A stretch of 64,000 bases of DNA from an uncultured Bacteroidia bacterium (GTDB lineage Bacteria > Bacteroidota > Bacteroidia > Bacteroidales > ML635J-15). Below, piece by piece: positions 1 through 64,000 of this stretch (the first letter of the stretch is position 1; every line of letters begins with the position of its first letter). Position numbers and translations under genes: made by a program. Under the pieces are notes generated by a model. That model was not told the origin of the DNA. It ran no database searches and saw only the letters and a list, made by a program, of their open reading frames with translations. The stretch lies in the NCBI GenBank assembly GCA_902800045.1, contig CADCCZ010000001.1, forward strand, positions 436,640 through 500,639. Direction: 5' to 3'.

Positions 1-3000
1 TCGACAATGATGGAAACATATATGTTACAGGAACATTCTCCGGGTCTATTTCCATTGATGGGCATTCGTTGGTGTCGGCAGGGTCTACCGATTTCTACGT
101 TATGAAGATGTCGCCATCGGGGTCGGTTGTTTGGCTCAAGGCTGGCGGTAGTTCTGCTGTGGAGCAGGGAAATGCAATAGCTGTTGACGCAAACGCAAAC
201 GTGTATGTTGTTGGTGTTTCCAACGATAATACTTCGTTTGATGGTAACGCTTTCCCCTCGAGAGGTTCGAAGGACGGATTTTTGCTTAAGTTAGATTCGG
301 ATGGTAACTACGTGTATGTGAGAACTTTGGGTTCTTTCCAGGATGACAATGCCATCGATGTTGCTGTCGATGGTGCCAACAATGTGATTGTTACTGGATA
401 TTTTAGTTTCGCATTGCAGATTGGTCCTTTGGCTTTCTATCAGGAGGCAAGAGGTGGCGATGATTCTTTCCTTGTCAAGTTTGATGGCTCGGGTGATGTA
501 GTGTGGTCGATGACTAACGCATCAACTTCGTATGATTATGGCAGACGTGTGGCTTGTGATGCATCCAACAATGTGTATGTAGCTGGCGAATTCAAGGGGG
601 CAATGTCGCAAAGCGGATATGGGCCGATGTCTGCTAATGACAGAGACGTGTATCTCGCAAAGTATACCTCGACAGGAACTTATCTGTGGTCTAAAACGGT
701 TGGCGCTGTTGGAAATGATAGCGTAAGGGCAATGGCTGTAACTCCGGAAGGAATTGCATATATAGCAATTAAGACAGCGTTTCAAACGGTTATTAATGTA
801 TATCCTTCTTCTGGAGCTGCTGGGACTGGATCAGTTATAACTTTAAATATCCAAGAAAATAGTTCTGTGACGATCGGCGATATGCTTTGTGATTATTACG
901 GTAATGTTTATGTAGCAGGAGATTATACCGGTTCTGTAAATTTTGGAGAGGGATACGTGACGTCTACAGGAAGCGGTAGCGACTATTTTATAGTAAGATA
1001 TGGCTCTGATAATGCTGCCAATATGCATTTTTATGGAAACCAATTGTCGCAAAATTCGATAAATACCTTAGCTCTTGACTATGCCAATAATGTTGTGGTG
1101 GGCGGTTCGTTTACTTCATCGATAACAATGGGCTCCGATACAGAAACATCGAACGGTTCGTCAGATGCTTTGGTTATTAAGTTCGAACGCTATATGAGTT
1201 TCGGACAGGCAAACATAACTAGTCAAAACTGTAATGCCAGCAATATGGGCATTAGCGTAGAAGTAATGGGCGGTGAGGCTCCATATACGTATTATTGGTC
1301 TAATAATTCTACAAGCGAATCGCTTAATGGTGTTTCGGCCGGTACATACAGCCTTACTGTCGTTGATAATGCGCATTGCTTTATTACCGAAACTTATGTC
1401 TTGTCTGCACCTCAGGCACCAACTATAACATTGCCAAACATTCCTACATTGTGCCCATCAGATACGGTAACAATAAATGCTCCCGAAGGTATGGTATCTT
1501 ATCTTTGGAATACTGGATCTACCGAAAGTTCGATACAGGTTTATACGCCAGGCGTTTACACCGTTGAGGTAACAGCACAGTATTCGTGTACGACATCGGC
1601 TTCTGTTACTGTTTCTCAATATCCTAACATTGATGTGCTTCCCGAAACAGACTATTATTTCTGCCCCGACGAATCTCTGGTAATTAATGCAACAGGATTT
1701 TTGTCGTACTATTGGTCGAATGGCTCGTCAACATCTACATTTGAAACACCTGTGGAATATACTTTCTGGGTGCGTGCTTACAATGGAATATGCTATTATT
1801 ACGATACAATTACAACGCATAGGTATCCCAGGCCATCGGTAGAACTCGGTTCCGATACATATTTCTGCGAAGGTGATAGTGTCTTGGTGACAGCTCCTGA
1901 TGGTTATTCTGCATATTCGTGGAGCAATGGTGCCGAAGGTCGCTCAATATGGGTAAGTAGCGAAGGCGAGCTTGTCCTCGAAGCTTCCGATGCAAATTCA
2001 TGTAAGGCATCCGATTCGATAAATGTTGGCAAAAGGAATAGCCCTAATGTCAATTTGGGACCCGATACAACATATTGTACCGAAGGAAAGGTGCTAATCG
2101 GTTCGTCGGAACCATATACGAATTGCAGTTTCTTATGGAATACGGGAGAAGAGGCAAGTGCGATTTATATATCAGAAACTGGTACTTATTGGATGCGTGT
2201 GACAAACGAATACGAATGCTCTAACGCCGATACTGTACATATTAATATAATAAGCGTACCTCCAATCGGATTGCCGGATGTACTTGATTATTGCGACGAT
2301 TATGTGACATTGGCTCCGGTGAATAGCTTCGAATCGTACCAGTGGAGTACTGGCGAGACAACAGCAACAATAGATGTAAATTACTCCGAGGTGTTCTCGG
2401 TGACTGTTACCGATATAAATGGTTGTACAATCAGCGATGAGGTATATGCAGTAAAGCATAATATAGTTGAGCCGTTCTTCGGCAACGATACTGTGTTCTG
2501 CGGACTGGAATCGCGTCGCTTGCACCTTAATACTACATACACGTCGTATTCTTGGAACAACGGTTCTACAAATCCTTTCATCGACGTTGCTAATCCTGGC
2601 GGTTATTATTCGCTTAGTGTTACCAATGAAAATGGTTGTACGGCAAGCACTTCGATGAATGCAAGTTTTACCGACAATTATCCCGAAATCAGAAAGATAA
2701 CTTCGGGTAAGGGCCTTGTCGTTGTCGAGGTTGAAGGCGGTGTGCCGCCATATTACTATTCGGCCGATGGAAAAACTTGGCAGACATCAAACATATTCGA
2801 TAACTTGCCTTCCGATTTTTACGACATTATGGTTCAAGACAATAACTATTGTATAGACCAGATGCAGACTTTCCTCGATGCTTCTGTCGGTATTCCATCG
2901 TTCTTTACGCCAAACAACGATGGCTTCAACGATACGTGGATAATAACAGGTCTGTATATGTATCCCGATTCGAAGGTGGCCGTTTACGATAGATATGGAA

Positions 3001-3146
3001 AGCAGGTTTTCGAGTCGAAGGGCGCTGTTTGCGAATGGGATGGTATGTATGGCGGATATAAATTGCCAAGCGATTCGTATTGGTATGTAGTTCATTTGGG
3101 ATCAGATTTTCCTGCACTCAAAGGAAGCGTGACAATTAAGAGGTAA
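1..3146 (+). CDS. T9SS type-B cargo protein (SBBP-like beta-propeller repeats, SprB/PKD-like repeats, gliding-motility-associated C-terminal domain); 5'-truncated
   Basis: Frame is open from position 3 (DNDGNIYVTG). Repeated IAVDxxxNVYVxG propeller motifs, YxWSxG-type repeats, and C-terminal PSFFTPNNDGFNDTW...IYDRYG-like...GSVTIKR type-B CTD. Confidence 0.85.
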   Translation, partial: DNDGNIYVTGTFSGSISIDGHSLVSAGSTDFYVMKMSPSGSVVWLKAGGSSAVEQGNAIAVDANANVYVVGVSNDNTSFDGNAFPSRGSKDGFLLKLDSDGNYVYVRTLGSFQDDNAIDVAVDGANNVIVTGYFSFALQIGPLAFYQEARGGDDSFLVKFDGSGDVVWSMTNASTSYDYGRRVACDASNNVYVAGEFKGAMSQSGYGPMSANDRDVYLAKYTSTGTYLWSKTVGAVGNDSVRAMAVTPEGIAYIAIKTAFQTVINVYPSSGAAGTGSVITLNIQENSSVTIGDMLCDYYGNVYVAGDYTGSVNFGEGYVTSTGSGSDYFIVRYGSDNAANMHFYGNQLSQNSINTLALDYANNVVVGGSFTSSITMGSDTETSNGSSDALVIKFERYMSFGQANITSQNCNASNMGISVEVMGGEAPYTYYWSNNSTSESLNGVSAGTYSLTVVDNAHCFITETYVLSAPQAPTITLPNIPTLCPSDTVTINAPEGMVSYLWNTGSTESSIQVYTPGVYTVEVTAQYSCTTSASVTVSQYPNIDVLPETDYYFCPDESLVINATGFLSYYWSNGSSTSTFETPVEYTFWVRAYNGICYYYDTITTHRYPRPSVELGSDTYFCEGDSVLVTAPDGYSAYSWSNGAEGRSIWVSSEGELVLEASDANSCKASDSINVGKRNSPNVNLGPDTTYCTEGKVLIGSSEPYTNCSFLWNTGEEASAIYISETGTYWMRVTNEYECSNADTVHINIISVPPIGLPDVLDYCDDYVTLAPVNSFESYQWSTGETTATIDVNYSEVFSVTVTDINGCTISDEVYAVKHNIVEPFFGNDTVFCGLESRRLHLNTTYTSYSWNNGSTNPFIDVANPGGYYSLSVTNENGCTASTSMNASFTDNYPEIRKITSGKGLVVVEVEGGVPPYYYSADGKTWQTSNIFDNLPSDFYDIMVQDNNYCIDQMQTFLDASVGIPSFFTPNNDGFNDTWIITGLYMYPDSKVAVYDRYGKQVFESKGAVCEWDGMYGGYKLPSDSYWYVVHLGSDFPALKGSVTIKR

Positions 3147-3203
3147 AATCTGTTGTAAAAAGTGAATTGATGATATGGGAGTTTAACTTTAATTGATAAT
3201 AAA

Positions 3204-3839
3204 ATGAGAGTAAAAAATGTAATTTTGGTAATGTCGTTGCTATGCATTTCCTTTATGATAGCAAAGGCGCAGAGTGTTCAAGTCAAAAACAGTGCATTTG
3301 ATGTGTTGTATCGCGGCGTAAAGAATCCTGTTTCGATTGTATCTTGTTCAAACGATGGCGTACCATCAATTTCAAGTGGAGCAAAAATTTATTCAGGAAA
3401 TGTTCCTGGCTTCGATGCTCAGTATGTGGTTGAAATAACCGACCCGGATGTAAAGTCGGTGACAATAAGTGTAGGAGAGGTTTCAACCCAGTTTAGAGTG
3501 TTGAATCTTCCTACGCCGACAATCAAAATTGGAGAATATTGGAGTGGGAATGAAATCCCTAAGTCGGTATTTACGAACTCCACACAGCTTGATGCTGTAA
3601 TCGACGATGTAAACTTTCCGTTCAAGGATGTCGAATATACTGTAACTCAATATTCATATATGACAGAGGCGAATGGTATAACATCATCTCATGTAGTAAA
3701 TGGAAATAAATTAACTGAAGAACTTCTGAAAGATATTAAAAAGAAACGTTCTGGTGACAATATAATGTTCATTGGAATAAAGGTCTCTACTCCTGCCGGA
3801 CCAAGGAATGCCCCTGGTTTTATTGTAAGATTGGAATAA
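3204..3839 (+). CDS. Signal-peptide protein resembling the GldM/PorM C-terminal periplasmic domains
   Basis: Motifs VLYRGVKNPVSI, FRVLNLPTP and GNKL...GDNIMFIGIKV resemble GldM C-terminal domains. Only 211 aa, with a cleavable signal (AKA|Q). Confidence 0.6.
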   Translation: MRVKNVILVMSLLCISFMIAKAQSVQVKNSAFDVLYRGVKNPVSIVSCSNDGVPSISSGAKIYSGNVPGFDAQYVVEITDPDVKSVTISVGEVSTQFRVLNLPTPTIKIGEYWSGNEIPKSVFTNSTQLDAVIDDVNFPFKDVEYTVTQYSYMTEANGITSSHVVNGNKLTEELLKDIKKKRSGDNIMFIGIKVSTPAGPRNAPGFIVRLE

Positions 3840-3866
3840 AAGCCCTCAAGGGACATATATCTTAGT

Positions 3867-3909
3867 AAGTTGCTTTGCTGTATTACATATACGGCAAAGC
3901 AACTTTTTT
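3867..3909 (+). terminator. Intrinsic terminator
   Basis: AAGTTGCTTTGCTGTA...TACGGCAAAGCAACTT hairpin followed by a T run. Confidence 0.85.
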
Positions 3910-3951
3910 ATTCTAATACTTTTTTTCTATTGTTTCCATGTTAAAAAGCAT

Positions 3952-3959
3952 TATATTTG
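3952..3959 (+). promoter_or_regulatory. Bacteroidota sigma70 -7 element (TATATTTG) for LRR gene 1
   Basis: Matches TAnnTTTG, 30 bp upstream of ATG 3990. Confidence 0.65.
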
Positions 3960-3989
3960 TGCCATTAATTTGTAGATAATGTCTTTTTT

Positions 3990-6900
3990 ATGAGGAAAAT
4001 ATATGCAATAATACTATTGTTCCTTTCAAGCTTGCTTGCAACAAGTGCAAAGGCATACGACTTTTATGCAGATTGTGCTACGGGGCAAACGCTATGCTAT
4101 ACCATAACTTCCGATACATTGCCTTATACAGTGAAGGTGGTTCGAAGTATTTTTTCTGTATCTGGTGACATAGAAATCCCGGAATCCGTTGAGAGCAACA
4201 GCATAGAATATAGTGTTACGGCTGTAGGCGATTCTGCGTTTTTCTATGATTCAGATGTTACATCGGTAATAATTCCCAATACTGTTACTGTTATTGGTTC
4301 ATACGCATTTCATGGTTGTGAACTTTTGCAATCCGTAACATTTCCCAATTCGTTGACTGCCATAGGCGACTACGCGATTAGTTATTGTTATGCATTGGGT
4401 CCGTCGATAACTATTCCCGAAAACGTAACAAGTATTGGCAGAAGCGCATTTATTTACTGTCGCGAACTTACTACTGTAAATTTCAATGCGACAAACTGCA
4501 CGAATATTGGTTCCTCGAGTTATTATGCGTTCGGCAATTGCTCGGCGTTATCAACCCTAAATATTGGCGATAATGTTATCAATATTCCGGCTTATGCCTT
4601 TTATAATTGCCATAGTCTGTCAACCGTTGCTATCCCAAGTACGGTTCAGACTATTGGTACAGATGCGTTTAAATACGTAAGGAATATAGTATATGGCGGT
4701 AGTGCGGAAGGAAGCCCTTGGGGTGCATTGACGGTTAATGGTTATGTAGAAGGGACGCTTGTATATTCCGACAATACAAAGACCAAGATAACTGGTTGCA
4801 TTGCTACTGCCACATCTGTTGAAATACCAAGTTCGGTAACTGAAATTGGAGAGCGAGCCTTCTACAATTGTACCGGGTTGTCGGAGATTTCTCTTCCCAA
4901 TACAGTTACTAGTGTCGGCGATTATGCGTTTATGGGTAGTTGCAATGTTCCCGTGTATAATGATACCTGGTTTGCTTATTTTCCTAAGAATTATGCAACA
5001 GAATACACTATACCTGAAGGAATACAGCATATTGCTGGCGGTGCTTTCTATGCATATAATAGCGGACTGGCTGCCGTTACTATACCAAATACTGTTACCA
5101 CAATTGGCAAAGAGGCTTTTTATTACAATGCGTCATTGACATCGATTACGATTCCGGAATCTGTTGTTTCCATTGGCGAAAGGGCTTTTTATTATTGTAA
5201 TAATCTTACCACAGTCAATTTTTATGCAATAAATTGTACGGCAGAGGGTCTATCTACGACAATGTCCTTGTTTGGTGACGCGGTGACAAGCTTGACTATA
5301 GGCGAAAGAGTAACACGCATTCCGGATTATGCATTTATAGATTGTACCGGACTGACAGGTCCTTTGGTAATTCCCGATTCGGTAACCTATATTGGTGAGG
5401 AGGCCTTTGCCTGGTGCAGCGGAATTACCGAGATTACTTTAGGTAAATCTGTGGATGATGTTGGCGCTTGGGCTTTTTCTGGATGCTCGTCAATGACAAC
5501 ATTCAACTACAATGCCGAAAACTGCACATCGTTCTCTCCTGGTAACTATTGGGCATTTAATTCCTGCTCTTCGTTTACAACCTTGAATATCGGTGAAAAT
5601 GTAAAATCTATTCCGCCACGGGCATTCCAATTATGTAATTTCACAGAGGTGACAATCCCTGATTCCGTAACATATATCGGCGAAGAGGCATTTATGAATT
5701 GCAGACAATTGGCTACAGTTAACTATAATGCAATAAATTGTACAGTTGAAGGTATTTCTTCGACAAGACCATTGTTTGGCTCCGCTTTGACATCTCTGAC
5801 TATCGGAGAAAAAGTAAAAACCATTCCTAGTTATGCATTTGCTAACTGCAGCGGCCTTACAGGAACCTTGATATTGCCCGATTCGCTCGAAAGTATAGGA
5901 TATGGCGCATTTTCCGGTTGTAGCGGATTTACAGGTACATTGACAATACCGGAATCGGTTACAAGTTTTGCCAGTGCTGTGTTTTCAGGTTGTAGCGGCT
6001 TGACATCTATCGTTTTCAATGCGACCAATTGTACCGAAATGAGCAGTTGCTTTACTGATTGCACATCGATAACGAGCTTGACTATTGGCGAAAATGTAAC
6101 ACGTATTCCTGATCATTCGTTTCGCCAATTAGGCCTGACAGGTACATTAACATTTCCCGAGTCTGTAACAAGTATTGGCGAATGGGCATTTTACGACTGT
6201 AACGAATTGACGGAAGTTGTGATTGGCAACTCGGTTACAACCATTGGTGATTATGCATTTTTTTCTTGTAGTGGCTTGACATCGGTTACAATTTCCAATT
6301 CTGTTTCAAGCATTGGAAGAGATGCGTTTTATAGTTGCGGTAATCTGACTACTGTTAACTATAATGCAACCAACTGTACAAGCATGGGTGATTACGGTTC
6401 TTATATATTTTCTAGTTGCACGTCATTGACAACCATACATATTGCCGAAAATGTAACCAGAATTCCTGAGTACGCTTTTTATGATTGCGGAAGCATAACC
6501 GACATATATATGTATTCGAGTACACCGCCAACAATCGTAAACAGTACTTATTCATTTGCATCGGCAACGTATTCAAACGCAACAGTATGGACTCCGTGTC
6601 CAGCTGCGGCAATATACAGAAACACAAGCTCATGGAATCGTTTTTCGAACATACAGAACGAGCAAACAACAATTTATAACATTGCCGTGCAAACTGCCGA
6701 TGCTAACATGGGTGATGTTGCTGGCGACGGAAGTTTTACCTGTGATACGGAAGTTACTCTAACTGCAACGCCCAACGACGGCTACCGCTTCCTGTCGTGG
6801 AGCGACGGCAACGAGGACAATCCGAGGACAATAGTCGTAGGCGGTGATAGCACTTTTGTCGCAAGCTTCAGGGCTATACATACGATAACGGCATCGGCAA

Positions 6901-8144
6901 GTGTTGGCGGAACAATATCGCCGAGCGGCGAAATTACAGTCGATGAGGATGCCGACCAGTCGTTCACAATTGCTCCGGCAAACTGCTATAGGCTCGCAAG
7001 CGTGCTGGTCGATGGGGTAGAGGCTATCGACGAGATGGTAGGTGGCGTTTACACATTCACGGGAGTAACCGCCGACCATACTATTGAGGCAATATTCGAG
7101 ATGCTTACATACACGATTTCCGTAACAGCAAGCGAACACGGTACAGTAACCCATGAAGGCAACGATGGTGATGCTGTTGTAAACTGCGGCTCAAGCCAGA
7201 GCTTTACAATTACCCCCGAAACCTATTACCGTATATTAAGCGTAATAGTTGACGGACAAGATGTTACCGGTCAGTTGGTTGGCGGCGTTTACACATTTGC
7301 CAATGTAACGGCCGACCATACTATTGCGGTGACATTCGAAATTATAACTTACACAATCGACGCATCGGCAAACAACGACGAGTTCGGTTCGGTTTCGGGT
7401 GGCGGAACATACGATGCTGGAACCGAAATAAGCCTCACGGCAACGCCCAACGACGGCTATCGCTTTGTTTCGTGGAACGATGCCAATACCGACAATCCGC
7501 GTACATTGATAGTCACAAGCGACAGTACGTTTGTTGCAACATTTGTACGAAGCCAGTTCGCAATCACGGCGATTTCATCTGATCCTGCTGGCGGGTCTGT
7601 TATGGGAGGAGGAACATATTCCGAAGGCGATACTGCAACGCTTACAGCAACTCCAAGCATCGGCTATTGCTTTATATCGTGGAGCGACGGCAATACCGAC
7701 AATCCGCGAATGGTTGAAGTTGTACAAGATAGCACATTTGTAGCCGAATTCAGTGCAACCGTGCATCGTGCAGTCGACACCACGGTTACAAGCTACCTCT
7801 CAGCCGACGAGCATACATTTTATGTAAGTGGGGTTTACTCGTATATAATTCCGTCGGATATAGGCTGCGATACTATTGTCAACCTTACGCTTCAGGTACT
7901 CGACGAGCCGAAGGTCTTCGAAATTAGTCCTAATCCAGCGAAAAGTTTAATCTACATTTCGTCGGAAGATTATATTTCGATGGTTGAGATTTATTCAACA
8001 GCAGGAAGGCTTGTAATTCAGAAGCAAATTGATGCAAATATGGCAGAAGTGAACATTGAGTGGCTTGTTCCGGGAGTTTATTTTGTAAGGTTGTTCTGTG
8101 AAGAAGGTGGGCAGCAAGTTGTTCAAAAATTTATTAAAGAGTAA
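3990..8144 (+). CDS. BspA-family LRR surface protein 1 with InlB-B-like/Ig-like stalk and T9SS type-A CTD
   Basis: Signal peptide, IPxSVTxIGxxAF repeats, ATPNDGYRFxSW stalk repeats, C-terminal SPNPAK...GVYFVRL...KFIKE. Confidence 0.9.
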   Translation: MRKIYAIILLFLSSLLATSAKAYDFYADCATGQTLCYTITSDTLPYTVKVVRSIFSVSGDIEIPESVESNSIEYSVTAVGDSAFFYDSDVTSVIIPNTVTVIGSYAFHGCELLQSVTFPNSLTAIGDYAISYCYALGPSITIPENVTSIGRSAFIYCRELTTVNFNATNCTNIGSSSYYAFGNCSALSTLNIGDNVINIPAYAFYNCHSLSTVAIPSTVQTIGTDAFKYVRNIVYGGSAEGSPWGALTVNGYVEGTLVYSDNTKTKITGCIATATSVEIPSSVTEIGERAFYNCTGLSEISLPNTVTSVGDYAFMGSCNVPVYNDTWFAYFPKNYATEYTIPEGIQHIAGGAFYAYNSGLAAVTIPNTVTTIGKEAFYYNASLTSITIPESVVSIGERAFYYCNNLTTVNFYAINCTAEGLSTTMSLFGDAVTSLTIGERVTRIPDYAFIDCTGLTGPLVIPDSVTYIGEEAFAWCSGITEITLGKSVDDVGAWAFSGCSSMTTFNYNAENCTSFSPGNYWAFNSCSSFTTLNIGENVKSIPPRAFQLCNFTEVTIPDSVTYIGEEAFMNCRQLATVNYNAINCTVEGISSTRPLFGSALTSLTIGEKVKTIPSYAFANCSGLTGTLILPDSLESIGYGAFSGCSGFTGTLTIPESVTSFASAVFSGCSGLTSIVFNATNCTEMSSCFTDCTSITSLTIGENVTRIPDHSFRQLGLTGTLTFPESVTSIGEWAFYDCNELTEVVIGNSVTTIGDYAFFSCSGLTSVTISNSVSSIGRDAFYSCGNLTTVNYNATNCTSMGDYGSYIFSSCTSLTTIHIAENVTRIPEYAFYDCGSITDIYMYSSTPPTIVNSTYSFASATYSNATVWTPCPAAAIYRNTSSWNRFSNIQNEQTTIYNIAVQTADANMGDVAGDGSFTCDTEVTLTATPNDGYRFLSWSDGNEDNPRTIVVGGDSTFVASFRAIHTITASASVGGTISPSGEITVDEDADQSFTIAPANCYRLASVLVDGVEAIDEMVGGVYTFTGVTADHTIEAIFEMLTYTISVTASEHGTVTHEGNDGDAVVNCGSSQSFTITPETYYRILSVIVDGQDVTGQLVGGVYTFANVTADHTIAVTFEIITYTIDASANNDEFGSVSGGGTYDAGTEISLTATPNDGYRFVSWNDANTDNPRTLIVTSDSTFVATFVRSQFAITAISSDPAGGSVMGGGTYSEGDTATLTATPSIGYCFISWSDGNTDNPRMVEVVQDSTFVAEFSATVHRAVDTTVTSYLSADEHTFYVSGVYSYIIPSDIGCDTIVNLTLQVLDEPKVFEISPNPAKSLIYISSEDYISMVEIYSTAGRLVIQKQIDANMAEVNIEWLVPGVYFVRLFCEEGGQQVVQKFIKE

Positions 8145-8145
8145 T

Positions 8146-10314
8146 ATGAAGAAGATATTAACATTTTTCCTTCTTTTTAGTTTGTTGGGCTTCAATGCAA
8201 AGGCCTACGACTTCACGGCAATCTGTGCTACAGGACAAACACTAGCATACACCATTACTTCCGATACCATGCCTTATACAGTGTCGCTTGTAAGAGGTGA
8301 CGCTTCTTTGTCGGGGGATATTGAAATTCCCGAATCGGTCGAATATAACGATATAGTATATTCGGTTACTGCTATTGGCGATACAGCGTTTTTTCACGAA
8401 AGTTCGATAACCTCGATAACTGTTCCTAATACAGTTACAAGTGTAGGAGAAAGAGCATTTTATGATTGCAGAGGAATTCGTGGTCTTGTTTATAATGACA
8501 ACATTTTAATGTATGTGCCGTATCTTTCGTCGTCGGTAATTTCTGTCCCTGAAGGAATAAAAACGATACATCGGGATGCATTTATAGATCATTACAATCT
8601 AAGTACCCTTACGATACCGTCTTCGGTAACAGATATTGGCTCTTACTCATTTCGATATTGTACTAATTTGTCAACGGTAAATTTTAACGCGATAGACTGC
8701 AATGCCACTAGTGCTTTTGTTTCACTAGAATCATTGACTACGCTGAATTTCGCCTCAAATGTGACTCGTATATCTGACTCTATCTGCCTTTTTTGTTCTA
8801 ATTTGGTAGATTTAGTACTTCCTGATAGTTTGACATACATTGGAAAATGTGCATTTTTAAATTGCGTATTACCTTCGACAATAACAATTCCAGAAAATGT
8901 AACATACATTGGTGAAGGCGCGTTCGGTCAGTGCACTGGATTATCGACTCTATACTTCAATGCGACAAATTGTACGTCTGATTTAATTGAAGGTTCTTCG
9001 AGTGCTACTATATTCGGCGGAAGCTCATTATCAACCGTGATTATCGGTGAAAATGTAACCCGTATTCCTAATTCATTTTTATGGGCATGTCAAAATGTGC
9101 AATCGTTAACAATTCCAGAAAGTACGACAATTATTGGAAATAAAGCGTTTCTGGCTAGCGGGCTTACAGAAATAACAATCCCAGAAAATGTAACAGAAAT
9201 TGGAGGCCTTGCATTCTGGAGTTGCACAAACCTTACTACAGTTAACTACAATGCAATAAACTGTACTTCTGCAGGCAGTTCTAGTCAATATATATTCAAA
9301 GATTGTTCTGCGCTAACGACCGTGAATATAGGTGAAAATGTAACCAATATCCCTGATTATCTGTTTTATAAATGTACCGAACTGACATCTGTCACATTTT
9401 CTAATTCGGTAACCCGCATTGGTTACCTAACATTTGGCAGTTGTAGTGCACTGCCTTCTGTTACTTTGGGTAATTCTGTAGCTACTATTGATGATTATGC
9501 ATTTAGTGGATGCATTATGTTGACAGAACTAACCATAAATTCAGCTCCAAACATTGGCGATTATGCATTTAGAATTTGCGATAGCATCACAGAAATAAAT
9601 GCAATGTCAATAACACCTCCGACTATTAGTTCCCTAAGCTTCCCATCAACATTGTATGATGCCGCAACGGTTTGGACTCCATGTCTATCGGCTTCAATAT
9701 ACAGAAGTAATAGCCAATGGAGCAGATTCACGCATATTCAAAACGAGCAAACGACCATTTATAATATAGCCGTGCAAACAGCCGATGCTAACATGGGCGA
9801 TGTTTCTGGCGACGGAGGTTTTCCCTGCGATACTGAAGTTACCCTTACTGCAATCCCCAACGACGGCTATCGTTTCCTGTCGTGGAACGACGGCAACGAA
9901 GACAATCCAAGGACTATCACAGTCGCCGGTGACAGCTCATTTGTAGCAAGTTTTAAGGCTGTGCATACAGTTACGGCGACTGCTGGCGAAAACGGTTCTA
10001 TAGATCCGAGCGGAGCCATAACAGTAGATGATGGTGCAAGCCTTCGTTTAACCTTCTTGCCAAACACGGGCTATCGCATTGCCAGTGTGATAATTGACGG
10101 TACAAACAATATTACCTCACAGGTATACAACAATGAATATACCTTGACCAATATTACAGCCAATCACACAATTGAAGTGGAATTCGAGGAAATACCAATT
10201 TTTACAATTACAGCGGCAGCTAACGAATACGGTACAGTCAGTCCTAGCGGTGATGTTTCTGTGCCAGAAGGCAGTGAATGTAGTGGCCGACCATACCATA
10301 TCGGCTACATTTGA
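8146..10314 (+). CDS. BspA-family LRR surface protein 2, N-terminal part (frameshift after 10274)
   Basis: ATG 8146 (MKKILTFF signal peptide) lies 1 bp after the gene 1 stop. Homology to paralogues ends at VSVPEG, where 110 bp are missing relative to gene 6. Confidence 0.8.
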   Translation: MKKILTFFLLFSLLGFNAKAYDFTAICATGQTLAYTITSDTMPYTVSLVRGDASLSGDIEIPESVEYNDIVYSVTAIGDTAFFHESSITSITVPNTVTSVGERAFYDCRGIRGLVYNDNILMYVPYLSSSVISVPEGIKTIHRDAFIDHYNLSTLTIPSSVTDIGSYSFRYCTNLSTVNFNAIDCNATSAFVSLESLTTLNFASNVTRISDSICLFCSNLVDLVLPDSLTYIGKCAFLNCVLPSTITIPENVTYIGEGAFGQCTGLSTLYFNATNCTSDLIEGSSSATIFGGSSLSTVIIGENVTRIPNSFLWACQNVQSLTIPESTTIIGNKAFLASGLTEITIPENVTEIGGLAFWSCTNLTTVNYNAINCTSAGSSSQYIFKDCSALTTVNIGENVTNIPDYLFYKCTELTSVTFSNSVTRIGYLTFGSCSALPSVTLGNSVATIDDYAFSGCIMLTELTINSAPNIGDYAFRICDSITEINAMSITPPTISSLSFPSTLYDAATVWTPCLSASIYRSNSQWSRFTHIQNEQTTIYNIAVQTADANMGDVSGDGGFPCDTEVTLTAIPNDGYRFLSWNDGNEDNPRTITVAGDSSFVASFKAVHTVTATAGENGSIDPSGAITVDDGASLRLTFLPNTGYRIASVIIDGTNNITSQVYNNEYTLTNITANHTIEVEFEEIPIFTITAAANEYGTVSPSGDVSVPEGSECSGRPYHIGYI

Positions 10315-11797
10315 GGCAATTCCATCATATACAATTTCGGTGTCGGCAGGCAACCATGGAACAATATCGCCAAGCACCAATGTTACTGTCATGGAAGGCG
10401 GAAACCAGACATTTACGTTTTCAGCAGACGCATGCTACGAAATAGGGGATGTAAGAGTTGACGGAGCAACAGTAAGGCTCGACGAAAACAACACATATAC
10501 GTTCACAAACGTAACAGCCAACCATACAGTTGAAGCTACATTTGATATTCTCACTTACACAATTTCCGTAACAGCAAGCGAACACGGCTCTGTTACCCAC
10601 AACGACGAAGTAGGTGATGCCGTTGTGAACTGCGGTGACAGCCAGAGTTTCACAATCGTGGCTGACGACAGCTGCAGATTGGTAAGAGTAATGGTTGACG
10701 GAGTGAATGTGACCAATCAACTTGTCAATGGAGTTTACACATTCTCAAATGTAACTGCTGACCATACCATAGTGGCGACATTCGAGGAAACCCCGCTATA
10801 TACAATTAGCGTTTCTGCAAACAACGATGAGTTTGGTTCGGTAACCGGTAGCGGAACTTATATGGAAGGTACTGATGTTACAATTACAGCCACACCGAGC
10901 TACGACTATCACTTTGTGTCGTGGGACGACAATAACACCGACAATCCGCGAACAATCACAGTTATGGGTAATGGAACATATGTCGCCAACTTTGCACGAA
11001 ACCAGCACACAATCACTGCGATTTCGGCTGATCAAAGCAACGGTTCTGTTACTGGTGGCGGTACATACGATGTAGGCGAGGAAGTCGTGTTGACGGCTTT
11101 GCCAAATGCTGGTTACCGCTTTTTGTCGTGGAACGATGGCATGGAAATTAATCCTCGTACAATTGTTGTTGAGGGTGATAGCTCTTTTGTGGCAAGTTTC
11201 AAGGCAATATACACCATCACAGTGTTGTCAAACAACAATGAATACGGAACGGTGTCGGCTGGTGGAATATATGATGAAGGTGAGGAGGTGACTTTGACTG
11301 CCGAACCAAACATAAGGTACTGCTTTATAGAGTGGAACGACGGCAACACCGACAATCCGCGTACAATTACCGCAACAAGCGATATTACCTATGTTGCCGA
11401 ATTCAGTAGAACTGCACATTTAGCAATCGACACAACTGCAACAAGTTTTCTTACAATTGACGACCATACATTTTATGCTAGCGGAATGTTCTCGTATGTA
11501 AAACCATCGGAATTAGGTTGCGATACAATCGTAAACCTCAACCTTCGCATACTCGATGAGCCAAAATCATGTGATATAAGTCCAAACCCTGCGAAGAGCA
11601 TGATCAGCATATCGTCGGAGGATTATATTTCTTCTGTAGAGATTTATTCTACAACGGGAAAACTCGTATTGCAGAAGGAAATCAATGCAAATAGGGCAGA
11701 GATTAACGTCGAATGGCTTGTGTCGGGAGTTTATTTTGTAAGGCTGTTTGGCGATGATGAAGGACAGCCCACAGTTCAAAGATTTATAAAGGAGTAA
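10172..11797 (+). CDS. BspA-family protein 2, C-terminal part (stalk repeats and T9SS CTD)
   Basis: Homologous frame begins at about 10275 (NVVADHTISATFE) and continues 8146-10274 in a different frame. Confidence 0.75.
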   Translation: MKWNSRKYQFLQLQRQLTNTVQSVLAVMFLCQKAVNVVADHTISATFEAIPSYTISVSAGNHGTISPSTNVTVMEGGNQTFTFSADACYEIGDVRVDGATVRLDENNTYTFTNVTANHTVEATFDILTYTISVTASEHGSVTHNDEVGDAVVNCGDSQSFTIVADDSCRLVRVMVDGVNVTNQLVNGVYTFSNVTADHTIVATFEETPLYTISVSANNDEFGSVTGSGTYMEGTDVTITATPSYDYHFVSWDDNNTDNPRTITVMGNGTYVANFARNQHTITAISADQSNGSVTGGGTYDVGEEVVLTALPNAGYRFLSWNDGMEINPRTIVVEGDSSFVASFKAIYTITVLSNNNEYGTVSAGGIYDEGEEVTLTAEPNIRYCFIEWNDGNTDNPRTITATSDITYVAEFSRTAHLAIDTTATSFLTIDDHTFYASGMFSYVKPSELGCDTIVNLNLRILDEPKSCDISPNPAKSMISISSEDYISSVEIYSTTGKLVLQKEINANRAEINVEWLVSGVYFVRLFGDDEGQPTVQRFIKE

Positions 11798-11798
11798 C

Positions 11799-14700
11799 AT
11801 GAAGAAGATCTTAGCATATTTCCTCTTTGTTTTTCTGCTTTGCACAAAAGTTATGGCCTACGATTTTACGGCTGATTGTGTTACAGGGCAAACGCTATCG
11901 TATACTATTACTTCCGATACCATCCCATACACGGTGGCGCTGGTAAGGGGCGACGAATATGTGTCGGGCGACCTTGAAATTCCCGCATCGGTTGAGTATA
12001 ACGATATAGTATATTCGGTTACGGCTATCGCCGATTCGGCTTTTTATCAAAATTATGCATTGACTTCCGTAATCGTCCCCAATACGGTAACGTCAATTGG
12101 CGATGCCGCTTTTTATTTTTGTGGTTTGAGGTCTGCTTCCGTGCCGACTTCTGTAACATCTTTTGGTAGTCATATATTTTATGGCAATAACAATCTTTCG
12201 GCAGTGTATAACGAAGATACTTTTATTCATGGCGGTCCTAATAGTGAATATGTCATACCGGACGGAATAAAAACTATTTGCCAATTTGCATTCTCTAGTA
12301 ACCAATATCTTACTACAGTTACTATACCCTCATCGGTAACATATATTGGACAGCATGCATTTTCATATTGTAGTGCATTGACTACTATAAACTATAATGT
12401 GCCGAACTGTATTCACGGCGGTAGCGAGGGGTATTCTGCGTTTTTTTCATGTAATAACGTTACAACCATAAATATTGGCGAAAATGTAGAAGTTATTCCA
12501 CAATATATGTTTGCAACATGCAGCGGACTTACGTCTATAACTCTTCCCAATTCTTTGCGTGAAATAGGTGAGCGTGCATTTTCAGAAACAGGATTGACAT
12601 CGATAACGATTCCGGAAAATATAACATCCATGGGTTCTGGCGTTTTTTATAGATGCACAGGACTAACAACGGTAAACTTCAATGCAACTAATTGCTCTAT
12701 TTCTGGTATTAATCTCTATGTTATGTTCCTCGATTGTCCAGTAACAACTGTGAATATTGGTGAAAATGTAACAAGTATTCCTGACCAGATGTTTTATGTT
12801 CTTGAAAGTTTGCAGTCGGTAACAATTCCGGAAAACGTAACATCAATCGGGAAATGGGCATTTGCTAATTGCACTAATCTGACGACTGTCAACTTTAATG
12901 CAACAAACTGCACGTATATGGGTATTGAGTCCCAACCTGCTTTTGCATTCAATTGGACTAGTACGCTTACGACCCTGAATATCGGTGAAAATGTAACCCG
13001 TATTCCCAATTATGCTTTTGCATATTGTACCAACCTGTCGGAAATAACGATTCCTGCTTCTGTCACAAATATTGGCGATGGTGCATTTACTAATTGCAGT
13101 AGCCTGACTACTGTCAACTATAATGCGCAAAACTGTACCTGCGATGGCACTCCGGTAGCTGCGTTTCGTTCATGTTCCAACATTACAACTATAAATATCG
13201 GCGAAAATGTAGAAGTTATTCCGCAATACATATTTCATAGTTGCTCTGGAGTTACTTCGATAACATTTCCAAATTCCTTGCGCGAAATAGGTGAACGTGC
13301 ATTTTATGGTTGTGGTCTGGAATCTGTTACTATCGTTCCATCGCTTACTAATATAGGCAGTGAGGCATTTAAGAATTGCAGTAGCCTGACTGCAGTTAAC
13401 TACAATGCAATAAATTGTACGGTGGCGGGTCTTTCTTCGAGAAATTCCATGTTCGGTTCCGCTTTGACATCTCTGACTTTCGCCGAAAATGTAAAAACCA
13501 TTCCTGGATATGCGTTTTATAACTGTAGTGGCCTTACTGGAACCTTGACATTGCCCGATTCGCTTGAAAGTATAGGGTATGGAGCATTCTCCGGATGTAC
13601 CGGTTATACAGGGACATTGACAATACCGGAATCGGTTACAAGCTTTGAGAATAGTGTGTTTTCCAATTGTACAGGTTTGACTTCTCTTGTTTTCAATGCG
13701 ACCAACTGTACGGCAATGGGCTTTTGCTTTTCTGGTTGTACATCGTTGACAAGCTTGACTATAGGCGAAAATGTAACAAATATTCCAGATTATGCGTTTC
13801 GCGAATTGGGCCTGACAGGAACATTAACAATTCCAGAATCTGTAACAAGTATTGACGAATGGGCATTTTACGGATGTAGCGGATTGTCGGAGATTGTGAT
13901 TGGCAACTCGGTTGCGAGCATTGGTAATAGTGCTTTTAGGGTGTGCACCGGCTTGACATCGCTTACAATACCGAATTCGGTTACAAGCATTGGCTATTGG
14001 GCGTTTGCCGATTGCAGCAATCTGACTACAGTCAACTTCAATGCGACGAACTGCACCAGCATGGGGGAATCCAGTTATCCTGCGTTTGGTGGTTGCCCGT
14101 CATTTTCGACCTTGCATATCGCCGAAAATGTAACCGAAATTCCAGGATTGGCTTTTTTTGATTGCGAAAACATCACCGACATATATGTGTATTCGAGTAC
14201 GCCGCCAACAATTGAAAACAGTATAGCATTCACATCTGCCGCATATTCCAATGCAACAGTTTGGACTCCGTGTCCTGCCGCGGCAACCTATAGAAGCGAC
14301 AGCCAATGGGGTGAATTCGTAAATATCAGTAACGAGCAAACATCCATTTTTAATATAGCCGTACAAACTGCCGATGCTAGCATGGGCGATGTCGCAGGCG
14401 ATGGAAGTTTTACCTGCGATACAGAAGTGACCCTTACGGCTACGCCCAACGACGGCTATCGTTTTGTAGCGTGGAACGACGGCAACGAGGATAATCCGAG
14501 AACAATCACTGTCGCTGGCGACAGCACCTTTGTTGCAAGCTTCAGGGCTTTACATACGATAACAGCTACGGCAGGTACGGGCGGAACAATATCACCGAGC
14601 GGAGAAGTGACAATTGACGAGGGCTCCGACCAGTCGTTCACAATTACACCAAATACAAACTATCGTCTTGTAAACGTAATAGTTGATGGTTCGTACGATG

Positions 14701-16055
14701 TCACAGGACTGCTTGTCGATGGCATTTACACATTCGTGAATGTAGTGACCGACCATACCATAACGGCTACATTTGAGGCTATCCCATCATATACAATTTC
14801 GGTGACAGGTGGCAGTCATGGAACAATATCGCCAAGCACCGATGTAACTATTCTAGAAGGCGGAAACCAGACGTTCACATTCACTCCGGACGCTTGCTTT
14901 GAAATAGGAGAAGTAATGGTTGATGGAGCTTCGGTAAGACTTGATGCGAACAACTCATATACTTTCACAAACGTAACAGCCGACCATACGGTTGAAGCAA
15001 CCTTTGTTATTCTCACATACACAATTGCCGTAACGTCGAGCGAGCACGGCTCTGTCACCCACAACGACGAAGAAGGTGATGTTGTAGTGAACTGCGGCGA
15101 CAGCCAGAGTTTCACAATCGTGGCAGACGACAGCTGCCGATTGGTAAGTGTAATGGTTGACGGAGTGAATGTTACCAGTCAACTTGTCAATGGAGTTTAC
15201 ACATTTGCCAATGTGACTGCAGACCATACAATTTCAGCGACATTCGAGGAAATTCCGATTTATACTGTTACCGTGTCGGCAAGCAACGACGAGTATGGCT
15301 CGGTTGCTGGCGGCGGCGAATACATGGAGGGAACAGAAGCTACCATAAGTGCCACTCCAAGCGAAAACTGCCACTTCGTTTCGTGGAACGACGGTAATAC
15401 AGAGAATCCTCGTACATTTACGGTCATGGACGACAATACTTTTGTCGCTACTTTCGAGAGAAACCTATGCACGATTACGGTGCTTGCATCCGATTCTGAC
15501 TTCGGAACTGTAACTGGCGGCGGACAGTATGCCATAGGCGATACAGTAGTGCTTACAGCAACGCCTGGCATTGGCTACTGCTTCATATCGTGGGACGACG
15601 ACAGCCTCGCCAATCCGCGTAGCTTTGTTGCGGCTGGCGACAGCACTTTTGTCGCCGAATTCAGTGCGACAGCCCACCGTGCAGTCGACACCACTGTTAC
15701 AAGCTACCTTACTCTCGACGAGCATACATTTTATGTTAGTGGAATCTATTCGTATGTAATTCCTTCGGATATTGGCTGCGATACTATTGTCGACCTTACG
15801 CTACAGGTTCTCGATGTGCCCGAGACATACGACATAAGTCCAAATCCAGCGAAGAGCATGATCAGCATATCGTCGGAGAATTATATATCGTATGTTGAGT
15901 TTTATACCATTGGCGGACGACTAGTTATGCAAAAGAAAGTGAATGCCAATAGTGTAGAGATAAATGTCGAAGGACTTGTTTCGGGCGTGTATTTTGTAAG
16001 GTTGTTTGGCGAATGCGGGCATGTGCCGTCGGTTCAAAGGTTTGTTAAGGAATAA
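11799..16055 (+). CDS. BspA-family LRR surface protein 3 with stalk and T9SS type-A CTD
   Basis: Intact 1418-aa ORF with the same architecture. Confidence 0.9.
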   Translation: MKKILAYFLFVFLLCTKVMAYDFTADCVTGQTLSYTITSDTIPYTVALVRGDEYVSGDLEIPASVEYNDIVYSVTAIADSAFYQNYALTSVIVPNTVTSIGDAAFYFCGLRSASVPTSVTSFGSHIFYGNNNLSAVYNEDTFIHGGPNSEYVIPDGIKTICQFAFSSNQYLTTVTIPSSVTYIGQHAFSYCSALTTINYNVPNCIHGGSEGYSAFFSCNNVTTINIGENVEVIPQYMFATCSGLTSITLPNSLREIGERAFSETGLTSITIPENITSMGSGVFYRCTGLTTVNFNATNCSISGINLYVMFLDCPVTTVNIGENVTSIPDQMFYVLESLQSVTIPENVTSIGKWAFANCTNLTTVNFNATNCTYMGIESQPAFAFNWTSTLTTLNIGENVTRIPNYAFAYCTNLSEITIPASVTNIGDGAFTNCSSLTTVNYNAQNCTCDGTPVAAFRSCSNITTINIGENVEVIPQYIFHSCSGVTSITFPNSLREIGERAFYGCGLESVTIVPSLTNIGSEAFKNCSSLTAVNYNAINCTVAGLSSRNSMFGSALTSLTFAENVKTIPGYAFYNCSGLTGTLTLPDSLESIGYGAFSGCTGYTGTLTIPESVTSFENSVFSNCTGLTSLVFNATNCTAMGFCFSGCTSLTSLTIGENVTNIPDYAFRELGLTGTLTIPESVTSIDEWAFYGCSGLSEIVIGNSVASIGNSAFRVCTGLTSLTIPNSVTSIGYWAFADCSNLTTVNFNATNCTSMGESSYPAFGGCPSFSTLHIAENVTEIPGLAFFDCENITDIYVYSSTPPTIENSIAFTSAAYSNATVWTPCPAAATYRSDSQWGEFVNISNEQTSIFNIAVQTADASMGDVAGDGSFTCDTEVTLTATPNDGYRFVAWNDGNEDNPRTITVAGDSTFVASFRALHTITATAGTGGTISPSGEVTIDEGSDQSFTITPNTNYRLVNVIVDGSYDVTGLLVDGIYTFVNVVTDHTITATFEAIPSYTISVTGGSHGTISPSTDVTILEGGNQTFTFTPDACFEIGEVMVDGASVRLDANNSYTFTNVTADHTVEATFVILTYTIAVTSSEHGSVTHNDEEGDVVVNCGDSQSFTIVADDSCRLVSVMVDGVNVTSQLVNGVYTFANVTADHTISATFEEIPIYTVTVSASNDEYGSVAGGGEYMEGTEATISATPSENCHFVSWNDGNTENPRTFTVMDDNTFVATFERNLCTITVLASDSDFGTVTGGGQYAIGDTVVLTATPGIGYCFISWDDDSLANPRSFVAAGDSTFVAEFSATAHRAVDTTVTSYLTLDEHTFYVSGIYSYVIPSDIGCDTIVDLTLQVLDVPETYDISPNPAKSMISISSENYISYVEFYTIGGRLVMQKKVNANSVEINVEGLVSGVYFVRLFGECGHVPSVQRFVKE

Positions 16056-16060
16056 AAATG

Positions 16061-16092
16061 TGGTTGGGAAAAATCAGCCCTCATTTTTTTTT
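16061..16092 (+). terminator. Probable intrinsic terminator
   Basis: GGTTGG/TCAGCC stem (two G-U pairs) with a T9 run shortly after. Confidence 0.5.
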
Positions 16093-16134
16093 GTGATTCA
16101 ATACATTTGCATTATTTTTGTAGGGAAATTGTAG

Positions 16135-17997
16135 ATGAAGTTACGGACTATGAGGAAATTGTTAATATTATTACTCATTGTTGTCGGTATTGCCAATTGT
16201 GCATTGGCATACGATTTCTCGGCTGTATGTAGTAGCGGGCAAACCTTGTTTTATACCATTACATCCCGAGAGGAGCCTTTCACGGTGCAAATTGTGAGTG
16301 AAAATACGTCGTCTCCTTACTATACGACCAATCCTACAGGCGATCTCGTGTTTCCTGAGTCTGTCGAATATAACGATACAATATTTTCTGTTACAAGCGT
16401 TAATAGTTATGCTTTTTCTGGATGTAGTGGATTGAGTTCGGTTACAATTCCCACATCCATTACATACTTTGGTTATAGAGCGTTTTATGATTGTTCTGGC
16501 CTTTATGCCGTTTATTATGCAGGAGATATTGCTGGTTGGTGTGAAATTACATTTTATAACAGTGAAGGAAATCCGCTTGGAAAGGCTCGTAATTTATATA
16601 TAAATAATGAGTTGCTTACCAATTTGGTAATTCCTGACGGCGTTGAAGAGATTGGTGATTATGCTTTTTATTCTGCAACTTGCTTAACATCGCTTACAAT
16701 TCCTAGTTCGGTTACGAGTATTGGTGATGATGTGTTCTGTAATTGCTACAATCTGCAAACTATTACAGTCGACTCTGGCAATGCTTATTATGATTCGCGC
16801 GAAAATTGCAACGCATTAATTAGAACATCAAATAATACACTGATTCAAGCTAGTAGAAACACAATTATTCCGAATACTGTTACATCAATTGCAGATGACG
16901 CATATACAAACGGAGGACCATTAACTGTAATAATACCCAATTCTGTTACTAGTATTGGCGATTATGCATTCTATGGTGCCAAAGCAACAACAATTTCACT
17001 TGGCACAGGGCTTACTAGTATTGGTCAGTATGCATTTACTTATTCGGACTGGTACGATAATCAACCAGATGGTATAATGTATTTGGATGATTGGTGTATA
17101 GCTTACAAAGGAACCCTAGATGCTGCGATTACTATACAAGAAGGAATAAGATATATTGCAAGTTCTGCGTTTAAATTCAATAGCGCTATTACTGAAGTAA
17201 CGCTTCCAAGTACTCTGGAAGGCATAGGTGAGTATTCGTTTTATAATTGCGATAACATTACTACCATAAATATACTTGCAAGTACACCGCCGACACTTCA
17301 AGGTTATACATCCACTCCTCAAAATTTTTCAGCATCAGTTTTTTCTTCGGCAACCGTATGGACTCCATGTCCAACAGCTGCTGTTTACAGAAGTACCAAC
17401 CGCTGGCGGAATTTTGCAAATATTCGTAACGAGCAAACATCCCAATATAACATAGCCGTGCAAACAGCCGATGCTAACATGGGAGATGTTTCTGGCGACG
17501 GAAGTTATACCTGCGATACGGAAGTAACCCTTACAGCAACCCCCAACGACGGCTATCGTTTCCTGTCGTGGAACGACGGCAACGAAGACAATCCAAGGAC
17601 AATCACAGTCGCTGGCGACAGCACATTTGTTGCAAGTTTCAAGGCTGTGTATACAGTTACGGCAAGTGCGGGCGATAACGGTTCAATAGATCCAAGCGGC
17701 ACCACAACAGTAGAAGAAGGAGACAATCTTCGTTTCACATTCTTGCCAAATACAGGCTATCGCATTGCCAGTGTGATAATTGACGGTACAAACAATATTA
17801 CCTCACAGGTATACAACAATGAATATACCTTTACCAATATTACATCCAATCGCACAATTGCAGTGGAATTCGAGGAAATACCAATTTTTACAATTACAGC
17901 GGCAGCTAACGAATACGGTACAGTCAGTCCTAGCGGTGATGTTTCTGTGCCAGAAGGCAGACATTTGAGGCAATCCCATCATATACAATTTCGGTGA
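16135..17997 (+). CDS. BspA-family LRR surface protein 4, N-terminal part (frameshift after 17960)
   Basis: Signal peptide (start 16135 or 16150) and LRRs. Homology ends at VSVPEG, with 142 bp missing relative to gene 6. TAnnTTTG motifs at 16102 and 16113. Confidence 0.8.
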   Translation: MKLRTMRKLLILLLIVVGIANCALAYDFSAVCSSGQTLFYTITSREEPFTVQIVSENTSSPYYTTNPTGDLVFPESVEYNDTIFSVTSVNSYAFSGCSGLSSVTIPTSITYFGYRAFYDCSGLYAVYYAGDIAGWCEITFYNSEGNPLGKARNLYINNELLTNLVIPDGVEEIGDYAFYSATCLTSLTIPSSVTSIGDDVFCNCYNLQTITVDSGNAYYDSRENCNALIRTSNNTLIQASRNTIIPNTVTSIADDAYTNGGPLTVIIPNSVTSIGDYAFYGAKATTISLGTGLTSIGQYAFTYSDWYDNQPDGIMYLDDWCIAYKGTLDAAITIQEGIRYIASSAFKFNSAITEVTLPSTLEGIGEYSFYNCDNITTINILASTPPTLQGYTSTPQNFSASVFSSATVWTPCPTAAVYRSTNRWRNFANIRNEQTSQYNIAVQTADANMGDVSGDGSYTCDTEVTLTATPNDGYRFLSWNDGNEDNPRTITVAGDSTFVASFKAVYTVTASAGDNGSIDPSGTTTVEEGDNLRFTFLPNTGYRIASVIIDGTNNITSQVYNNEYTFTNITSNRTIAVEFEEIPIFTITAAANEYGTVSPSGDVSVPEGRHLRQSHHIQFR

Positions 17998-19451
17998 CGG
18001 GTGACAATCATGGTACAATATCGCCAAGCAGCGATGTTACTATCATTGAGGGCGGAAGCCAGACGTTTACATTCTCGCCAGATGCTTGCTATGACATAGG
18101 GGATGTAAGGGTTGACGGAGCCACGGTAAGACTTGATGCGAACAACTCATATACGTTCACAAACGTAACAGCCAACCATACAGTTGAAGCGAACTTTGCT
18201 ATTCTCACATACACAATTTTCGTAACCGCAAGCGAGCACGGCATCGTAACCCATGATGGTAACGAAGACGATGCAGAAGTGAACTGCGGCGACAGCCAGA
18301 GCTTCACAATTACGGCTGCCGATAGCTGTCGTCTAGTAAGCGTAATCGTTGATGGGCAGGATGTTACAAGTCAACTTGTGGATGGCGTTTACACATTTAC
18401 CAATGTGACTGCAGATCACACAATAAATGTGACATTCGAGGAGATTCCGATTTATACTATTACCGTGTCTGCAAGCAACGACGAGTATGGCTCGGTTGCT
18501 GGCGGCGGCGAATACATGGAGGGAACCGACGCTACCATAAGCGCAACACCAAACGAAAACTATCACTTTGTTTCGTGGGACGATGGCAGAACTGAGAATC
18601 CACGCACATTTACGGTTATGGACGACAATACTTTTGTCGCCACTTTCGCCCGCGACCAGAGCACAATCACCGCACTTGCTTCCGATTCAAACTTCGGTTC
18701 TGTGTCGGGCGGTGGAACATACGATGTAGGAGCCACGGTTACCTTGACGGCAATTCCGAATGCTGGTTACCGTTTCTTGTCGTGGAATGACGACAGCGAT
18801 GACAATCCAAGAACTATTGTTGTCGATAGCGACAGCACATTCATTGCAAGTTTCAGGGCATTATACACAATAAGCGTAATTGCAAACAACGATGAGGGCG
18901 GTTTGGTTTCGGGTAGCGGAATATACGACGAAGGGGCTGAGGTTGTTATAACTGCAACACCGAATGTCGGCTACTGCTTCATTGAGTGGAACGATGCCAG
19001 CACCGACACCTTGCGTACTATTACCGTTACAAGCGACAGTACCTTTGTCGCCGATTTCAGTGCGACAGCATACCGAACAGTCGATACTACGGTGACAAGC
19101 TATATTACAATTGACGACCATACGTTTTATGCAAGCGGAATGTTTTCGTATGTAAAACCATCGGAATTAGGTTGCGATACAATCGTAAGCCTCAATCTTC
19201 GCATACTCGACGAGCCCAAATCTTGTAATATTAGTCCAAATCCTGCGAAGAGCATGATCAGCATATCGTCGGAGAATTATATTTCTTCTGTAGAGATTTA
19301 TTCTACAACGGGAAAACTCGTGTTGCGGAAAGAAATTAATGCAAATATGGCCGAGATTAACGTAGAGTGGCTTGTGTCGGGAGTTTATTTTGTAAGGTTG
19401 TTTGGCGAAGATGGAGGACAGCCATCGGTTCAAAGGTTTGTAAAGGAATAA
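17994..19451 (+). CDS. BspA-family protein 4, C-terminal part (stalk repeats and T9SS CTD)
   Basis: Stalk repeats and ISPNPAKS...RFVKE CTD; continuation of the upstream ORF in another frame. Confidence 0.75.
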   Translation: MTGDNHGTISPSSDVTIIEGGSQTFTFSPDACYDIGDVRVDGATVRLDANNSYTFTNVTANHTVEANFAILTYTIFVTASEHGIVTHDGNEDDAEVNCGDSQSFTITAADSCRLVSVIVDGQDVTSQLVDGVYTFTNVTADHTINVTFEEIPIYTITVSASNDEYGSVAGGGEYMEGTDATISATPNENYHFVSWDDGRTENPRTFTVMDDNTFVATFARDQSTITALASDSNFGSVSGGGTYDVGATVTLTAIPNAGYRFLSWNDDSDDNPRTIVVDSDSTFIASFRALYTISVIANNDEGGLVSGSGIYDEGAEVVITATPNVGYCFIEWNDASTDTLRTITVTSDSTFVADFSATAYRTVDTTVTSYITIDDHTFYASGMFSYVKPSELGCDTIVSLNLRILDEPKSCNISPNPAKSMISISSENYISSVEIYSTTGKLVLRKEINANMAEINVEWLVSGVYFVRLFGEDGGQPSVQRFVKE

Positions 19452-19489
19452 AAAAAACTTTAAGTTCTTGAATTATTAAACTTTTTTCT

Positions 19490-19497
19490 TATCTTTG
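19490..19497 (+). promoter_or_regulatory. -7 promoter element TATCTTTG for LRR gene 5
   Basis: TAnnTTTG consensus upstream of ATG 19524. Confidence 0.6.
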
Positions 19498-19523
19498 CCA
19501 TCATATAAGAAGTGTTTTATTGT

Positions 19524-22500
19524 ATGAAAAGGCAAATAGCGCTATTTATATTTTCCATTATACTTTGCGGTAGTGCAATTGCCTACGATTTTTCGGCGGT
19601 ATGTAGCAATGGGCAGACTTTGTTTTATAATATCATTTCCGATACTCTGCCTTATACTGTGGAAGTTACAAAAGAAACTTCATCATATCCTTACTATTCC
19701 AATGAGCTTACTGGGGTTGTTGAAATTCCAGAATCTGTTGAATACAACGAAATGACATACTCCGTTACAAGTATAGGCGATTCTGCATTTTGTTATTGCC
19801 GTAACATGACATCAATAATAATCCCTAATTCTGTGACGAATATCGGTGATAAGGTATTTTATTATTGTACAGGATTATCTGAATTAACAATTCCCTATTC
19901 TGTTGACAGTATTGGCATGGGGGCATTTTCCGAGTGTAGAGGATTGACAGAGATTACAGTTCACGAAAATATGACGAGTATTGGCAAGGGAGCTTTTGCT
20001 TATTGTAGCGGGTTGACAACAGTCAACTTTAATGCAACTAATTGTACATATATGGGATATGGTGATAGTCCTGTATTTTCTTATTGTACTGCATTGGCGA
20101 CTTTGAATATTGGAGAAAGAGTGACTAGTATTCCTCCTTTTGCATTTTATGGATGTAGTGGCCTTGCAGAGCTAACAATTCCTGATAATGTTACAAGTAT
20201 TGGTAATTCTGCATTTGCTAAATGCAGTGGCTTGGTTGAGGTAACAATTCATGAAGGCATAACATATATTGGCACTTTCGCATTTTATCAATGTTATGGA
20301 CTGATGACTCTCAATTTTAATGCAGTTAACTGCACATACATGGGAACTTCTGGGCAGCCTCCTTTTTCGCAGTGTACTTCGTTGTCAACCTTGAATATCG
20401 GTGAAAATGTGACCTTTATTCCCGAATATGCATTTCGTTTATGTGACGGAGTTGCTACAATAAACTACAATGCAACTAATTGTTCGACGATGACTTCAAC
20501 GTATGCTGGACTAACAGTATCTGCATTTTATGATTGTTCTTCGTTATCAACCTTGAATATTGGTGATAATGTCGAAAGTATTCCTGAAAAAGCGTTTCAG
20601 GATTGTCCAATAGTTGGTGCATTAGTATTACCAAATTCGGTTGTTAGTATTGGTTATAGCGCATTTGGTAATTGTGATAGATTGACTGAGGTTACAATTC
20701 CTAGTTCGGTCACTAGTATAGGTGAATATGCTTTTTCTCATTGCGATTCTCTCACAACTGTCAATTTCAATGCAATAAATTGTGCAGATATGCCACTTAA
20801 TGTTTTTGTAAATAACAATGCTTTTTCAACTTTGAATATAGGAGAAAATGTAACAAAAATTCCTGCAAATGCATTTTATGAGTGTTATAGCCTGACTGAA
20901 GTGATAATACCAAATTTAGTGACAAGCATTGGCCGATATGCCTTTAGAGATTGTACTAGTCTATCGTCGGTTACAATCCCTAGTTCTGTAACCAATATTT
21001 ATAATGGCGCATTTACAGGATGCAGTGGACTTGTTGAGTGCCATTATATGGGCGATGTTGCAGGATGGTGTGGAATTACAATTGGAAATGTTACGGCAAA
21101 TCCATTTTATTGGGCTCAGAATCAATATATAGGAGAAGAGCCCATTATAGATTTGATAATTCCAGAATCGGTATTCGAGATAATGCCTTTTGTATTTTAT
21201 GGAATATCCAGCATTACAACAGTAACATTCCCTGAATCAATTTCAAGTATTGGAGATCATGCTTTTTATGATTGCAGTGGATTAACTACTGTAAATTTTA
21301 ATGCAATCAATTGTTCGATGATGGGGGATGGTAATTACTCTGTATTTTATAATTGTACCTCTTTATCGACTTTGAATATTGGAGGAAATGTGACAAGTAT
21401 CCCATATGATGCGTTTCGCAATTGTGATAATATAATAGATATAAATGTGTATTCGAGTACGCCGCCAACAATTGCTTCATCATCTGTTTTCGAATCTGCA
21501 GTGTATTCAAATGCAACAGTGTGGACACCTTGTCCAGCTGCAACAAACTATAGAAACGACAGCCGATGGGGGCAATTCGCTAACATCCGGAACGAGCAAA
21601 CGACCATTTATAATATAGCCGTGCAAACAGCTGACGCTAACATGGGCGATGTTTCTGGAGACGGCAGTTTTACCTGCGACACAGAAGTGGAGCTTATAGC
21701 AACACCAAACGACGGTTACCGTTTCCTGTCGTGGAACGACGGCAACGAGGACAATCCGAGGACAATCACTGTAGGTGGCGACAGTACCTTTGTTGCAAGT
21801 TTCAGGGCTATACATACCATAACGGCGTCAGCAGGCGAACATGGTTCAATATCTCCAAGTGGAGATGTAACTGTCGATGAGGCTGCCGACCAGTCATTTA
21901 CAATAACACCAGACACATACTATCGTATTGCCAGTGTAATAGTTGACGGGCAGACAGATGTTACCGCACAGCTTGTCGATGGCGTCTATACCTTTGCCAA
22001 CGTAACCGAAGACCATACGATTTCGGCAACGTTCGAGATTATTCCATACACGATCGAAGTTGCTGCCAACAACGACGAGTTCGGTTCGGTTTCGGGCGGT
22101 GGCACATACAATGCTGGAACCGAAATAAGCATCACGGCAACGCCAAACGAAAACTGCCACTTTGTGTCGTGGAACGACGGCAATGCCGACAATCCGCGCA
22201 CGTTTATTGTCACTGGCGACAGCACTTTTGTAGCCACTTTCGAGAGAAACCTTTGCACTATAACAGTGCTCGCATCCGATTCCGACTTTGGTTCGGTAAC
22301 AGGCGGTGGACAGTATGCCATAGGCGATACCGTAGTGCTTACAGCAACGCCGAACATCGGCTACTGCTTCATATCGTGGGACGACGATAGCCTCGCCAAT
22401 CCGCGTAGCTTTGTCGCAGCCGGCGATAGCACTTTTGTTGCCGAATTCAGTGCGACAGCACATCGAGCAGTCGACACCACGGTAACAAGCTACCTTACTC

Positions 22501-22841
22501 TCGACGAGCATACATTTTATGCCAGCGGAGTCTATTCGTATGTAATTCCGTCGGATTTAGGCTGCGATACTATTGTCGACCTTACGCTCCAGGTTCTCGA
22601 TGAACCAGAGGCCTTCGACATCAGTCCCAATCCAGCAAAGAGCATAATCAGCATATCGTCGGAGAATTATATATCGTTGGTGGAGATTTATTCTACAACA
22701 GGAATGCTTGCCATGCAGAAGGAAATCAATGCAAATAGGGCAGAGGTGAACGTCGAGTGGCTTGTGTCGGGAGTTTATTTTGTAAGGTTGTTTGGCGAAG
22801 ATGGAGGACTGCCATCGGTTCAAAGGTTTGTAAAGGAATAA
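19524..22841 (+). CDS. BspA-family LRR surface protein 5 with stalk and T9SS type-A CTD
   Basis: Likely start ATG 19524 (MKRQIALF signal peptide); intact ORF with the same architecture. Confidence 0.9.
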   Translation: MKRQIALFIFSIILCGSAIAYDFSAVCSNGQTLFYNIISDTLPYTVEVTKETSSYPYYSNELTGVVEIPESVEYNEMTYSVTSIGDSAFCYCRNMTSIIIPNSVTNIGDKVFYYCTGLSELTIPYSVDSIGMGAFSECRGLTEITVHENMTSIGKGAFAYCSGLTTVNFNATNCTYMGYGDSPVFSYCTALATLNIGERVTSIPPFAFYGCSGLAELTIPDNVTSIGNSAFAKCSGLVEVTIHEGITYIGTFAFYQCYGLMTLNFNAVNCTYMGTSGQPPFSQCTSLSTLNIGENVTFIPEYAFRLCDGVATINYNATNCSTMTSTYAGLTVSAFYDCSSLSTLNIGDNVESIPEKAFQDCPIVGALVLPNSVVSIGYSAFGNCDRLTEVTIPSSVTSIGEYAFSHCDSLTTVNFNAINCADMPLNVFVNNNAFSTLNIGENVTKIPANAFYECYSLTEVIIPNLVTSIGRYAFRDCTSLSSVTIPSSVTNIYNGAFTGCSGLVECHYMGDVAGWCGITIGNVTANPFYWAQNQYIGEEPIIDLIIPESVFEIMPFVFYGISSITTVTFPESISSIGDHAFYDCSGLTTVNFNAINCSMMGDGNYSVFYNCTSLSTLNIGGNVTSIPYDAFRNCDNIIDINVYSSTPPTIASSSVFESAVYSNATVWTPCPAATNYRNDSRWGQFANIRNEQTTIYNIAVQTADANMGDVSGDGSFTCDTEVELIATPNDGYRFLSWNDGNEDNPRTITVGGDSTFVASFRAIHTITASAGEHGSISPSGDVTVDEAADQSFTITPDTYYRIASVIVDGQTDVTAQLVDGVYTFANVTEDHTISATFEIIPYTIEVAANNDEFGSVSGGGTYNAGTEISITATPNENCHFVSWNDGNADNPRTFIVTGDSTFVATFERNLCTITVLASDSDFGSVTGGGQYAIGDTVVLTATPNIGYCFISWDDDSLANPRSFVAAGDSTFVAEFSATAHRAVDTTVTSYLTLDEHTFYASGVYSYVIPSDLGCDTIVDLTLQVLDEPEAFDISPNPAKSIISISSENYISLVEIYSTTGMLAMQKEINANRAEVNVEWLVSGVYFVRLFGEDGGLPSVQRFVKE

Positions 22842-22868
22842 AAATTTGTTTGTTTATATCAAATGTAT

Positions 22869-22876
22869 TATTTTTG
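22869..22876 (+). promoter_or_regulatory. -7 promoter element TATTTTTG for LRR gene 6
   Basis: TAnnTTTG consensus upstream of ATG 22906. Confidence 0.55.
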
Positions 22877-22905
22877 TCACCCAATATAGATAGAGTTTAA
22901 AAACA

Positions 22906-25900
22906 ATGAGGAAATTATATATAATACTCCTTCTGTTTGTCGCTTGCATGGTGACAAATAATCTATTTGCATACGATTTTTCTGCGACATGTAGCACCGG
23001 ACAGACATTGTACTACAACATAACATCCGATAATGCCCCTTTTACGGTAGAGGTAACAAGCCAAAATACTTCGTCTCCATATTGGAATAATGGAGGACCT
23101 AGTGGCAGCATTGAAATACCGGAATCTGTTACATTTAATTCTATAGCATATTCAGTTACATGTATAGGAGATCATGCGTTTGATTTTTGCACAGAAATAA
23201 CATCTCTAACAATTCCCAGTACAGTAACAAGAATTGGCAATAATGCGATTTATTATTGCACAGGACTGACTTCAATTACTATTCCGGAAAATGTTACATA
23301 CATTGACGATTTGGCATTTTCATATTGTATGAATATGACCACCGTTTATTTCAATGCAACCAACTGCACGTATATGGGATCAGCAAGTAATCAGGTGTTC
23401 AATTATTGTAGGACGCTTGCAACCTTGATTATTGGAGAAAATGTAACCAATATTCCTGAAAATGCGTTTGCTGGATGTACAAGGTTGGAAACTGTTAATG
23501 TTCCAAGTTCAGTTGCAAGCATTGGCAGTAACGCATTTGGGTCGGTCAAGAATGTTGCATATAGCGGTACTGCTGAAGGTGGCGGATGGGGCGCGCTGAC
23601 ATATAACGGTTATGTTGAGTCTCCTCTGGTATATTATGACGATACTAAGACTAAATTAACTGGCTGCTATGCTTCGGCTACATCGGCGGAAGCTTCCAGC
23701 ACTGTAACAGAAATTGGCAGCTATGCATTTCAGGATTGTGTATACTTGAGAAATCTTACCTTGCCAACTTCGGTAACAACTTTGGGCTCTAATGTATTTA
23801 GTGGTTGCACCTCTCTATTGGCTGTGTATAACGAAGATACTTATTTTTATGGCGGACCGAACAGTACAAGTTATTCAGAATGTATTATACCCGAAGGAAT
23901 AAAAACAATTTATGAATATGCATGTTCCGGCCATTATTATATTACTACCCTTACTATTCCGTCGTCGGTAACATACATCGGGCAGCGTGCATTTTCTAAT
24001 TGCAGCTCATTGGCTACTGTCAACTATAATGCGACAAGCTGTACTCATGGCGGTAGTGGTACTGGTGCTGCGTTTTATTCATGTTCCAACATTACAACCA
24101 TAAATATCGGTGATAATGTAGAGGTCATTCCGGAAAATATATTTAATGGTTGTAGCGGAGTTACTTCGATAACACTGCCAAGTTCTTTGCGTGAAATAGG
24201 ACAGTTCGCTTTTTATGGTTGCACAGGATTGACATCACTAACAATTCCCGAAAATGTAACAAACATTGCTACTTGGGCTTTTTATGGTTGTTCGGGGATT
24301 ACGACGGTAGATTTCAATGCGGTGAACTGCGATTACATGGGTAGTAATAATTTCCCTGCTCTGCAGGGGGCAAATGCGTTGTCTGTCTTGAATATTGGTG
24401 CAAATGTAACTAATATTCCAAATTATGCTTTTTATTTATGCGATGGCATCGTAGAAATAAATACAATGGCAATAACACCTCCGAATTCTGGCTCTAGCTT
24501 CACTTCAACTGTATATGGTGCCGCAACGGTAACAACACCATGCCCTGCCGCCGCTGATTATCGAAATCACAGCCAGTGGGGACAGTTTGCCAACATCCAG
24601 AACGAACATACAAGCATTTTCAATATCGAAGTTCAGACCGAAGATGCAAACAAGGGCGATGTTACCGGTGAGGGAAGTTTTCACTGCGATGAAGAAGTTA
24701 CACTTACTGCAACTGCCAACGACGGCTACCGTTTCTTTTCGTGGGACGACGGCAACGAGGACAATCCGAGGACAATCACTGTTGGCGGCGACAAAACATA
24801 TGTCGCAAGTTTCAAGGCCGTACATACAGTTACAGCAAGTGCCGGCGAGAATGGCTCGATAGATCCGAACGGCGCCATAACGGTAGATGATGGCTCCAGC
24901 CTTCTTTTTACAATCTTGCCAAACTCAGGCTACCGCATTGCCAGTGTGATAATTGACGGGACAAACAATGTTACCGCACAGGTCTACAACAATGTATATA
25001 CATTGGACAATATAACAACCGACCGCACAATCGCAGTGGAATTCGAGGAAATTCCTATTCATACAATAACAGCGACAGCCAACGAATACGGTACAGTCAG
25101 CCCCAGCGGCGACGTTTCGGTGCCCGAAGGTAGCAGCCAGTCGTTTACATTTACACCGAACACAAACTGTCGCCTTGTAAGCGTAGTGGTTGACGGTTCG
25201 TCCAATGTCACAGGACAGCTTGTCGACGGCGTATATACATTTGTGAACGTAGCGGGCGACCATACCATAGCGGCTACATTCGAGGCGTTACCAACATATA
25301 CGATTTCGGTATTGGGCGCCAGCCATGGAACAATATCGCCTAACAGCGATGTTACCGTTATTGAAGGCGGAAGCCAGACATTTACATTCTCTCCTGACGC
25401 TTGCTATGACATAGGGGATGTTAGGGTTGACGGAGCTACAGTAAGACTTGATGCGAACAACTCATATACGTTCACAAACGTGACGGCCAACCATACAGTT
25501 GTAGCAAGTTTCGATATTCATGCATTCACAATTTCCGTAACGATAAGCGGTCAGGGCTTCGTAACCCACAACGATGAAGACGGTGACGCAGAAGTGAACT
25601 GCGGTGACAGCCAGAGTTTCACAATTACGGCTGCCGACAGCAGCCAGCTGTCAAGCGTGATAGTTGACGGACAGGATGTTACAAGCCAGCTTGTGGACGG
25701 TGTCTACACATTTACCAATGTAAATGCCGACCATACATTAAATGTGATATTCGAGGCAATCCCGCTATATACGTTTACAGTGATGGCAAACAACGACGAG
25801 TATGGCACTGTCAGCGGAGGCGGCCAGTATATGGAAGGCACGTATGCTGTCATCTCGGCCACGCCAAACGACGGCTACCGCTTTGTGTCGTGGGACGATG

Positions 25901-26766
25901 ATGCTACTACCAACCCACGTACAATCAGAGTTATTGGTAATAGAACTTATGTCGCCAACTTTGAACGAGATCAGTACACAATCACAGTGCTTTCGGCAGA
26001 TTCGAGCAACGGCTCTGTTATTGGTGGCGGCACATACGATGCAGGAGCCACAGCTACCTTGACTGCTTCGCCGAATGCCGGTTACCGCTTTTTGTCGTGG
26101 AACGACGACAATACCGACAATCCAAGGACAATAGTTGTTGATGGTGACAGCACTTTTGTGGCAAGTTTCATGGCAATATACAACATCACGGTGTTGGCAA
26201 ACAACAATGAATATGGAACGGTCTCGGCAGGTGGTACGTTCGATGAGGGCGAAGAGGTGACCTTGACTGCAGAACCAAACACAAGGTACTGCTTCATAGA
26301 GTGGGACGATGGCAATACCGACAACCCGCGTACAATTACAGCAACAAGCGACATTACCTATGTTGCCGAATTCAGTAGAACCGCACATTTATCAGTTGAC
26401 ACAACTGCAACAAGTTTCCTAACAATTGACAATCATACGTTTTATGCAAGTGGAATGTTTTCGTATGTAAGACCATCCGAAATAGGTTGCGATACAATCG
26501 TAAACCTCAACCTTCGCATACTCGATGAGCCAAAATCATGTGATATAAGTCCAAACCCTGCAAAAAGCATAATCAGCATATCGTCTGAGAATTACATATC
26601 AGTTGTCGAATTCTATTCGCTAGCTGGGCGGCTTGCTCTGCAAAGGGAAGTCAATGCATATCAGGCTGAGATTAATATCGATGAACTTGTTTCTGGTATT
26701 TATTTTGTAAGAATGTATAGTGAAGACGGTATATTGCCAGTAGTACAAAAAATTGTAAAGGAGTAA
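22906..26766 (+). CDS. BspA-family LRR surface protein 6 with stalk and T9SS type-A CTD
   Basis: Intact 1286-aa ORF; contains the segment missing from genes 2 and 4. Confidence 0.9.
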   Translation: MRKLYIILLLFVACMVTNNLFAYDFSATCSTGQTLYYNITSDNAPFTVEVTSQNTSSPYWNNGGPSGSIEIPESVTFNSIAYSVTCIGDHAFDFCTEITSLTIPSTVTRIGNNAIYYCTGLTSITIPENVTYIDDLAFSYCMNMTTVYFNATNCTYMGSASNQVFNYCRTLATLIIGENVTNIPENAFAGCTRLETVNVPSSVASIGSNAFGSVKNVAYSGTAEGGGWGALTYNGYVESPLVYYDDTKTKLTGCYASATSAEASSTVTEIGSYAFQDCVYLRNLTLPTSVTTLGSNVFSGCTSLLAVYNEDTYFYGGPNSTSYSECIIPEGIKTIYEYACSGHYYITTLTIPSSVTYIGQRAFSNCSSLATVNYNATSCTHGGSGTGAAFYSCSNITTINIGDNVEVIPENIFNGCSGVTSITLPSSLREIGQFAFYGCTGLTSLTIPENVTNIATWAFYGCSGITTVDFNAVNCDYMGSNNFPALQGANALSVLNIGANVTNIPNYAFYLCDGIVEINTMAITPPNSGSSFTSTVYGAATVTTPCPAAADYRNHSQWGQFANIQNEHTSIFNIEVQTEDANKGDVTGEGSFHCDEEVTLTATANDGYRFFSWDDGNEDNPRTITVGGDKTYVASFKAVHTVTASAGENGSIDPNGAITVDDGSSLLFTILPNSGYRIASVIIDGTNNVTAQVYNNVYTLDNITTDRTIAVEFEEIPIHTITATANEYGTVSPSGDVSVPEGSSQSFTFTPNTNCRLVSVVVDGSSNVTGQLVDGVYTFVNVAGDHTIAATFEALPTYTISVLGASHGTISPNSDVTVIEGGSQTFTFSPDACYDIGDVRVDGATVRLDANNSYTFTNVTANHTVVASFDIHAFTISVTISGQGFVTHNDEDGDAEVNCGDSQSFTITAADSSQLSSVIVDGQDVTSQLVDGVYTFTNVNADHTLNVIFEAIPLYTFTVMANNDEYGTVSGGGQYMEGTYAVISATPNDGYRFVSWDDDATTNPRTIRVIGNRTYVANFERDQYTITVLSADSSNGSVIGGGTYDAGATATLTASPNAGYRFLSWNDDNTDNPRTIVVDGDSTFVASFMAIYNITVLANNNEYGTVSAGGTFDEGEEVTLTAEPNTRYCFIEWDDGNTDNPRTITATSDITYVAEFSRTAHLSVDTTATSFLTIDNHTFYASGMFSYVRPSEIGCDTIVNLNLRILDEPKSCDISPNPAKSIISISSENYISVVEFYSLAGRLALQREVNAYQAEINIDELVSGIYFVRMYSEDGILPVVQKIVKE

Positions 26767-26770
26767 AGTT

Positions 26771-27727
26771 ATGAATATGAAAAATAATATAAGAATTTTA
26801 ATTGTAGGAATGTTGCTCGCATTCCTTGCTACATCGTGTCATAAGGAAGAGATTGAACTCAATCCTGTAGCACAAATAGATTTGGAACTTGTTAATGGCA
26901 ACAAAATGATTAGCAAGGCTTCTGTTCCTGAGTTTGAGGCTCGAGTTCTTGTCGAATACGAGTACGATACTACAGAATATCAATGTACATTTATTAAAAA
27001 GTCCAATGGTACTTATATTTACGATATCACACGTAGTGAAATTGTATATGCGAGTAGGGAAATTCCTTTCCGCATATATGTCGATGCTGTTATCGGAAAC
27101 GAAAGGCTTACTGGAGAGTCGGAACCAAGGACAATCGGTGTCGATGACGGTGCTATAATTGTTTCCTTTACATTGTGGGCATATATGGGCGGACACATGT
27201 ATGTCGATTTAGGACTTCCGAGCGGTACTCTTTGGTCGGTTTGCAACATGGGTGCCGACAAGCCGGAAGAATTCGGAGGATATTATGCATGGGGTGAAAC
27301 CACAACTAAGAGTTCGTACAATTGGAACACTTATAGCATTGGCTCTGAGTTGGATAGCTTGCCTACTCTTGATGAGGCCCACGATGCAGCTGCAGCAAAT
27401 TGGGGTTATGGTTGGCGCATGCCTTCTAGAGAAGACTTTGACGAAATAGTCACTTATTGTACAATGACTTGGACAACACGTAGCGGTGTTAACGGTTATT
27501 TGGTTACAGGAACTAATGGCAACACTATGTTCCTGCCTGCATCTGGAGGTCGTGGCGATGGCAACATCTACGAAAGCGGTTCGTGCGGTTTCTACTGGCT
27601 CAACTCTGTCTATACCGACGATACTCAGTTTGCATGGGGATTCCTTTTCGATGCCAATTCGTTTAGCGAGACAAGCTATTACCGCATGTACGGGCAGTCG
27701 ATAAGGCCTGTATGCAATAGGCAATAA
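26771..27727 (+). CDS. Lipoprotein with C-terminal C-type-lectin-fold-like domain (VDLGLPSGTLW family)
   Basis: Lipobox LATSC; motifs YVDLGLPSGTLW, YYAWGE, WRMPS, MFLPASG, GFYW and GQSIRPV. Confidence 0.75.
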   Translation: MNMKNNIRILIVGMLLAFLATSCHKEEIELNPVAQIDLELVNGNKMISKASVPEFEARVLVEYEYDTTEYQCTFIKKSNGTYIYDITRSEIVYASREIPFRIYVDAVIGNERLTGESEPRTIGVDDGAIIVSFTLWAYMGGHMYVDLGLPSGTLWSVCNMGADKPEEFGGYYAWGETTTKSSYNWNTYSIGSELDSLPTLDEAHDAAAANWGYGWRMPSREDFDEIVTYCTMTWTTRSGVNGYLVTGTNGNTMFLPASGGRGDGNIYESGSCGFYWLNSVYTDDTQFAWGFLFDANSFSETSYYRMYGQSIRPVCNRQ

Positions 27728-27766
27728 ATAATTGTTTGAGCTAAAAGTTTACAATTAACGATATTA

Positions 27767-27803
27767 TGTAGTCTTGCAGTGTGTTGCGAGACTACAATTT
27801 TTT
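27767..27803 (+). terminator. Intrinsic terminator
   Basis: TGTAGTCTTGCA/TGCGAGACTACA hairpin followed by a T run. Confidence 0.85.
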
Positions 27804-27869
27804 ATACGGTAAATCGTCAATCCAAAATATTATTGTATATTTGTAGTACTAATTATAAATGATTGACTT

Positions 27870-28472
27870 ATGAAAGAAATTATGCCAGTAAACGGAATTT
27901 TTGAAATGCCGGCATTGCCGTTCGAAGCATCGGCATTAAAGGGTATTATAAGCGCAGAAACCTTGTCGTTCCATCACGGAAAGCACTTGAAAGCATACGT
28001 TGACAATATGAACAAACTGTTGCCTGCTAGTGGATTCGAAGGCTTGTCGTTGGTTGAGGTTGTGAAGCGTGCCGAAGGCGGAATGTTCAACAATGCAGGT
28101 CAGGTTCTGAACCACACCATGTATTTCGAGCAATTTGCAGCAAAGCGCGACAACAACAAGCCTGAAGGAAAACTTTTGTCGCTGATTGAAAGGGATTTCG
28201 GTTCGTTCGATGCTTTCAAGACTGAGTTTGCTCAAAAGGGTGTAGGCTTGTTTGGTTCGGGTTGGGTTTGGCTGTCGCTGAATGCCGATGGCAAGCTTGT
28301 CATTACTCAGGAGCCTAATGCCGAAAATCCAGTTCGCAAAGGTCTGAAGCCCTTGCTCACATTCGATGTGTGGGAACACGCCTACTATCTAGACTACCAG
28401 AACCGTCGTGCCGACCATCTCGCAGCATTGTGGGACATCATCGACTGGAAGGTGATTGAAGGAAGACTATAG
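27870..28472 (+). CDS. sodB: Fe/Mn superoxide dismutase
   Basis: HHGKH, NNAGQVLNH, FGSGW and DVWEHAYY motifs; promoter TATATTTG at 27836-27843. Confidence 0.92.
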   Translation: MKEIMPVNGIFEMPALPFEASALKGIISAETLSFHHGKHLKAYVDNMNKLLPASGFEGLSLVEVVKRAEGGMFNNAGQVLNHTMYFEQFAAKRDNNKPEGKLLSLIERDFGSFDAFKTEFAQKGVGLFGSGWVWLSLNADGKLVITQEPNAENPVRKGLKPLLTFDVWEHAYYLDYQNRRADHLAALWDIIDWKVIEGRL

Positions 28473-28506
28473 TTGTGGCAGTTTCGGATTGTTTTGAATT
28501 CTAATA

Positions 28507-28606
28507 TTCACTTTTAGATAAGTGAATATATTGCTATAATTCACTTTTGCAAAAGTGAAAAATATTTAAAATTTCATCTTTGTAAAAGTGAATTTTTGTA
28601 TCTTTG
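28507..28606 (+). promoter_or_regulatory. Three 20-bp palindromic operator-like sites at 33-bp spacing plus -7 element
   Basis: TTCACTTTTAGATAAGTGAA (28507), TTCACTTTTGCAAAAGTGAA (28540), TTCATCTTTGTAAAAGTGAA (28573); TATCTTTG at 28599. Confidence 0.75.
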
Positions 28607-28631
28607 CTGCGAAGAAATATTGATTTAAGTT

Positions 28632-29840
28632 ATGACACAGGGCGATTTTTTGCAGATAAAAGATGTGTATATCACAAGGTTAAGAAATACTTCGCTATTG
28701 TTTAAACGGTATATACATAAAAAGATTAACTGGGATGCGAGGCTGATAGGCATAAAGGGGGCACGTGGTGTCGGGAAAACAACATTGCTTATGCAGCACA
28801 TAAAAACGACATTCAAGAATCCTGATGATGCCTTTTATGTATCGCTTGACAGTTATTGGTTCCAGTCGCATAACCTTGTCGAACTCGTACAATGGCTGTA
28901 TGGTCGGGGCGTAAGGCACATTTATCTCGATGAAGTTCACAAATATCCGATGTGGAGTCAGATAGTAAAGGATTTGTACGACACATACTCAGATTTGTAC
29001 ATTGTATATACTGGCAGCAGTATGCTTGAAATTGATAACTCGAAAGTTGATTTGTCGCGGAGGCAGACTTTGTACTCGATGGCAGGAATGTCGTTCAGGG
29101 AGTATTTGGAATTCAATAAGATACTGCAATATGAGGCTATAACTCTTGATGAACTTCTGTCGAATCATATTTATCATGCGATGAATATAACTGCAATCAA
29201 AGGGTTGATGTTGTATTTTGACAAATATCTTAGAAATGGTGTTTATCCGTTTTCGCGGGAGGCAGGCACCGATTTCCATATCAGGCTTGCAGAAGTTGCA
29301 AACTTGGTTGTCGAAAGCGACTTGCCGGCAGTGGAAGATGTTACATACGCTACCGTACAGAAGGCTAAAAGGTTGCTTATGGTCATTGCCCAGAATGTTC
29401 CGCTTGTACCCAATATCAGCAAGTTGTGCGACCAGCTTGAAACAACAAGGGATGTTTGCCTTAAACTTCTGTATGCTCTTGATAGGGCTGGGTTGCTTAT
29501 GATGCTTACAAAGACTCCCAAAGACTACAAGCATTTGGTAAATCCACAGAAGATATATCTTGCCAATACCAATCTGATGTATGCATTTTCGCCAGAAGCC
29601 AATGTTGGAACACTACGGGAAACATTCCTTATGAACCAGTTGGAAGTAAAACATAGTGTTACTTTGCCTACGGATGGCGGCGATTTTACAGTTGACGGTA
29701 AGATCCTGTTCGAAGTAGGTGGTAAAGGCAAGGATTTCTCTCAGATTGCTGGCATAAAAGACAGTTACCTTGCTGTGGCGGACACCGAGATTGGCGATGG
29801 AAATCGTATTCCGTTGTGGATGTTCGGAATGTTGTATTGA
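28632..29840 (+). CDS. AAA_14 ATPase with DUF4143-type C-terminus
   Basis: Walker A GARGVGKT, Walker B YLDEVH, YTGSS, KIYLANTNL, RETF, GDF...FEVGG and IPLWMFG motifs. Confidence 0.85.
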   Translation: MTQGDFLQIKDVYITRLRNTSLLFKRYIHKKINWDARLIGIKGARGVGKTTLLMQHIKTTFKNPDDAFYVSLDSYWFQSHNLVELVQWLYGRGVRHIYLDEVHKYPMWSQIVKDLYDTYSDLYIVYTGSSMLEIDNSKVDLSRRQTLYSMAGMSFREYLEFNKILQYEAITLDELLSNHIYHAMNITAIKGLMLYFDKYLRNGVYPFSREAGTDFHIRLAEVANLVVESDLPAVEDVTYATVQKAKRLLMVIAQNVPLVPNISKLCDQLETTRDVCLKLLYALDRAGLLMMLTKTPKDYKHLVNPQKIYLANTNLMYAFSPEANVGTLRETFLMNQLEVKHSVTLPTDGGDFTVDGKILFEVGGKGKDFSQIAGIKDSYLAVADTEIGDGNRIPLWMFGMLY

Positions 29841-29879
29841 ATTTGTATTGTAATTATTTGAAAAATTGAATCAATAATC

Positions 29880-29917
29880 TGTAGCGGTGTAATGTGTTGC
29901 ACCGCTACATTTTTTTT
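29880..29917 (+). terminator. Intrinsic terminator
   Basis: TGTAGCGGTG/CACCGCTACA hairpin followed by T8. Confidence 0.85.
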
Positions 29918-29998
29918 GTTAATAAATATATCCTGTTTGTGTATGTGTCGCGCGTGATATATGCTTATCTTTGCTACTCGTAATTTTTTCAATTGCTT

Positions 29999-31318
29999 AT
30001 GCGATTTGATGAACTGACATTGCACGATTGTCTTCACGAGGCTGTCGAATCGTTTGGATTTGACGAGCTTACAAAAATACAGGAGGAGACTTTCCTTCCG
30101 GTGGTCGAAGGTCACGATGTTATGGCCTGCTCGCAGACTGGCTCGGGAAAGACCGTCGCCTTCCTTTTGCCGATTATGGAACGGATGCTGCGATTTCCGA
30201 AAAGCGGTATTAGGGCGTTAATAATTGCACCTACACGCGAACTTTGCCTGCAAATAGAGGAGCAAATCGAAGGTCTGGCATATTTTTCAAACCAGTCGTC
30301 AATTGCAATCTACGGCGGAAACGACCAGCAGGGCTTCGGTGACCAGAAAAATGCTCTTGTAAATGGCGTTGACATCGTTGTCGCAACCCCCGGACGCTTG
30401 ATTTCGCACCTAAACCTCGGTTATGCCGACTTTTCAACACTCGATTTCCTTGTTCTCGACGAGGCCGACGAAATGCTCGACATGGGCTTCTATCCCGATA
30501 TTATGAAGATTGTCGCCCAGATGCCCAAGAAACGCCAGTCGCTGATGTTCAGCGCGACAATGCCGCCTCAAATCAAGAAACTTGCCGAGCAGATTCTGGT
30601 GGAACCCAAGTTCGTTGACCTTAATTTCTCGAAGCCCGCCGCCGAAATCGACCAGAAGGTGTATATGGTTTACGAAAAAGACAAGATGAAGCTTTTGCTT
30701 CGTACTTTGGCGGAACACAAGGGCGAGAAAGTCATAATTTTTGTCGGCAAGAAGCAGAGCGTAGGCGAGATTTCGTCGTTCCTGCGGATGAACGGTCTGC
30801 CTAACCGACCGATAAATTCAAACTTTACGCAGGAGGAACGCGAAAATGCAGTCCTCGATTTCAAGAGCGGAAAGACTAGCATAATCGTAACGACCAACCT
30901 GCTTTCGCGTGGCATCGACATCGACAATGTGAACCTGATTTTGAACTACGACATTCCGCACAAGGCCGAAGATTATGTTCATCGTATCGGTCGTACTGCC
31001 CGTGCAGGAAAGGACGGTCTGGCGATAAGTTTCATCGGCGAGAAGGAAATTGAGCATTTTGCGCGGATAGAGAAACTGCTTGAGCGCGTGGTGGAGAAGT
31101 CGCCTTTGCCCGATGGTTTTGGCGAAGCACCTGAATATAAACCGGGAAAAAAGTCTTCGAGACGCAGACATGGTGGTTCGCATCGAGGCGGACGAAAATT
31201 TCCGGGACGAAAGAAAGTGGTGTCAAAAAATGCTGATGGTGTTGCTGGCGAGGCAAAGTCGCGCAAGCCGCATCGTCACAGAAGACCTAGTAAAAAAACA
31301 GAAAACAAAGGAGAATAA
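29999..31318 (+). CDS. DEAD-box RNA helicase
   Basis: SQTGSGKT, PTREL, TPGR, DEAD, SAT, SRGID and HRIGRTAR motifs with a basic tail; promoter TATCTTTG at 29966. Confidence 0.93.
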   Translation: MRFDELTLHDCLHEAVESFGFDELTKIQEETFLPVVEGHDVMACSQTGSGKTVAFLLPIMERMLRFPKSGIRALIIAPTRELCLQIEEQIEGLAYFSNQSSIAIYGGNDQQGFGDQKNALVNGVDIVVATPGRLISHLNLGYADFSTLDFLVLDEADEMLDMGFYPDIMKIVAQMPKKRQSLMFSATMPPQIKKLAEQILVEPKFVDLNFSKPAAEIDQKVYMVYEKDKMKLLLRTLAEHKGEKVIIFVGKKQSVGEISSFLRMNGLPNRPINSNFTQEERENAVLDFKSGKTSIIVTTNLLSRGIDIDNVNLILNYDIPHKAEDYVHRIGRTARAGKDGLAISFIGEKEIEHFARIEKLLERVVEKSPLPDGFGEAPEYKPGKKSSRRRHGGSHRGGRKFPGRKKVVSKNADGVAGEAKSRKPHRHRRPSKKTENKGE

Positions 31319-31321
31319 TAT

Positions 31322-32095
31322 ATGAGCAACAAGGTAATCAGAGATTTGCGCGTTGTTGGAAACGAAAAAATCGGAGGCTCGTTCTTTATGCTCACCTTGC
31401 AGAGCGAGGACGCACTGCCAGTGATAATGCCGGCACAGTTTGCCGAAGTCAAGATTGACAACTCGGTTGGAACTTTCCTCCGCCGTCCAATAAGCATCCA
31501 CGATGTCGATTACGACAAGCAGACCATCAAGCTGTTGGTGAAGGTCGCCGGCGAAGGTACTGGCAAACTTGCCAATGCTAAGCTGGGCGATATGATAAGC
31601 GTTGTCTTCCCGCTTGGCAATACTTTTGCGTTGCCGCTGTCGGGCAGGGTGCTGCTCGTTGGTGGTGGTGTTGGCGTGGCTCCGTTGCTGTTCACCGCAA
31701 GGTATATGCAGAGGTTTGGCTTCCGTCCCGACATTCTGCTCGGCTACCGCAGTAAGTCGAACATTTTGCGCAAGGAGGTTTACGAGCAGTATGGCAATGT
31801 GTTCTATGCCACCGACGACGGCAGCTTCGGCGAGAAGGGAACCGTAATGGACCATTCGATTTTCAAGGCGGAGAATTTCCCATATACCGAAATTCTTGCC
31901 TGCGGACCGGAACCAATGATGCGTGCGCTTGCAAAATGGGCGCTGGAACACAATGTCGAATGCGAGGTTTCGCTCGAAAACAAGATGGCTTGCGGAATCG
32001 GTGCTTGCCTGTGTTGCGTACAGAATACCAAGGAAGGTCACAAGTGCGTATGCACCGAAGGACCAGTGTTTAATGTAAAACAATTGCTATGGTAA
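31322..32095 (+). CDS. pyrK: Dihydroorotate dehydrogenase B electron-transfer subunit
   Basis: [32 protein letters not shown] and CTEGPVF motifs; adjacent to pyrD. Confidence 0.92.
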
Positions 32096-33000
32096 ACTTG
32101 AATGTAGATTTTAACGGATTGAAGCTGAAGAATCCCGTGATGACAGCATCGGGAACTTTCGGCTTTGGATTGGAATATGCCGATTTCGTTGACCTTGAAC
32201 GACTTGGTGGCTTTGTGGTAAAGGGAACGACCTTGCATCATCGCGAGGGAAATCCTTATCCGCGTATGGCCGAGACCGCTTCGGGAATGTTGAACGCTGT
32301 CGGACTTCAGAACAAGGGCGTTGACTATTTCTGCAAGGAGACTTATCCGCAGTTGAAGGACTTGAAAACCAATGTCATTGTAAATGTAAGCGGTTCGTGC
32401 GTTGAAGATTATGTTGAAACGGCGCGTCGGGTAGGGGAACTGCCAAATATCCCAGCCATCGAGCTTAACATTTCGTGTCCCAATGTAAAGGAAGGCGGAA
32501 TGGCTTTCGGTACCGACCCGAAGTCGGCTGGCGAAGTTGTTGCTGCTGTGCGCAAGGCATACGGAATGCACTTGATGGTAAAGCTTTCGCCAAATGTAAC
32601 CAACATTGTATCAATAGCCAAGGCTGTTGAAGATGCTGGTGCCGATTCTGTTTCGCTGGTCAATACCTTCTTGGGAATGGCAATCGATGTAAGGACTCGC
32701 CGTCCGAAACTTTCGACCATAACTGGCGGAATGTCGGGTCCTGCAATAAAGCCAATTGCCGTGCGTATGGTATGGCAGGTGGCTCAGAATGTGAAGATTC
32801 CTGTTTGCGGACTTGGCGGAATTGTTACTGCCGACGATGCAATAGAATTCTTGCTTGCCGGTGCTTCGTGCATTCAGGTCGGAACAGCCAATTTCCTGTA
32901 TCCCGATGCAACAATGCGCGTGCTTGACGGAATCGAACTTTACTGCGAAAAATATGGTGTAAAGGATATTTCTGAACTTATTGGCGGAATGAAGCAATGA
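32089..33000 (+). CDS. pyrD: Dihydroorotate dehydrogenase B catalytic subunit
   Basis: [32 protein letters not shown] and [10 protein letters not shown] motifs. Confidence 0.95.
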
Positions 33001-34253
33001 AAAAGCTTGTTGTAATATTGTTGATGCTTATGTTCTCGCTGTCAGGGAATTGCGCTTATATGCTCATTCCGATGGACGATTCGCAGACCGACCATCTGAA
33101 GGCCTACGGACTTACCTACTGGTCGCTGGAGCAGGGACTTGAAGCGTGGTGGCTGCTTAACTACCGTGGCGGAAGTTTCATAATCGGCTTCTCGTCAGAG
33201 GCTGAGCGCGAGTGCATTTTGCGTAATGTGTCGTACGAGATTATTGCCGATGCACAGAAAAATGCCATTTTCAACGACATTTCGGCTCCATCGGTCAATC
33301 AGGATGCTGTAAAGTTGGAAAAAGCACCGAAAATTGCCGTTTATACGCCACCTATTTCGCAGCCCTGGGACGATGCCGTGACTTTGGCATTGACATACGC
33401 CGAAATTCCATATGACAAGATTTATGATACCGAAATAATTGAAGGCAAACTTGCTGAGTATGACTGGCTTCACCTTCACCACGAGGACTTTACAGGTCAG
33501 TATGGAAAGTTCTATGCTTCTTATGCCCGTATGCAGTGGTATCAGGAGCGTCAGAAGTTGAGCGAAGAGGAAGCCGCAAACCTTGGTTTCAGCAAAGTTT
33601 CAAAACTGAAACTTGCTGTGGTGTTGGCAATTAAGCAGTATGTTTTCAATGGAGGCTTTATGTTTGCGATGTGCGCCGCTACAGATACTTTCGACATTGC
33701 ACTTGCCGCTGCCAATACTGACATTTGCGAATATATGTTCGATGGCGACGGCATGGACCCTAATGCACAGCAGAAGCTGGACTACGATAACTGCCTTGCT
33801 TTTCAGAACTTTACGGTAAAGACAAATCCATACGAGTACGAGTTTTCCGATATTGATGTAACTCAGTCGAAACGTTCAGGTACAAATGAGGATTATTTCT
33901 CGCTGTTTGAGTTTTCGGCCAAGTGGGACCCTGTTCCGACAATGCTTTGCCAGAACCATGCGGCTCTCATTCACGGCTTTATGGGACAGACCACAGCCTT
34001 CAAACGCGATTTGGTAAAGCCTAATGTGTTGATAATGGGCGAGAACAAGTCGATGAACGAAGCCCGCTACATTCACGGTGAGTACGGACAGGGAATGTGG
34101 ACTTTCTACGGCGGTCACGACCCCGAGGACTATAGGCATTATGTTGGCGATGAAAAGACCGACTTGTCGCTTTATCCGAATTCGCCGGGCTACAGGCTGA
34201 TTCTCAACAATGTGCTTTTCCCTGCTGCTAAGAAGAAGAAACAAAAAACATAG
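32997..34253 (+). CDS. Conserved Bacteroidota secreted protein (commonly labelled 'asparagine synthetase B'; function uncertain)
   Basis: Signal peptide; [39 protein letters not shown] and [17 protein letters not shown] motifs. Confidence 0.75.
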
Positions 34254-34259
34254 GATTTC

Positions 34260-34985
34260 GTGAAAAAACTGGTTGCAATATTGCTTTTAGTGTGTGCTGT
34301 AAATATGGCATATACCCAGTTTTTTGACAATACTTTGGTAAAAGTCCGACCGTTCAAGTTCTTTTTCAACCCAAATATTGGACTTGAAAAGCCTGTTTCT
34401 TCAATGTTCAGCATTACATCAGAACTTGCATATCGTAAGTTCGATAATTTTTATGATGGTAGCCTCAAGGGTCAATACTTTGATAATGATTGGTTTGGCT
34501 ATCCAAGCAAGGTGAAGTTCAACGGTTTTGAAGTGGCTTTGGGAGCAAGGATGTATCTAATTACGGTTCAATCGGAAATACTTAAAGGCTACTACTGGAT
34601 AGCACCGTTTGGCTTGTACTACGAGGCTATTGTCGATTACAGCCATTCGTGGGTTTACGATTTGCAAATTTACGATTACGGGCGCTCGGTTTACCATAAC
34701 GTGAATTATCCTTACTACAGGGCCAATGTCAGACTTGACAATTTGTCGCTGTTGTTGTTGATTGGTTATCAACTAAATATAAAGAATATCATTTCGTTTG
34801 ATATGAATATTGGCGCAAGATATTTTTGCGTTTCAAGAGATTCGCGGCAAATTGTTTTGGCAAATCCAACTTATTCCGACATAAATGTTGATGACAAGCT
34901 TGTTGACAACAATCGTCGTTGGCAGATGGCAGGAAGGATTACGTTGGGATATTATATAAGGTACGACTGGATGAAGAAACGGTAA
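34260..34985 (+). CDS. Putative outer-membrane beta-barrel protein (DUF3575-like)
   Basis: Signal peptide, alternating aromatic beta-strands and a C-terminal RITLGYY strand. Confidence 0.55.
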   Translation: MKKLVAILLLVCAVNMAYTQFFDNTLVKVRPFKFFFNPNIGLEKPVSSMFSITSELAYRKFDNFYDGSLKGQYFDNDWFGYPSKVKFNGFEVALGARMYLITVQSEILKGYYWIAPFGLYYEAIVDYSHSWVYDLQIYDYGRSVYHNVNYPYYRANVRLDNLSLLLLIGYQLNIKNIISFDMNIGARYFCVSRDSRQIVLANPTYSDINVDDKLVDNNRRWQMAGRITLGYYIRYDWMKKR

Positions 34986-34986
34986 T

Positions 34987-35913
34987 TCAGTCTATTACGT
35001 TCAATCCACCCTTTATCATTGAAATTTCGTAGGGACTGTCGCCGATTATTTCACCGTCGGTTTCGGCAAATGTTGGGCAATCGTAGGTTACCTTGATGCT
35101 GTTTTCGGTGCGAGCGAAAACGACATTATTGTTTTTTATTTGCTTTATAGTGCTGTTGTATAGACGGTTTACATTCCTTATTACAAAGAACTTGCCGATG
35201 TCGCCGAAGATGGAAATGTCGTATGCTCCGTCGTTTATGACCGCATCGGGTGTCTGTTGCATTCCACCGCCGGAAAATTTTCCGTTGGCAATGCTGATTG
35301 AAAGCACTTTCCCGCTGAATTTAAAGTCTTCGGCTTCGATTGTGACATTGCGCTTTTTGCATTTTAGCAGGCATTTGAGCAGACTGAGCAAATAGGTAAT
35401 TTCCTTGCCTCGCTGTTCGTGCGAAAGTTCGTTTGTCATCTTGACAATCTCTGCGTCAAAGCCAAAACCAATGCTGTTGATGAAATATCTCGTCTTTCGT
35501 TCTCCGTTTTCCGTAAATGTTACAACGCCGACGTCCTGTTTTGTTATGTTGTGCTTAAGAAGTCGCTCGATTGAAGCTTTGTAGTCGTTTTCCCAGCCAT
35601 AGTAGCGGTTCCAGTCGTTTGCTGTGCCCATAGGGATTGAGCCGAGGCAGATTTCGGAGTAGGGGACTTCGGTCTGCGAGAAAATTCCGTTTACAATCTC
35701 GTTGGTAGTGCCGTCGCCGCCAAGCACAATAAGGTTTCGGTATCCTTCGGCGAGGATTCGTGGAATATTGACAATGGCATCGCCAGCAGATTTTGTGAGA
35801 TAATGACCGTATTGGATGCCTTTTTCGTCAAGATAAGCTAGGATTTCCTTCCAGATTCTACCTTTGTCGTTGCCCGAATTCGGATTTACTATGAAAAACA
35901 GTTCGTTGCCCAT
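34987..35913 (-). CDS. Diacylglycerol/lipid kinase family protein (YegS/BmrU)
   Basis: NPNSG, GGDGT, PMGTAND, GFGFDAE and DGE motifs. Confidence 0.9.
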   Translation of the reverse strand: MGNELFFIVNPNSGNDKGRIWKEILAYLDEKGIQYGHYLTKSAGDAIVNIPRILAEGYRNLIVLGGDGTTNEIVNGIFSQTEVPYSEICLGSIPMGTANDWNRYYGWENDYKASIERLLKHNITKQDVGVVTFTENGERKTRYFINSIGFGFDAEIVKMTNELSHEQRGKEITYLLSLLKCLLKCKKRNVTIEAEDFKFSGKVLSISIANGKFSGGGMQQTPDAVINDGAYDISIFGDIGKFFVIRNVNRLYNSTIKQIKNNNVVFARTENSIKVTYDCPTFAETDGEIIGDSPYEISMIKGGLNVID

Positions 35914-37130
35914 TAGAACATTGTTTTTATTCGTTTTAGTCCGTTTATGAAGACATCAATTTCTTCCATTGTGTTGTAGAAGGCGAACGAAGCGCGTGCT
36001 GTGCCTGTGATTCCAAAATGTTGCATTGCAGGTTCGGCGCAATGTGTGCCTGTACGTATTGCAATGCCGAGTTGGTCGAGGAGAATGCCAGCGTCAGAGA
36101 AGTGGATTCCGTCCATTACGAACGAAATGAGGCTTGCCTTGTTCGGCGCGGTGCCAATGATTCTTACCCAGTCGAACTGCGAAATTTGTTCGGTGGCGTA
36201 GTCAAGAAGCTGTTTTTCGTAAGCTTCAATTTCTTTAATGCCAATATTCTGTATGTATAGAATTGCTTTTTCGAGGGCAATTGCATCGATGTAGTTTGGT
36301 GTTCCTGCTTCGAATTTGAAGGGCAGTACATTGTAGGTTGTCTTGGCAAAACTTACGCTTTCAATCATTTCGCCGCCACCCTGATATGGAACCATCTGTT
36401 CGAGAAGCGATTTTTTGCCGTAAAGTACGCCAACGCCGGTAGGACCGTAGGTCTTGTGTCCCGAGAACACATAGAAGTCGCAGTCGAGTGCCTGAACATC
36501 GACGTTTGTATGCTGGACGCCCTGTGCTCCGTCGATTAGGACGGGAATGTTGTGCTTGTGGGCGGTATCAATGATTTCCTTAATTGGGTTTACTGTGCCG
36601 AGAACGTTGGAAATCTGCGTTACAGCAACGATTTTTGTGCGGTCGGTAATCAGCGATTCCAGTTTTCCGACTTCAAGAACGCCGTTGTCATCGAATGGCA
36701 AGACCTTGATAATGGACTTTTTGCGGTCGCAGAGGAGTTGCCACGGCACGATGTCGGAGTGGTGTTCCATTTCGGAAACGATGATTTCATCGCCTTCGCC
36801 GATGAAGGTTTCGCCGAACGAATATGCCACGAGGTTGATGGATTCGGTAGTTCCGCGTGTGAAGATTATTTCCTCGGTGGAACTAGCGTTTATGAATTTC
36901 CGAACGGTTTCGCGGGCACGCTCGTTGGCTTCGGTGGCGAAGTTGCTGAGGTAGTGTACTCCGCGGTGGATATTCGAATTGAAGCGCGAATAGTATTCGG
37001 CTATCGTGTCGATTACTATTCGCGGCTTTTGTGATGTTGCTGCATTGTCGAAATAGACAAGCGGCTTGTTATGAACCTTTTCTGAAAGTATCGGGAAGTC
37101 TTTCCTGATTTCTTTTACGTCAAAATTCAT
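35913..37130 (-). CDS. sufS: Cysteine desulfurase SufS
   Basis: YFDNAATSQKP, EHHS, DGAQ, SGHK, FEAGTP and RTGTHCA motifs. Confidence 0.93.
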   Translation of the reverse strand: MNFDVKEIRKDFPILSEKVHNKPLVYFDNAATSQKPRIVIDTIAEYYSRFNSNIHRGVHYLSNFATEANERARETVRKFINASSTEEIIFTRGTTESINLVAYSFGETFIGEGDEIIVSEMEHHSDIVPWQLLCDRKKSIIKVLPFDDNGVLEVGKLESLITDRTKIVAVTQISNVLGTVNPIKEIIDTAHKHNIPVLIDGAQGVQHTNVDVQALDCDFYVFSGHKTYGPTGVGVLYGKKSLLEQMVPYQGGGEMIESVSFAKTTYNVLPFKFEAGTPNYIDAIALEKAILYIQNIGIKEIEAYEKQLLDYATEQISQFDWVRIIGTAPNKASLISFVMDGIHFSDAGILLDQLGIAIRTGTHCAEPAMQHFGITGTARASFAFYNTMEEIDVFINGLKRIKTMF

Positions 37131-37140
37131 TTTAAAGTTT

Positions 37141-39033
37141 TTATTCTACAATAAGTTTGCTGACGCTAACATTGTTGCCGTTGTACGACTTCAAAGTGTA
37201 AACGCCCTTTGCTTTGTTTGTTAGGTCGATAGTTGTATTGTTGGCATTAACCTGCTGCTGCATTACGAGTTTGCCTGTAATGTCGTAAACTTCAATGCTT
37301 TCGATGTTTTCGCCACTGATGTTGAACATTCCTTCTGATGGGTTGGGGTAGATGCTGTTTACAACATTTTCCTCAGCAACATCAACTACATAGTAGTCGC
37401 TAACCATGAATCTCTTCGACTGCATTACGCGGCCTTGAGTGTGGTTTTCAACCCAAACGACAACCTTGCACTTTGTAATGTCGTAGTCGTCGCTGACGGT
37501 GATTGTATAGCTAGTGCTGAACTGGTTGTTTCCGTCGAAAGTTGCTACAGTACCGTTTGCATTGGGGTACATAACGCGGACAAGATTGTTAATCTTTCCT
37601 GCTACACCCCAGTTGTAGTTGATGTCTTCTGCAAGGGCTGCCATGACCACAATCTGGTCGTTGCCAAAGTATTCCGAAAGTTTTTCTGCGGTAACATTCA
37701 GAGTGAAAGTCTTGCTTCCAACTTCTGTTTGTACTAATTCTGCATTTAGGTTGTAAATAGAATTGATGTCCTTGACGTAATTGTAAAATGTTGTAATATA
37801 TTGCTGTTCTTCGGATATGGTTGTTGAATATAGTCCTGCCATTCCGATGTAGCCGTCGAATACCATAGAAGGTGTTCCATCGAATCCGTAGTTTTGTCCG
37901 TACATGTTATCTTTTCCTGCCCAGTATTGGAAGCGGTTGGCTGATTCGGTATAACCGTATGTGTCTGAGATATGTTGGTCAAGAACAATAATGTCGTAAT
38001 TGCCAGTAGCTTCCATGTTGTCGAGAGCTTTTGCTGCGTATGGGCAGTAGCCGCAACCTCTGTATGAGAATACTTCAACGAGTACATTTTGTCTTTCAAC
38101 ACCGCCTTCGATAACAGCCTGTGCTGTATTTGACGCTGCCGAGTAACCAATTGCTGTTCCGCAGTATGCGCGTACCTGATAGTTGTATGTCATTGGGTAG
38201 AGGTGTTCGTCGGTATATGTGGTTCCAGTTGTGGTTGCAACTTCTTCTCCTTCGCGAGAAATTGAGTAGTAAACAAGGTTGTCGTTGTCAACTGCAGTCC
38301 AGCTGAGGACAACATCGTTTTCGTTCTGAACTGTGGCCGTGAGGTTTGTAGGTGCTGCTGGAGCAGGAACCTGTTCAATTACAAGGTCGTCGATGTAATA
38401 AAGACCAGCTTGGTTGTTTGCAGTGTGCGAGTAGAAGTCGATAGCATCGAGCTTGCATGTTGTGCCGTCGCCGTTTGTTCCCTTGCTCCACTGGTACGAG
38501 AGGACAACTTCGTCGTTCAGATAGAAGTCAATCCAGTCGTTGTCAAGGTCAACAAAATGCTGGATTTTGGTCCATGAGTCAGGTGTGTAAGGATGTGTGT
38601 ACTGACTTCCGTTGGCATCGATTGTGATTGTTCCTCCGTTGAATGTCAACTGAATACCCCATTGTGAGTTTTGACCGTTGAAATCCTGCAGAATATTGTA
38701 GTAACCTGTTTTGTTTGCAGGTACATACATGTAGAATTCAACTCTGTAGCGTCCTGTGGTAAGGTCGTTCATGTTGAGGATAACATCGGTTTCGGTGTTG
38801 CCATTGATGTATGCCTTCATCGACTTTGTACCATTGTGAGCCTGTTCTTCGCTTACAAGTCCACCAAGAACGCCAGTCCCCCACATTTCCCATTGTGGAG
38901 CTGCTACGGTTGACATATACGAGCCAGCATCGTAAGACTCAAAGTTTTCGTTTACAACCTGCTGTGAATTTGCAGTGATTGACATCAGCATTGCTGTTGC
39001 TGTTGCGATAATTAAATAATAAAATCTTCTCAT
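37141..39033 (-). CDS. T9SS type-A cargo: lectin-like domain, FN3, Omp28/thioredoxin-like (CGYC) domain and CTD
   Basis: Likely start MRRFYY at 39033 (promoter TATCTTTG at 39062-39069, - strand); APTNLTA FN3, VLVEVFSYRGCGYCP, and IYPNPS...KGVY..K...KLIVE CTD. Confidence 0.8.
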   Translation of the reverse strand: MRRFYYLIIATATAMLMSITANSQQVVNENFESYDAGSYMSTVAAPQWEMWGTGVLGGLVSEEQAHNGTKSMKAYINGNTETDVILNMNDLTTGRYRVEFYMYVPANKTGYYNILQDFNGQNSQWGIQLTFNGGTITIDANGSQYTHPYTPDSWTKIQHFVDLDNDWIDFYLNDEVVLSYQWSKGTNGDGTTCKLDAIDFYSHTANNQAGLYYIDDLVIEQVPAPAAPTNLTATVQNENDVVLSWTAVDNDNLVYYSISREGEEVATTTGTTYTDEHLYPMTYNYQVRAYCGTAIGYSAASNTAQAVIEGGVERQNVLVEVFSYRGCGYCPYAAKALDNMEATGNYDIIVLDQHISDTYGYTESANRFQYWAGKDNMYGQNYGFDGTPSMVFDGYIGMAGLYSTTISEEQQYITTFYNYVKDINSIYNLNAELVQTEVGSKTFTLNVTAEKLSEYFGNDQIVVMAALAEDINYNWGVAGKINNLVRVMYPNANGTVATFDGNNQFSTSYTITVSDDYDITKCKVVVWVENHTQGRVMQSKRFMVSDYYVVDVAEENVVNSIYPNPSEGMFNISGENIESIEVYDITGKLVMQQQVNANNTTIDLTNKAKGVYTLKSYNGNNVSVSKLIVE

Positions 39034-39136
39034 AAGACAAAAAATTGACGTTAATAATGCACAAAGATAAAACAAATTTGGGATTTACGATTGGGGATTT
39101 GTGATTTTTTTGATTGGATTTATAAATTCGGCAATT

Positions 39137-39200
39137 GTAGAGACGTGGCATGCTACGTCCCTACAAATTGTCCATTATTCATTGTCCATTGTCAATTATT
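39137..39200. repeat. GTAG-type REP-like palindrome followed by heptamer tandem repeats
   Basis: GTAGAGACGTGGCATGCTACGTCCCTAC (39137-39164), then about five (C/A)ATT(G/A)T(C/T) units. Confidence 0.65.
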
Positions 39201-40014
39201 CAAGGTAAATCTTTCCGCTCTTGTCGCTTCGGTTCAATTTCTTGTATTGCTCTGCCTTGTGCTTTACTACCATAATGAAATTGTAGGCGTTCATGCTGTT
39301 GATAAACTCTGCTGAAAAATCGCACCAATCGAGAAACCTGATTGTTTCAAGTTCCGTAAAGCCTGTAAGTTCCATAATTTGTACTGTAGTTATACGTTCC
39401 TCGATTAGTTGGCTTACGTGGTCTTTCTGCTGAAGTTCTGCTAGCTTTCTTCGTTCCTTTCCTTCCTTGCTGAAGGCTTCGTAAAGCGCTGTAATGGGAC
39501 TAAATGTAAATCCTGCGCCTGTAGTTGGCGTATTGTTATAAAAATTGATAGCTTTTTGTTTTGCAGGAAAGTTCTGCTGGGCATATACATAGTCGTCGTC
39601 GGGCAGGTTCATGGTGGTGACTTCGTATTTCAGCTGGTTGTATCGCCATTCGAAAATGTCAACGGTCGGAAGCATGTAGGCTTCGGTTTTCATCTTGACA
39701 ATCAACGGTTCGGTTCTGTCAACGGCTTTTTCGTCGATTACAACGTGCTTGCGCTCGTAGCCGAGCATAGAGAAGCGTATGGTGTCGTACATTTTTGCCG
39801 ACAACGCAAAATAACCCGCTGTGTCGCTTATTGTGCCCTCGCGTCGGTGACGGATGGATATGTTGGTGAAAATTAGTGGTTTGCCTGTTTCTTCGTCGAG
39901 AACGTAGCCTGCGATAATCACACGGTCGTCCATCTTGATGAACTGCGAAAACGAAAAATTGCAGCTAAATACCGCTATTGTAGTGATTAGTAATATTCTG
40001 ACTGCAACTTTCAT
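39196..40014 (-). CDS. Carboxypeptidase-regulatory-like domain protein (Bacteroidota)
   Basis: Signal peptide; GYVLDEETGKPL, GTISDTAGYF, FSMLGY and SPITALYEAFSKEGK motifs. Confidence 0.75.
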   Translation of the reverse strand: MKVAVRILLITTIAVFSCNFSFSQFIKMDDRVIIAGYVLDEETGKPLIFTNISIRHRREGTISDTAGYFALSAKMYDTIRFSMLGYERKHVVIDEKAVDRTEPLIVKMKTEAYMLPTVDIFEWRYNQLKYEVTTMNLPDDDYVYAQQNFPAKQKAINFYNNTPTTGAGFTFSPITALYEAFSKEGKERRKLAELQQKDHVSQLIEERITTVQIMELTGFTELETIRFLDWCDFSAEFINSMNAYNFIMVVKHKAEQYKKLNRSDKSGKIYLE

Positions 40015-40024
40015 CGTGATGAAT

Positions 40025-41146
40025 TTATTTCACGAATTCGAGAACCGAATCGGTTATGTATTTCAGTGTTTCTTCGTTGAGTTCGGTGTTCATCGGCAGA
40101 GCCATTACCGATTCGCAAAGTTTGTCGGTGACGGGGAATGCGTTCGGGTCTGACTTGAATCCTTGGAATGCCTTTTGTTTGTGTAATGGGATAGGGTAGT
40201 ACACAGCAGATGCTATGCCTTTGGCTTTCAGGTGTTCCATTAGTGCGGTACGGTCAACGCCATTGAGGCGAACAACATATTGGTGGAAAGTATGGGTGGT
40301 CTTGTCGGCACGTTTTGGCGTGCTGATTTTCGTGCAGTTGGCGAAAGCCTTGTCGTAGAAGTCGGCAGCCTTGCGACGTGCGTTGTTGTATTCGTCCAAG
40401 TGTGGCAATTTTGCGCGGAGCACTACTGCCTGAATGGTGTCGAGACGTGAATTTACTCCAATGCGGTCGTGGTGGTAGCGGATTTCCATGCCGTGGTTGA
40501 CGATGGATGAGATTTTTTCGGCAAGTTCGGCATCGTTGGTGAACAATGCTCCGCCGTCGCCGTAGCAACCGAGGTTTTTCGACGGGAAGAACGATGTGCA
40601 GCCGATGTGACCGATTGTTCCAGCCTTTTTCACTGTGCCGTCCGAAAAATGGTAGTCGCTGCCGATTGCCTGTGCGGTGTCTTCGATGACATAAAGGTTA
40701 TGGCGGCGTGCAATGTCCATAATGCGTTCCATATCGGCGCACTGACCGAAAAGATGTACGGGGACTATTGCCTTTGTGCGCGGAGTGATAGCCTTTTCAA
40801 TCTCGTCGGGGTTTATGAGATATGTTTCAGGGTCAACATCGACCATAACAGGCGTGAGTTGCAGCAGCGCGATAGTTTCGACTGTGGCGATGAATGTGAA
40901 ATCGGTGGAGATAACTTCGTCGCCTGGTTTCAGTCCGAGAGCCATCATTGCAATTTGCAAAGCGTCGGTGCCGTTTCCGCAGGTTATCACGTTGCCAACG
41001 TTCAGATAGGTAGCCAGTTCCTTGCGGAAATCCTTGACATCCTGACCGTTGATGAATTCGGTGTTGTTTATCACTCGTGCAATACCGCTGTCGATTTCGT
41101 CCTTTATTTTTAGGTATTGCGACTTTAAGTCAACCATTTGTATCAT
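40025..41146 (-). CDS. DegT/DnrJ/EryC1/StrS PLP-dependent sugar aminotransferase
   Basis: Likely start MIQMVDLK at 41146 (promoter TATATTTG at 41163-41170, - strand); NGTDAL, PVHLFGQ, IEDTAQ, SFFPSKNLG and NSRLD motifs. Confidence 0.92.
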   Translation of the reverse strand: MIQMVDLKSQYLKIKDEIDSGIARVINNTEFINGQDVKDFRKELATYLNVGNVITCGNGTDALQIAMMALGLKPGDEVISTDFTFIATVETIALLQLTPVMVDVDPETYLINPDEIEKAITPRTKAIVPVHLFGQCADMERIMDIARRHNLYVIEDTAQAIGSDYHFSDGTVKKAGTIGHIGCTSFFPSKNLGCYGDGGALFTNDAELAEKISSIVNHGMEIRYHHDRIGVNSRLDTIQAVVLRAKLPHLDEYNNARRKAADFYDKAFANCTKISTPKRADKTTHTFHQYVVRLNGVDRTALMEHLKAKGIASAVYYPIPLHKQKAFQGFKSDPNAFPVTDKLCESVMALPMNTELNEETLKYITDSVLEFVK

Positions 41147-41228
41147 ACTCGAAAATTTTTTGCAAATATATGAAGAATGGCGATAATTCGCCATCTTCAC
41201 AATCGGAACTTTTTCCCATCATTCGCTT

Positions 41229-41399
41229 TTACGCAAGTTCCAAAATTTTTTTCACCAATTTGTCGCTTGGACTAATGTCCGGCAGAAACTTCAATGACCT
41301 GTCAAAATCTGCTATCTCATTGAGGTCCAGCAGGTATTCTTCGGTTTCGTTCTTTGCGTTGGTGTTAATTGTGTAAAAATACGTGTAGACATCCATCAT
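41229..41399 (-). CDS. Small hypothetical protein (56 aa, below ORF-track cutoff)
   Basis: MMDVYTYFYT...LPDISPSDKLVKKILELA*, read manually. Confidence 0.55.
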   Translation of the reverse strand: MMDVYTYFYTINTNAKNETEEYLLDLNEIADFDRSLKFLPDISPSDKLVKKILELA

Positions 41400-41501
41400 A
41401 GGCGAATATGTTTTTTGTTTGTGAGTATAACGGAGGTTTTTCCCTTTTATTATTTGATGATGAAAAAAATTATCAAATTTTTGAACCCTTGAATCTCGAC
41501 T

Positions 41502-41606
41502 CGACGCAATGCATTGCGTCGCTACTACAATTGTTGAATTTTTAAATCATCGAATCTTTGAACCTTGAACATTAAACATTAAACGTTGAACGTAAAACCT
41601 GAAACG
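41502..41606. repeat. REP-like palindrome and heptamer tandem array
   Basis: Perfect palindrome CGACGCAATGCATTGCGTCG plus CTAC (41502-41525); seven TTGAACN-like heptamers at 41558-41606. Confidence 0.65.
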
Positions 41607-41649
41607 GCGCGGCCATAAAAAACTAGAAACTTCCAAACGGCTTTAGTCC

Positions 41650-43632
41650 TTAATCCAAACTTGGAACGTAGTCGTTTGACAATACTCTCATTTCTATTCT
41701 ACGGTTTTGCTGGTTGGCGACTTCCTGTTGTTCCTTGGTAAGCGAGTTGATGAAACTTTCGTTCAGTTCGGAGCCTTTGGGCAGGAACGGATATGTTGGG
41801 TCGTATTTGGTTATGACCTTCGGCTTGCTTTCGCCGTATCCCTTTGCAACCATGCGTGCTGCAGGAATGCCTTTCGACTCGAAATATGAGGTAACCGAAT
41901 TTGCACGTTTCTGGCTGAGTTCCATGTTGCTCTGGTCGGAGCCAACCATATCGGTGTGTGCCGAAAGCTCAATAACAATGTTCGGGTTCTCGACCATTAT
42001 GCGGATTGTGCTGTCGAGGATTGCCTTAGATGGTTCGGTAAGTTCCCAGCGGCCGAAAGCAAACTCAATGTTTGGAATTTCGATTGTCTTGTTGAGGGTT
42101 TCGAGAAGAATGTCGTACTCGAAAGTCTTGTTGAACTCGAGCGAATCGGTTGAGAAACGAGACCTACCGTTGAAATATCCGTCTTTGGTAACTACGAACA
42201 CATAGTCGGTCTTGGCTTTCAGCTTGAATCCGAAAGTTTCCTTCTTGTTAGCTACGATGATTGTATCGCGGAACATGGATCCATCGCTGCCATAGAGTGT
42301 TATGAGGCTGGAATCGATGAGAGCCTTAGTGTCGGCATCGTGTACTGTGCCTTTCAGATTGAACTCTAATGGTGGCTTCTCGAAGAAATATATGTCTTCG
42401 CCTTTCGAACCTTTGCGGTCGGTGGTGAAATAACCCTTGTCCTCGTTCTTGTAGTAGTATATACCGAAGTCGTTGCCGTTGCTGCTGAACGGGTAGCCCA
42501 TGTTCTGCGAATGCCAGTGGTTGTCTTCATCTTTGTATGCGACAAAAATGTCGAGACCGCCCATTGTCGGGTGCTTGGTGCTGGAGTAGAACAAAGTGGT
42601 GTCGTTGCGCATGTATGGGAAAAGTTCGTCGCCTGCTGAATTTATGGCAGGGCCCATGTTCTTTGGTTTCGACCAATCAGAGCCTGCTTTTTCCGAGTAC
42701 CAAATGTCGGCACCGCCGTATCCGCCGTCGAGACGAGCCGAGAAGTAGATTATGCTTCCGTCGGGAGAAACCGTTGGGTGACCAATCGACAATGAGTCGG
42801 AAACTATGCCGAGGTTTGCAGGATTCATCCATTCGCCTTCAACTTTCTGTGCTTCATATATTTGGCAGCCAGTGTTCTTGCCTTTTTCGGCAATGCACGA
42901 GGTATAGTAGAACTTACGTCCCTGGTCGAAAATGCAGGGCGAACCTTCGTCGAAACGGGTATTTAGCGAGTCGAGTGCAGTTACATCTTCCCACTTGCCG
43001 TGACGGTCGAGCTTGGTGACAAAAAGGTCGGAGAACTTGGTGCCTGTGATTCCGCTAAGTTTCTTTCCTTTCGATTCCTCGCGTGTAGAGCTGAAATATA
43101 TATGGTCGAAACCGTCCTTTTCGTCGATGCTTGGACAGAAGTCGTTTGCCTTGGAATTAAGGTGCTTTGCTTTTTCGATAACCCAGCGTGTCGGCTTCTT
43201 GGTTTGCTCGATAGCCCAGTTTGCCGACTCAAGGCCTTTGCGGGCAACAGAGTCGTTGGGCTTAATTTCGAGAACCTGATTGTAGTATTCAATTGCGGTT
43301 TCGAAGTTGTCTTCCTGAATTTCTATTTCGGCAAGACGGTTCTTGGCAGGAACTTCAAAACCTTTGGATTTGGCGGCACGCTTGTAGTTTGAACGTGCTT
43401 TTTTGTAGTATCCCGACATGAAATAGCATTCGCCAATCTTGTAGTAGATTTCAATTTTGTCGTTCTTGTTCTTGATTTTTTTCAGAATGGCGGTGTATTC
43501 CTCCATGGCCTTGTAGTATTCCTCAGCCTCGAAACTTTCGTCGGCACGGCGGAGCTTTTTCTCCTGAGCGCTTGTCGCTGAGAAGATTACAACTGCGAGG
43601 AGCAATGTTAATATGTACTTGAGTACTTTCAT
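41650..43632 (-). CDS. PorE-like protein (TPR, PD40 propeller, CarboxypepD-reg, OmpA peptidoglycan-binding domain)
   Basis: TPR N-terminus; GGYGGADIW and GGLDIF PD40 motifs; LSAHTD...NMELSQKRA...GYGESKP...NRR OmpA domain. Confidence 0.88.
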   Translation of the reverse strand: MKVLKYILTLLLAVVIFSATSAQEKKLRRADESFEAEEYYKAMEEYTAILKKIKNKNDKIEIYYKIGECYFMSGYYKKARSNYKRAAKSKGFEVPAKNRLAEIEIQEDNFETAIEYYNQVLEIKPNDSVARKGLESANWAIEQTKKPTRWVIEKAKHLNSKANDFCPSIDEKDGFDHIYFSSTREESKGKKLSGITGTKFSDLFVTKLDRHGKWEDVTALDSLNTRFDEGSPCIFDQGRKFYYTSCIAEKGKNTGCQIYEAQKVEGEWMNPANLGIVSDSLSIGHPTVSPDGSIIYFSARLDGGYGGADIWYSEKAGSDWSKPKNMGPAINSAGDELFPYMRNDTTLFYSSTKHPTMGGLDIFVAYKDEDNHWHSQNMGYPFSSNGNDFGIYYYKNEDKGYFTTDRKGSKGEDIYFFEKPPLEFNLKGTVHDADTKALIDSSLITLYGSDGSMFRDTIIVANKKETFGFKLKAKTDYVFVVTKDGYFNGRSRFSTDSLEFNKTFEYDILLETLNKTIEIPNIEFAFGRWELTEPSKAILDSTIRIMVENPNIVIELSAHTDMVGSDQSNMELSQKRANSVTSYFESKGIPAARMVAKGYGESKPKVITKYDPTYPFLPKGSELNESFINSLTKEQQEVANQQNRRIEMRVLSNDYVPSLD

Positions 43633-43701
43633 TTCGATATTTTACCGTCCATATAACTGAAAAACACCTATTTTATTATTCGGCTGGCAAAATTAATCAT
43701 T

Positions 43702-43971
43702 TTAGCAATAGTTATAGATGGCTACAGCAATAAAAAATATCCACAATGCAAGTATTATGAAACTTATTAGCTTGTAGGACATTTTCTGATTTTTGTGCCT
43801 GATTGTGAACATGAGGAATATCACCGAGAAGATGCCTCCCATGAGTTCGAACAGGTGAAGAATGGATTCGGGGATGCGGCGCTTGTCCTTTTTTGCTCTG
43901 CGCTTGTCGGCACAGAAAAGGATGGTTGCAATGATATTTATTATTATAAGGTATGTTATTGCAAGTTTCAT
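43702..43971 (-). CDS. DUF1294 family membrane protein
   Basis: DKRRAKK..RRIPE..L....GG and RHK motifs. Confidence 0.85.
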   Translation of the reverse strand: MKLAITYLIIINIIATILFCADKRRAKKDKRRIPESILHLFELMGGIFSVIFLMFTIRHKNQKMSYKLISFIILALWIFFIAVAIYNYC

Positions 43972-43995
43972 GCGTTTCGAATTTGTCTGCTATTA

Positions 43996-44028
43996 AAAAC
44001 AAAAGAGTTCGGAAATCCGAACTCTTTG
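43996..44028 (-). terminator. Intrinsic terminator downstream of tRNA-3'-end remnant
   Basis: AAAGAGTTCGG-ATTT-CCGAACTCTTT hairpin followed by TGTTTTT on the - strand. Confidence 0.75.
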
Positions 44029-44030
44029 TG

Positions 44031-44040
44031 TGGTACCTCC
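44031..44040 (-). other. Putative prophage att core: tRNA 3' end remnant (GGAGGTACCA, possibly tRNA-Phe)
   Basis: CCA-ending acceptor-strand-like 10-mer directly followed by a terminator, 120 bp from the integrase stop. Confidence 0.55.
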
Positions 44041-44158
44041 TGAACCATAGTCATATTTTCAACGAAAGTTAATTCGCTGAAACTGAATATATTTTGTAAA
44101 TTTATATACGGTTCAAAATTCATCTAAATACAACAAAATTTAATGAACTGAAAGACTT

Positions 44159-45433
44159 TTAGTCCGTTTTTAGTCCGTCCGTTCCGAACGTGTTGAACTT
44201 GTCCATCTCCTTTTTTTTGAGTTCGTCAACAATGTCGATGTAAGGTTTCATGGAGTTGTAATCTGAATGACCAGTCCATCGCATTATGACTTCTGCTGGT
44301 ATTCCCAAGTATAGAGAATTTACGACAAAAGTTTTCCTTCCGCAGTGCGTTGTGATAAGTTGCCATTTCTCATACACTTTTTCTTCGCGTTTGCTTCCGC
44401 TGTACTGGACGATTTTAATCTTGTCGTTCATTTCAGCCATACGGCAGATAGTCTTTAGGTGCTCGTTTTCCTTTTGGTTGCAGAACACAGGCAGAGCCTT
44501 GTTATTTGGCAGAGGAACATCTTCGTACTTGTCGAGTATTGCCTTTGAATATTTGTTTAGTTCCACTTCAAGGCTGTCGGTTGTTTTCTGTGTCGTAAAT
44601 TTTATCTTGCCGTCAACGATGTCGGATTTCTGCAGCTTGCGAACATCGGAGTATCGAAGTCCAGAGAAACAGCAGAAGCAGAATACATCGCGAGCCTGCG
44701 AATACTTAACTCTGTCGAAATCCATATTGTAAAGCCTTTGCAGTTCCTCCCAAGTAAGGTAGATTATAGGTGCATCCGCTTTCTTTAGGCGAGGTTTGAA
44801 GTTTTCGTGTGCCTTGCCGTTATATAGTCCACTCTTTGAACACCAGCGCAGGAACCAGAGGAATAACTTTATGTTCTTTGCAATCGTTGTGTTTTGATTT
44901 CCTTTGTCAATAAGGTATTTCTGAAAACCAAGCATAGTGTCTTCCGTGATAGAGTTTACCTGTATGTTTGGGCAGAAATCATTTAGCAGGTTGCGAAGCC
45001 GTTTGAACTCCGCTATTGTTCCGCTCTGCCATTCGTTCTGCAGGCTCATCTTCTTGACAAAGGTGTCGTATGTGTCAAGTATGGTACGGATGTCTGATAC
45101 TTCTATCTTTCCGAATGTTGCATTAAAGGACTGCTTGAACTCGTCAACGGTCGGTACTAGACTTTTGTTGTAGAACTGCTGGAATATTTCTTCGGCAGTC
45201 TGCTCGAAGAGTGTCATTTTCCTGTTGATCTCGCTTGCAGGTATTTTGTCTGGTCCATGAGTAGTGTTTATTCGTGCGCGGTTTTGGTCTTTGAGATACT
45301 TGTTGCTTTCTATGGCATATCCGAGTGCAAATGCAGCAATGCACTTGCTGCCATTCCATTTTACTCGCATACGGAGACGGAATGATGTCGCATTGATTTT
45401 GTCTTGTACCCAGTTAATCCTGTAAAGTATCAT
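44159..45433 (-). CDS. int: Tyrosine recombinase / phage integrase
   Basis: Catalytic motifs SGLRYSD, QKT, HCGRKTF, TGHS and KPY; N-terminal arm-binding region. Likely start MILYRIN at 45433. Direct repeat TTTTAGTCCGT x2 at the stop resembles arm sites. Confidence 0.92.
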   Translation of the reverse strand: MILYRINWVQDKINATSFRLRMRVKWNGSKCIAAFALGYAIESNKYLKDQNRARINTTHGPDKIPASEINRKMTLFEQTAEEIFQQFYNKSLVPTVDEFKQSFNATFGKIEVSDIRTILDTYDTFVKKMSLQNEWQSGTIAEFKRLRNLLNDFCPNIQVNSITEDTMLGFQKYLIDKGNQNTTIAKNIKLFLWFLRWCSKSGLYNGKAHENFKPRLKKADAPIIYLTWEELQRLYNMDFDRVKYSQARDVFCFCCFSGLRYSDVRKLQKSDIVDGKIKFTTQKTTDSLEVELNKYSKAILDKYEDVPLPNNKALPVFCNQKENEHLKTICRMAEMNDKIKIVQYSGSKREEKVYEKWQLITTHCGRKTFVVNSLYLGIPAEVIMRWTGHSDYNSMKPYIDIVDELKKKEMDKFNTFGTDGLKTD

Positions 45434-45680
45434 AAAAGTTTCCCTTTCCGAGCAGAATCCACTTTGGAGATATGTTATAGTCGTTGCACAGATATGCCAC
45501 ATACTCGCATTTGAGTATTGTATTTTGGGGTTTGTTCTTTACTGTGATAAGATTCCACCTGTTGATGCCGTGCTTCTTTGTGAAGGTCTGCAATCCTCTT
45601 ATTTTGCCGTCCCTCGCAAGGATGTCAATGGCATCGAAGAACCGCCTTGTAATATCAATTCCTGACTGGCTGATTATCAT
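45414..45680 (-). CDS. Small HTH-like phage protein
   Basis: 88 aa ending YNISPKWILLGKG, typical of XRE/CI-type domains; overlaps the integrase start. Confidence 0.65.
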   Translation of the reverse strand: MIISQSGIDITRRFFDAIDILARDGKIRGLQTFTKKHGINRWNLITVKNKPQNTILKCEYVAYLCNDYNISPKWILLGKGNFYDTLQD

Positions 45681-45870
45681 GGTACAGTATGTTTTCTAAT
45701 TCAGATATGTATTCGTCTATTTCGCAGGTGTCGATACCAGAGACAACCAGTCTGTCGCGTTCCAGAGTTGCTTTTATGAGTTCCATATCCACATCGTCAA
45801 TGTCAACGGTCATGCCGGTTGCTATTCGCTTGTACATTTCAAGAATGTATCTTGTCTGTGTCAGGTTCAT
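45655..45870 (-). CDS. Hypothetical phage protein
   Basis: 71-aa ORF tightly packed between the repressor and the HTH gene. Confidence 0.55.
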   Translation of the reverse strand: MNLTQTRYILEMYKRIATGMTVDIDDVDMELIKATLERDRLVVSGIDTCEIDEYISELENILYHDNQPVRN

Positions 45871-45872
45871 GG

Positions 45873-46307
45873 CTAATCAAGTTTAGTTACCAGTTTTTCA
45901 AGAAGCATTCCGATTTGCTTTCTCATTTCCTTGTTTTCCTCAATAAGTTTATCCTGCTGCTTTATGAGCTGGTCGATAAGCAGGTTCTTCTGGTCGAGTT
46001 CCTTATACATCGAATATTCAATCTCGGAATTTTGAGAGCTTTCTGCTGGAACCATCTTGTCCTGCTCCTTTGTGTCGGGTTCGACCTTTACGAATTTCTT
46101 TAGCATAGGCTGATGGCCGTACAACAGGAAGTCAAGGCTTATCTCTGGCAGTTTCTTCAACAGAATCTCCATATCGAAGGTATCACGCATAAACCACTTG
46201 TTCAAAGTTTGCGGAGAAATGTCCAGGAACTTCGCCAACTGGCTTTGTTTCCTGAATCCCTTGTAGGTCATAATCTCGCTTAAAATCCTCTTTTTCAATC
46301 CGTTCAT
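45873..46307 (-). CDS. CI-like repressor (HTH plus coiled coil, no S24 peptidase domain)
   Basis: QSQLAKFLDISPQTLNKW HTH and ISLDFLLYG motif; divergent from the Cro-like gene. Confidence 0.78.
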   Translation of the reverse strand: MNGLKKRILSEIMTYKGFRKQSQLAKFLDISPQTLNKWFMRDTFDMEILLKKLPEISLDFLLYGHQPMLKKFVKVEPDTKEQDKMVPAESSQNSEIEYSMYKELDQKNLLIDQLIKQQDKLIEENKEMRKQIGMLLEKLVTKLD

Positions 46308-46316
46308 ATTTCTTTG

Positions 46317-46413
46317 TAAAAAAATGTCTATAAAATTTTGTCAATAATAAAAAAATGTATAGTTTTGCACCATTATTAATAATAATATTATTGTTAATAA
46401 CAATGCAAATGTA
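46317..46413. promoter_or_regulatory. Lysis/lysogeny switch: two operators and face-to-face promoters
   Basis: TAAAAAAATGTCTA (46317) and TAAAAAAATGTATA (46348); + strand TAGTTTTG at 46360; - strand TACATTTG at 46406-46413. Confidence 0.65.
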
Positions 46414-46461
46414 ACTCGTTTCATTGGATTGGCAATATTTGTTTAATTAAATTTTTGAAAA

Positions 46462-46689
46462 ATGAAGCAGACGCACCAAAATTTCAAGGACTTTTTGAAC
46501 GGTCTTGGTTATCCGAAAGTACGGTTCTGGAGAGAGAACCTAAAGGATGGCAACAAGGGAATAGCGATAGGTTATTCCACATTTACGCTATGGAGCAAAT
46601 TCGACTGCAAGCCTAACGAAAGCAATCTTAACGCACTTGCTGAAATAACTGGCATACCAGCAGACGAGTTGTTTTTGGAACACAAATAG
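46462..46689 (+). CDS. Cro-like HTH protein
   Basis: First rightward gene; ALAEITGIPADELF ending typical of XRE HTH domains. Confidence 0.65.
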   Translation: MKQTHQNFKDFLNGLGYPKVRFWRENLKDGNKGIAIGYSTFTLWSKFDCKPNESNLNALAEITGIPADELFLEHK

Positions 46690-46699
46690 GTATATAGTT

Positions 46700-47245
46700 A
46701 TGAGAATTGCAGGAGTAGAATTTTACAGGTATAACAGCGAAGTCTGGTACAGGTATTCTGGCAAGCACGAAATGCTTACCGAGAATAGTGACGAGATAAT
46801 AGACTACATGATGAACTTCCTTGTAAACAGATGTACGGAAGCCTACAATGCCCTGTGCAAGATATATGTCAAGGTTGAGAACATCAGGCTGAAACGGTTC
46901 TGGATTGTATCTAGGTTTGTCCGTTGCAACTTCGGGATTATAGACCAGAAACTTGACATTGACAATGACGAAAGTGTAAACTTCGAGTTTGTACAATGCC
47001 CATTGCGAGGTGAATGCAAGTACGAGAATGTAGTGTGCAATCCCACCTTTAACTCAAAGGTTAGCGAAACGGAGAAGCAGGTACTTAAACTTGTGTTTGA
47101 AGGATATAGCATTGATGAAATATCTGACAGGCTGTGCAGATCGCCATACACAATACGCAACCACATAAGCAACAGCTATGTAAAACTTGGTGTCCACAGC
47201 AAGGCGGAGTTTATGGACTATGCCCACAAGAACAAGATGTTCTAA
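46700..47245 (+). CDS. LuxR-type HTH phage regulator
   Basis: N-terminal CPLRGECKYE Cys motif; C-terminal SETEKQVLKL..EGYS.DEISDRL..SPYTIRNH....YVKLGV LuxR HTH. Confidence 0.8.
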   Translation: MRIAGVEFYRYNSEVWYRYSGKHEMLTENSDEIIDYMMNFLVNRCTEAYNALCKIYVKVENIRLKRFWIVSRFVRCNFGIIDQKLDIDNDESVNFEFVQCPLRGECKYENVVCNPTFNSKVSETEKQVLKLVFEGYSIDEISDRLCRSPYTIRNHISNSYVKLGVHSKAEFMDYAHKNKMF

Positions 47246-47340
47246 TTTTTTTTTGAAAATATGATAAAAATATTTTGATAAAATTTGGCTATTTGTAAAA
47301 AATTGTATATTTTTACATCAATTATTAAAACAACATCAAA

Positions 47341-47646
47341 ATGCAGATGAGTGAAGATACAAGAATAATAGACCTGAATGTTGGCGAGTTACAGCAACTG
47401 ATTGCCAGCGAACTGGCAAAGATTCAGGTTCAGACCAATCAGGTGTCGCAGGATAGCGGTTGGTGCAGGGGACTGCAGGAGTTTGCAGATTTTCTGGGAT
47501 GTTCTCTCGGAACAGCCAACAAGATAAAGTCAAGCGGTAAGATTGACGATGCAGTTTGTCAGTATGGAAGAATGATAATGATAAACAAGTCGAGGGCGCT
47601 TGAGTTGATTAAAATGAGTAATGTTTTAAAAAAGATAAAGAAATGA
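47341..47646 (+). CDS. DUF3853-family protein (excisionase-like)
   Basis: IDLNVGEL...GLQEFADFLGCS..TANKIKSSGKIDDAV.QYGR.I motif. Confidence 0.75.
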   Translation: MQMSEDTRIIDLNVGELQQLIASELAKIQVQTNQVSQDSGWCRGLQEFADFLGCSLGTANKIKSSGKIDDAVCQYGRMIMINKSRALELIKMSNVLKKIKK

Positions 47647-47810
47647 GAAAGCTGTTTTGTTATTTCACCGCCTTGCTGTTTAGCATATTGGCAATATGTT
47701 CGCTCACAGGAGCAATCTTTTACGATGCTTTGCACCAGTTATGGCTGCTTGTTCCTGAACTGATATTCGCAGTTATGTATTTTGTTGAAGCGAAGAAAGA
47801 AGAAGCATGA
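47643..47810 (+). CDS. Small two-TM membrane protein (55 aa)
   Basis: MRKLFCYFTALLFSILAICSLTGAIF...; ATGA overlap with the upstream stop. Confidence 0.6.
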   Translation: MRKLFCYFTALLFSILAICSLTGAIFYDALHQLWLLVPELIFAVMYFVEAKKEEA

Positions 47811-47889
47811 TACTTTATTCTATACATAAGTTAATTTTCAGTGGTTTCCAACCTCGTCCTGTCGTGATGATAGTGCGAGGTTTTATCTC

Positions 47890-47963
47890 GGCCAGTACTC
47901 TCCTAGTGGGTAGGGGAAGCATAAAAGCCTCGGGGGTGCAGGGTTCGATTCCTTGTCTGGCCA
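47890..47963 (+). tRNA. Degenerate tRNA-like element (anticodon not assignable)
   Basis: GGCCAG/CTGGCC acceptor, D-like arm TCCT-AGTGGGT-AGGG, T arm GCAGGG-TTCGATT-CCTTGT; anticodon stem has a mismatch and a 6-nt loop. Confidence 0.5.
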
Positions 47964-47988
47964 CAGTGAATTTTAAAGTAAAGTAAAG

Positions 47989-49977
47989 ATGAAGATTAAA
48001 AAGATTTTGATTGAAAACTTCAAGGGAATAAAGAGCCTTGAAGCAGACTTCGGGGATGCAGTATGTATCTCGGGTCGCAACGGAAGCGGAAAGTCGTCAG
48101 TAATGGATGCCTACTTCTGGTGCCTGTTCAATAAGAACGGACAAGGAAGCCAGTTCGTAGCATATCCGCTTGACAAGAACAACGAGCCGATACATAAGGT
48201 TCAGACCAGTGTCGAGTTGATACTTGACAACAATGGCGTTGATGTATCGGTAAAGAGAACGCAGTCGGAGGACTGGTCGAAGCCAACAGGAAAGACTGTT
48301 GAGAAACTGAAAGGCTACAAGCAGGAAAGGTTCATTGACGGTGTTCCTTTGGGAGTTCAGGAGTTTGGCAACAGACTGAACGAAATGCTCAATACTGACG
48401 ATTGGTTTATGTTATCCTCTATCTCGGCATTTATGTCGATGAAGATGGAAGACAGGCGCAGACGATTGATGAAGCTTGTTCTGGAAGTAAGTGACGAAGA
48501 CTTGGCAAAAGATTTTCCAATGCTGCTTGCAGAACTAAGAAAGGGCAAGACCATTGAGGACATTGCAGTAACGGCAAAGATGAGCAAGAAGAAGGCTGAT
48601 AATGACCTTCTATTAATGCCAGCCAGAATGGATCAGAACGAGAAACTGAAAGTAGCATACGACTTCAATGCCCTTGAAGCGGAAGCCAATACCATAGACA
48701 CAGAAATATCTGCACTCCGCCACGAGATAGAAAGTTCATCGGTTGACCGTGACCTTGAAAAGTCGGAAGAATTGAGAAAGAAACTCTCGGCTATTGCAAA
48801 GGAAATGTGCAATCTGGAAGACAAGGTTCGTAGCGAGGTTAACAGGGCAATATCGGAAATCAACACGAAGAAGTCAAATGCTGAAATCAGTTACAAGACA
48901 TCACAAGGAAAGATTACTTCCTTGGAGAACCTTGAAAAGCAGTACTACTCGGAGATTCACGGTGACGGTGGTCTGGAAAACAAGTTGAACTCTCTCCGTA
49001 CAGAATGGAAGGAGTGCAACAGCAGGGACACGGAACAGGAAGTCTCTCGATGGGCAAAGGAACACGCAGACGATGTTACAACTGTTTGTCCTACCTGTGG
49101 ACAGGCTCTGCCGGTTGAAATGGTGGAGAACAGCAGAAACATTGCGGTGGAAGGATATAGGAACAAGATTAATGGAGATAAGGTATCTACACTTCGCTCG
49201 ATAGAATCGGAAGCAAAATCGGTAAAGGCGAAGATTGAAGAACACGAAAGAATGTTGGTAAGCAATGCCGAACTCATAAAGCAGGAACGCGAGAAACTTG
49301 AATCCTATGGAACTACGATAAAGGAGTGTGACGAAAGACTTTCCAAGTGCGAGACATACGAATCGGCAATATCGAAGAATGAGGAATACAAGTCCTTGTC
49401 GGAAAAGCAGGAAGAGTTGAAACAGCAAGTTAATTCTATCGGTCAGAACGATGAAATTAAGAATGAAAACGAATCGCGCAAGGCTCGTGTAAAGGAACTT
49501 GAAGGAAAATTGAAGGAAGTTCGCGACAAGCTTGCACAGAAGCAGGCAAACGAAAGGTGCGACAAGCAGAGACTTGAACTCGAAAAGGAAAACAAAGACC
49601 TGTTACAGGCGGTTGCAGACTGCGAGAAGATGCTGAATGATATTATGCTATTCAAGAAAGCCAAGATGATAATGCTTGAGAATAGAGTAAACAGCCTGTT
49701 CAAGATAGTAAGGTTCAAGATGTACGAACAGAATCTCACAAACGATGGAGAAAAGGAAATATGCCAGCCGATAGTTGACGGTGTCCCATACGAACTTTTA
49801 AATACGGCATCGAGAGTAAATGCTGGTGTTGACATCATCAACGGTATCAGCGAAGCACTTGGTGTTCAAGTTCCTATATTCGTTGACAACAAGGAAAGCG
49901 TATCGGTGCTGATCGGAACCAGACAGCAGACGATAACACTTGAAGTTGACAAGAACAGCGATTTAAGAATAATGTAA
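47989..49977 (+). CDS. Rad50/SbcC-like coiled-coil ATPase (AAA_23)
   Basis: Walker A GRNGSGKS, long coiled coil with CPTC zinc hook, Walker B IFVDNKES. Confidence 0.82.
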   Translation: MKIKKILIENFKGIKSLEADFGDAVCISGRNGSGKSSVMDAYFWCLFNKNGQGSQFVAYPLDKNNEPIHKVQTSVELILDNNGVDVSVKRTQSEDWSKPTGKTVEKLKGYKQERFIDGVPLGVQEFGNRLNEMLNTDDWFMLSSISAFMSMKMEDRRRRLMKLVLEVSDEDLAKDFPMLLAELRKGKTIEDIAVTAKMSKKKADNDLLLMPARMDQNEKLKVAYDFNALEAEANTIDTEISALRHEIESSSVDRDLEKSEELRKKLSAIAKEMCNLEDKVRSEVNRAISEINTKKSNAEISYKTSQGKITSLENLEKQYYSEIHGDGGLENKLNSLRTEWKECNSRDTEQEVSRWAKEHADDVTTVCPTCGQALPVEMVENSRNIAVEGYRNKINGDKVSTLRSIESEAKSVKAKIEEHERMLVSNAELIKQEREKLESYGTTIKECDERLSKCETYESAISKNEEYKSLSEKQEELKQQVNSIGQNDEIKNENESRKARVKELEGKLKEVRDKLAQKQANERCDKQRLELEKENKDLLQAVADCEKMLNDIMLFKKAKMIMLENRVNSLFKIVRFKMYEQNLTNDGEKEICQPIVDGVPYELLNTASRVNAGVDIINGISEALGVQVPIFVDNKESVSVLIGTRQQTITLEVDKNSDLRIM

Positions 49978-50002
49978 TGTTTAATTTTAAAGATATAAGA
50001 AA

Positions 50003-50755
50003 ATGGCAACAGAAACAACGACGACAGCAGCAGTGGCTGCAACACAGAAAGACGGAAACGGAGTTAGTTACATCGCTAATGGCGAGGAAATTAAACTCAG
50101 CAAGCAGATAGTAAGGAACTATCTCACGAAGGGCAACGACAAGGTATCTGACACGGACATTGTTCAGTTTATGGCAGTGTGCAAGTACCAGCAGTTGAAT
50201 CCATTCCTGAACGAAGCGTACTTGGTTAAGTTTGCAGGAAGTCCAGCACAGATAATCACTAGCAAGGAAGCCTATTTCAAGAGAGCCGAAGCAGATGAGA
50301 ATTATGACGGCTATCAGGCAGGTATCATAGTGACAGACAAGGACGGCAATATGGTTGAGAGGGAAGGAAACTTCTGCCTTGCTACTGAAAAACTTGTAGG
50401 CGGATGGGCTGTAGTTTACAGAAAGGACAGGAAGTACCCAGCAGTATCGAGGGTTAATATCGAGGAGTACAACAAGGGTACTGCTACTTGGAAAAGTATG
50501 CCAAAGACAATGATTGCGAAGATAGCCAAGGTACAGGCGTTGAGAGAGGCGTTCCCTACCAAGTTGGGTGCGCTCTATGTGTCGGAGGAAGTGCAGGAAC
50601 GAGAAGTTGAAGATGTTCCATTTGAGGAAGTAAAGGAGAAGACGGCAAACAGCGTTCAGTTCCCAGTCCAGGACCAGGAGCCTAAACCAGAGCCAAAGCC
50701 AGCTCCATCGGTAGAACCAACTGCAGAAAAGGAAAAGGAGGAAGTGCCCTTTTAA
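50003..50755 (+). CDS. bet: Single-strand annealing protein Bet/RecT
   Basis: FMAVCKYQQLNPFLNEAYLVK, LVGGWAVVYRKD and W..MP.TMI.K.A..QALREAFP..LGALY..EE motifs. Confidence 0.88.
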   Translation: MATETTTTAAVAATQKDGNGVSYIANGEEIKLSKQIVRNYLTKGNDKVSDTDIVQFMAVCKYQQLNPFLNEAYLVKFAGSPAQIITSKEAYFKRAEADENYDGYQAGIIVTDKDGNMVEREGNFCLATEKLVGGWAVVYRKDRKYPAVSRVNIEEYNKGTATWKSMPKTMIAKIAKVQALREAFPTKLGALYVSEEVQEREVEDVPFEEVKEKTANSVQFPVQDQEPKPEPKPAPSVEPTAEKEKEEVPF

Positions 50756-50815
50756 TTATTCATCTATACAGACCGGAGGCGGGATTAGTCCTGCCTCCAT
50801 TAAAGCAAACTAGCA

Positions 50816-51550
50816 ATGAGACTGACAGTATTGGGAAGCGGAAGCAGTGGTAACGGATATGTGCTACAGAATGATAGTGAAGCACTGGTAATTGAGTGCG
50901 GTATGCCAGTTATGGCAATGAAGAATGCGCTTGGTTTCAACATAAGGAAATTGCGAGGAAGCATAGTTTCTCACGGACACGGCGACCACGCAAAATATAT
51001 ATCGAAGTACTCTGTGTTTGCACCTGTGTACATGTCGGAGGGAACGGCAGAAGAAACGAGGAATAACGGCAAACACGGAATCGTAAGGATGAAGCCGTTG
51101 GAGACGGTAAGGATAGGCGGTTTCTATGTTATTCCCTTTGATGTTCATCACGACAGCAAAGAGCCGTTCGGCTTTCTGATACGGCACGACGAGATTGGCA
51201 ATCTTCTGTTTGCCACCGACACCGCTTTTTTGAAGTACACATTTCCAAAGTTGACCAACATAATGATTGAAGCCAATTTTGACGATGGAATACTTGATGG
51301 AAATGTAAAGTCTGGCAAAGTTCATCCAGTCTTGTCGAAACGCATTCGGCAGAGCCATTTCTCGCTAAAGACCTGCATCGAGGCACTTGAAGCCAACGAC
51401 CTGTCGGCTGTAAACAATATAGTGCTGTTGCATCTTAGTGACGACAATGCAGACGAAAATATGTTCCGCAAGGCAGTCGAGTCTCATACTGGCAGAAAGG
51501 TCTGTGTGGCGAAGAAGGGAGTTGAAATAGAGATTAACAAGGAATTGTAG
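50816..51550 (+). CDS. MBL-fold metallo-hydrolase (YycJ/PhnP-like putative exonuclease)
   Basis: LGSGSSGN, SHGHGDH, HD, FATDT, IEAN and LLHLS motifs. Confidence 0.85.
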   Translation: MRLTVLGSGSSGNGYVLQNDSEALVIECGMPVMAMKNALGFNIRKLRGSIVSHGHGDHAKYISKYSVFAPVYMSEGTAEETRNNGKHGIVRMKPLETVRIGGFYVIPFDVHHDSKEPFGFLIRHDEIGNLLFATDTAFLKYTFPKLTNIMIEANFDDGILDGNVKSGKVHPVLSKRIRQSHFSLKTCIEALEANDLSAVNNIVLLHLSDDNADENMFRKAVESHTGRKVCVAKKGVEIEINKEL

Positions 51551-51570
51551 AATTTTAAAAAGTAATAGAA

Positions 51571-51867
51571 ATGGAACTTTTATCATTATGCTTGTCGGAC
51601 ATAGACAAGACGAAAATCAAGAAGGGAAGCAACGGAAAGATGTATCTGAACATTGTTGTAAGAGAAAGGAAAGAACCTGACAAGTTCGGGAACTCATTAA
51701 CGGTATGGGTACAGCAGTCCAAGGAGGAACGCGAGGCAAAGGCTGACAAGAACTATATTGGCGCAGGAAAGGTGCTTGAGTTCAAGTCCGAAGCACCCAA
51801 TACACCAGAAGCGGTTGAGGAACTTCCAGAAATGGATGCAGACGATATGGGTGATTTACCATTCTAA
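51571..51867 (+). CDS. Putative phage single-stranded DNA-binding protein
   Basis: GKMYLNI..DKFGN...YIG motif, acidic tail ending GDLPF, located in the recombination module. Confidence 0.6.
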   Translation: MELLSLCLSDIDKTKIKKGSNGKMYLNIVVRERKEPDKFGNSLTVWVQQSKEEREAKADKNYIGAGKVLEFKSEAPNTPEAVEELPEMDADDMGDLPF

Positions 51868-51869
51868 CT

Positions 51870-52256
51870 ATGAAGGAAGTTATTGACAGACTGGATAAGG
51901 AGTGCTACAAGCTGCAGGAGTTCCTTTCGATAACGACAAGCAACGAGCCGGAGGAACTGGTAGTCAGATTGTCTGAACTTAATGTGTGGCTTGCAAGGTC
52001 GGCAATAATGCTTGCAGAAGCGAAGCAGGTGCAGGACATCTGTACATATAGGGCATATCGCGAATATATTGACGGTGCCGTGCAGCTTCCTGCAAGCGCA
52101 TTAAAGAAGTATGTGGAATCGCAACTGTATGAGGTTAACTACCTAGTAAACAGGTTGGACAGACTGAATGCTGCCTGTGTCCACATTGGAGACAATATCA
52201 GGACGCAGATTTCCTTTGCAAAGGAGGAGTTGAAACTTACAAGGAGCGGATATTAG
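51870..52256 (+). CDS. Hypothetical helical phage protein
   Basis: 128-aa ORF in the operon. Confidence 0.65.
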   Translation: MKEVIDRLDKECYKLQEFLSITTSNEPEELVVRLSELNVWLARSAIMLAEAKQVQDICTYRAYREYIDGAVQLPASALKKYVESQLYEVNYLVNRLDRLNAACVHIGDNIRTQISFAKEELKLTRSGY

Positions 52257-52299
52257 TCGTGATTTATAAACAAATGTTTAATCGAAAAAGTAGTAGTAT

Positions 52300-52485
52300 A
52301 TGGATGAAATGATGAATGTAAAGGAAGTTGCCAAGTATCTGGGAGTATCGAATGCAATGGTTTACGCAGAGATAAGGTCTGGAAGGCTGTCGTATTACCG
52401 TCCCAATCCAAGTGGTAAGATCTGGATTTCAAAGGAAGATTTAGACGCATATATGAAGCGTGGCAGAGTTGAAGCACACAAATAA
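52300..52485 (+). CDS. HTH_17 excisionase-like DNA-binding protein
   Basis: MNVKEVAKYLGVS...VYAEIRSGRL...IWISKEDLDAYM. Confidence 0.8.
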   Translation: MDEMMNVKEVAKYLGVSNAMVYAEIRSGRLSYYRPNPSGKIWISKEDLDAYMKRGRVEAHK

Positions 52486-52491
52486 TAAGCG

Positions 52492-52707
52492 ATGAAAAAA
52501 TGGGCAGAAAATAGGGCTCCTTCTGTGCGCCAAATCCTTACTAGCGATGAGTTCTTCAACATAGAAGTAAAGCCGCTATGTGAAATTGGTGGAGATACCA
52601 TAGTTCGTATCAAAGCGAAGAAGAAAGGTAGCAAAGGTACTGTAACAACAGAATGTACAGAGAAGTATTACAATCTTTTATTAAGCACGATAAAAAAATG
52701 TTTATAA
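52492..52707 (+). CDS. Hypothetical phage protein
   Basis: 71-aa ORF following the HTH gene. Confidence 0.5.
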   Translation: MKKWAENRAPSVRQILTSDEFFNIEVKPLCEIGGDTIVRIKAKKKGSKGTVTTECTEKYYNLLLSTIKKCL

Positions 52708-52740
52708 ATTTTGCTATTTATAAAAAAATGTCTATCTTTG
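52691..52740 (+). promoter_or_regulatory. Operator-flanked promoter of the replication operon
   Basis: TAAAAAAATGTTTA (52691), TAAAAAAATGTCTA (52721) and TATCTTTG (52733). Confidence 0.65.
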
Positions 52741-52828
52741 CCACATCATTAATGAACATAAATCGGTTGCCGACGATGAAGAATACAGTTGATTACTCAT
52801 TAAGCAAACATAAATTTCAAATTCCTTT

Positions 52829-52870
52829 GACCTGTGGCCGGCGGCAAACGGCTGCGGGTCGCTTTTTTTT
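52829..52870 (+). terminator. Terminator/attenuator in the leader of the replication gene
   Basis: GACCTGTGGCCG-GCGGCAAA-CGGCTGCGGGTC hairpin followed by GC and T8. Confidence 0.75.
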
Positions 52871-52915
52871 AATTGGCGTGACTATGCCATAGAATAGTTG
52901 AAAAAATTATAAGCT

Positions 52916-53773
52916 ATGAAACGGGAGAACTACATATTTTACCGAAGTTTTTATGAGGCATTAAAAGACCTTCCTGACGATATAAGGCTTCAATGTTATG
53001 ATGCTATTTCTGAGTACTCGTTGAATGGGAATCTTATTGAGTTGAAAGGAATTGCAAAGACTATAATGGTGCTGATAATGCCACAGTTGGAGGCAAACAA
53101 CAGGAAGTATCTCAACGGAATGAAAGGTGCTGAACATGGAAAGAAAGGAGGCAGACCTAGGAAACCCCAAAACGAGAAAAACAAAACCCCAGAAAAACCC
53201 CAGAAAAACCCCAAAGAAACCCCTAACAAAACCCCTAATGAAACCCCAGAAAAACCCCAAGAAAACCCCAAAGAAACCCCTAATGTAAATGATAATGTAA
53301 ATGATAATGTAAATGATAATGTAAATGATAATGTAAATGATAATGTAAATGATAATGTAAATAACTCAATAGATAGTGGCGAAAAAGTTTTTTCGCCCAC
53401 GCCCATAAATAACGAACAAAATCCAGAAGGAATTTTGAACGGAGAAAATTCCAAACCAAAACTCACACCAGAAGAGCGCAAAGAAGAAAAAGAAAAAAGT
53501 TGCGCAAAAAAAGAAAAAGAGTTCCAAGAAATGTTGCGCCCATTCCTTGACCAGTACGGCAGGGATATGCTGAACGAATTTTACAAGTACTGGACAGAGT
53601 GGAACAAGTCAAGGACAAAGATGCGCTGGGAACTCCAAGCAACTTGGGACACGGCTCGTAGACTTGCAAGATGGGCAAATAACAACAAGTTCGGTGAATA
53701 TGGTGGATCTGCAAACCAGTCGCACCAGCTTTACAGGAATGAAGGTAACAATTATAACGAAACTGAATTTTAA
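52916..53773 (+). CDS. Phage replication initiator (DUF6291-like N-terminus)
   Basis: FYRSFYEA...YDAI.EY...GKKGGRP N-terminus; EFYKYWTE...MRWE...WD..RRLARW C-terminus; lies upstream of a DnaC-like ATPase. Confidence 0.78.
   Translation: MKRENYIFYRSFYEALKDLPDDIRLQCYDAISEYSLNGNLIELKGIAKTIMVLIMPQLEANNRKYLNGMKGAEHGKKGGRPRKPQNEKNKTPEKPQKNPKETPNKTPNETPEKPQENPKETPNVNDNVNDNVNDNVNDNVNDNVNDNVNNSIDSGEKVFSPTPINNEQNPEGILNGENSKPKLTPEERKEEKEKSCAKKEKEFQEMLRPFLDQYGRDMLNEFYKYWTEWNKSRTKMRWELQATWDTARRLARWANNNKFGEYGGSANQSHQLYRNEGNNYNETEF
53162..53362 (+). repeat. Putative phage origin: ten AAACCCC iterons plus 12-bp AT-rich tandem repeat
   Basis: CCCC runs at 53165, 53187, 53198, 53209, 53220, 53232, 53244, 53255, 53266 and 53277; then TAATGTAAATGA x6 plus a partial unit (53281-53362). 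Confidence 0.75.
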
Positions 53774-53777
53774 CGAT

Positions 53778-54452
53778 ATGATAGAAAATTTGAATGAAAT
53801 TATCGGTGACATCAGGTCGCGGTACGAACTAAAAAGGATTTCTTCCTATTTGCAGCCTGACAAGTACGATACGGCTAACAGCCTATTTGCAAGTATGGCT
53901 TCTGCGATATGCGGAAAAGACTACGACTGCAGAAACACAGCAAGTATAATCAACAAGTTGGTTCATTGGACATACAACACAAGCGTTGACGATATAGACT
54001 GCACAAAAGGTTTCCTTATCAGAGGCGAGACTGGTCGAGGCAAAACATTGCTAATGTACGCGATGAAAGAATTTCTGCAGTATGATTCGCATTGGTACAT
54101 TGTTGGAGGCAAGAGGTACAGACTTGAAATGTCTATTGCTTCTGCAAGGAACATTGCATTTGAGTACGCACAGCAGAGCGAGGAGAATGTTATAGCGAGA
54201 TATTCAAGAATCCCATTGCTTTGCATAGACGATTTGGGAAGCGAGCCTATGTTGTCTAGCAATTATGGTAACAAGTGTTCAGTCGTCAGTGAAATACTTG
54301 CCAATCGTGCAGAAACCAAGTTGCTGACATTTGCAACCACCAATGTTGCAAGGTTGAGCGAATGTTACGATGACAGGATAATCAGCAGGATGCACTCATT
54401 GTTCAACAGCGTGAATCTGTCGCACGAAACAGACTATAGGAAATTGAAATAA
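53778..54452 (+). CDS. DnaC/IstB-like ATPase (helicase loader)
   Basis: GETGRGKT, LCIDDLGSE, TTN and YDDRIISR motifs; start uncertain (ORF open from 53664). Confidence 0.8.
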   Translation: MIENLNEIIGDIRSRYELKRISSYLQPDKYDTANSLFASMASAICGKDYDCRNTASIINKLVHWTYNTSVDDIDCTKGFLIRGETGRGKTLLMYAMKEFLQYDSHWYIVGGKRYRLEMSIASARNIAFEYAQQSEENVIARYSRIPLLCIDDLGSEPMLSSNYGNKCSVVSEILANRAETKLLTFATTNVARLSECYDDRIISRMHSLFNSVNLSHETDYRKLK

Positions 54453-54874
54453 TGAAAGCGACACTTTACATAAACAAGCGAGAGTATTTGATTACTACGA
54501 CAAAGGAAGGCTACCCGGCATTGTCGAGGTATTCGGACGGAGGACCAACGGAAGACGACATCAAGGCGACTGCATACCGTCTTTCGTGCGCTTTTCCAAA
54601 CGAAGTAGAAGATACAATACCCAACGCTATAAAGATGGCTGTAAACTGCGGATTCTCTGGAAAAAGGCTTCGCGCTGCGGCTGAGTGCCTTATTGACACC
54701 TGTCAGACATTCGACATCAAGAAGTTCCTTTGCTTCGACAGGGTTGTGCATCTTTACATCAAGCCTGAGGTGTTGAATTTTTGCAAAGTGAATGAAACCA
54801 AGTTCAAGGCTTCCGACTTCGGAGTGTGCAACATCGACGGTATCAAGTTCTTTTACGAAAAGTCTATGGTTTAA
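54452..54874 (+). CDS. Hypothetical phage protein
   Basis: 140-aa ORF with TAATG coupling to the upstream stop. Confidence 0.65.
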   Translation: MKATLYINKREYLITTTKEGYPALSRYSDGGPTEDDIKATAYRLSCAFPNEVEDTIPNAIKMAVNCGFSGKRLRAAAECLIDTCQTFDIKKFLCFDRVVHLYIKPEVLNFCKVNETKFKASDFGVCNIDGIKFFYEKSMV

Positions 54875-54893
54875 CGAATAATACTTACTGGTT

Positions 54894-55085
54894 ATGAAGA
54901 TATTGATTATAATTCTGGCTTCCATTTACCTTTTGGCGGGACTGCTGTTCGCTCAGTTCCTGTTGTATCTCGATACGCTTGAAACAAGTTGGAAGCCGAC
55001 GTATCGTGGTGTCCTGCGCTTTATATGGCGTATGGTAATGTGGTTGCCGATAGTTATAAAATCATTGATTGACAGTAGGGATTGA
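54894..55085 (+). CDS. Small membrane protein
   Basis: 63 aa with hydrophobic segments. Confidence 0.55.
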   Translation: MKILIIILASIYLLAGLLFAQFLLYLDTLETSWKPTYRGVLRFIWRMVMWLPIVIKSLIDSRD

Positions 55086-55173
55086 AATGAGCAAGTGTAT
55101 TATTAACAGCAAGTTGTAAATAAAAAATATAAAAATATGGTACAAAAAATTTTGTCAATCAAAACAATTTCAT

Positions 55174-55237
55174 TAGTTTTGCATTGTCTAAAAATTGTAA
55201 GCGGTACGATGACCGCTGGCGAAAGTCGGCTTTTTTT
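55174..55237 (+). promoter_or_regulatory. Antirepressor promoter, target site 1 and alternative antiterminator/terminator hairpins
   Basis: TAGTTTTG (55174); TTGTCTAAAAATTGTAAGC (55184-55202); AGCGGT/ACCGCT hairpin overlapping GCTGGC-GAAA-GTCGGC-T7. Confidence 0.65.
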
Positions 55238-55259
55238 GTACCACAATGGAAAAATATCT

Positions 55260-55339
55260 GCACGGAAAGAGTGTGCGTTAGCAGTGATGCCCGCAAAGTC
55301 CAGCTTACAAGACTTAGACAACACTCACCGTGCTTTTTT
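55260..55339 (+). ncRNA. Putative C4/P4-CI-like antisense RNA
   Basis: Closed by GCACGG/CCGTGC and GAGTGT/ACACTC stems plus T6; carries AGCTTACAA and TTAGACAA, complementary to the flanking direct repeats. Confidence 0.65.
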
Positions 55340-55364
55340 ATTAACCGTCTAAAAATTGTAAGCT

Positions 55365-56198
55365 ATGGACGAAAAAATTAAAATTTTTGAAAATGCCCAG
55401 TTCGGGCTAATCAGAACCGCAGGAGATGCGGACAATCCAATGTTTTGTTTAAATGACATCTGCAAAGTATTAGATTTGCAGGTCAATAAAGTAAAAGAGA
55501 GACTGAAACAAAATGGATGGAATTTAATTCCACTCATCGACAAGTTGGGCAGGGAACAAGTTGCAACTTTCATCAACGAGCAGAATCTCTACAAGGTTAT
55601 AATGAGGAGCGACAAGCCACAGGCAGAGGCATTCCAAGACTGGGTATGTGGAGAAGTTCTTCCGTCGATAAGGAAGAATGGCGGCTACATATCGGCAACA
55701 GCCGAAGAGACTCCAGAGGAGATAATGGCGAAGGCGTTGCAGATAGCTCAGGCAACAATCGAACGAAAAGAAAAACGAATTGCCGACCTGCAACAGCAGA
55801 AGATGATACTCGAGGGACAGACCGAGCAACAGCAGAAGCAGATAGGCGAGCTGGCTCCCAAGGCAGAGTACACCGATACCGTACTGATGAGCACCACTAC
55901 CTACACGATGACGGAAGTTGCCAAGGAGTTCGGATATTCGGCAGTTACATTCTCACGCAAGTTGCGCGAGTGCGGAATCCTGTTCCAGCAGTCCGGACGC
56001 TGGATGCTCACGGCAAAGTATCAGGGAATGGGATTGATGAGCACGCGCACACACCAGTTCTATCACAACGACGGCACAATTGGCACCAACACCATAAGCG
56101 TATGGACAGAAAAAGGTCGCAAGTTCCTGCACGACTTCCGCAACGGAAAGTACAACAGAAAGAGAAGTTCAACAGATGGTTCAACAGATAAAAACTAA
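55365..56198 (+). CDS. Phage antirepressor (Bro-N plus ANT/KilAC domain)
   Basis: FGLIRT...PMFCLNDICKVL, FINEQNLY..IMRSDKP.A..FQDWV..EVLPSIRK.GGY, PKAEY.D and WTEKGRKF motifs. Confidence 0.9.
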   Translation: MDEKIKIFENAQFGLIRTAGDADNPMFCLNDICKVLDLQVNKVKERLKQNGWNLIPLIDKLGREQVATFINEQNLYKVIMRSDKPQAEAFQDWVCGEVLPSIRKNGGYISATAEETPEEIMAKALQIAQATIERKEKRIADLQQQKMILEGQTEQQQKQIGELAPKAEYTDTVLMSTTTYTMTEVAKEFGYSAVTFSRKLRECGILFQQSGRWMLTAKYQGMGLMSTRTHQFYHNDGTIGTNTISVWTEKGRKFLHDFRNGKYNRKRSSTDGSTDKN

Positions 56199-56203
56199 AA
56201 GCA

Positions 56204-56470
56204 ATGGAAACGAACATAATAGCAAAGAAGAGAATAACAGTGGAATTACCAGTATGTAGCACAAGAATAGTTTCTAGTAGAACCACAAGGCGCAAGCGCG
56301 ACGATCTTACACCAGAGCAGTACAGGTTGCAGGACGAGTTCCTTGACTTTCTTCGTCATCTTCAATCCTACCGCAAGGCTCACGGTTGTGATTCGCAAGA
56401 ATGTAGTTTCCTTAACACCGACAAGAGCCGGGAAGCAGTACTCCATTTCCTTGGCGCGATAAAGGTGTAG
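56204..56470 (+). CDS. Hypothetical protein downstream of the antirepressor
   Basis: 88-aa ORF followed by a terminator. Confidence 0.6.
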   Translation: METNIIAKKRITVELPVCSTRIVSSRTTRRKRDDLTPEQYRLQDEFLDFLRHLQSYRKAHGCDSQECSFLNTDKSREAVLHFLGAIKV

Positions 56471-56478
56471 AGGTTCAA

Positions 56479-56523
56479 AGGCTGGCGGTAACAGTAGCCT
56501 ATACCGTCAGCCAATTTTTTTTT
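56479..56523 (+). terminator. Intrinsic terminator
   Basis: GGCTGGCGGTA...TACCGTCAGCC hairpin followed by T9. Confidence 0.8.
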
Positions 56524-56602
56524 GAAAAAGTAGTAAAAATTTGTTTATAAAATTTTGCTATATCAAATATTTACACTACTTTTACAATGAATTTAAAGAA
56601 GT

Positions 56603-56839
56603 ATGGAATTAAGTAGAGAAATAGGACGGGCAATAGGAAGTGTGTTCCACTACGACCGCTACATAGTAAGGGTTGAGAGGGCTCACAGCATAACAAGTCC
56701 CTGCAGCGGTTGCGACTTTATGTTAAAAGGAAAGGACTGCCGGGCAAGGACTGATGTAGGCTACTGCAAGTCGCTACTGAGGAGTGACGGAGAAAATGTA
56801 ATCTTCAAGAAAATCAACGACTATGGAGAAGTGTATTGA
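56603..56839 (+). CDS. Cys-rich small phage protein
   Basis: CSGCDF...C...C..R.DGENVIFK motif. Confidence 0.65.
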   Translation: MELSREIGRAIGSVFHYDRYIVRVERAHSITSPCSGCDFMLKGKDCRARTDVGYCKSLLRSDGENVIFKKINDYGEVY

Positions 56840-57095
56840 CTGCAAGAAAGTTAAAAGATGTCCGTATTCTGGCGGCCACAACCAGCCGGCCTGTACAGAC
56901 TTCGTAAGGAAGGATAGGGCGGTATCGGAAGGGAAGATGGTTCGCTACATTGCAATGTTCAACGGGCAGAAGTACGAACTGAAAGTGCAGACTTCGTGTG
57001 ACGGATGTTGTTTCGAAGGAAAATGCACAGAAGCACAACAGGCGGTATGTACAGAATACGATGGTCGTGTTTTCAAAAAAATGGATGTAAAATGA
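56823..57095 (+). CDS. Cys-rich small phage protein
   Basis: CIDC..C..C and CDGCCF..C..C...VFK motifs. Confidence 0.6.
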   Translation: MEKCIDCKKVKRCPYSGGHNQPACTDFVRKDRAVSEGKMVRYIAMFNGQKYELKVQTSCDGCCFEGKCTEAQQAVCTEYDGRVFKKMDVK

Positions 57096-57484
57096 CGGAT
57101 ATAGAAAGAGACTTAAACCGTATGAGGCAGAGGTTGAACAACTTTCTGTCGCAGAAGCAAAAGGAAGATCCAGCCTACGAAGCAATGAGAGAGAATGCTC
57201 TTGCAAATGCTGGCAAGTGTTATGCAAAGGGATTCGTACTCATTACGCTTGCTATCGGGTACTTCGAGAATGCCCTTGAATTGGCAGAAAGCACAGGCTA
57301 TACCAACCTAGCAATCAACAAGGCAAATCTGCTAATGGAAGATTCGTTCGATGTGTTCTGGAAAACTCTGTGTACACAGTTGCACATTACCAAGGAGCAA
57401 ATGAATGCACTTTCCAAAGACTGCGACAACTACCGCATTCCATTGGATAATATGCTTGACGGCAGAAAGGAGAAACAAGGATGA
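57092..57484 (+). CDS. Hypothetical phage protein
   Basis: Likely start ATG 57092 (ATGA overlap with the upstream stop). Confidence 0.6.
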   Translation: MTDIERDLNRMRQRLNNFLSQKQKEDPAYEAMRENALANAGKCYAKGFVLITLAIGYFENALELAESTGYTNLAINKANLLMEDSFDVFWKTLCTQLHITKEQMNALSKDCDNYRIPLDNMLDGRKEKQG

Positions 57485-57735
57485 GCAAGATAGGACAGAT
57501 AATGCAGCATTTCAGCACTCACGGCAGTATTACTTGCTGGGAAGCGATAGACAAGTACGGAATAAGGTCTCTTTCGTCGATAGTCCACACATTAAGGACC
57601 AGAGGAGTGCAGATAAGGTCTGAATGGACTGAACTCCCAGATGGTGACAACGGACGATGCACCAAGCAAGTGAAGTATGTTTACAAGAATGTAGATGACA
57701 GGCAGTTGAGCCTGTTCAAGGAATTTGGTTATTAA
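57481..57735 (+). CDS. HTH_39-like winged-helix protein
   Basis: GSIT.WEAIDKYGIRSLSSIVHTLR.RGVQI motif. Confidence 0.72.
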   Translation: MSKIGQIMQHFSTHGSITCWEAIDKYGIRSLSSIVHTLRTRGVQIRSEWTELPDGDNGRCTKQVKYVYKNVDDRQLSLFKEFGY

Positions 57736-57751
57736 TTAAAATTTATGAGTT

Positions 57752-57913
57752 ATGATAGAAGTAAGAATTAGTTCGGACCAGTATTCGACAGGTTTGCTTG
57801 AAAGAATGCAAAGGCAGATAGGCGAAGATGTATGCTTCACTATTGAAAGCAAGATGAACAAGCCAAGTGTTAAAGATTTGATAGTTAAAGACAATGGGAA
57901 GCGTATTGCATAG
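57752..57913 (+). CDS. Small hypothetical protein (53 aa)
   Basis: MIEVRISSDQY...KRIA*, read manually; fills the gap between neighbours. Confidence 0.45.
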   Translation: MIEVRISSDQYSTGLLERMQRQIGEDVCFTIESKMNKPSVKDLIVKDNGKRIA

Positions 57914-58157
57914 CAGTAGCCAGTTGGATCTGTTTGAGAACTTCGACGAGTCCCAGTTTTTCAGCAGGAAATTCGGTATGCTTACCTTTTTCCAGACCAA
58001 AAGCGACAAATGGTCTGACTGCTGTAAGCATTGCCTGTTGTGGAAGCGCAAGGACGAGCAGACAGACAACGATGAATGCCTGTTTGCTCCCTGCTCATCA
58101 GACGAGCGAAAAGACAAAAGCAATGGCTACTATTCCATACACAATATGCCGGTGTAG
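57894..58157 (+). CDS. Cys-containing hypothetical phage protein
   Basis: CCKHC...C...C...ERKD motif. Confidence 0.55.
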   Translation: MGSVLHSSSQLDLFENFDESQFFSRKFGMLTFFQTKSDKWSDCCKHCLLWKRKDEQTDNDECLFAPCSSDERKDKSNGYYSIHNMPV

Positions 58158-58177
58158 AATTTAAAGACAAAAGTAAA

Positions 58178-58747
58178 ATGGATAAGAGTGAAATCATAGA
58201 CAAGATTTTGAAAGTTAAAGCACTTGCAGAGCGTGGAGCATCTGGCGAGCGCAACAATGCAACCAAGTTGCTCCAAAGTTTGATGAAAAAGTATGGAATT
58301 ACTGAATCTGACTTGTATAGCGATGAGAAAGATTTGTATTTCATTAATACTTGTGGAAACACTCAGTTGTTCGTACAGGTGTATATGTCAATGCACAAGT
58401 GAGAAGATAGGTGGGTTAAAGATATTCGGAAAATGCCTAAAAAAGACAGAAACGAGTATGCTGGTTATGGATGGGGCGATAAAGATGCAGATTCTGCAAT
58501 AGAATGCACAAAGTCAGAATTTCTAGAAGTAAAAGCATTATTTTCAGTCTACAAGGAAGATTTTGACAGGCAGTTAGAAGTATTCAAGTATGCGTATTTC
58601 AGAAAGAACGATTTGCTTTGTAAACCTAAACCAGATGAACCAGAACGAGAGCATACAGAAGAAGAAGTTAGGAATATAATCAACGCCATAAAGATGAGTG
58701 AAGGAATCGAAAAGAAAGAGGTACACAAGATGATTGAAAATGAATAG
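58178..58747 (+). pseudogene. DUF2786-like phage protein interrupted by in-frame TGA (58400-58402)
   Basis: DKILKVKALAERG..GE..NA..LL..LMKKYGI N-terminus; the frame continues after TGA into ORF 58433-58747. Confidence 0.65.
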
Positions 58748-58754
58748 TACAAGT

Positions 58755-58973
58755 ATGAGTGACAAGGAAAAGATAAAAGAACTTGCAGACAGGTTTAAAC
58801 AGGAACCAGCAATGCACGTTGAACGGGTACTTGCTTTAATGGCAGACTATAAGAATGAGCAATTCGCAGAAATAGTTGGGCAAGTGAAAGGAAGCAGATT
58901 TGCCGAAGGTACTGTTGTCTGGTGCTGCAAGACAATAATACGGAAACTAAAAAGTGTAATTAGTTGTGAGTAA
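58755..58973 (+). CDS. Hypothetical phage protein (MAxxK family)
   Basis: ORF in the operon; start uncertain (58734-58755). Confidence 0.55.
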   Translation: MSDKEKIKELADRFKQEPAMHVERVLALMADYKNEQFAEIVGQVKGSRFAEGTVVWCCKTIIRKLKSVISCE

Positions 58974-59250
58974 ACAACAGAACATATTGAATGCTCAGAA
59001 GATAGCGAATAGGTGTAGCAAAGGTATTTCGCTTAACAAGTCAACCTATCACTCTGGATTGTATCACGGAGCAATTGAAATGGGAGACTTCAAGGATGCC
59101 AAGCATAGATCTGAAATCAAGAGAACGCTTGTCAAGTTTATGAAATACTTGGAGAAGCGAGGTTTCATAGATGACACCTTGCAGTACGATACGGAACACC
59201 AAGTCGATACATTTCTGGAGCAGTTTAATCAAGACAAAGTTAGAAAGTAG
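58966..59250 (+). CDS. Hypothetical phage protein (MAxxK family)
   Basis: 94-aa ORF with YHGAIEMGDFKD motif. Confidence 0.6.
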   Translation: MSKQQNILNAQKIANRCSKGISLNKSTYHSGLYHGAIEMGDFKDAKHRSEIKRTLVKFMKYLEKRGFIDDTLQYDTEHQVDTFLEQFNQDKVRK

Positions 59251-59258
59251 ATTAAAAA

Positions 59259-59528
59259 ATGATTGAATTAAAAGCAAGTAGTCATATAGGTGGCGATGAA
59301 ACACGCTCTTATGATGTCGTAACCGATTGTAAGACGATAGGTAGTTTTGTCTCGGAAGTCTTGACAAAATATAAGCGTGAATGGGGAACTTTTAGAACGA
59401 GATTTGGCAATTTCGATTACAAGTACGGCAAAATGGTAGATGTTATTCCACCGACTATTTTGGCGCAAAGATTTTCAAATGTCAAAGCCTCTGGGGGTTG
59501 GTCTAATATGGATTATAAATTTGAATAA
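59259..59528 (+). CDS. Hypothetical phage protein
   Basis: 89-aa ORF ending ASGGWSNMDYKFE. Confidence 0.65.
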   Translation: MIELKASSHIGGDETRSYDVVTDCKTIGSFVSEVLTKYKREWGTFRTRFGNFDYKYGKMVDVIPPTILAQRFSNVKASGGWSNMDYKFE

Positions 59529-59544
59529 GAAAGGAGGATAGACA

Positions 59545-59832
59545 ATGACAGAGTTGCAGATTTATAAATTTATTCATGAAAATAATCTTGAATGTAGATG
59601 GCAAACTTTTTGGGAAAACAAAAAAGAAATTGATAAATTAAATGTCTGGATTCCATCGTATCTGTTGAAAGAGTTTTGCGATATGCTTGGATATTCAGCA
59701 TTTGACGATGGTGGAATTTCAGAAGTGAAGTTGTGTTTTGATGGCTCAATATTCGTCAATAACCTTGATGAGATTCTTGATTATTACGGAATTGAAGCAG
59801 AGAATATTTTGGAGAAACCTAAAGATGAATAA
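59545..59832 (+). CDS. Hypothetical phage protein
   Basis: 95-aa ORF with AAGGAGG SD upstream. Confidence 0.68.
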   Translation: MTELQIYKFIHENNLECRWQTFWENKKEIDKLNVWIPSYLLKEFCDMLGYSAFDDGGISEVKLCFDGSIFVNNLDEILDYYGIEAENILEKPKDE

Positions 59833-59835
59833 GTT

Positions 59836-60111
59836 ATGAAAGTATTTGGAGCAAAAAGAACTGACGGTTATAGCGGTGGCGTTATACTAGTTGCTGCAAA
59901 CTCAATAGAGGAAGCAATAGTAACAGCAGCCAAGAATCAAGAAACAGAGTACATGTTCCATTGGGAAGATGAGTATTTCGATACTCATGTAGGTAACTTT
60001 GAGTTTTTCAGTTCTGACTACTACCCAAAGGAAAATTGGAAAGAGATCGAGAACCTTATGTGGAATGGCGATGAGCCGAAAGTAATTATTGAAGATGGAT
60101 ATACAGAATAG
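59836..60111 (+). CDS. Hypothetical phage protein
   Basis: 91-aa ORF with GVILVAANSIEEA motif. Confidence 0.65.
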   Translation: MKVFGAKRTDGYSGGVILVAANSIEEAIVTAAKNQETEYMFHWEDEYFDTHVGNFEFFSSDYYPKENWKEIENLMWNGDEPKVIIEDGYTE

Positions 60112-60271
60112 AAAAAAGAACCAAGTAAAAGCTTGTTGCCGGAATTGTTGGCACCATAAAACCAGCAAAGGCGTTGTACTTGAAAAAGATGCTTGTTTCT
60201 GTCTACATTGGCAATCCCATATAGTAAATTCGAGAGAGTATGTTTGTAAAAGTTATGTAAGATTTAGATAA
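60089..60271 (+). CDS. Small Cys-rich phage protein
   Basis: CCRNCWH...C...C motif. Confidence 0.45.
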   Translation: MKMDIQNRKKNQVKACCRNCWHHKTSKGVVLEKDACFCLHWQSHIVNSREYVCKSYVRFR

Positions 60272-60283
60272 GGAGGTAAAGTA

Positions 60284-60706
60284 ATGAAGAAAGTTATTGT
60301 ATATGTGTCTGACGATGGCACAAGATTTAACACAGAAAAAGAGTGTAGTCTTTATGAGGAACTTTGTGGTAAAGTAAAAGTGGTAATGTCTGAATTAGGG
60401 CCGCGAAATAATGATTATAACATTGCAGTTCGGCAAGACAAATCGGCAGTTGCAAATGCGTATGTTAAGTTTATGAATTTGTGCGCTGATACATTGCCAA
60501 GTTATTCTGGAATCTTCGACCAATGTTCGCGTGGTGAAAGACATCCAAGTCATGCTTCGCGCATATTGTCAGATTGTTACATAGAATATCCAATATTAGC
60601 AGAAACGAATCACAGGTTTAATTGTATTGATACAGAAACAGGTATTGAATATGAACAACCTTATTTTGCTGCACACCCCCATGAGTTTAAAGGAAAAATA
60701 TTGTAA
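60284..60706 (+). CDS. Hypothetical phage protein
   Basis: YVSDDGTRFNTEKEC..YE N-terminal motif; TAAGGAGGT SD upstream. Confidence 0.68.
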   Translation: MKKVIVYVSDDGTRFNTEKECSLYEELCGKVKVVMSELGPRNNDYNIAVRQDKSAVANAYVKFMNLCADTLPSYSGIFDQCSRGERHPSHASRILSDCYIEYPILAETNHRFNCIDTETGIEYEQPYFAAHPHEFKGKIL

Positions 60707-60726
60707 ATTGATAAGGAGATAATATT

Positions 60727-61134
60727 ATGAAAGCAACAGAATTAATGATTGGTGATTATGTGCAGTTTTTTGAAGAAAGAAATCTACGATACGAAAAAGT
60801 AACTACAATAACAGACGAAGGAAATGGCCAGCGATTTGTGCAAACAGCAGAAAGTGATGTTTATTATCGCGAAGAAGTTTATATGCCGATTCCACTAACC
60901 GCTGAAATTTTGGAAAAGAATTTTGATTTTGAACCAGATTGTGACAAAAAAATATATAAGAATAAGAGTTATTGTAGTTTTCTTGTTGCACAAGAAAAGC
61001 AAGGTTTTGCTATCGGGAGAATGAATGATTCTTATGATACGCCACAATTTAATGGTTGGTTTTCTATTGAGTATGTCCATGAACTGCAGCATGCTTTAAA
61101 ACTTTGTGGAATTGATAAACAGATTGTATTATGA
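60727..61134 (+). CDS. Hypothetical phage protein (ELMIGD...PIPLTAEILEKN...YVHELQH family)
   Basis: Motif family recurrent in Bacteroidota phages. Confidence 0.7.
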   Translation: MKATELMIGDYVQFFEERNLRYEKVTTITDEGNGQRFVQTAESDVYYREEVYMPIPLTAEILEKNFDFEPDCDKKIYKNKSYCSFLVAQEKQGFAIGRMNDSYDTPQFNGWFSIEYVHELQHALKLCGIDKQIVL

Positions 61135-61763
61135 ACATTATAATGTTTAACGACAGGTGCAACCTTACAGAATTGACCCTGCAAGGTTATAAGAACAAGA
61201 CCAGACGGGCGGAAAAGAAGATGCAAAAGTTCATAAGTGATTATGAGGAAAACAGAAGGCCATTTGAAATTCGCAGAACCAAGATAATTGCTGCTGGCAA
61301 TGGCGGATATGGATTGCTTGCAGTTGATACCCCAGACGATTGTTTTGTTATGCCTACACAATACAAGGTTGGTGAAGTGGTAGCTGTGGCGCAATGTTAC
61401 AAAGAGATTTTCCCAGATGCAGATTTTGAGATGGTCGGAACTGAGTTTATGACAGAAACGGCTGGCTGGACCAATAAGATGTTTGTCCGTGCTGACCTTA
61501 TTCAGCACCATATCAAGATAACTGGAATCGATTTAGAGCGATTGCAGGACATTTCGGATGAAGATTGCTTGGCAGAGGGAGTTTTGGAATACAGATGTAT
61601 GATCGGGTTTGCAGGAGAGTATGTAATAAAGGTTAACAACAAGCCTTTGCTTTTCCATACTCCACGAAAAGCCTTTGCAGCTCTTATCGACAAGGTTTCG
61701 GGCAGGGGCACTTGGGAAAGCAATCCGTGGGTGGTAGTATATGATTATAAAGTAGTTGATTAA
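61131..61763 (+). CDS. ASCH/PUA-like phage protein
   Basis: IMFND...G.K..TRR, ERLQDISDEDCLAEG and WESNPWVVVY motifs. Confidence 0.7.
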   Translation: MNIIMFNDRCNLTELTLQGYKNKTRRAEKKMQKFISDYEENRRPFEIRRTKIIAAGNGGYGLLAVDTPDDCFVMPTQYKVGEVVAVAQCYKEIFPDADFEMVGTEFMTETAGWTNKMFVRADLIQHHIKITGIDLERLQDISDEDCLAEGVLEYRCMIGFAGEYVIKVNNKPLLFHTPRKAFAALIDKVSGRGTWESNPWVVVYDYKVVD

Positions 61764-61773
61764 ATAATGTGTT

Positions 61774-62211
61774 ATGAGAACGATAGAATTTAGAGGTAAA
61801 GATGTAGAAACTGGCGAATGGATATACGGCGATTTGTTTCAGCGCATAGGTTACTATCCAGAGATAATAGTATCATATCCAAACGATGATGGCAAGATTG
61901 CGTATAAAAGTGTTACGGTAAGGCCGGAATCAGTAGGTCAATATACAAACTGCACCGACACAAGAATTAATAAGATTTATGACGGAGATATTCTCTGTAT
62001 GAAAGACCTGCACAAGGAAGAAGGGCCGTATCATCTTCTTGTACTATGGGATGATGAACGCAAATGCTGGGCGGTAAAATGGCTCAACAGGGATCCAGAG
62101 TTTGTAAGCGGAAACACTCTTGGAGATTTTATGCGAGAAATGGAAAAATATTTTGACATCACGGTAGCTGGAAATAAGTACGATAATCAAGAACTAATGA
62201 AAAATATGTAA
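61774..62211 (+). CDS. YopX family protein
   Basis: MRTIEFRGK...WIYGDL, VGQYT...KIYDGDIL and V.GN.YDN.ELM motifs. Confidence 0.85.
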   Translation: MRTIEFRGKDVETGEWIYGDLFQRIGYYPEIIVSYPNDDGKIAYKSVTVRPESVGQYTNCTDTRINKIYDGDILCMKDLHKEEGPYHLLVLWDDERKCWAVKWLNRDPEFVSGNTLGDFMREMEKYFDITVAGNKYDNQELMKNM

Positions 62212-62212
62212 T

Positions 62213-62338
62213 ATGTACAAAGTAGTAAGAAACGGAGAAGTCTGGGGCGAGTATGAAGATTATGAGCAGGCAAATGATACGGCTAACGAACTTAACGCAG
62301 TGTTGGATTATTTAGACGATAAATGGGAGGTAGAGTAA
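62213..62338 (+). CDS. Small acidic hypothetical protein (41 aa)
   Basis: MYKVVRNGEVWGEYEDYEQA...WEVE*, read manually; fills the gap exactly. Confidence 0.5.
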   Translation: MYKVVRNGEVWGEYEDYEQANDTANELNAVLDYLDDKWEVE

Positions 62339-62340
62339 TT

Positions 62341-62913
62341 ATGGGATTTTTGAGCTTAAAGAAGGAATACAACATCGAGCATATCGTTGCAGTTTACGAT
62401 GAAAAAAAGTATGGAGGAAAGGTTATTTGCATAGGTTCTCCTTACATACACGACATTATTGTGATTGATATGCAGGGTAAAATATTAAGGCGTGACGATG
62501 GCAGAAGTAATGAAGAATTGCGTAGATACATGCAAGAGTTTGATGCCGATCCCGACAAGTTGAGGGGAATAGTTACAAAGGCAGACGATTTTAGCGACTA
62601 TATAACAACTGTTTACATTTATGACAAAGGGAGAATAAGAAAGGAGTTATGCGAAGAAATAGGCTGGCCGAATGTTACCACAACGGGCGAAATGATGTAT
62701 GAAAATACTAGTTTCGATACATATAAAAAGGCTTTTCGTTACGCTTGCGAATCAGTCAGTTATGATAAATATTTGCGCATGAATTACCGCGAAAACCTCA
62801 AAGATGACTTTAAAAGAATTTTCCGTAGAATAAAATACAGATGGGAAGACCGCTTCGATTGGCTGTATGTAAATACAATTTTGAGAGTAAAATCGTGGTT
62901 TGTAAATGATTAA
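62341..62913 (+). CDS. Hypothetical phage protein
   Basis: Likely start ATG 62341; ICIGSPYIHD and CEEIGWPNVT..G.MMYENT motifs. Confidence 0.65.
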   Translation: MGFLSLKKEYNIEHIVAVYDEKKYGGKVICIGSPYIHDIIVIDMQGKILRRDDGRSNEELRRYMQEFDADPDKLRGIVTKADDFSDYITTVYIYDKGRIRKELCEEIGWPNVTTTGEMMYENTSFDTYKKAFRYACESVSYDKYLRMNYRENLKDDFKRIFRRIKYRWEDRFDWLYVNTILRVKSWFVND

Positions 62914-63208
62914 TAAAGTAAGAATGAAAAAAACATCGTACATTAATGGTTCTGCCGTCGTAGTATTTGGCGGAGGAATAGCAGTCCAGTCCGGATATAG
63001 TGTTAATAAAAAAGAAGCAGTTGTTGCATTCTCAGAACTGAAAAAACAACTTGAATGTGGAGAAGATTTTGAAGAAGACGCGCCTAAATACCCCATACAA
63101 GTGCAATTGGTATTTGACAATTTGAAAAGTATCGAGGTAGTTCGCAGGGCATTAGACACGGCGGAAAGATTTTTAAAAAACGAAGATACTGAAAGGGATG
63201 GACAATAA
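62906..63208 (+). CDS. Hypothetical phage protein
   Basis: 100-aa ORF in the operon. Confidence 0.6.
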   Translation: MINKVRMKKTSYINGSAVVVFGGGIAVQSGYSVNKKEAVVAFSELKKQLECGEDFEEDAPKYPIQVQLVFDNLKSIEVVRRALDTAERFLKNEDTERDGQ

Positions 63209-63789
63209 CAAACGAGGAAATTTGGAAACCAATATTTCAATATGAAGGACTTTATGAAGTAAGTAATAGAGGTAGAATCCGTTCTTGTGCCAGAGTTATT
63301 AATAGAGGAAACAATGGAATGAAAATACTATCTAAATTACTGACTCTTAACAACTCATACGGAGGATACCAGAGAGTTATACTTTTTGACAACGAACATA
63401 AAAATCATTCTTTTGCTGTACACAGACTTGTAGCACAAGCGTTTTTAGAAGATTATTCAAGTTCTATGGATGTCGACCATATTAATGGAATTAGAGACGA
63501 TAACAATATTGAAAACTTGAGAATGTGTAGTAGAAAAGAAAATTGTAACTATGAACTTTCTAGATTCAATAGGAAGCAAGCTGCATTCAAAAGACCAGTA
63601 TGTCAGTTTGACCTGCAAAATAATTTTATTGCTGAATTTGAGTCTACAATAGAAGCTGAAAGGAAAACAGGAATTTCAAATAGCAATATATATTCTTGTT
63701 GTATAAATAGAGTTATAACTACAAAAGCAGGAAACAAATCAAAAATAACAACAGCTGGAGGATTTATATGGAAATTCAAAACAACTTGA
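63205..63789 (+). CDS. NUMOD4-HNH-NUMOD1 homing-endonuclease-like protein (canonical start missing)
   Basis: In-frame EIWKPIFQYEGLYEVSNRGRIRS (NUMOD4) upstream of ATG 63319; HRLVA..F...VDHING...N...NL HNH; FES..EAER.TG...AGGFIW NUMOD1-like tail. Confidence 0.82.
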   Translation: MTNEEIWKPIFQYEGLYEVSNRGRIRSCARVINRGNNGMKILSKLLTLNNSYGGYQRVILFDNEHKNHSFAVHRLVAQAFLEDYSSSMDVDHINGIRDDNNIENLRMCSRKENCNYELSRFNRKQAAFKRPVCQFDLQNNFIAEFESTIEAERKTGISNSNIYSCCINRVITTKAGNKSKITTAGGFIWKFKTT

Positions 63790-63998
63790 ACAAATCAATA
63801 GAACTTTCAAACAAATTTAAGTGTATAACAATAGGAGAAAGATGTAAAAATATAGAAGATGCTTGTTATAAAATGGCACAATGGAAAGACAAATGCTTTA
63901 GTGATGTAATAAAAAGATTAAAAGAGACCTACCAACTTGACGAACAAGCTTTGTTTATCCTGAATCTTGTGGAAAGTAGGTATAATGACAAAAAGTAA
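63768..63998 (+). CDS. Hypothetical phage protein (MAxxK family)
   Basis: 76-aa ORF with ACYKMAQWKD motif. Confidence 0.55.
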   Translation: MEIQNNLNKSIELSNKFKCITIGERCKNIEDACYKMAQWKDKCFSDVIKRLKETYQLDEQALFILNLVESRYNDKK

Positions 63999-64000
63999 AC

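Follow-up and report, generated by a model that had tools for sequence, protein, structure and literature searches.

A diverged c4-2-type RNA in a putative target-antisense-target leader upstream of a Bacteroidota prophage antirepressor-family gene

The window, which is the whole 64-kb stretch of DNA analyzed here, carries genes for an integrase, a CI-like repressor, RecT, and a DnaC-like loader, and portal and terminase genes are found past its end (8 of the 10 long ORFs of that locus, L210, were scanned). Judging by gene content, the ORF at the center of this study (55365 to 56198) is situated in a prophage. Its product matches the Bro-N and ANT/KilAC families (Table 1), in agreement with the original prediction of an antirepressor gene at this position; antirepressor activity itself is putative and is taken from the names of these families. 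A host gene flanking the prophage encodes a Por secretion tail, which is a hallmark of the Bacteroidota and, taken with the type of promoter described below, indicates this phylum. A tandem NDNV-type repeat is present at approximately positions 53313 to 53370 of the window, within a DUF6291 replication-initiator-like ORF (52916 to 53773).

Table 1. Positions of the leader elements and of the prophage genes named in the text
Feature	Position	Strand	Basis or remarks
Integrase gene	44159-45502		Prophage gene
CI-like repressor gene	45873-46307		Prophage gene
Bacteroidota-type promoter motif	55151-55181	+	TTTG -33 box, 55151-55154; TAnnTTTG -7 box, 55174-55181; sequence match to consensus
Target 1	55184-55207	+	Exact repeat 55186-55202 plus flanks that lengthen the pairing; duplex with antisense segment, -20.6 kcal/mol
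Antiterminator hairpin (predicted)	55200-55217	+	5' arm within target 1, 3' arm overlapping the terminator
Intrinsic-terminator-like hairpin with T7	55215-55237	+	Hairpin 55215-55230, then T7; sequence and folding
c4-2-type structured RNA with T6 tail	55260-55339	+	RNA 55260-55333, tail 55334-55339; two closing stems, GNRA-type hairpin, hairpin bearing the antisense loop
Antisense segment	55298-55321	+	Boxes 55302-55310 and 55314-55321; 3-nt spacer opposite an internal loop in the duplex
Target 2	55347-55364	+	The 18 nt directly 5' of the start codon; duplex, -19.2 kcal/mol
Antirepressor-family gene, Bro-N plus ANT/KilAC, 277 aa	55365-56198	+	PF02498, E 3e-17; PF03374, E 5e-28; phrog_130, E 1e-65

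The leader of this gene begins with a Bacteroidota-type promoter motif, read against the consensus excerpted from PMC7366714, in which 19 nt separate the TTTG and TAnnTTTG boxes. Transcription would be expected to start near 55184 to 55187. Parts of this motif recur in 24 curated leaders, which represent one leader per sequence type (near-duplicates and weak matches were removed) and were chosen partly on complementarity. TTTG lies directly 5' of target 1 in all 24 of these leaders, the full TAnnTTTG is found in 21 (read by eye), and target 1 begins 2 to 3 nt past the TTTG in every one. A sigma-70 promoter scan returned 3 sites where 3.0 were expected, and the sigma-70 model is ill-suited to the Bacteroidota. 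An identical 14-nt word occurs at window positions 46332 to 46345 and 55146 to 55159, where it spans the -33 box of the promoter between cI and cro in the first case and that of the antirepressor leader in the second. The 3.2-Mb genome has no other exact copy and has 14 copies with one mismatch; the word is a candidate for a repressor operator shared by both promoters, or else for a trace of promoter duplication. Two perfect inverted repeats lie near the promoter and terminator, one of 10 nt (55065 to 55074 and 55153 to 55162) and one of 12 nt (55138 to 55149 and 55232 to 55243).

An exact 17-nt direct repeat is present at 55186 to 55202 and at 55347 to 55363, with one copy on each side of a 74-nt folded segment. 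Between the two copies, at 55303 to 55319, a reverse-complementary version with 3 mismatches is found. The 17-nt repeat is the longest exact direct repeat in the region 55100 to 55420, and the maximum in 2,000 dinucleotide shuffles was 14 nt. The repeat word has 3 matches in the window compared with 0.41 expected, and none of 100 shuffles gave 3. Based on these match counts and shuffled repeats, we exclude a chance origin of the target-antisense-target arrangement. In the predicted fold, the first of the two antisense boxes is largely unpaired, while the second is free only in its middle, with its first two bases held in a short stem. The presence of two target copies around an RNA, each complementary to its two boxes, is the arrangement by which C4/CI-type leaders are recognized. 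What had originally been observed in this leader is confirmed in each of its parts: the repeat occurs exactly where it was claimed to be, just 3' of the promoter (the motif ends at 55181 and target 1 begins at 55184) and again just before the ATG; the two boxes are reverse complementary to its halves; a hairpin that includes part of target 1 overlaps a terminator-like hairpin with T7; and the stem-closed RNA followed by T6 has both of the stems named.

The segment from 55260 to 55333 folds with a free energy of -24.8 kcal/mol (z score of -2.84) into two closing stems that enclose two hairpins. It has the elements of the consensus c4-2 fold, which are two closing stems, a tetraloop hairpin, a second hairpin, and a U tail. 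The original prediction had proposed a search with the C4 and c4-2 models of Rfam as a check; the window copy reaches neither model, but relatives colinear with it pass the c4-2 cutoff. In a search of positions 53000 to 57500 with Rfam models, we obtained chance matches only, and the RNA segment matches no Rfam family at E ≤ 10. The window copy falls below the 41-bit gathering cutoff of c4-2 (RF02944), and a genome-wide search with this model gave nothing at its position; it also falls below the 45-bit cutoff of C4 (RF01695), which has no match at E ≤ 10 anywhere in the genome.

We then turned to relatives, and the loci searched were the neighborhoods of relatives of the antirepressor protein, in sets picked partly for layout and partly for protein similarity. 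Rfam c4-2 is above its cutoff in 1 of 9 loci and, in a second set, in 7 of 20 loci, and the relatives that pass score 42 to 58 bits. The leaders of L209, L127, L058, and L132 are colinear with that of the window, and all four pass the cutoff. L209, which comes from the same genus, scores 53.3 bits and can be aligned with the window along the entire leader. A covariance model (R1) was built from 10 c4-2 matches (9 above the cutoff and 1 at 38.3 bits), with the window copy left out. R1 gives the window segment 42.2 bits (E of roughly 1.4e-8), the next match being at 13.0 bits, and finds it as the sole match in the genome. Within the genus, R1 has matches in 2 of 39 genomes, the window's genome counted, and the other copy is L209; Rfam c4-2 is found in 2 of 151 genomes of the order. 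R1 is a narrow model, with 1 match in a second batch of 50 loci and several layout-bearing leaders missed. In alignment A3, two-sided changes are seen in 22 of 24 pairs, a count that has to be read with the fact that the alignment was fitted to the model, which favors such changes. Based on the R1 score, the single match in the genome, and the colinearity with L209, which itself passes Rfam c4-2, we conclude from sequence comparison that 55260 to 55333 is a diverged c4-2 homologue of the C4 clan that lies below the formal Rfam cutoff. The window thus provides a case in which diverged c4-2 copies escape Rfam.

Two further candidates were rejected. An apparent second copy in the genome, at about position 614,550 of contig C1, is within apparent coding sequence and lacks the layout. 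Bacteroides phage BF1-TP2 was considered as a carrier, and its similarity is confined to the start-codon region, without an R1 match. When the leader was compared by blastn with 50,697 phage records, none covered 80% of it, and the best E value was 0.3. A conserved ORF over the RNA was likewise rejected, since any given frame stays open in at most 9 of the 24 curated leaders and the 47/71-aa frame over the window RNA has no Pfam match.

If the RNA acts through its boxes, these would be expected to change together with the targets. A blind target-antisense-target search was made in 145 distinct antirepressor upstream regions, taken from 202 loci with a match after omission of duplicates and of loci with <330 nt upstream. 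Twenty-one of these regions, a count that includes the window's own and several near-duplicates, beat the best of 435 shuffles. Among the 24 curated leaders, the strongest upstream pairing of an RNA is with the target of its own leader in 22, and the strongest downstream pairing in 20. In a fairer test, on 17 RNAs selected only by their model score, 14 pair best with the upstream flank of their own locus (mean pairing energies of -21.5 versus -12.5 kcal/mol). Specificity for the downstream target is weaker, with the own flank first in only 8 of these 17 (-16.6 versus -10.5 kcal/mol). Because related leaders are not independent, all of these counts are descriptive. The window and L209 have a common scaffold, yet they cross-pair poorly: cognate duplexes are -20.6 and -19.2 kcal/mol for the window and -20.4 and -13.1 kcal/mol for L209, while crossed duplexes are -2.9 to -5.2 kcal/mol. 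In all 24 curated leaders, an ATG is situated 0 to 23 nt from the start of target 2, although it is not always the gene's own start. The layout of promoter, target, RNA, target, and start therefore recurs with different box sequences and with complementarity retained, so that the covariation test by which the original prediction could have been refuted was passed, and the claim of a C4/P4-CI-like target-antisense-target leader is supported both by this covarying layout and by the homology to Rfam c4-2.

Two differently coded c4-2-type RNAs lie within about 1 kb of each other in four loci, some in tandem and one inverted (L127:841-918 and 1103-1179; L054:439-519 and 1079-1158; L002:623-705 and 1363-1447; L058:78-159 on the minus strand and 1101-1178). 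Nine leaders (L007, L008, L015, L025, L026, L138, L006, L051, and L042) have the three-site layout with a different inner fold and are undetected by R1 and, where scanned, by Rfam c4-2. These are possibly further subfamilies.

The elements of the window leader follow one another in the order promoter motif, target 1, overlapping hairpins, RNA, target 2, and start codon. Our preferred reading, to which we assign a probability of about 0.7, is that the diverged c4-2 RNA acts as a self-made antisense repressor that stops transcription at site 1 and blocks translation at site 2. By analogy, the leader most likely keeps the antirepressor-family gene off as P1 C4 and P4 CI do, and to this extent the interpretation given in the original prediction is supported. 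Early after infection, before free RNA is present, folding predicts that target 1 would form the antiterminator and that polymerase would read through; in the long transcript, the antisense segment would then be held by target 1 in cis, so that the start codon stays accessible and the gene is on. We infer from P1/P7 and P4 both the processing to a stable RNA and a code-specific immunity: the RNA would be excised as a stable species of approximately 75 to 80 nt and would accumulate. Pairing of free RNA with target 1 on newly made transcripts would let the terminator form, and most transcripts are predicted to stop near 55237, which would limit both the gene and the RNA itself. In transcripts that read through, the RNA would act at target 2, a site that spans the initiation region, and block translation. 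Bacteroidota are described in the excerpted text of PMC6847099 as lacking Shine-Dalgarno signals, with initiation tuned by upstream bases and structure, and pairing at target 2 is for this reason likely to block initiation. Since the boxes differ between phages, the lock would be specific to phages of the same code.

How far the termination step applies can be judged from folding. The two hairpins of the window leader overlap by 3 nt, and the predicted occupancy of the terminator goes from 0.11 with target 1 free to 1.00 with target 1 blocked. Of the 24 curated leaders, 18 have a terminator-like hairpin between target 1 and the RNA, and 6 have no clear terminator. When target 1 is blocked, the terminator rises by more than 0.3 in 6 of the 18 (the window and five others) and falls in none. 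The change is 0.3 or less in the remaining 12, most of which are predicted to form the terminator whether or not target 1 is blocked, so that any switch in these leaders would need to be kinetic. In 14 of the 18 leaders, folds of partial transcripts have at least 2 bases of the terminator arm held by target 1, through letters that differ in each. A cruder automatic choice of hairpins, in which some hairpins were wrong, gave 5 increases and 3 decreases among 20 leaders. When the target letters were shuffled as a control, the antiterminator reached p ≤ 0.05 in 3 of the 18 leaders and was no better than shuffled in 15, including that of the window (p = 0.115, not significant). Because shuffled letters do as well in all but 3 leaders, we regard an RNA-controlled termination step in the window leader as plausible but not established.

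These results bear on a different division of labor, in which a trans-acting antisense RNA represses only at target 2, target 1 is a decoy or times the maturation of the RNA, and a constitutive, leaky terminator acts outside the control of the RNA. The prediction of a terminator regardless of target 1 in most leaders, the weak shuffle control, and the retention of both targets without a terminator in L006, L051, and L042 are all consistent with such an arrangement. We nevertheless consider it improbable, given that blocking target 1 turns the terminator on in the window copy and in five others and that target 1 holds the terminator arm in most partial transcripts through letters that are different in each.

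Folds of the whole leader place the antisense segment on target 1 (≥0.5) in 19 of 24 leaders and on target 2 (>0.1) in 1 of 24. Since target 1 takes the antisense segment and target 2 is left free in 23 of the 24 folds, this would be the natural ON state before free RNA accumulates. The same preference for target 1 would be seen in a purely cis-acting leader switch, in which the RNA segment is never released and alternates between target 1 (start open) and target 2 (start closed), and the segment of the window does shift to target 2 in cis once target 1 is blocked (0.54). However, only 6 of 24 leaders show cis pairing to target 2 at 0.4 or more when target 1 is blocked, and a terminator that lies upstream of the RNA could be controlled by the RNA only in trans. 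A stable released RNA also fits better than cis pairing because the strongly covarying closing stems would have to open for the latter. We give a purely cis-acting switch the same low standing as repression at target 2 alone.

Two further departures from the preferred reading concern its sign and its output, and we judge them very unlikely. The sign would be reversed if the terminated target-1 RNA titrated the c4-2 RNA and so activated the gene, and a precedent is found in the accessible text of PMC4825925, in which the Gifsy-1 RNA IsrK, structurally homologous to P4 SeqA, acts in trans to activate the translation of an antirepressor gene. Titration still needs the c4-2 RNA as a repressor, however, and would extend the main model more than replace it. 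The output would differ if the protein were not an antirepressor and the switch were unrelated to immunity; some copies do precede other ORFs (e.g., L209), and antirepressor function is here a family label, but target 2 abuts or overlaps an ATG in every curated leader. That the repeats are DNA operator sites or chance occurrences and the fold incidental can largely be dismissed: direct repeats near promoters can be protein-binding sites, but the shuffles exclude chance, a conserved and covarying RNA fold presents the middle copy as two separate boxes, and all three copies change together.

Among the matches listed, contigs from four animal-gut runs are similar to the window from 55132 up to 56151 and unrelated beyond these positions, and other gut contigs have only 55198 to 55242 in common with it, their upstream letters being different. 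Matching inside 55132 to 56151 with divergence outside suggests a portable promoter-RNA-antirepressor cassette and a shared attenuator block (55198 to 55242). The same layout is also seen upstream of the antirepressor gene in Porphyromonas phage005b. A hypothetical CDS, which is probably a spurious call, is annotated over its RNA (L213:1037-1135). At L209:1501-1767, a c4-2 copy precedes an ORF of about 20 codons and then a tRNA-like sequence (a weak tRNA-Sec match of 25.5 bits) in place of an antirepressor gene.

In the literature searched, which left most subscription papers outside its reach, we found no characterized Bacteroidota example of such a switch and no function for c4-2 RNAs. In this respect the originally claimed novelty stands, but the RNA family is already in Rfam, and the novelty is lower than had been assumed. 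Given that the mechanism class has been known from enterobacterial phages since the 1990s and that the family is in Rfam, a specialist would hardly be surprised. What is added here is a testable target model for c4-2 in the Bacteroidota, in which an intrinsic terminator and a start region lacking a Shine-Dalgarno sequence accompany two targets, together with over twenty differently coded leaders of this layout. Polylysogeny is described in the excerpted text of PMC12629997 as commonest in the Bacteroidota, with induction signals that are poorly known, and RNA-coded control of antirepressors could for this reason matter for prophage induction in the gut. It could also matter as a part for Bacteroides engineering. 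A broader idea, which we put forward tentatively and at somewhat less than even odds, is that many c4-2 RNA locks, orthogonal to one another, are carried by temperate phages of the Bacteroidota on a portable promoter-attenuator-RNA-antirepressor cassette, in which the code diversifies while the fold and attenuator are kept. Such locks would form an unstudied layer of immunity that shields co-resident gut prophages from one another's antirepressors and, if real, would be ready-made orthogonal riboregulators for Bacteroides.

Among known RNAs, c4-2 was described by Weinberg et al. in 2017 as a likely distant homologue of an earlier RNA (excerpt of PMC5737381) and is also mentioned in the available part of PMC11701678; the published c4-2 material (supplement of PMC5737381) may already describe Bacteroidota members or targets. 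For C4 (RF01695) and the c4-a1b1 motif, Proteobacteria and phages are given as carriers in the portion of PMC2864571 consulted. The Rfam c4-2 RNA (RF02944, clan CL00128) has the same size and four-helix fold as the window RNA, which differs in having a 4-nt insertion between the closing stems and in being undetected by the Rfam model itself. By sequence homology, we would place the window RNA with c4-2.

P1 C4 controls an antirepressor, and the C4 RNA of P1 and P7 is released by RNase P; in P1 immI, the small gene icd lies between target 2 and the antirepressor gene. Like the window leader, P1/P7 immI C4 (a1b1/a2b2) has a two-box antisense loop and two targets, with target 2 over the translation start, and the excerpted source also reports RNA processing and specificity set by changes of a few nucleotides (PMC5320573). 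In contrast, the window has no RF01695 match and no icd-like small gene, its target 2 abuts the antirepressor ATG, and it has a Bacteroidota promoter, no Shine-Dalgarno sequence, and an intrinsic terminator in the leader. Neither a small icd/kil ORF at target 2 nor a conserved ORF over the RNA, which would be expected from P1 immI and P4, was found at the window locus.

Briani and coworkers are said to have described, in 2000, an intrinsic terminator between seqA and cI of P4. P4 CI with seqA and seqC comprises a constitutive promoter, an upstream target, the RNA, and a downstream target, and termination is controlled by the processed RNA (PMC4825925 and PMC10111431, as excerpted). The window leader has its promoter, upstream target, RNA, and downstream target in this same order. 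The two differ in that P4 regulates replication genes and has its RNA within an ORF, whereas the window has no conserved frame there and has target 2 at the start region of an antirepressor-family gene. In Gifsy-1, IsrK and STnc1160 provide a terminated 5' RNA, a complementary downstream RNA, and the antirepressor gene anrP on one transcript (PMC4825925, as excerpted). The window is similar in its predicted terminated 5' RNA, complementary downstream RNA, and antirepressor-family gene, and it differs in phylum and in having neither an IsrK model match nor a conserved coupled leader ORF. Taken by analogy, the window leader would work most like P4 CI, with the output of P1 C4, that is, an antirepressor controlled by occlusion of its start site.
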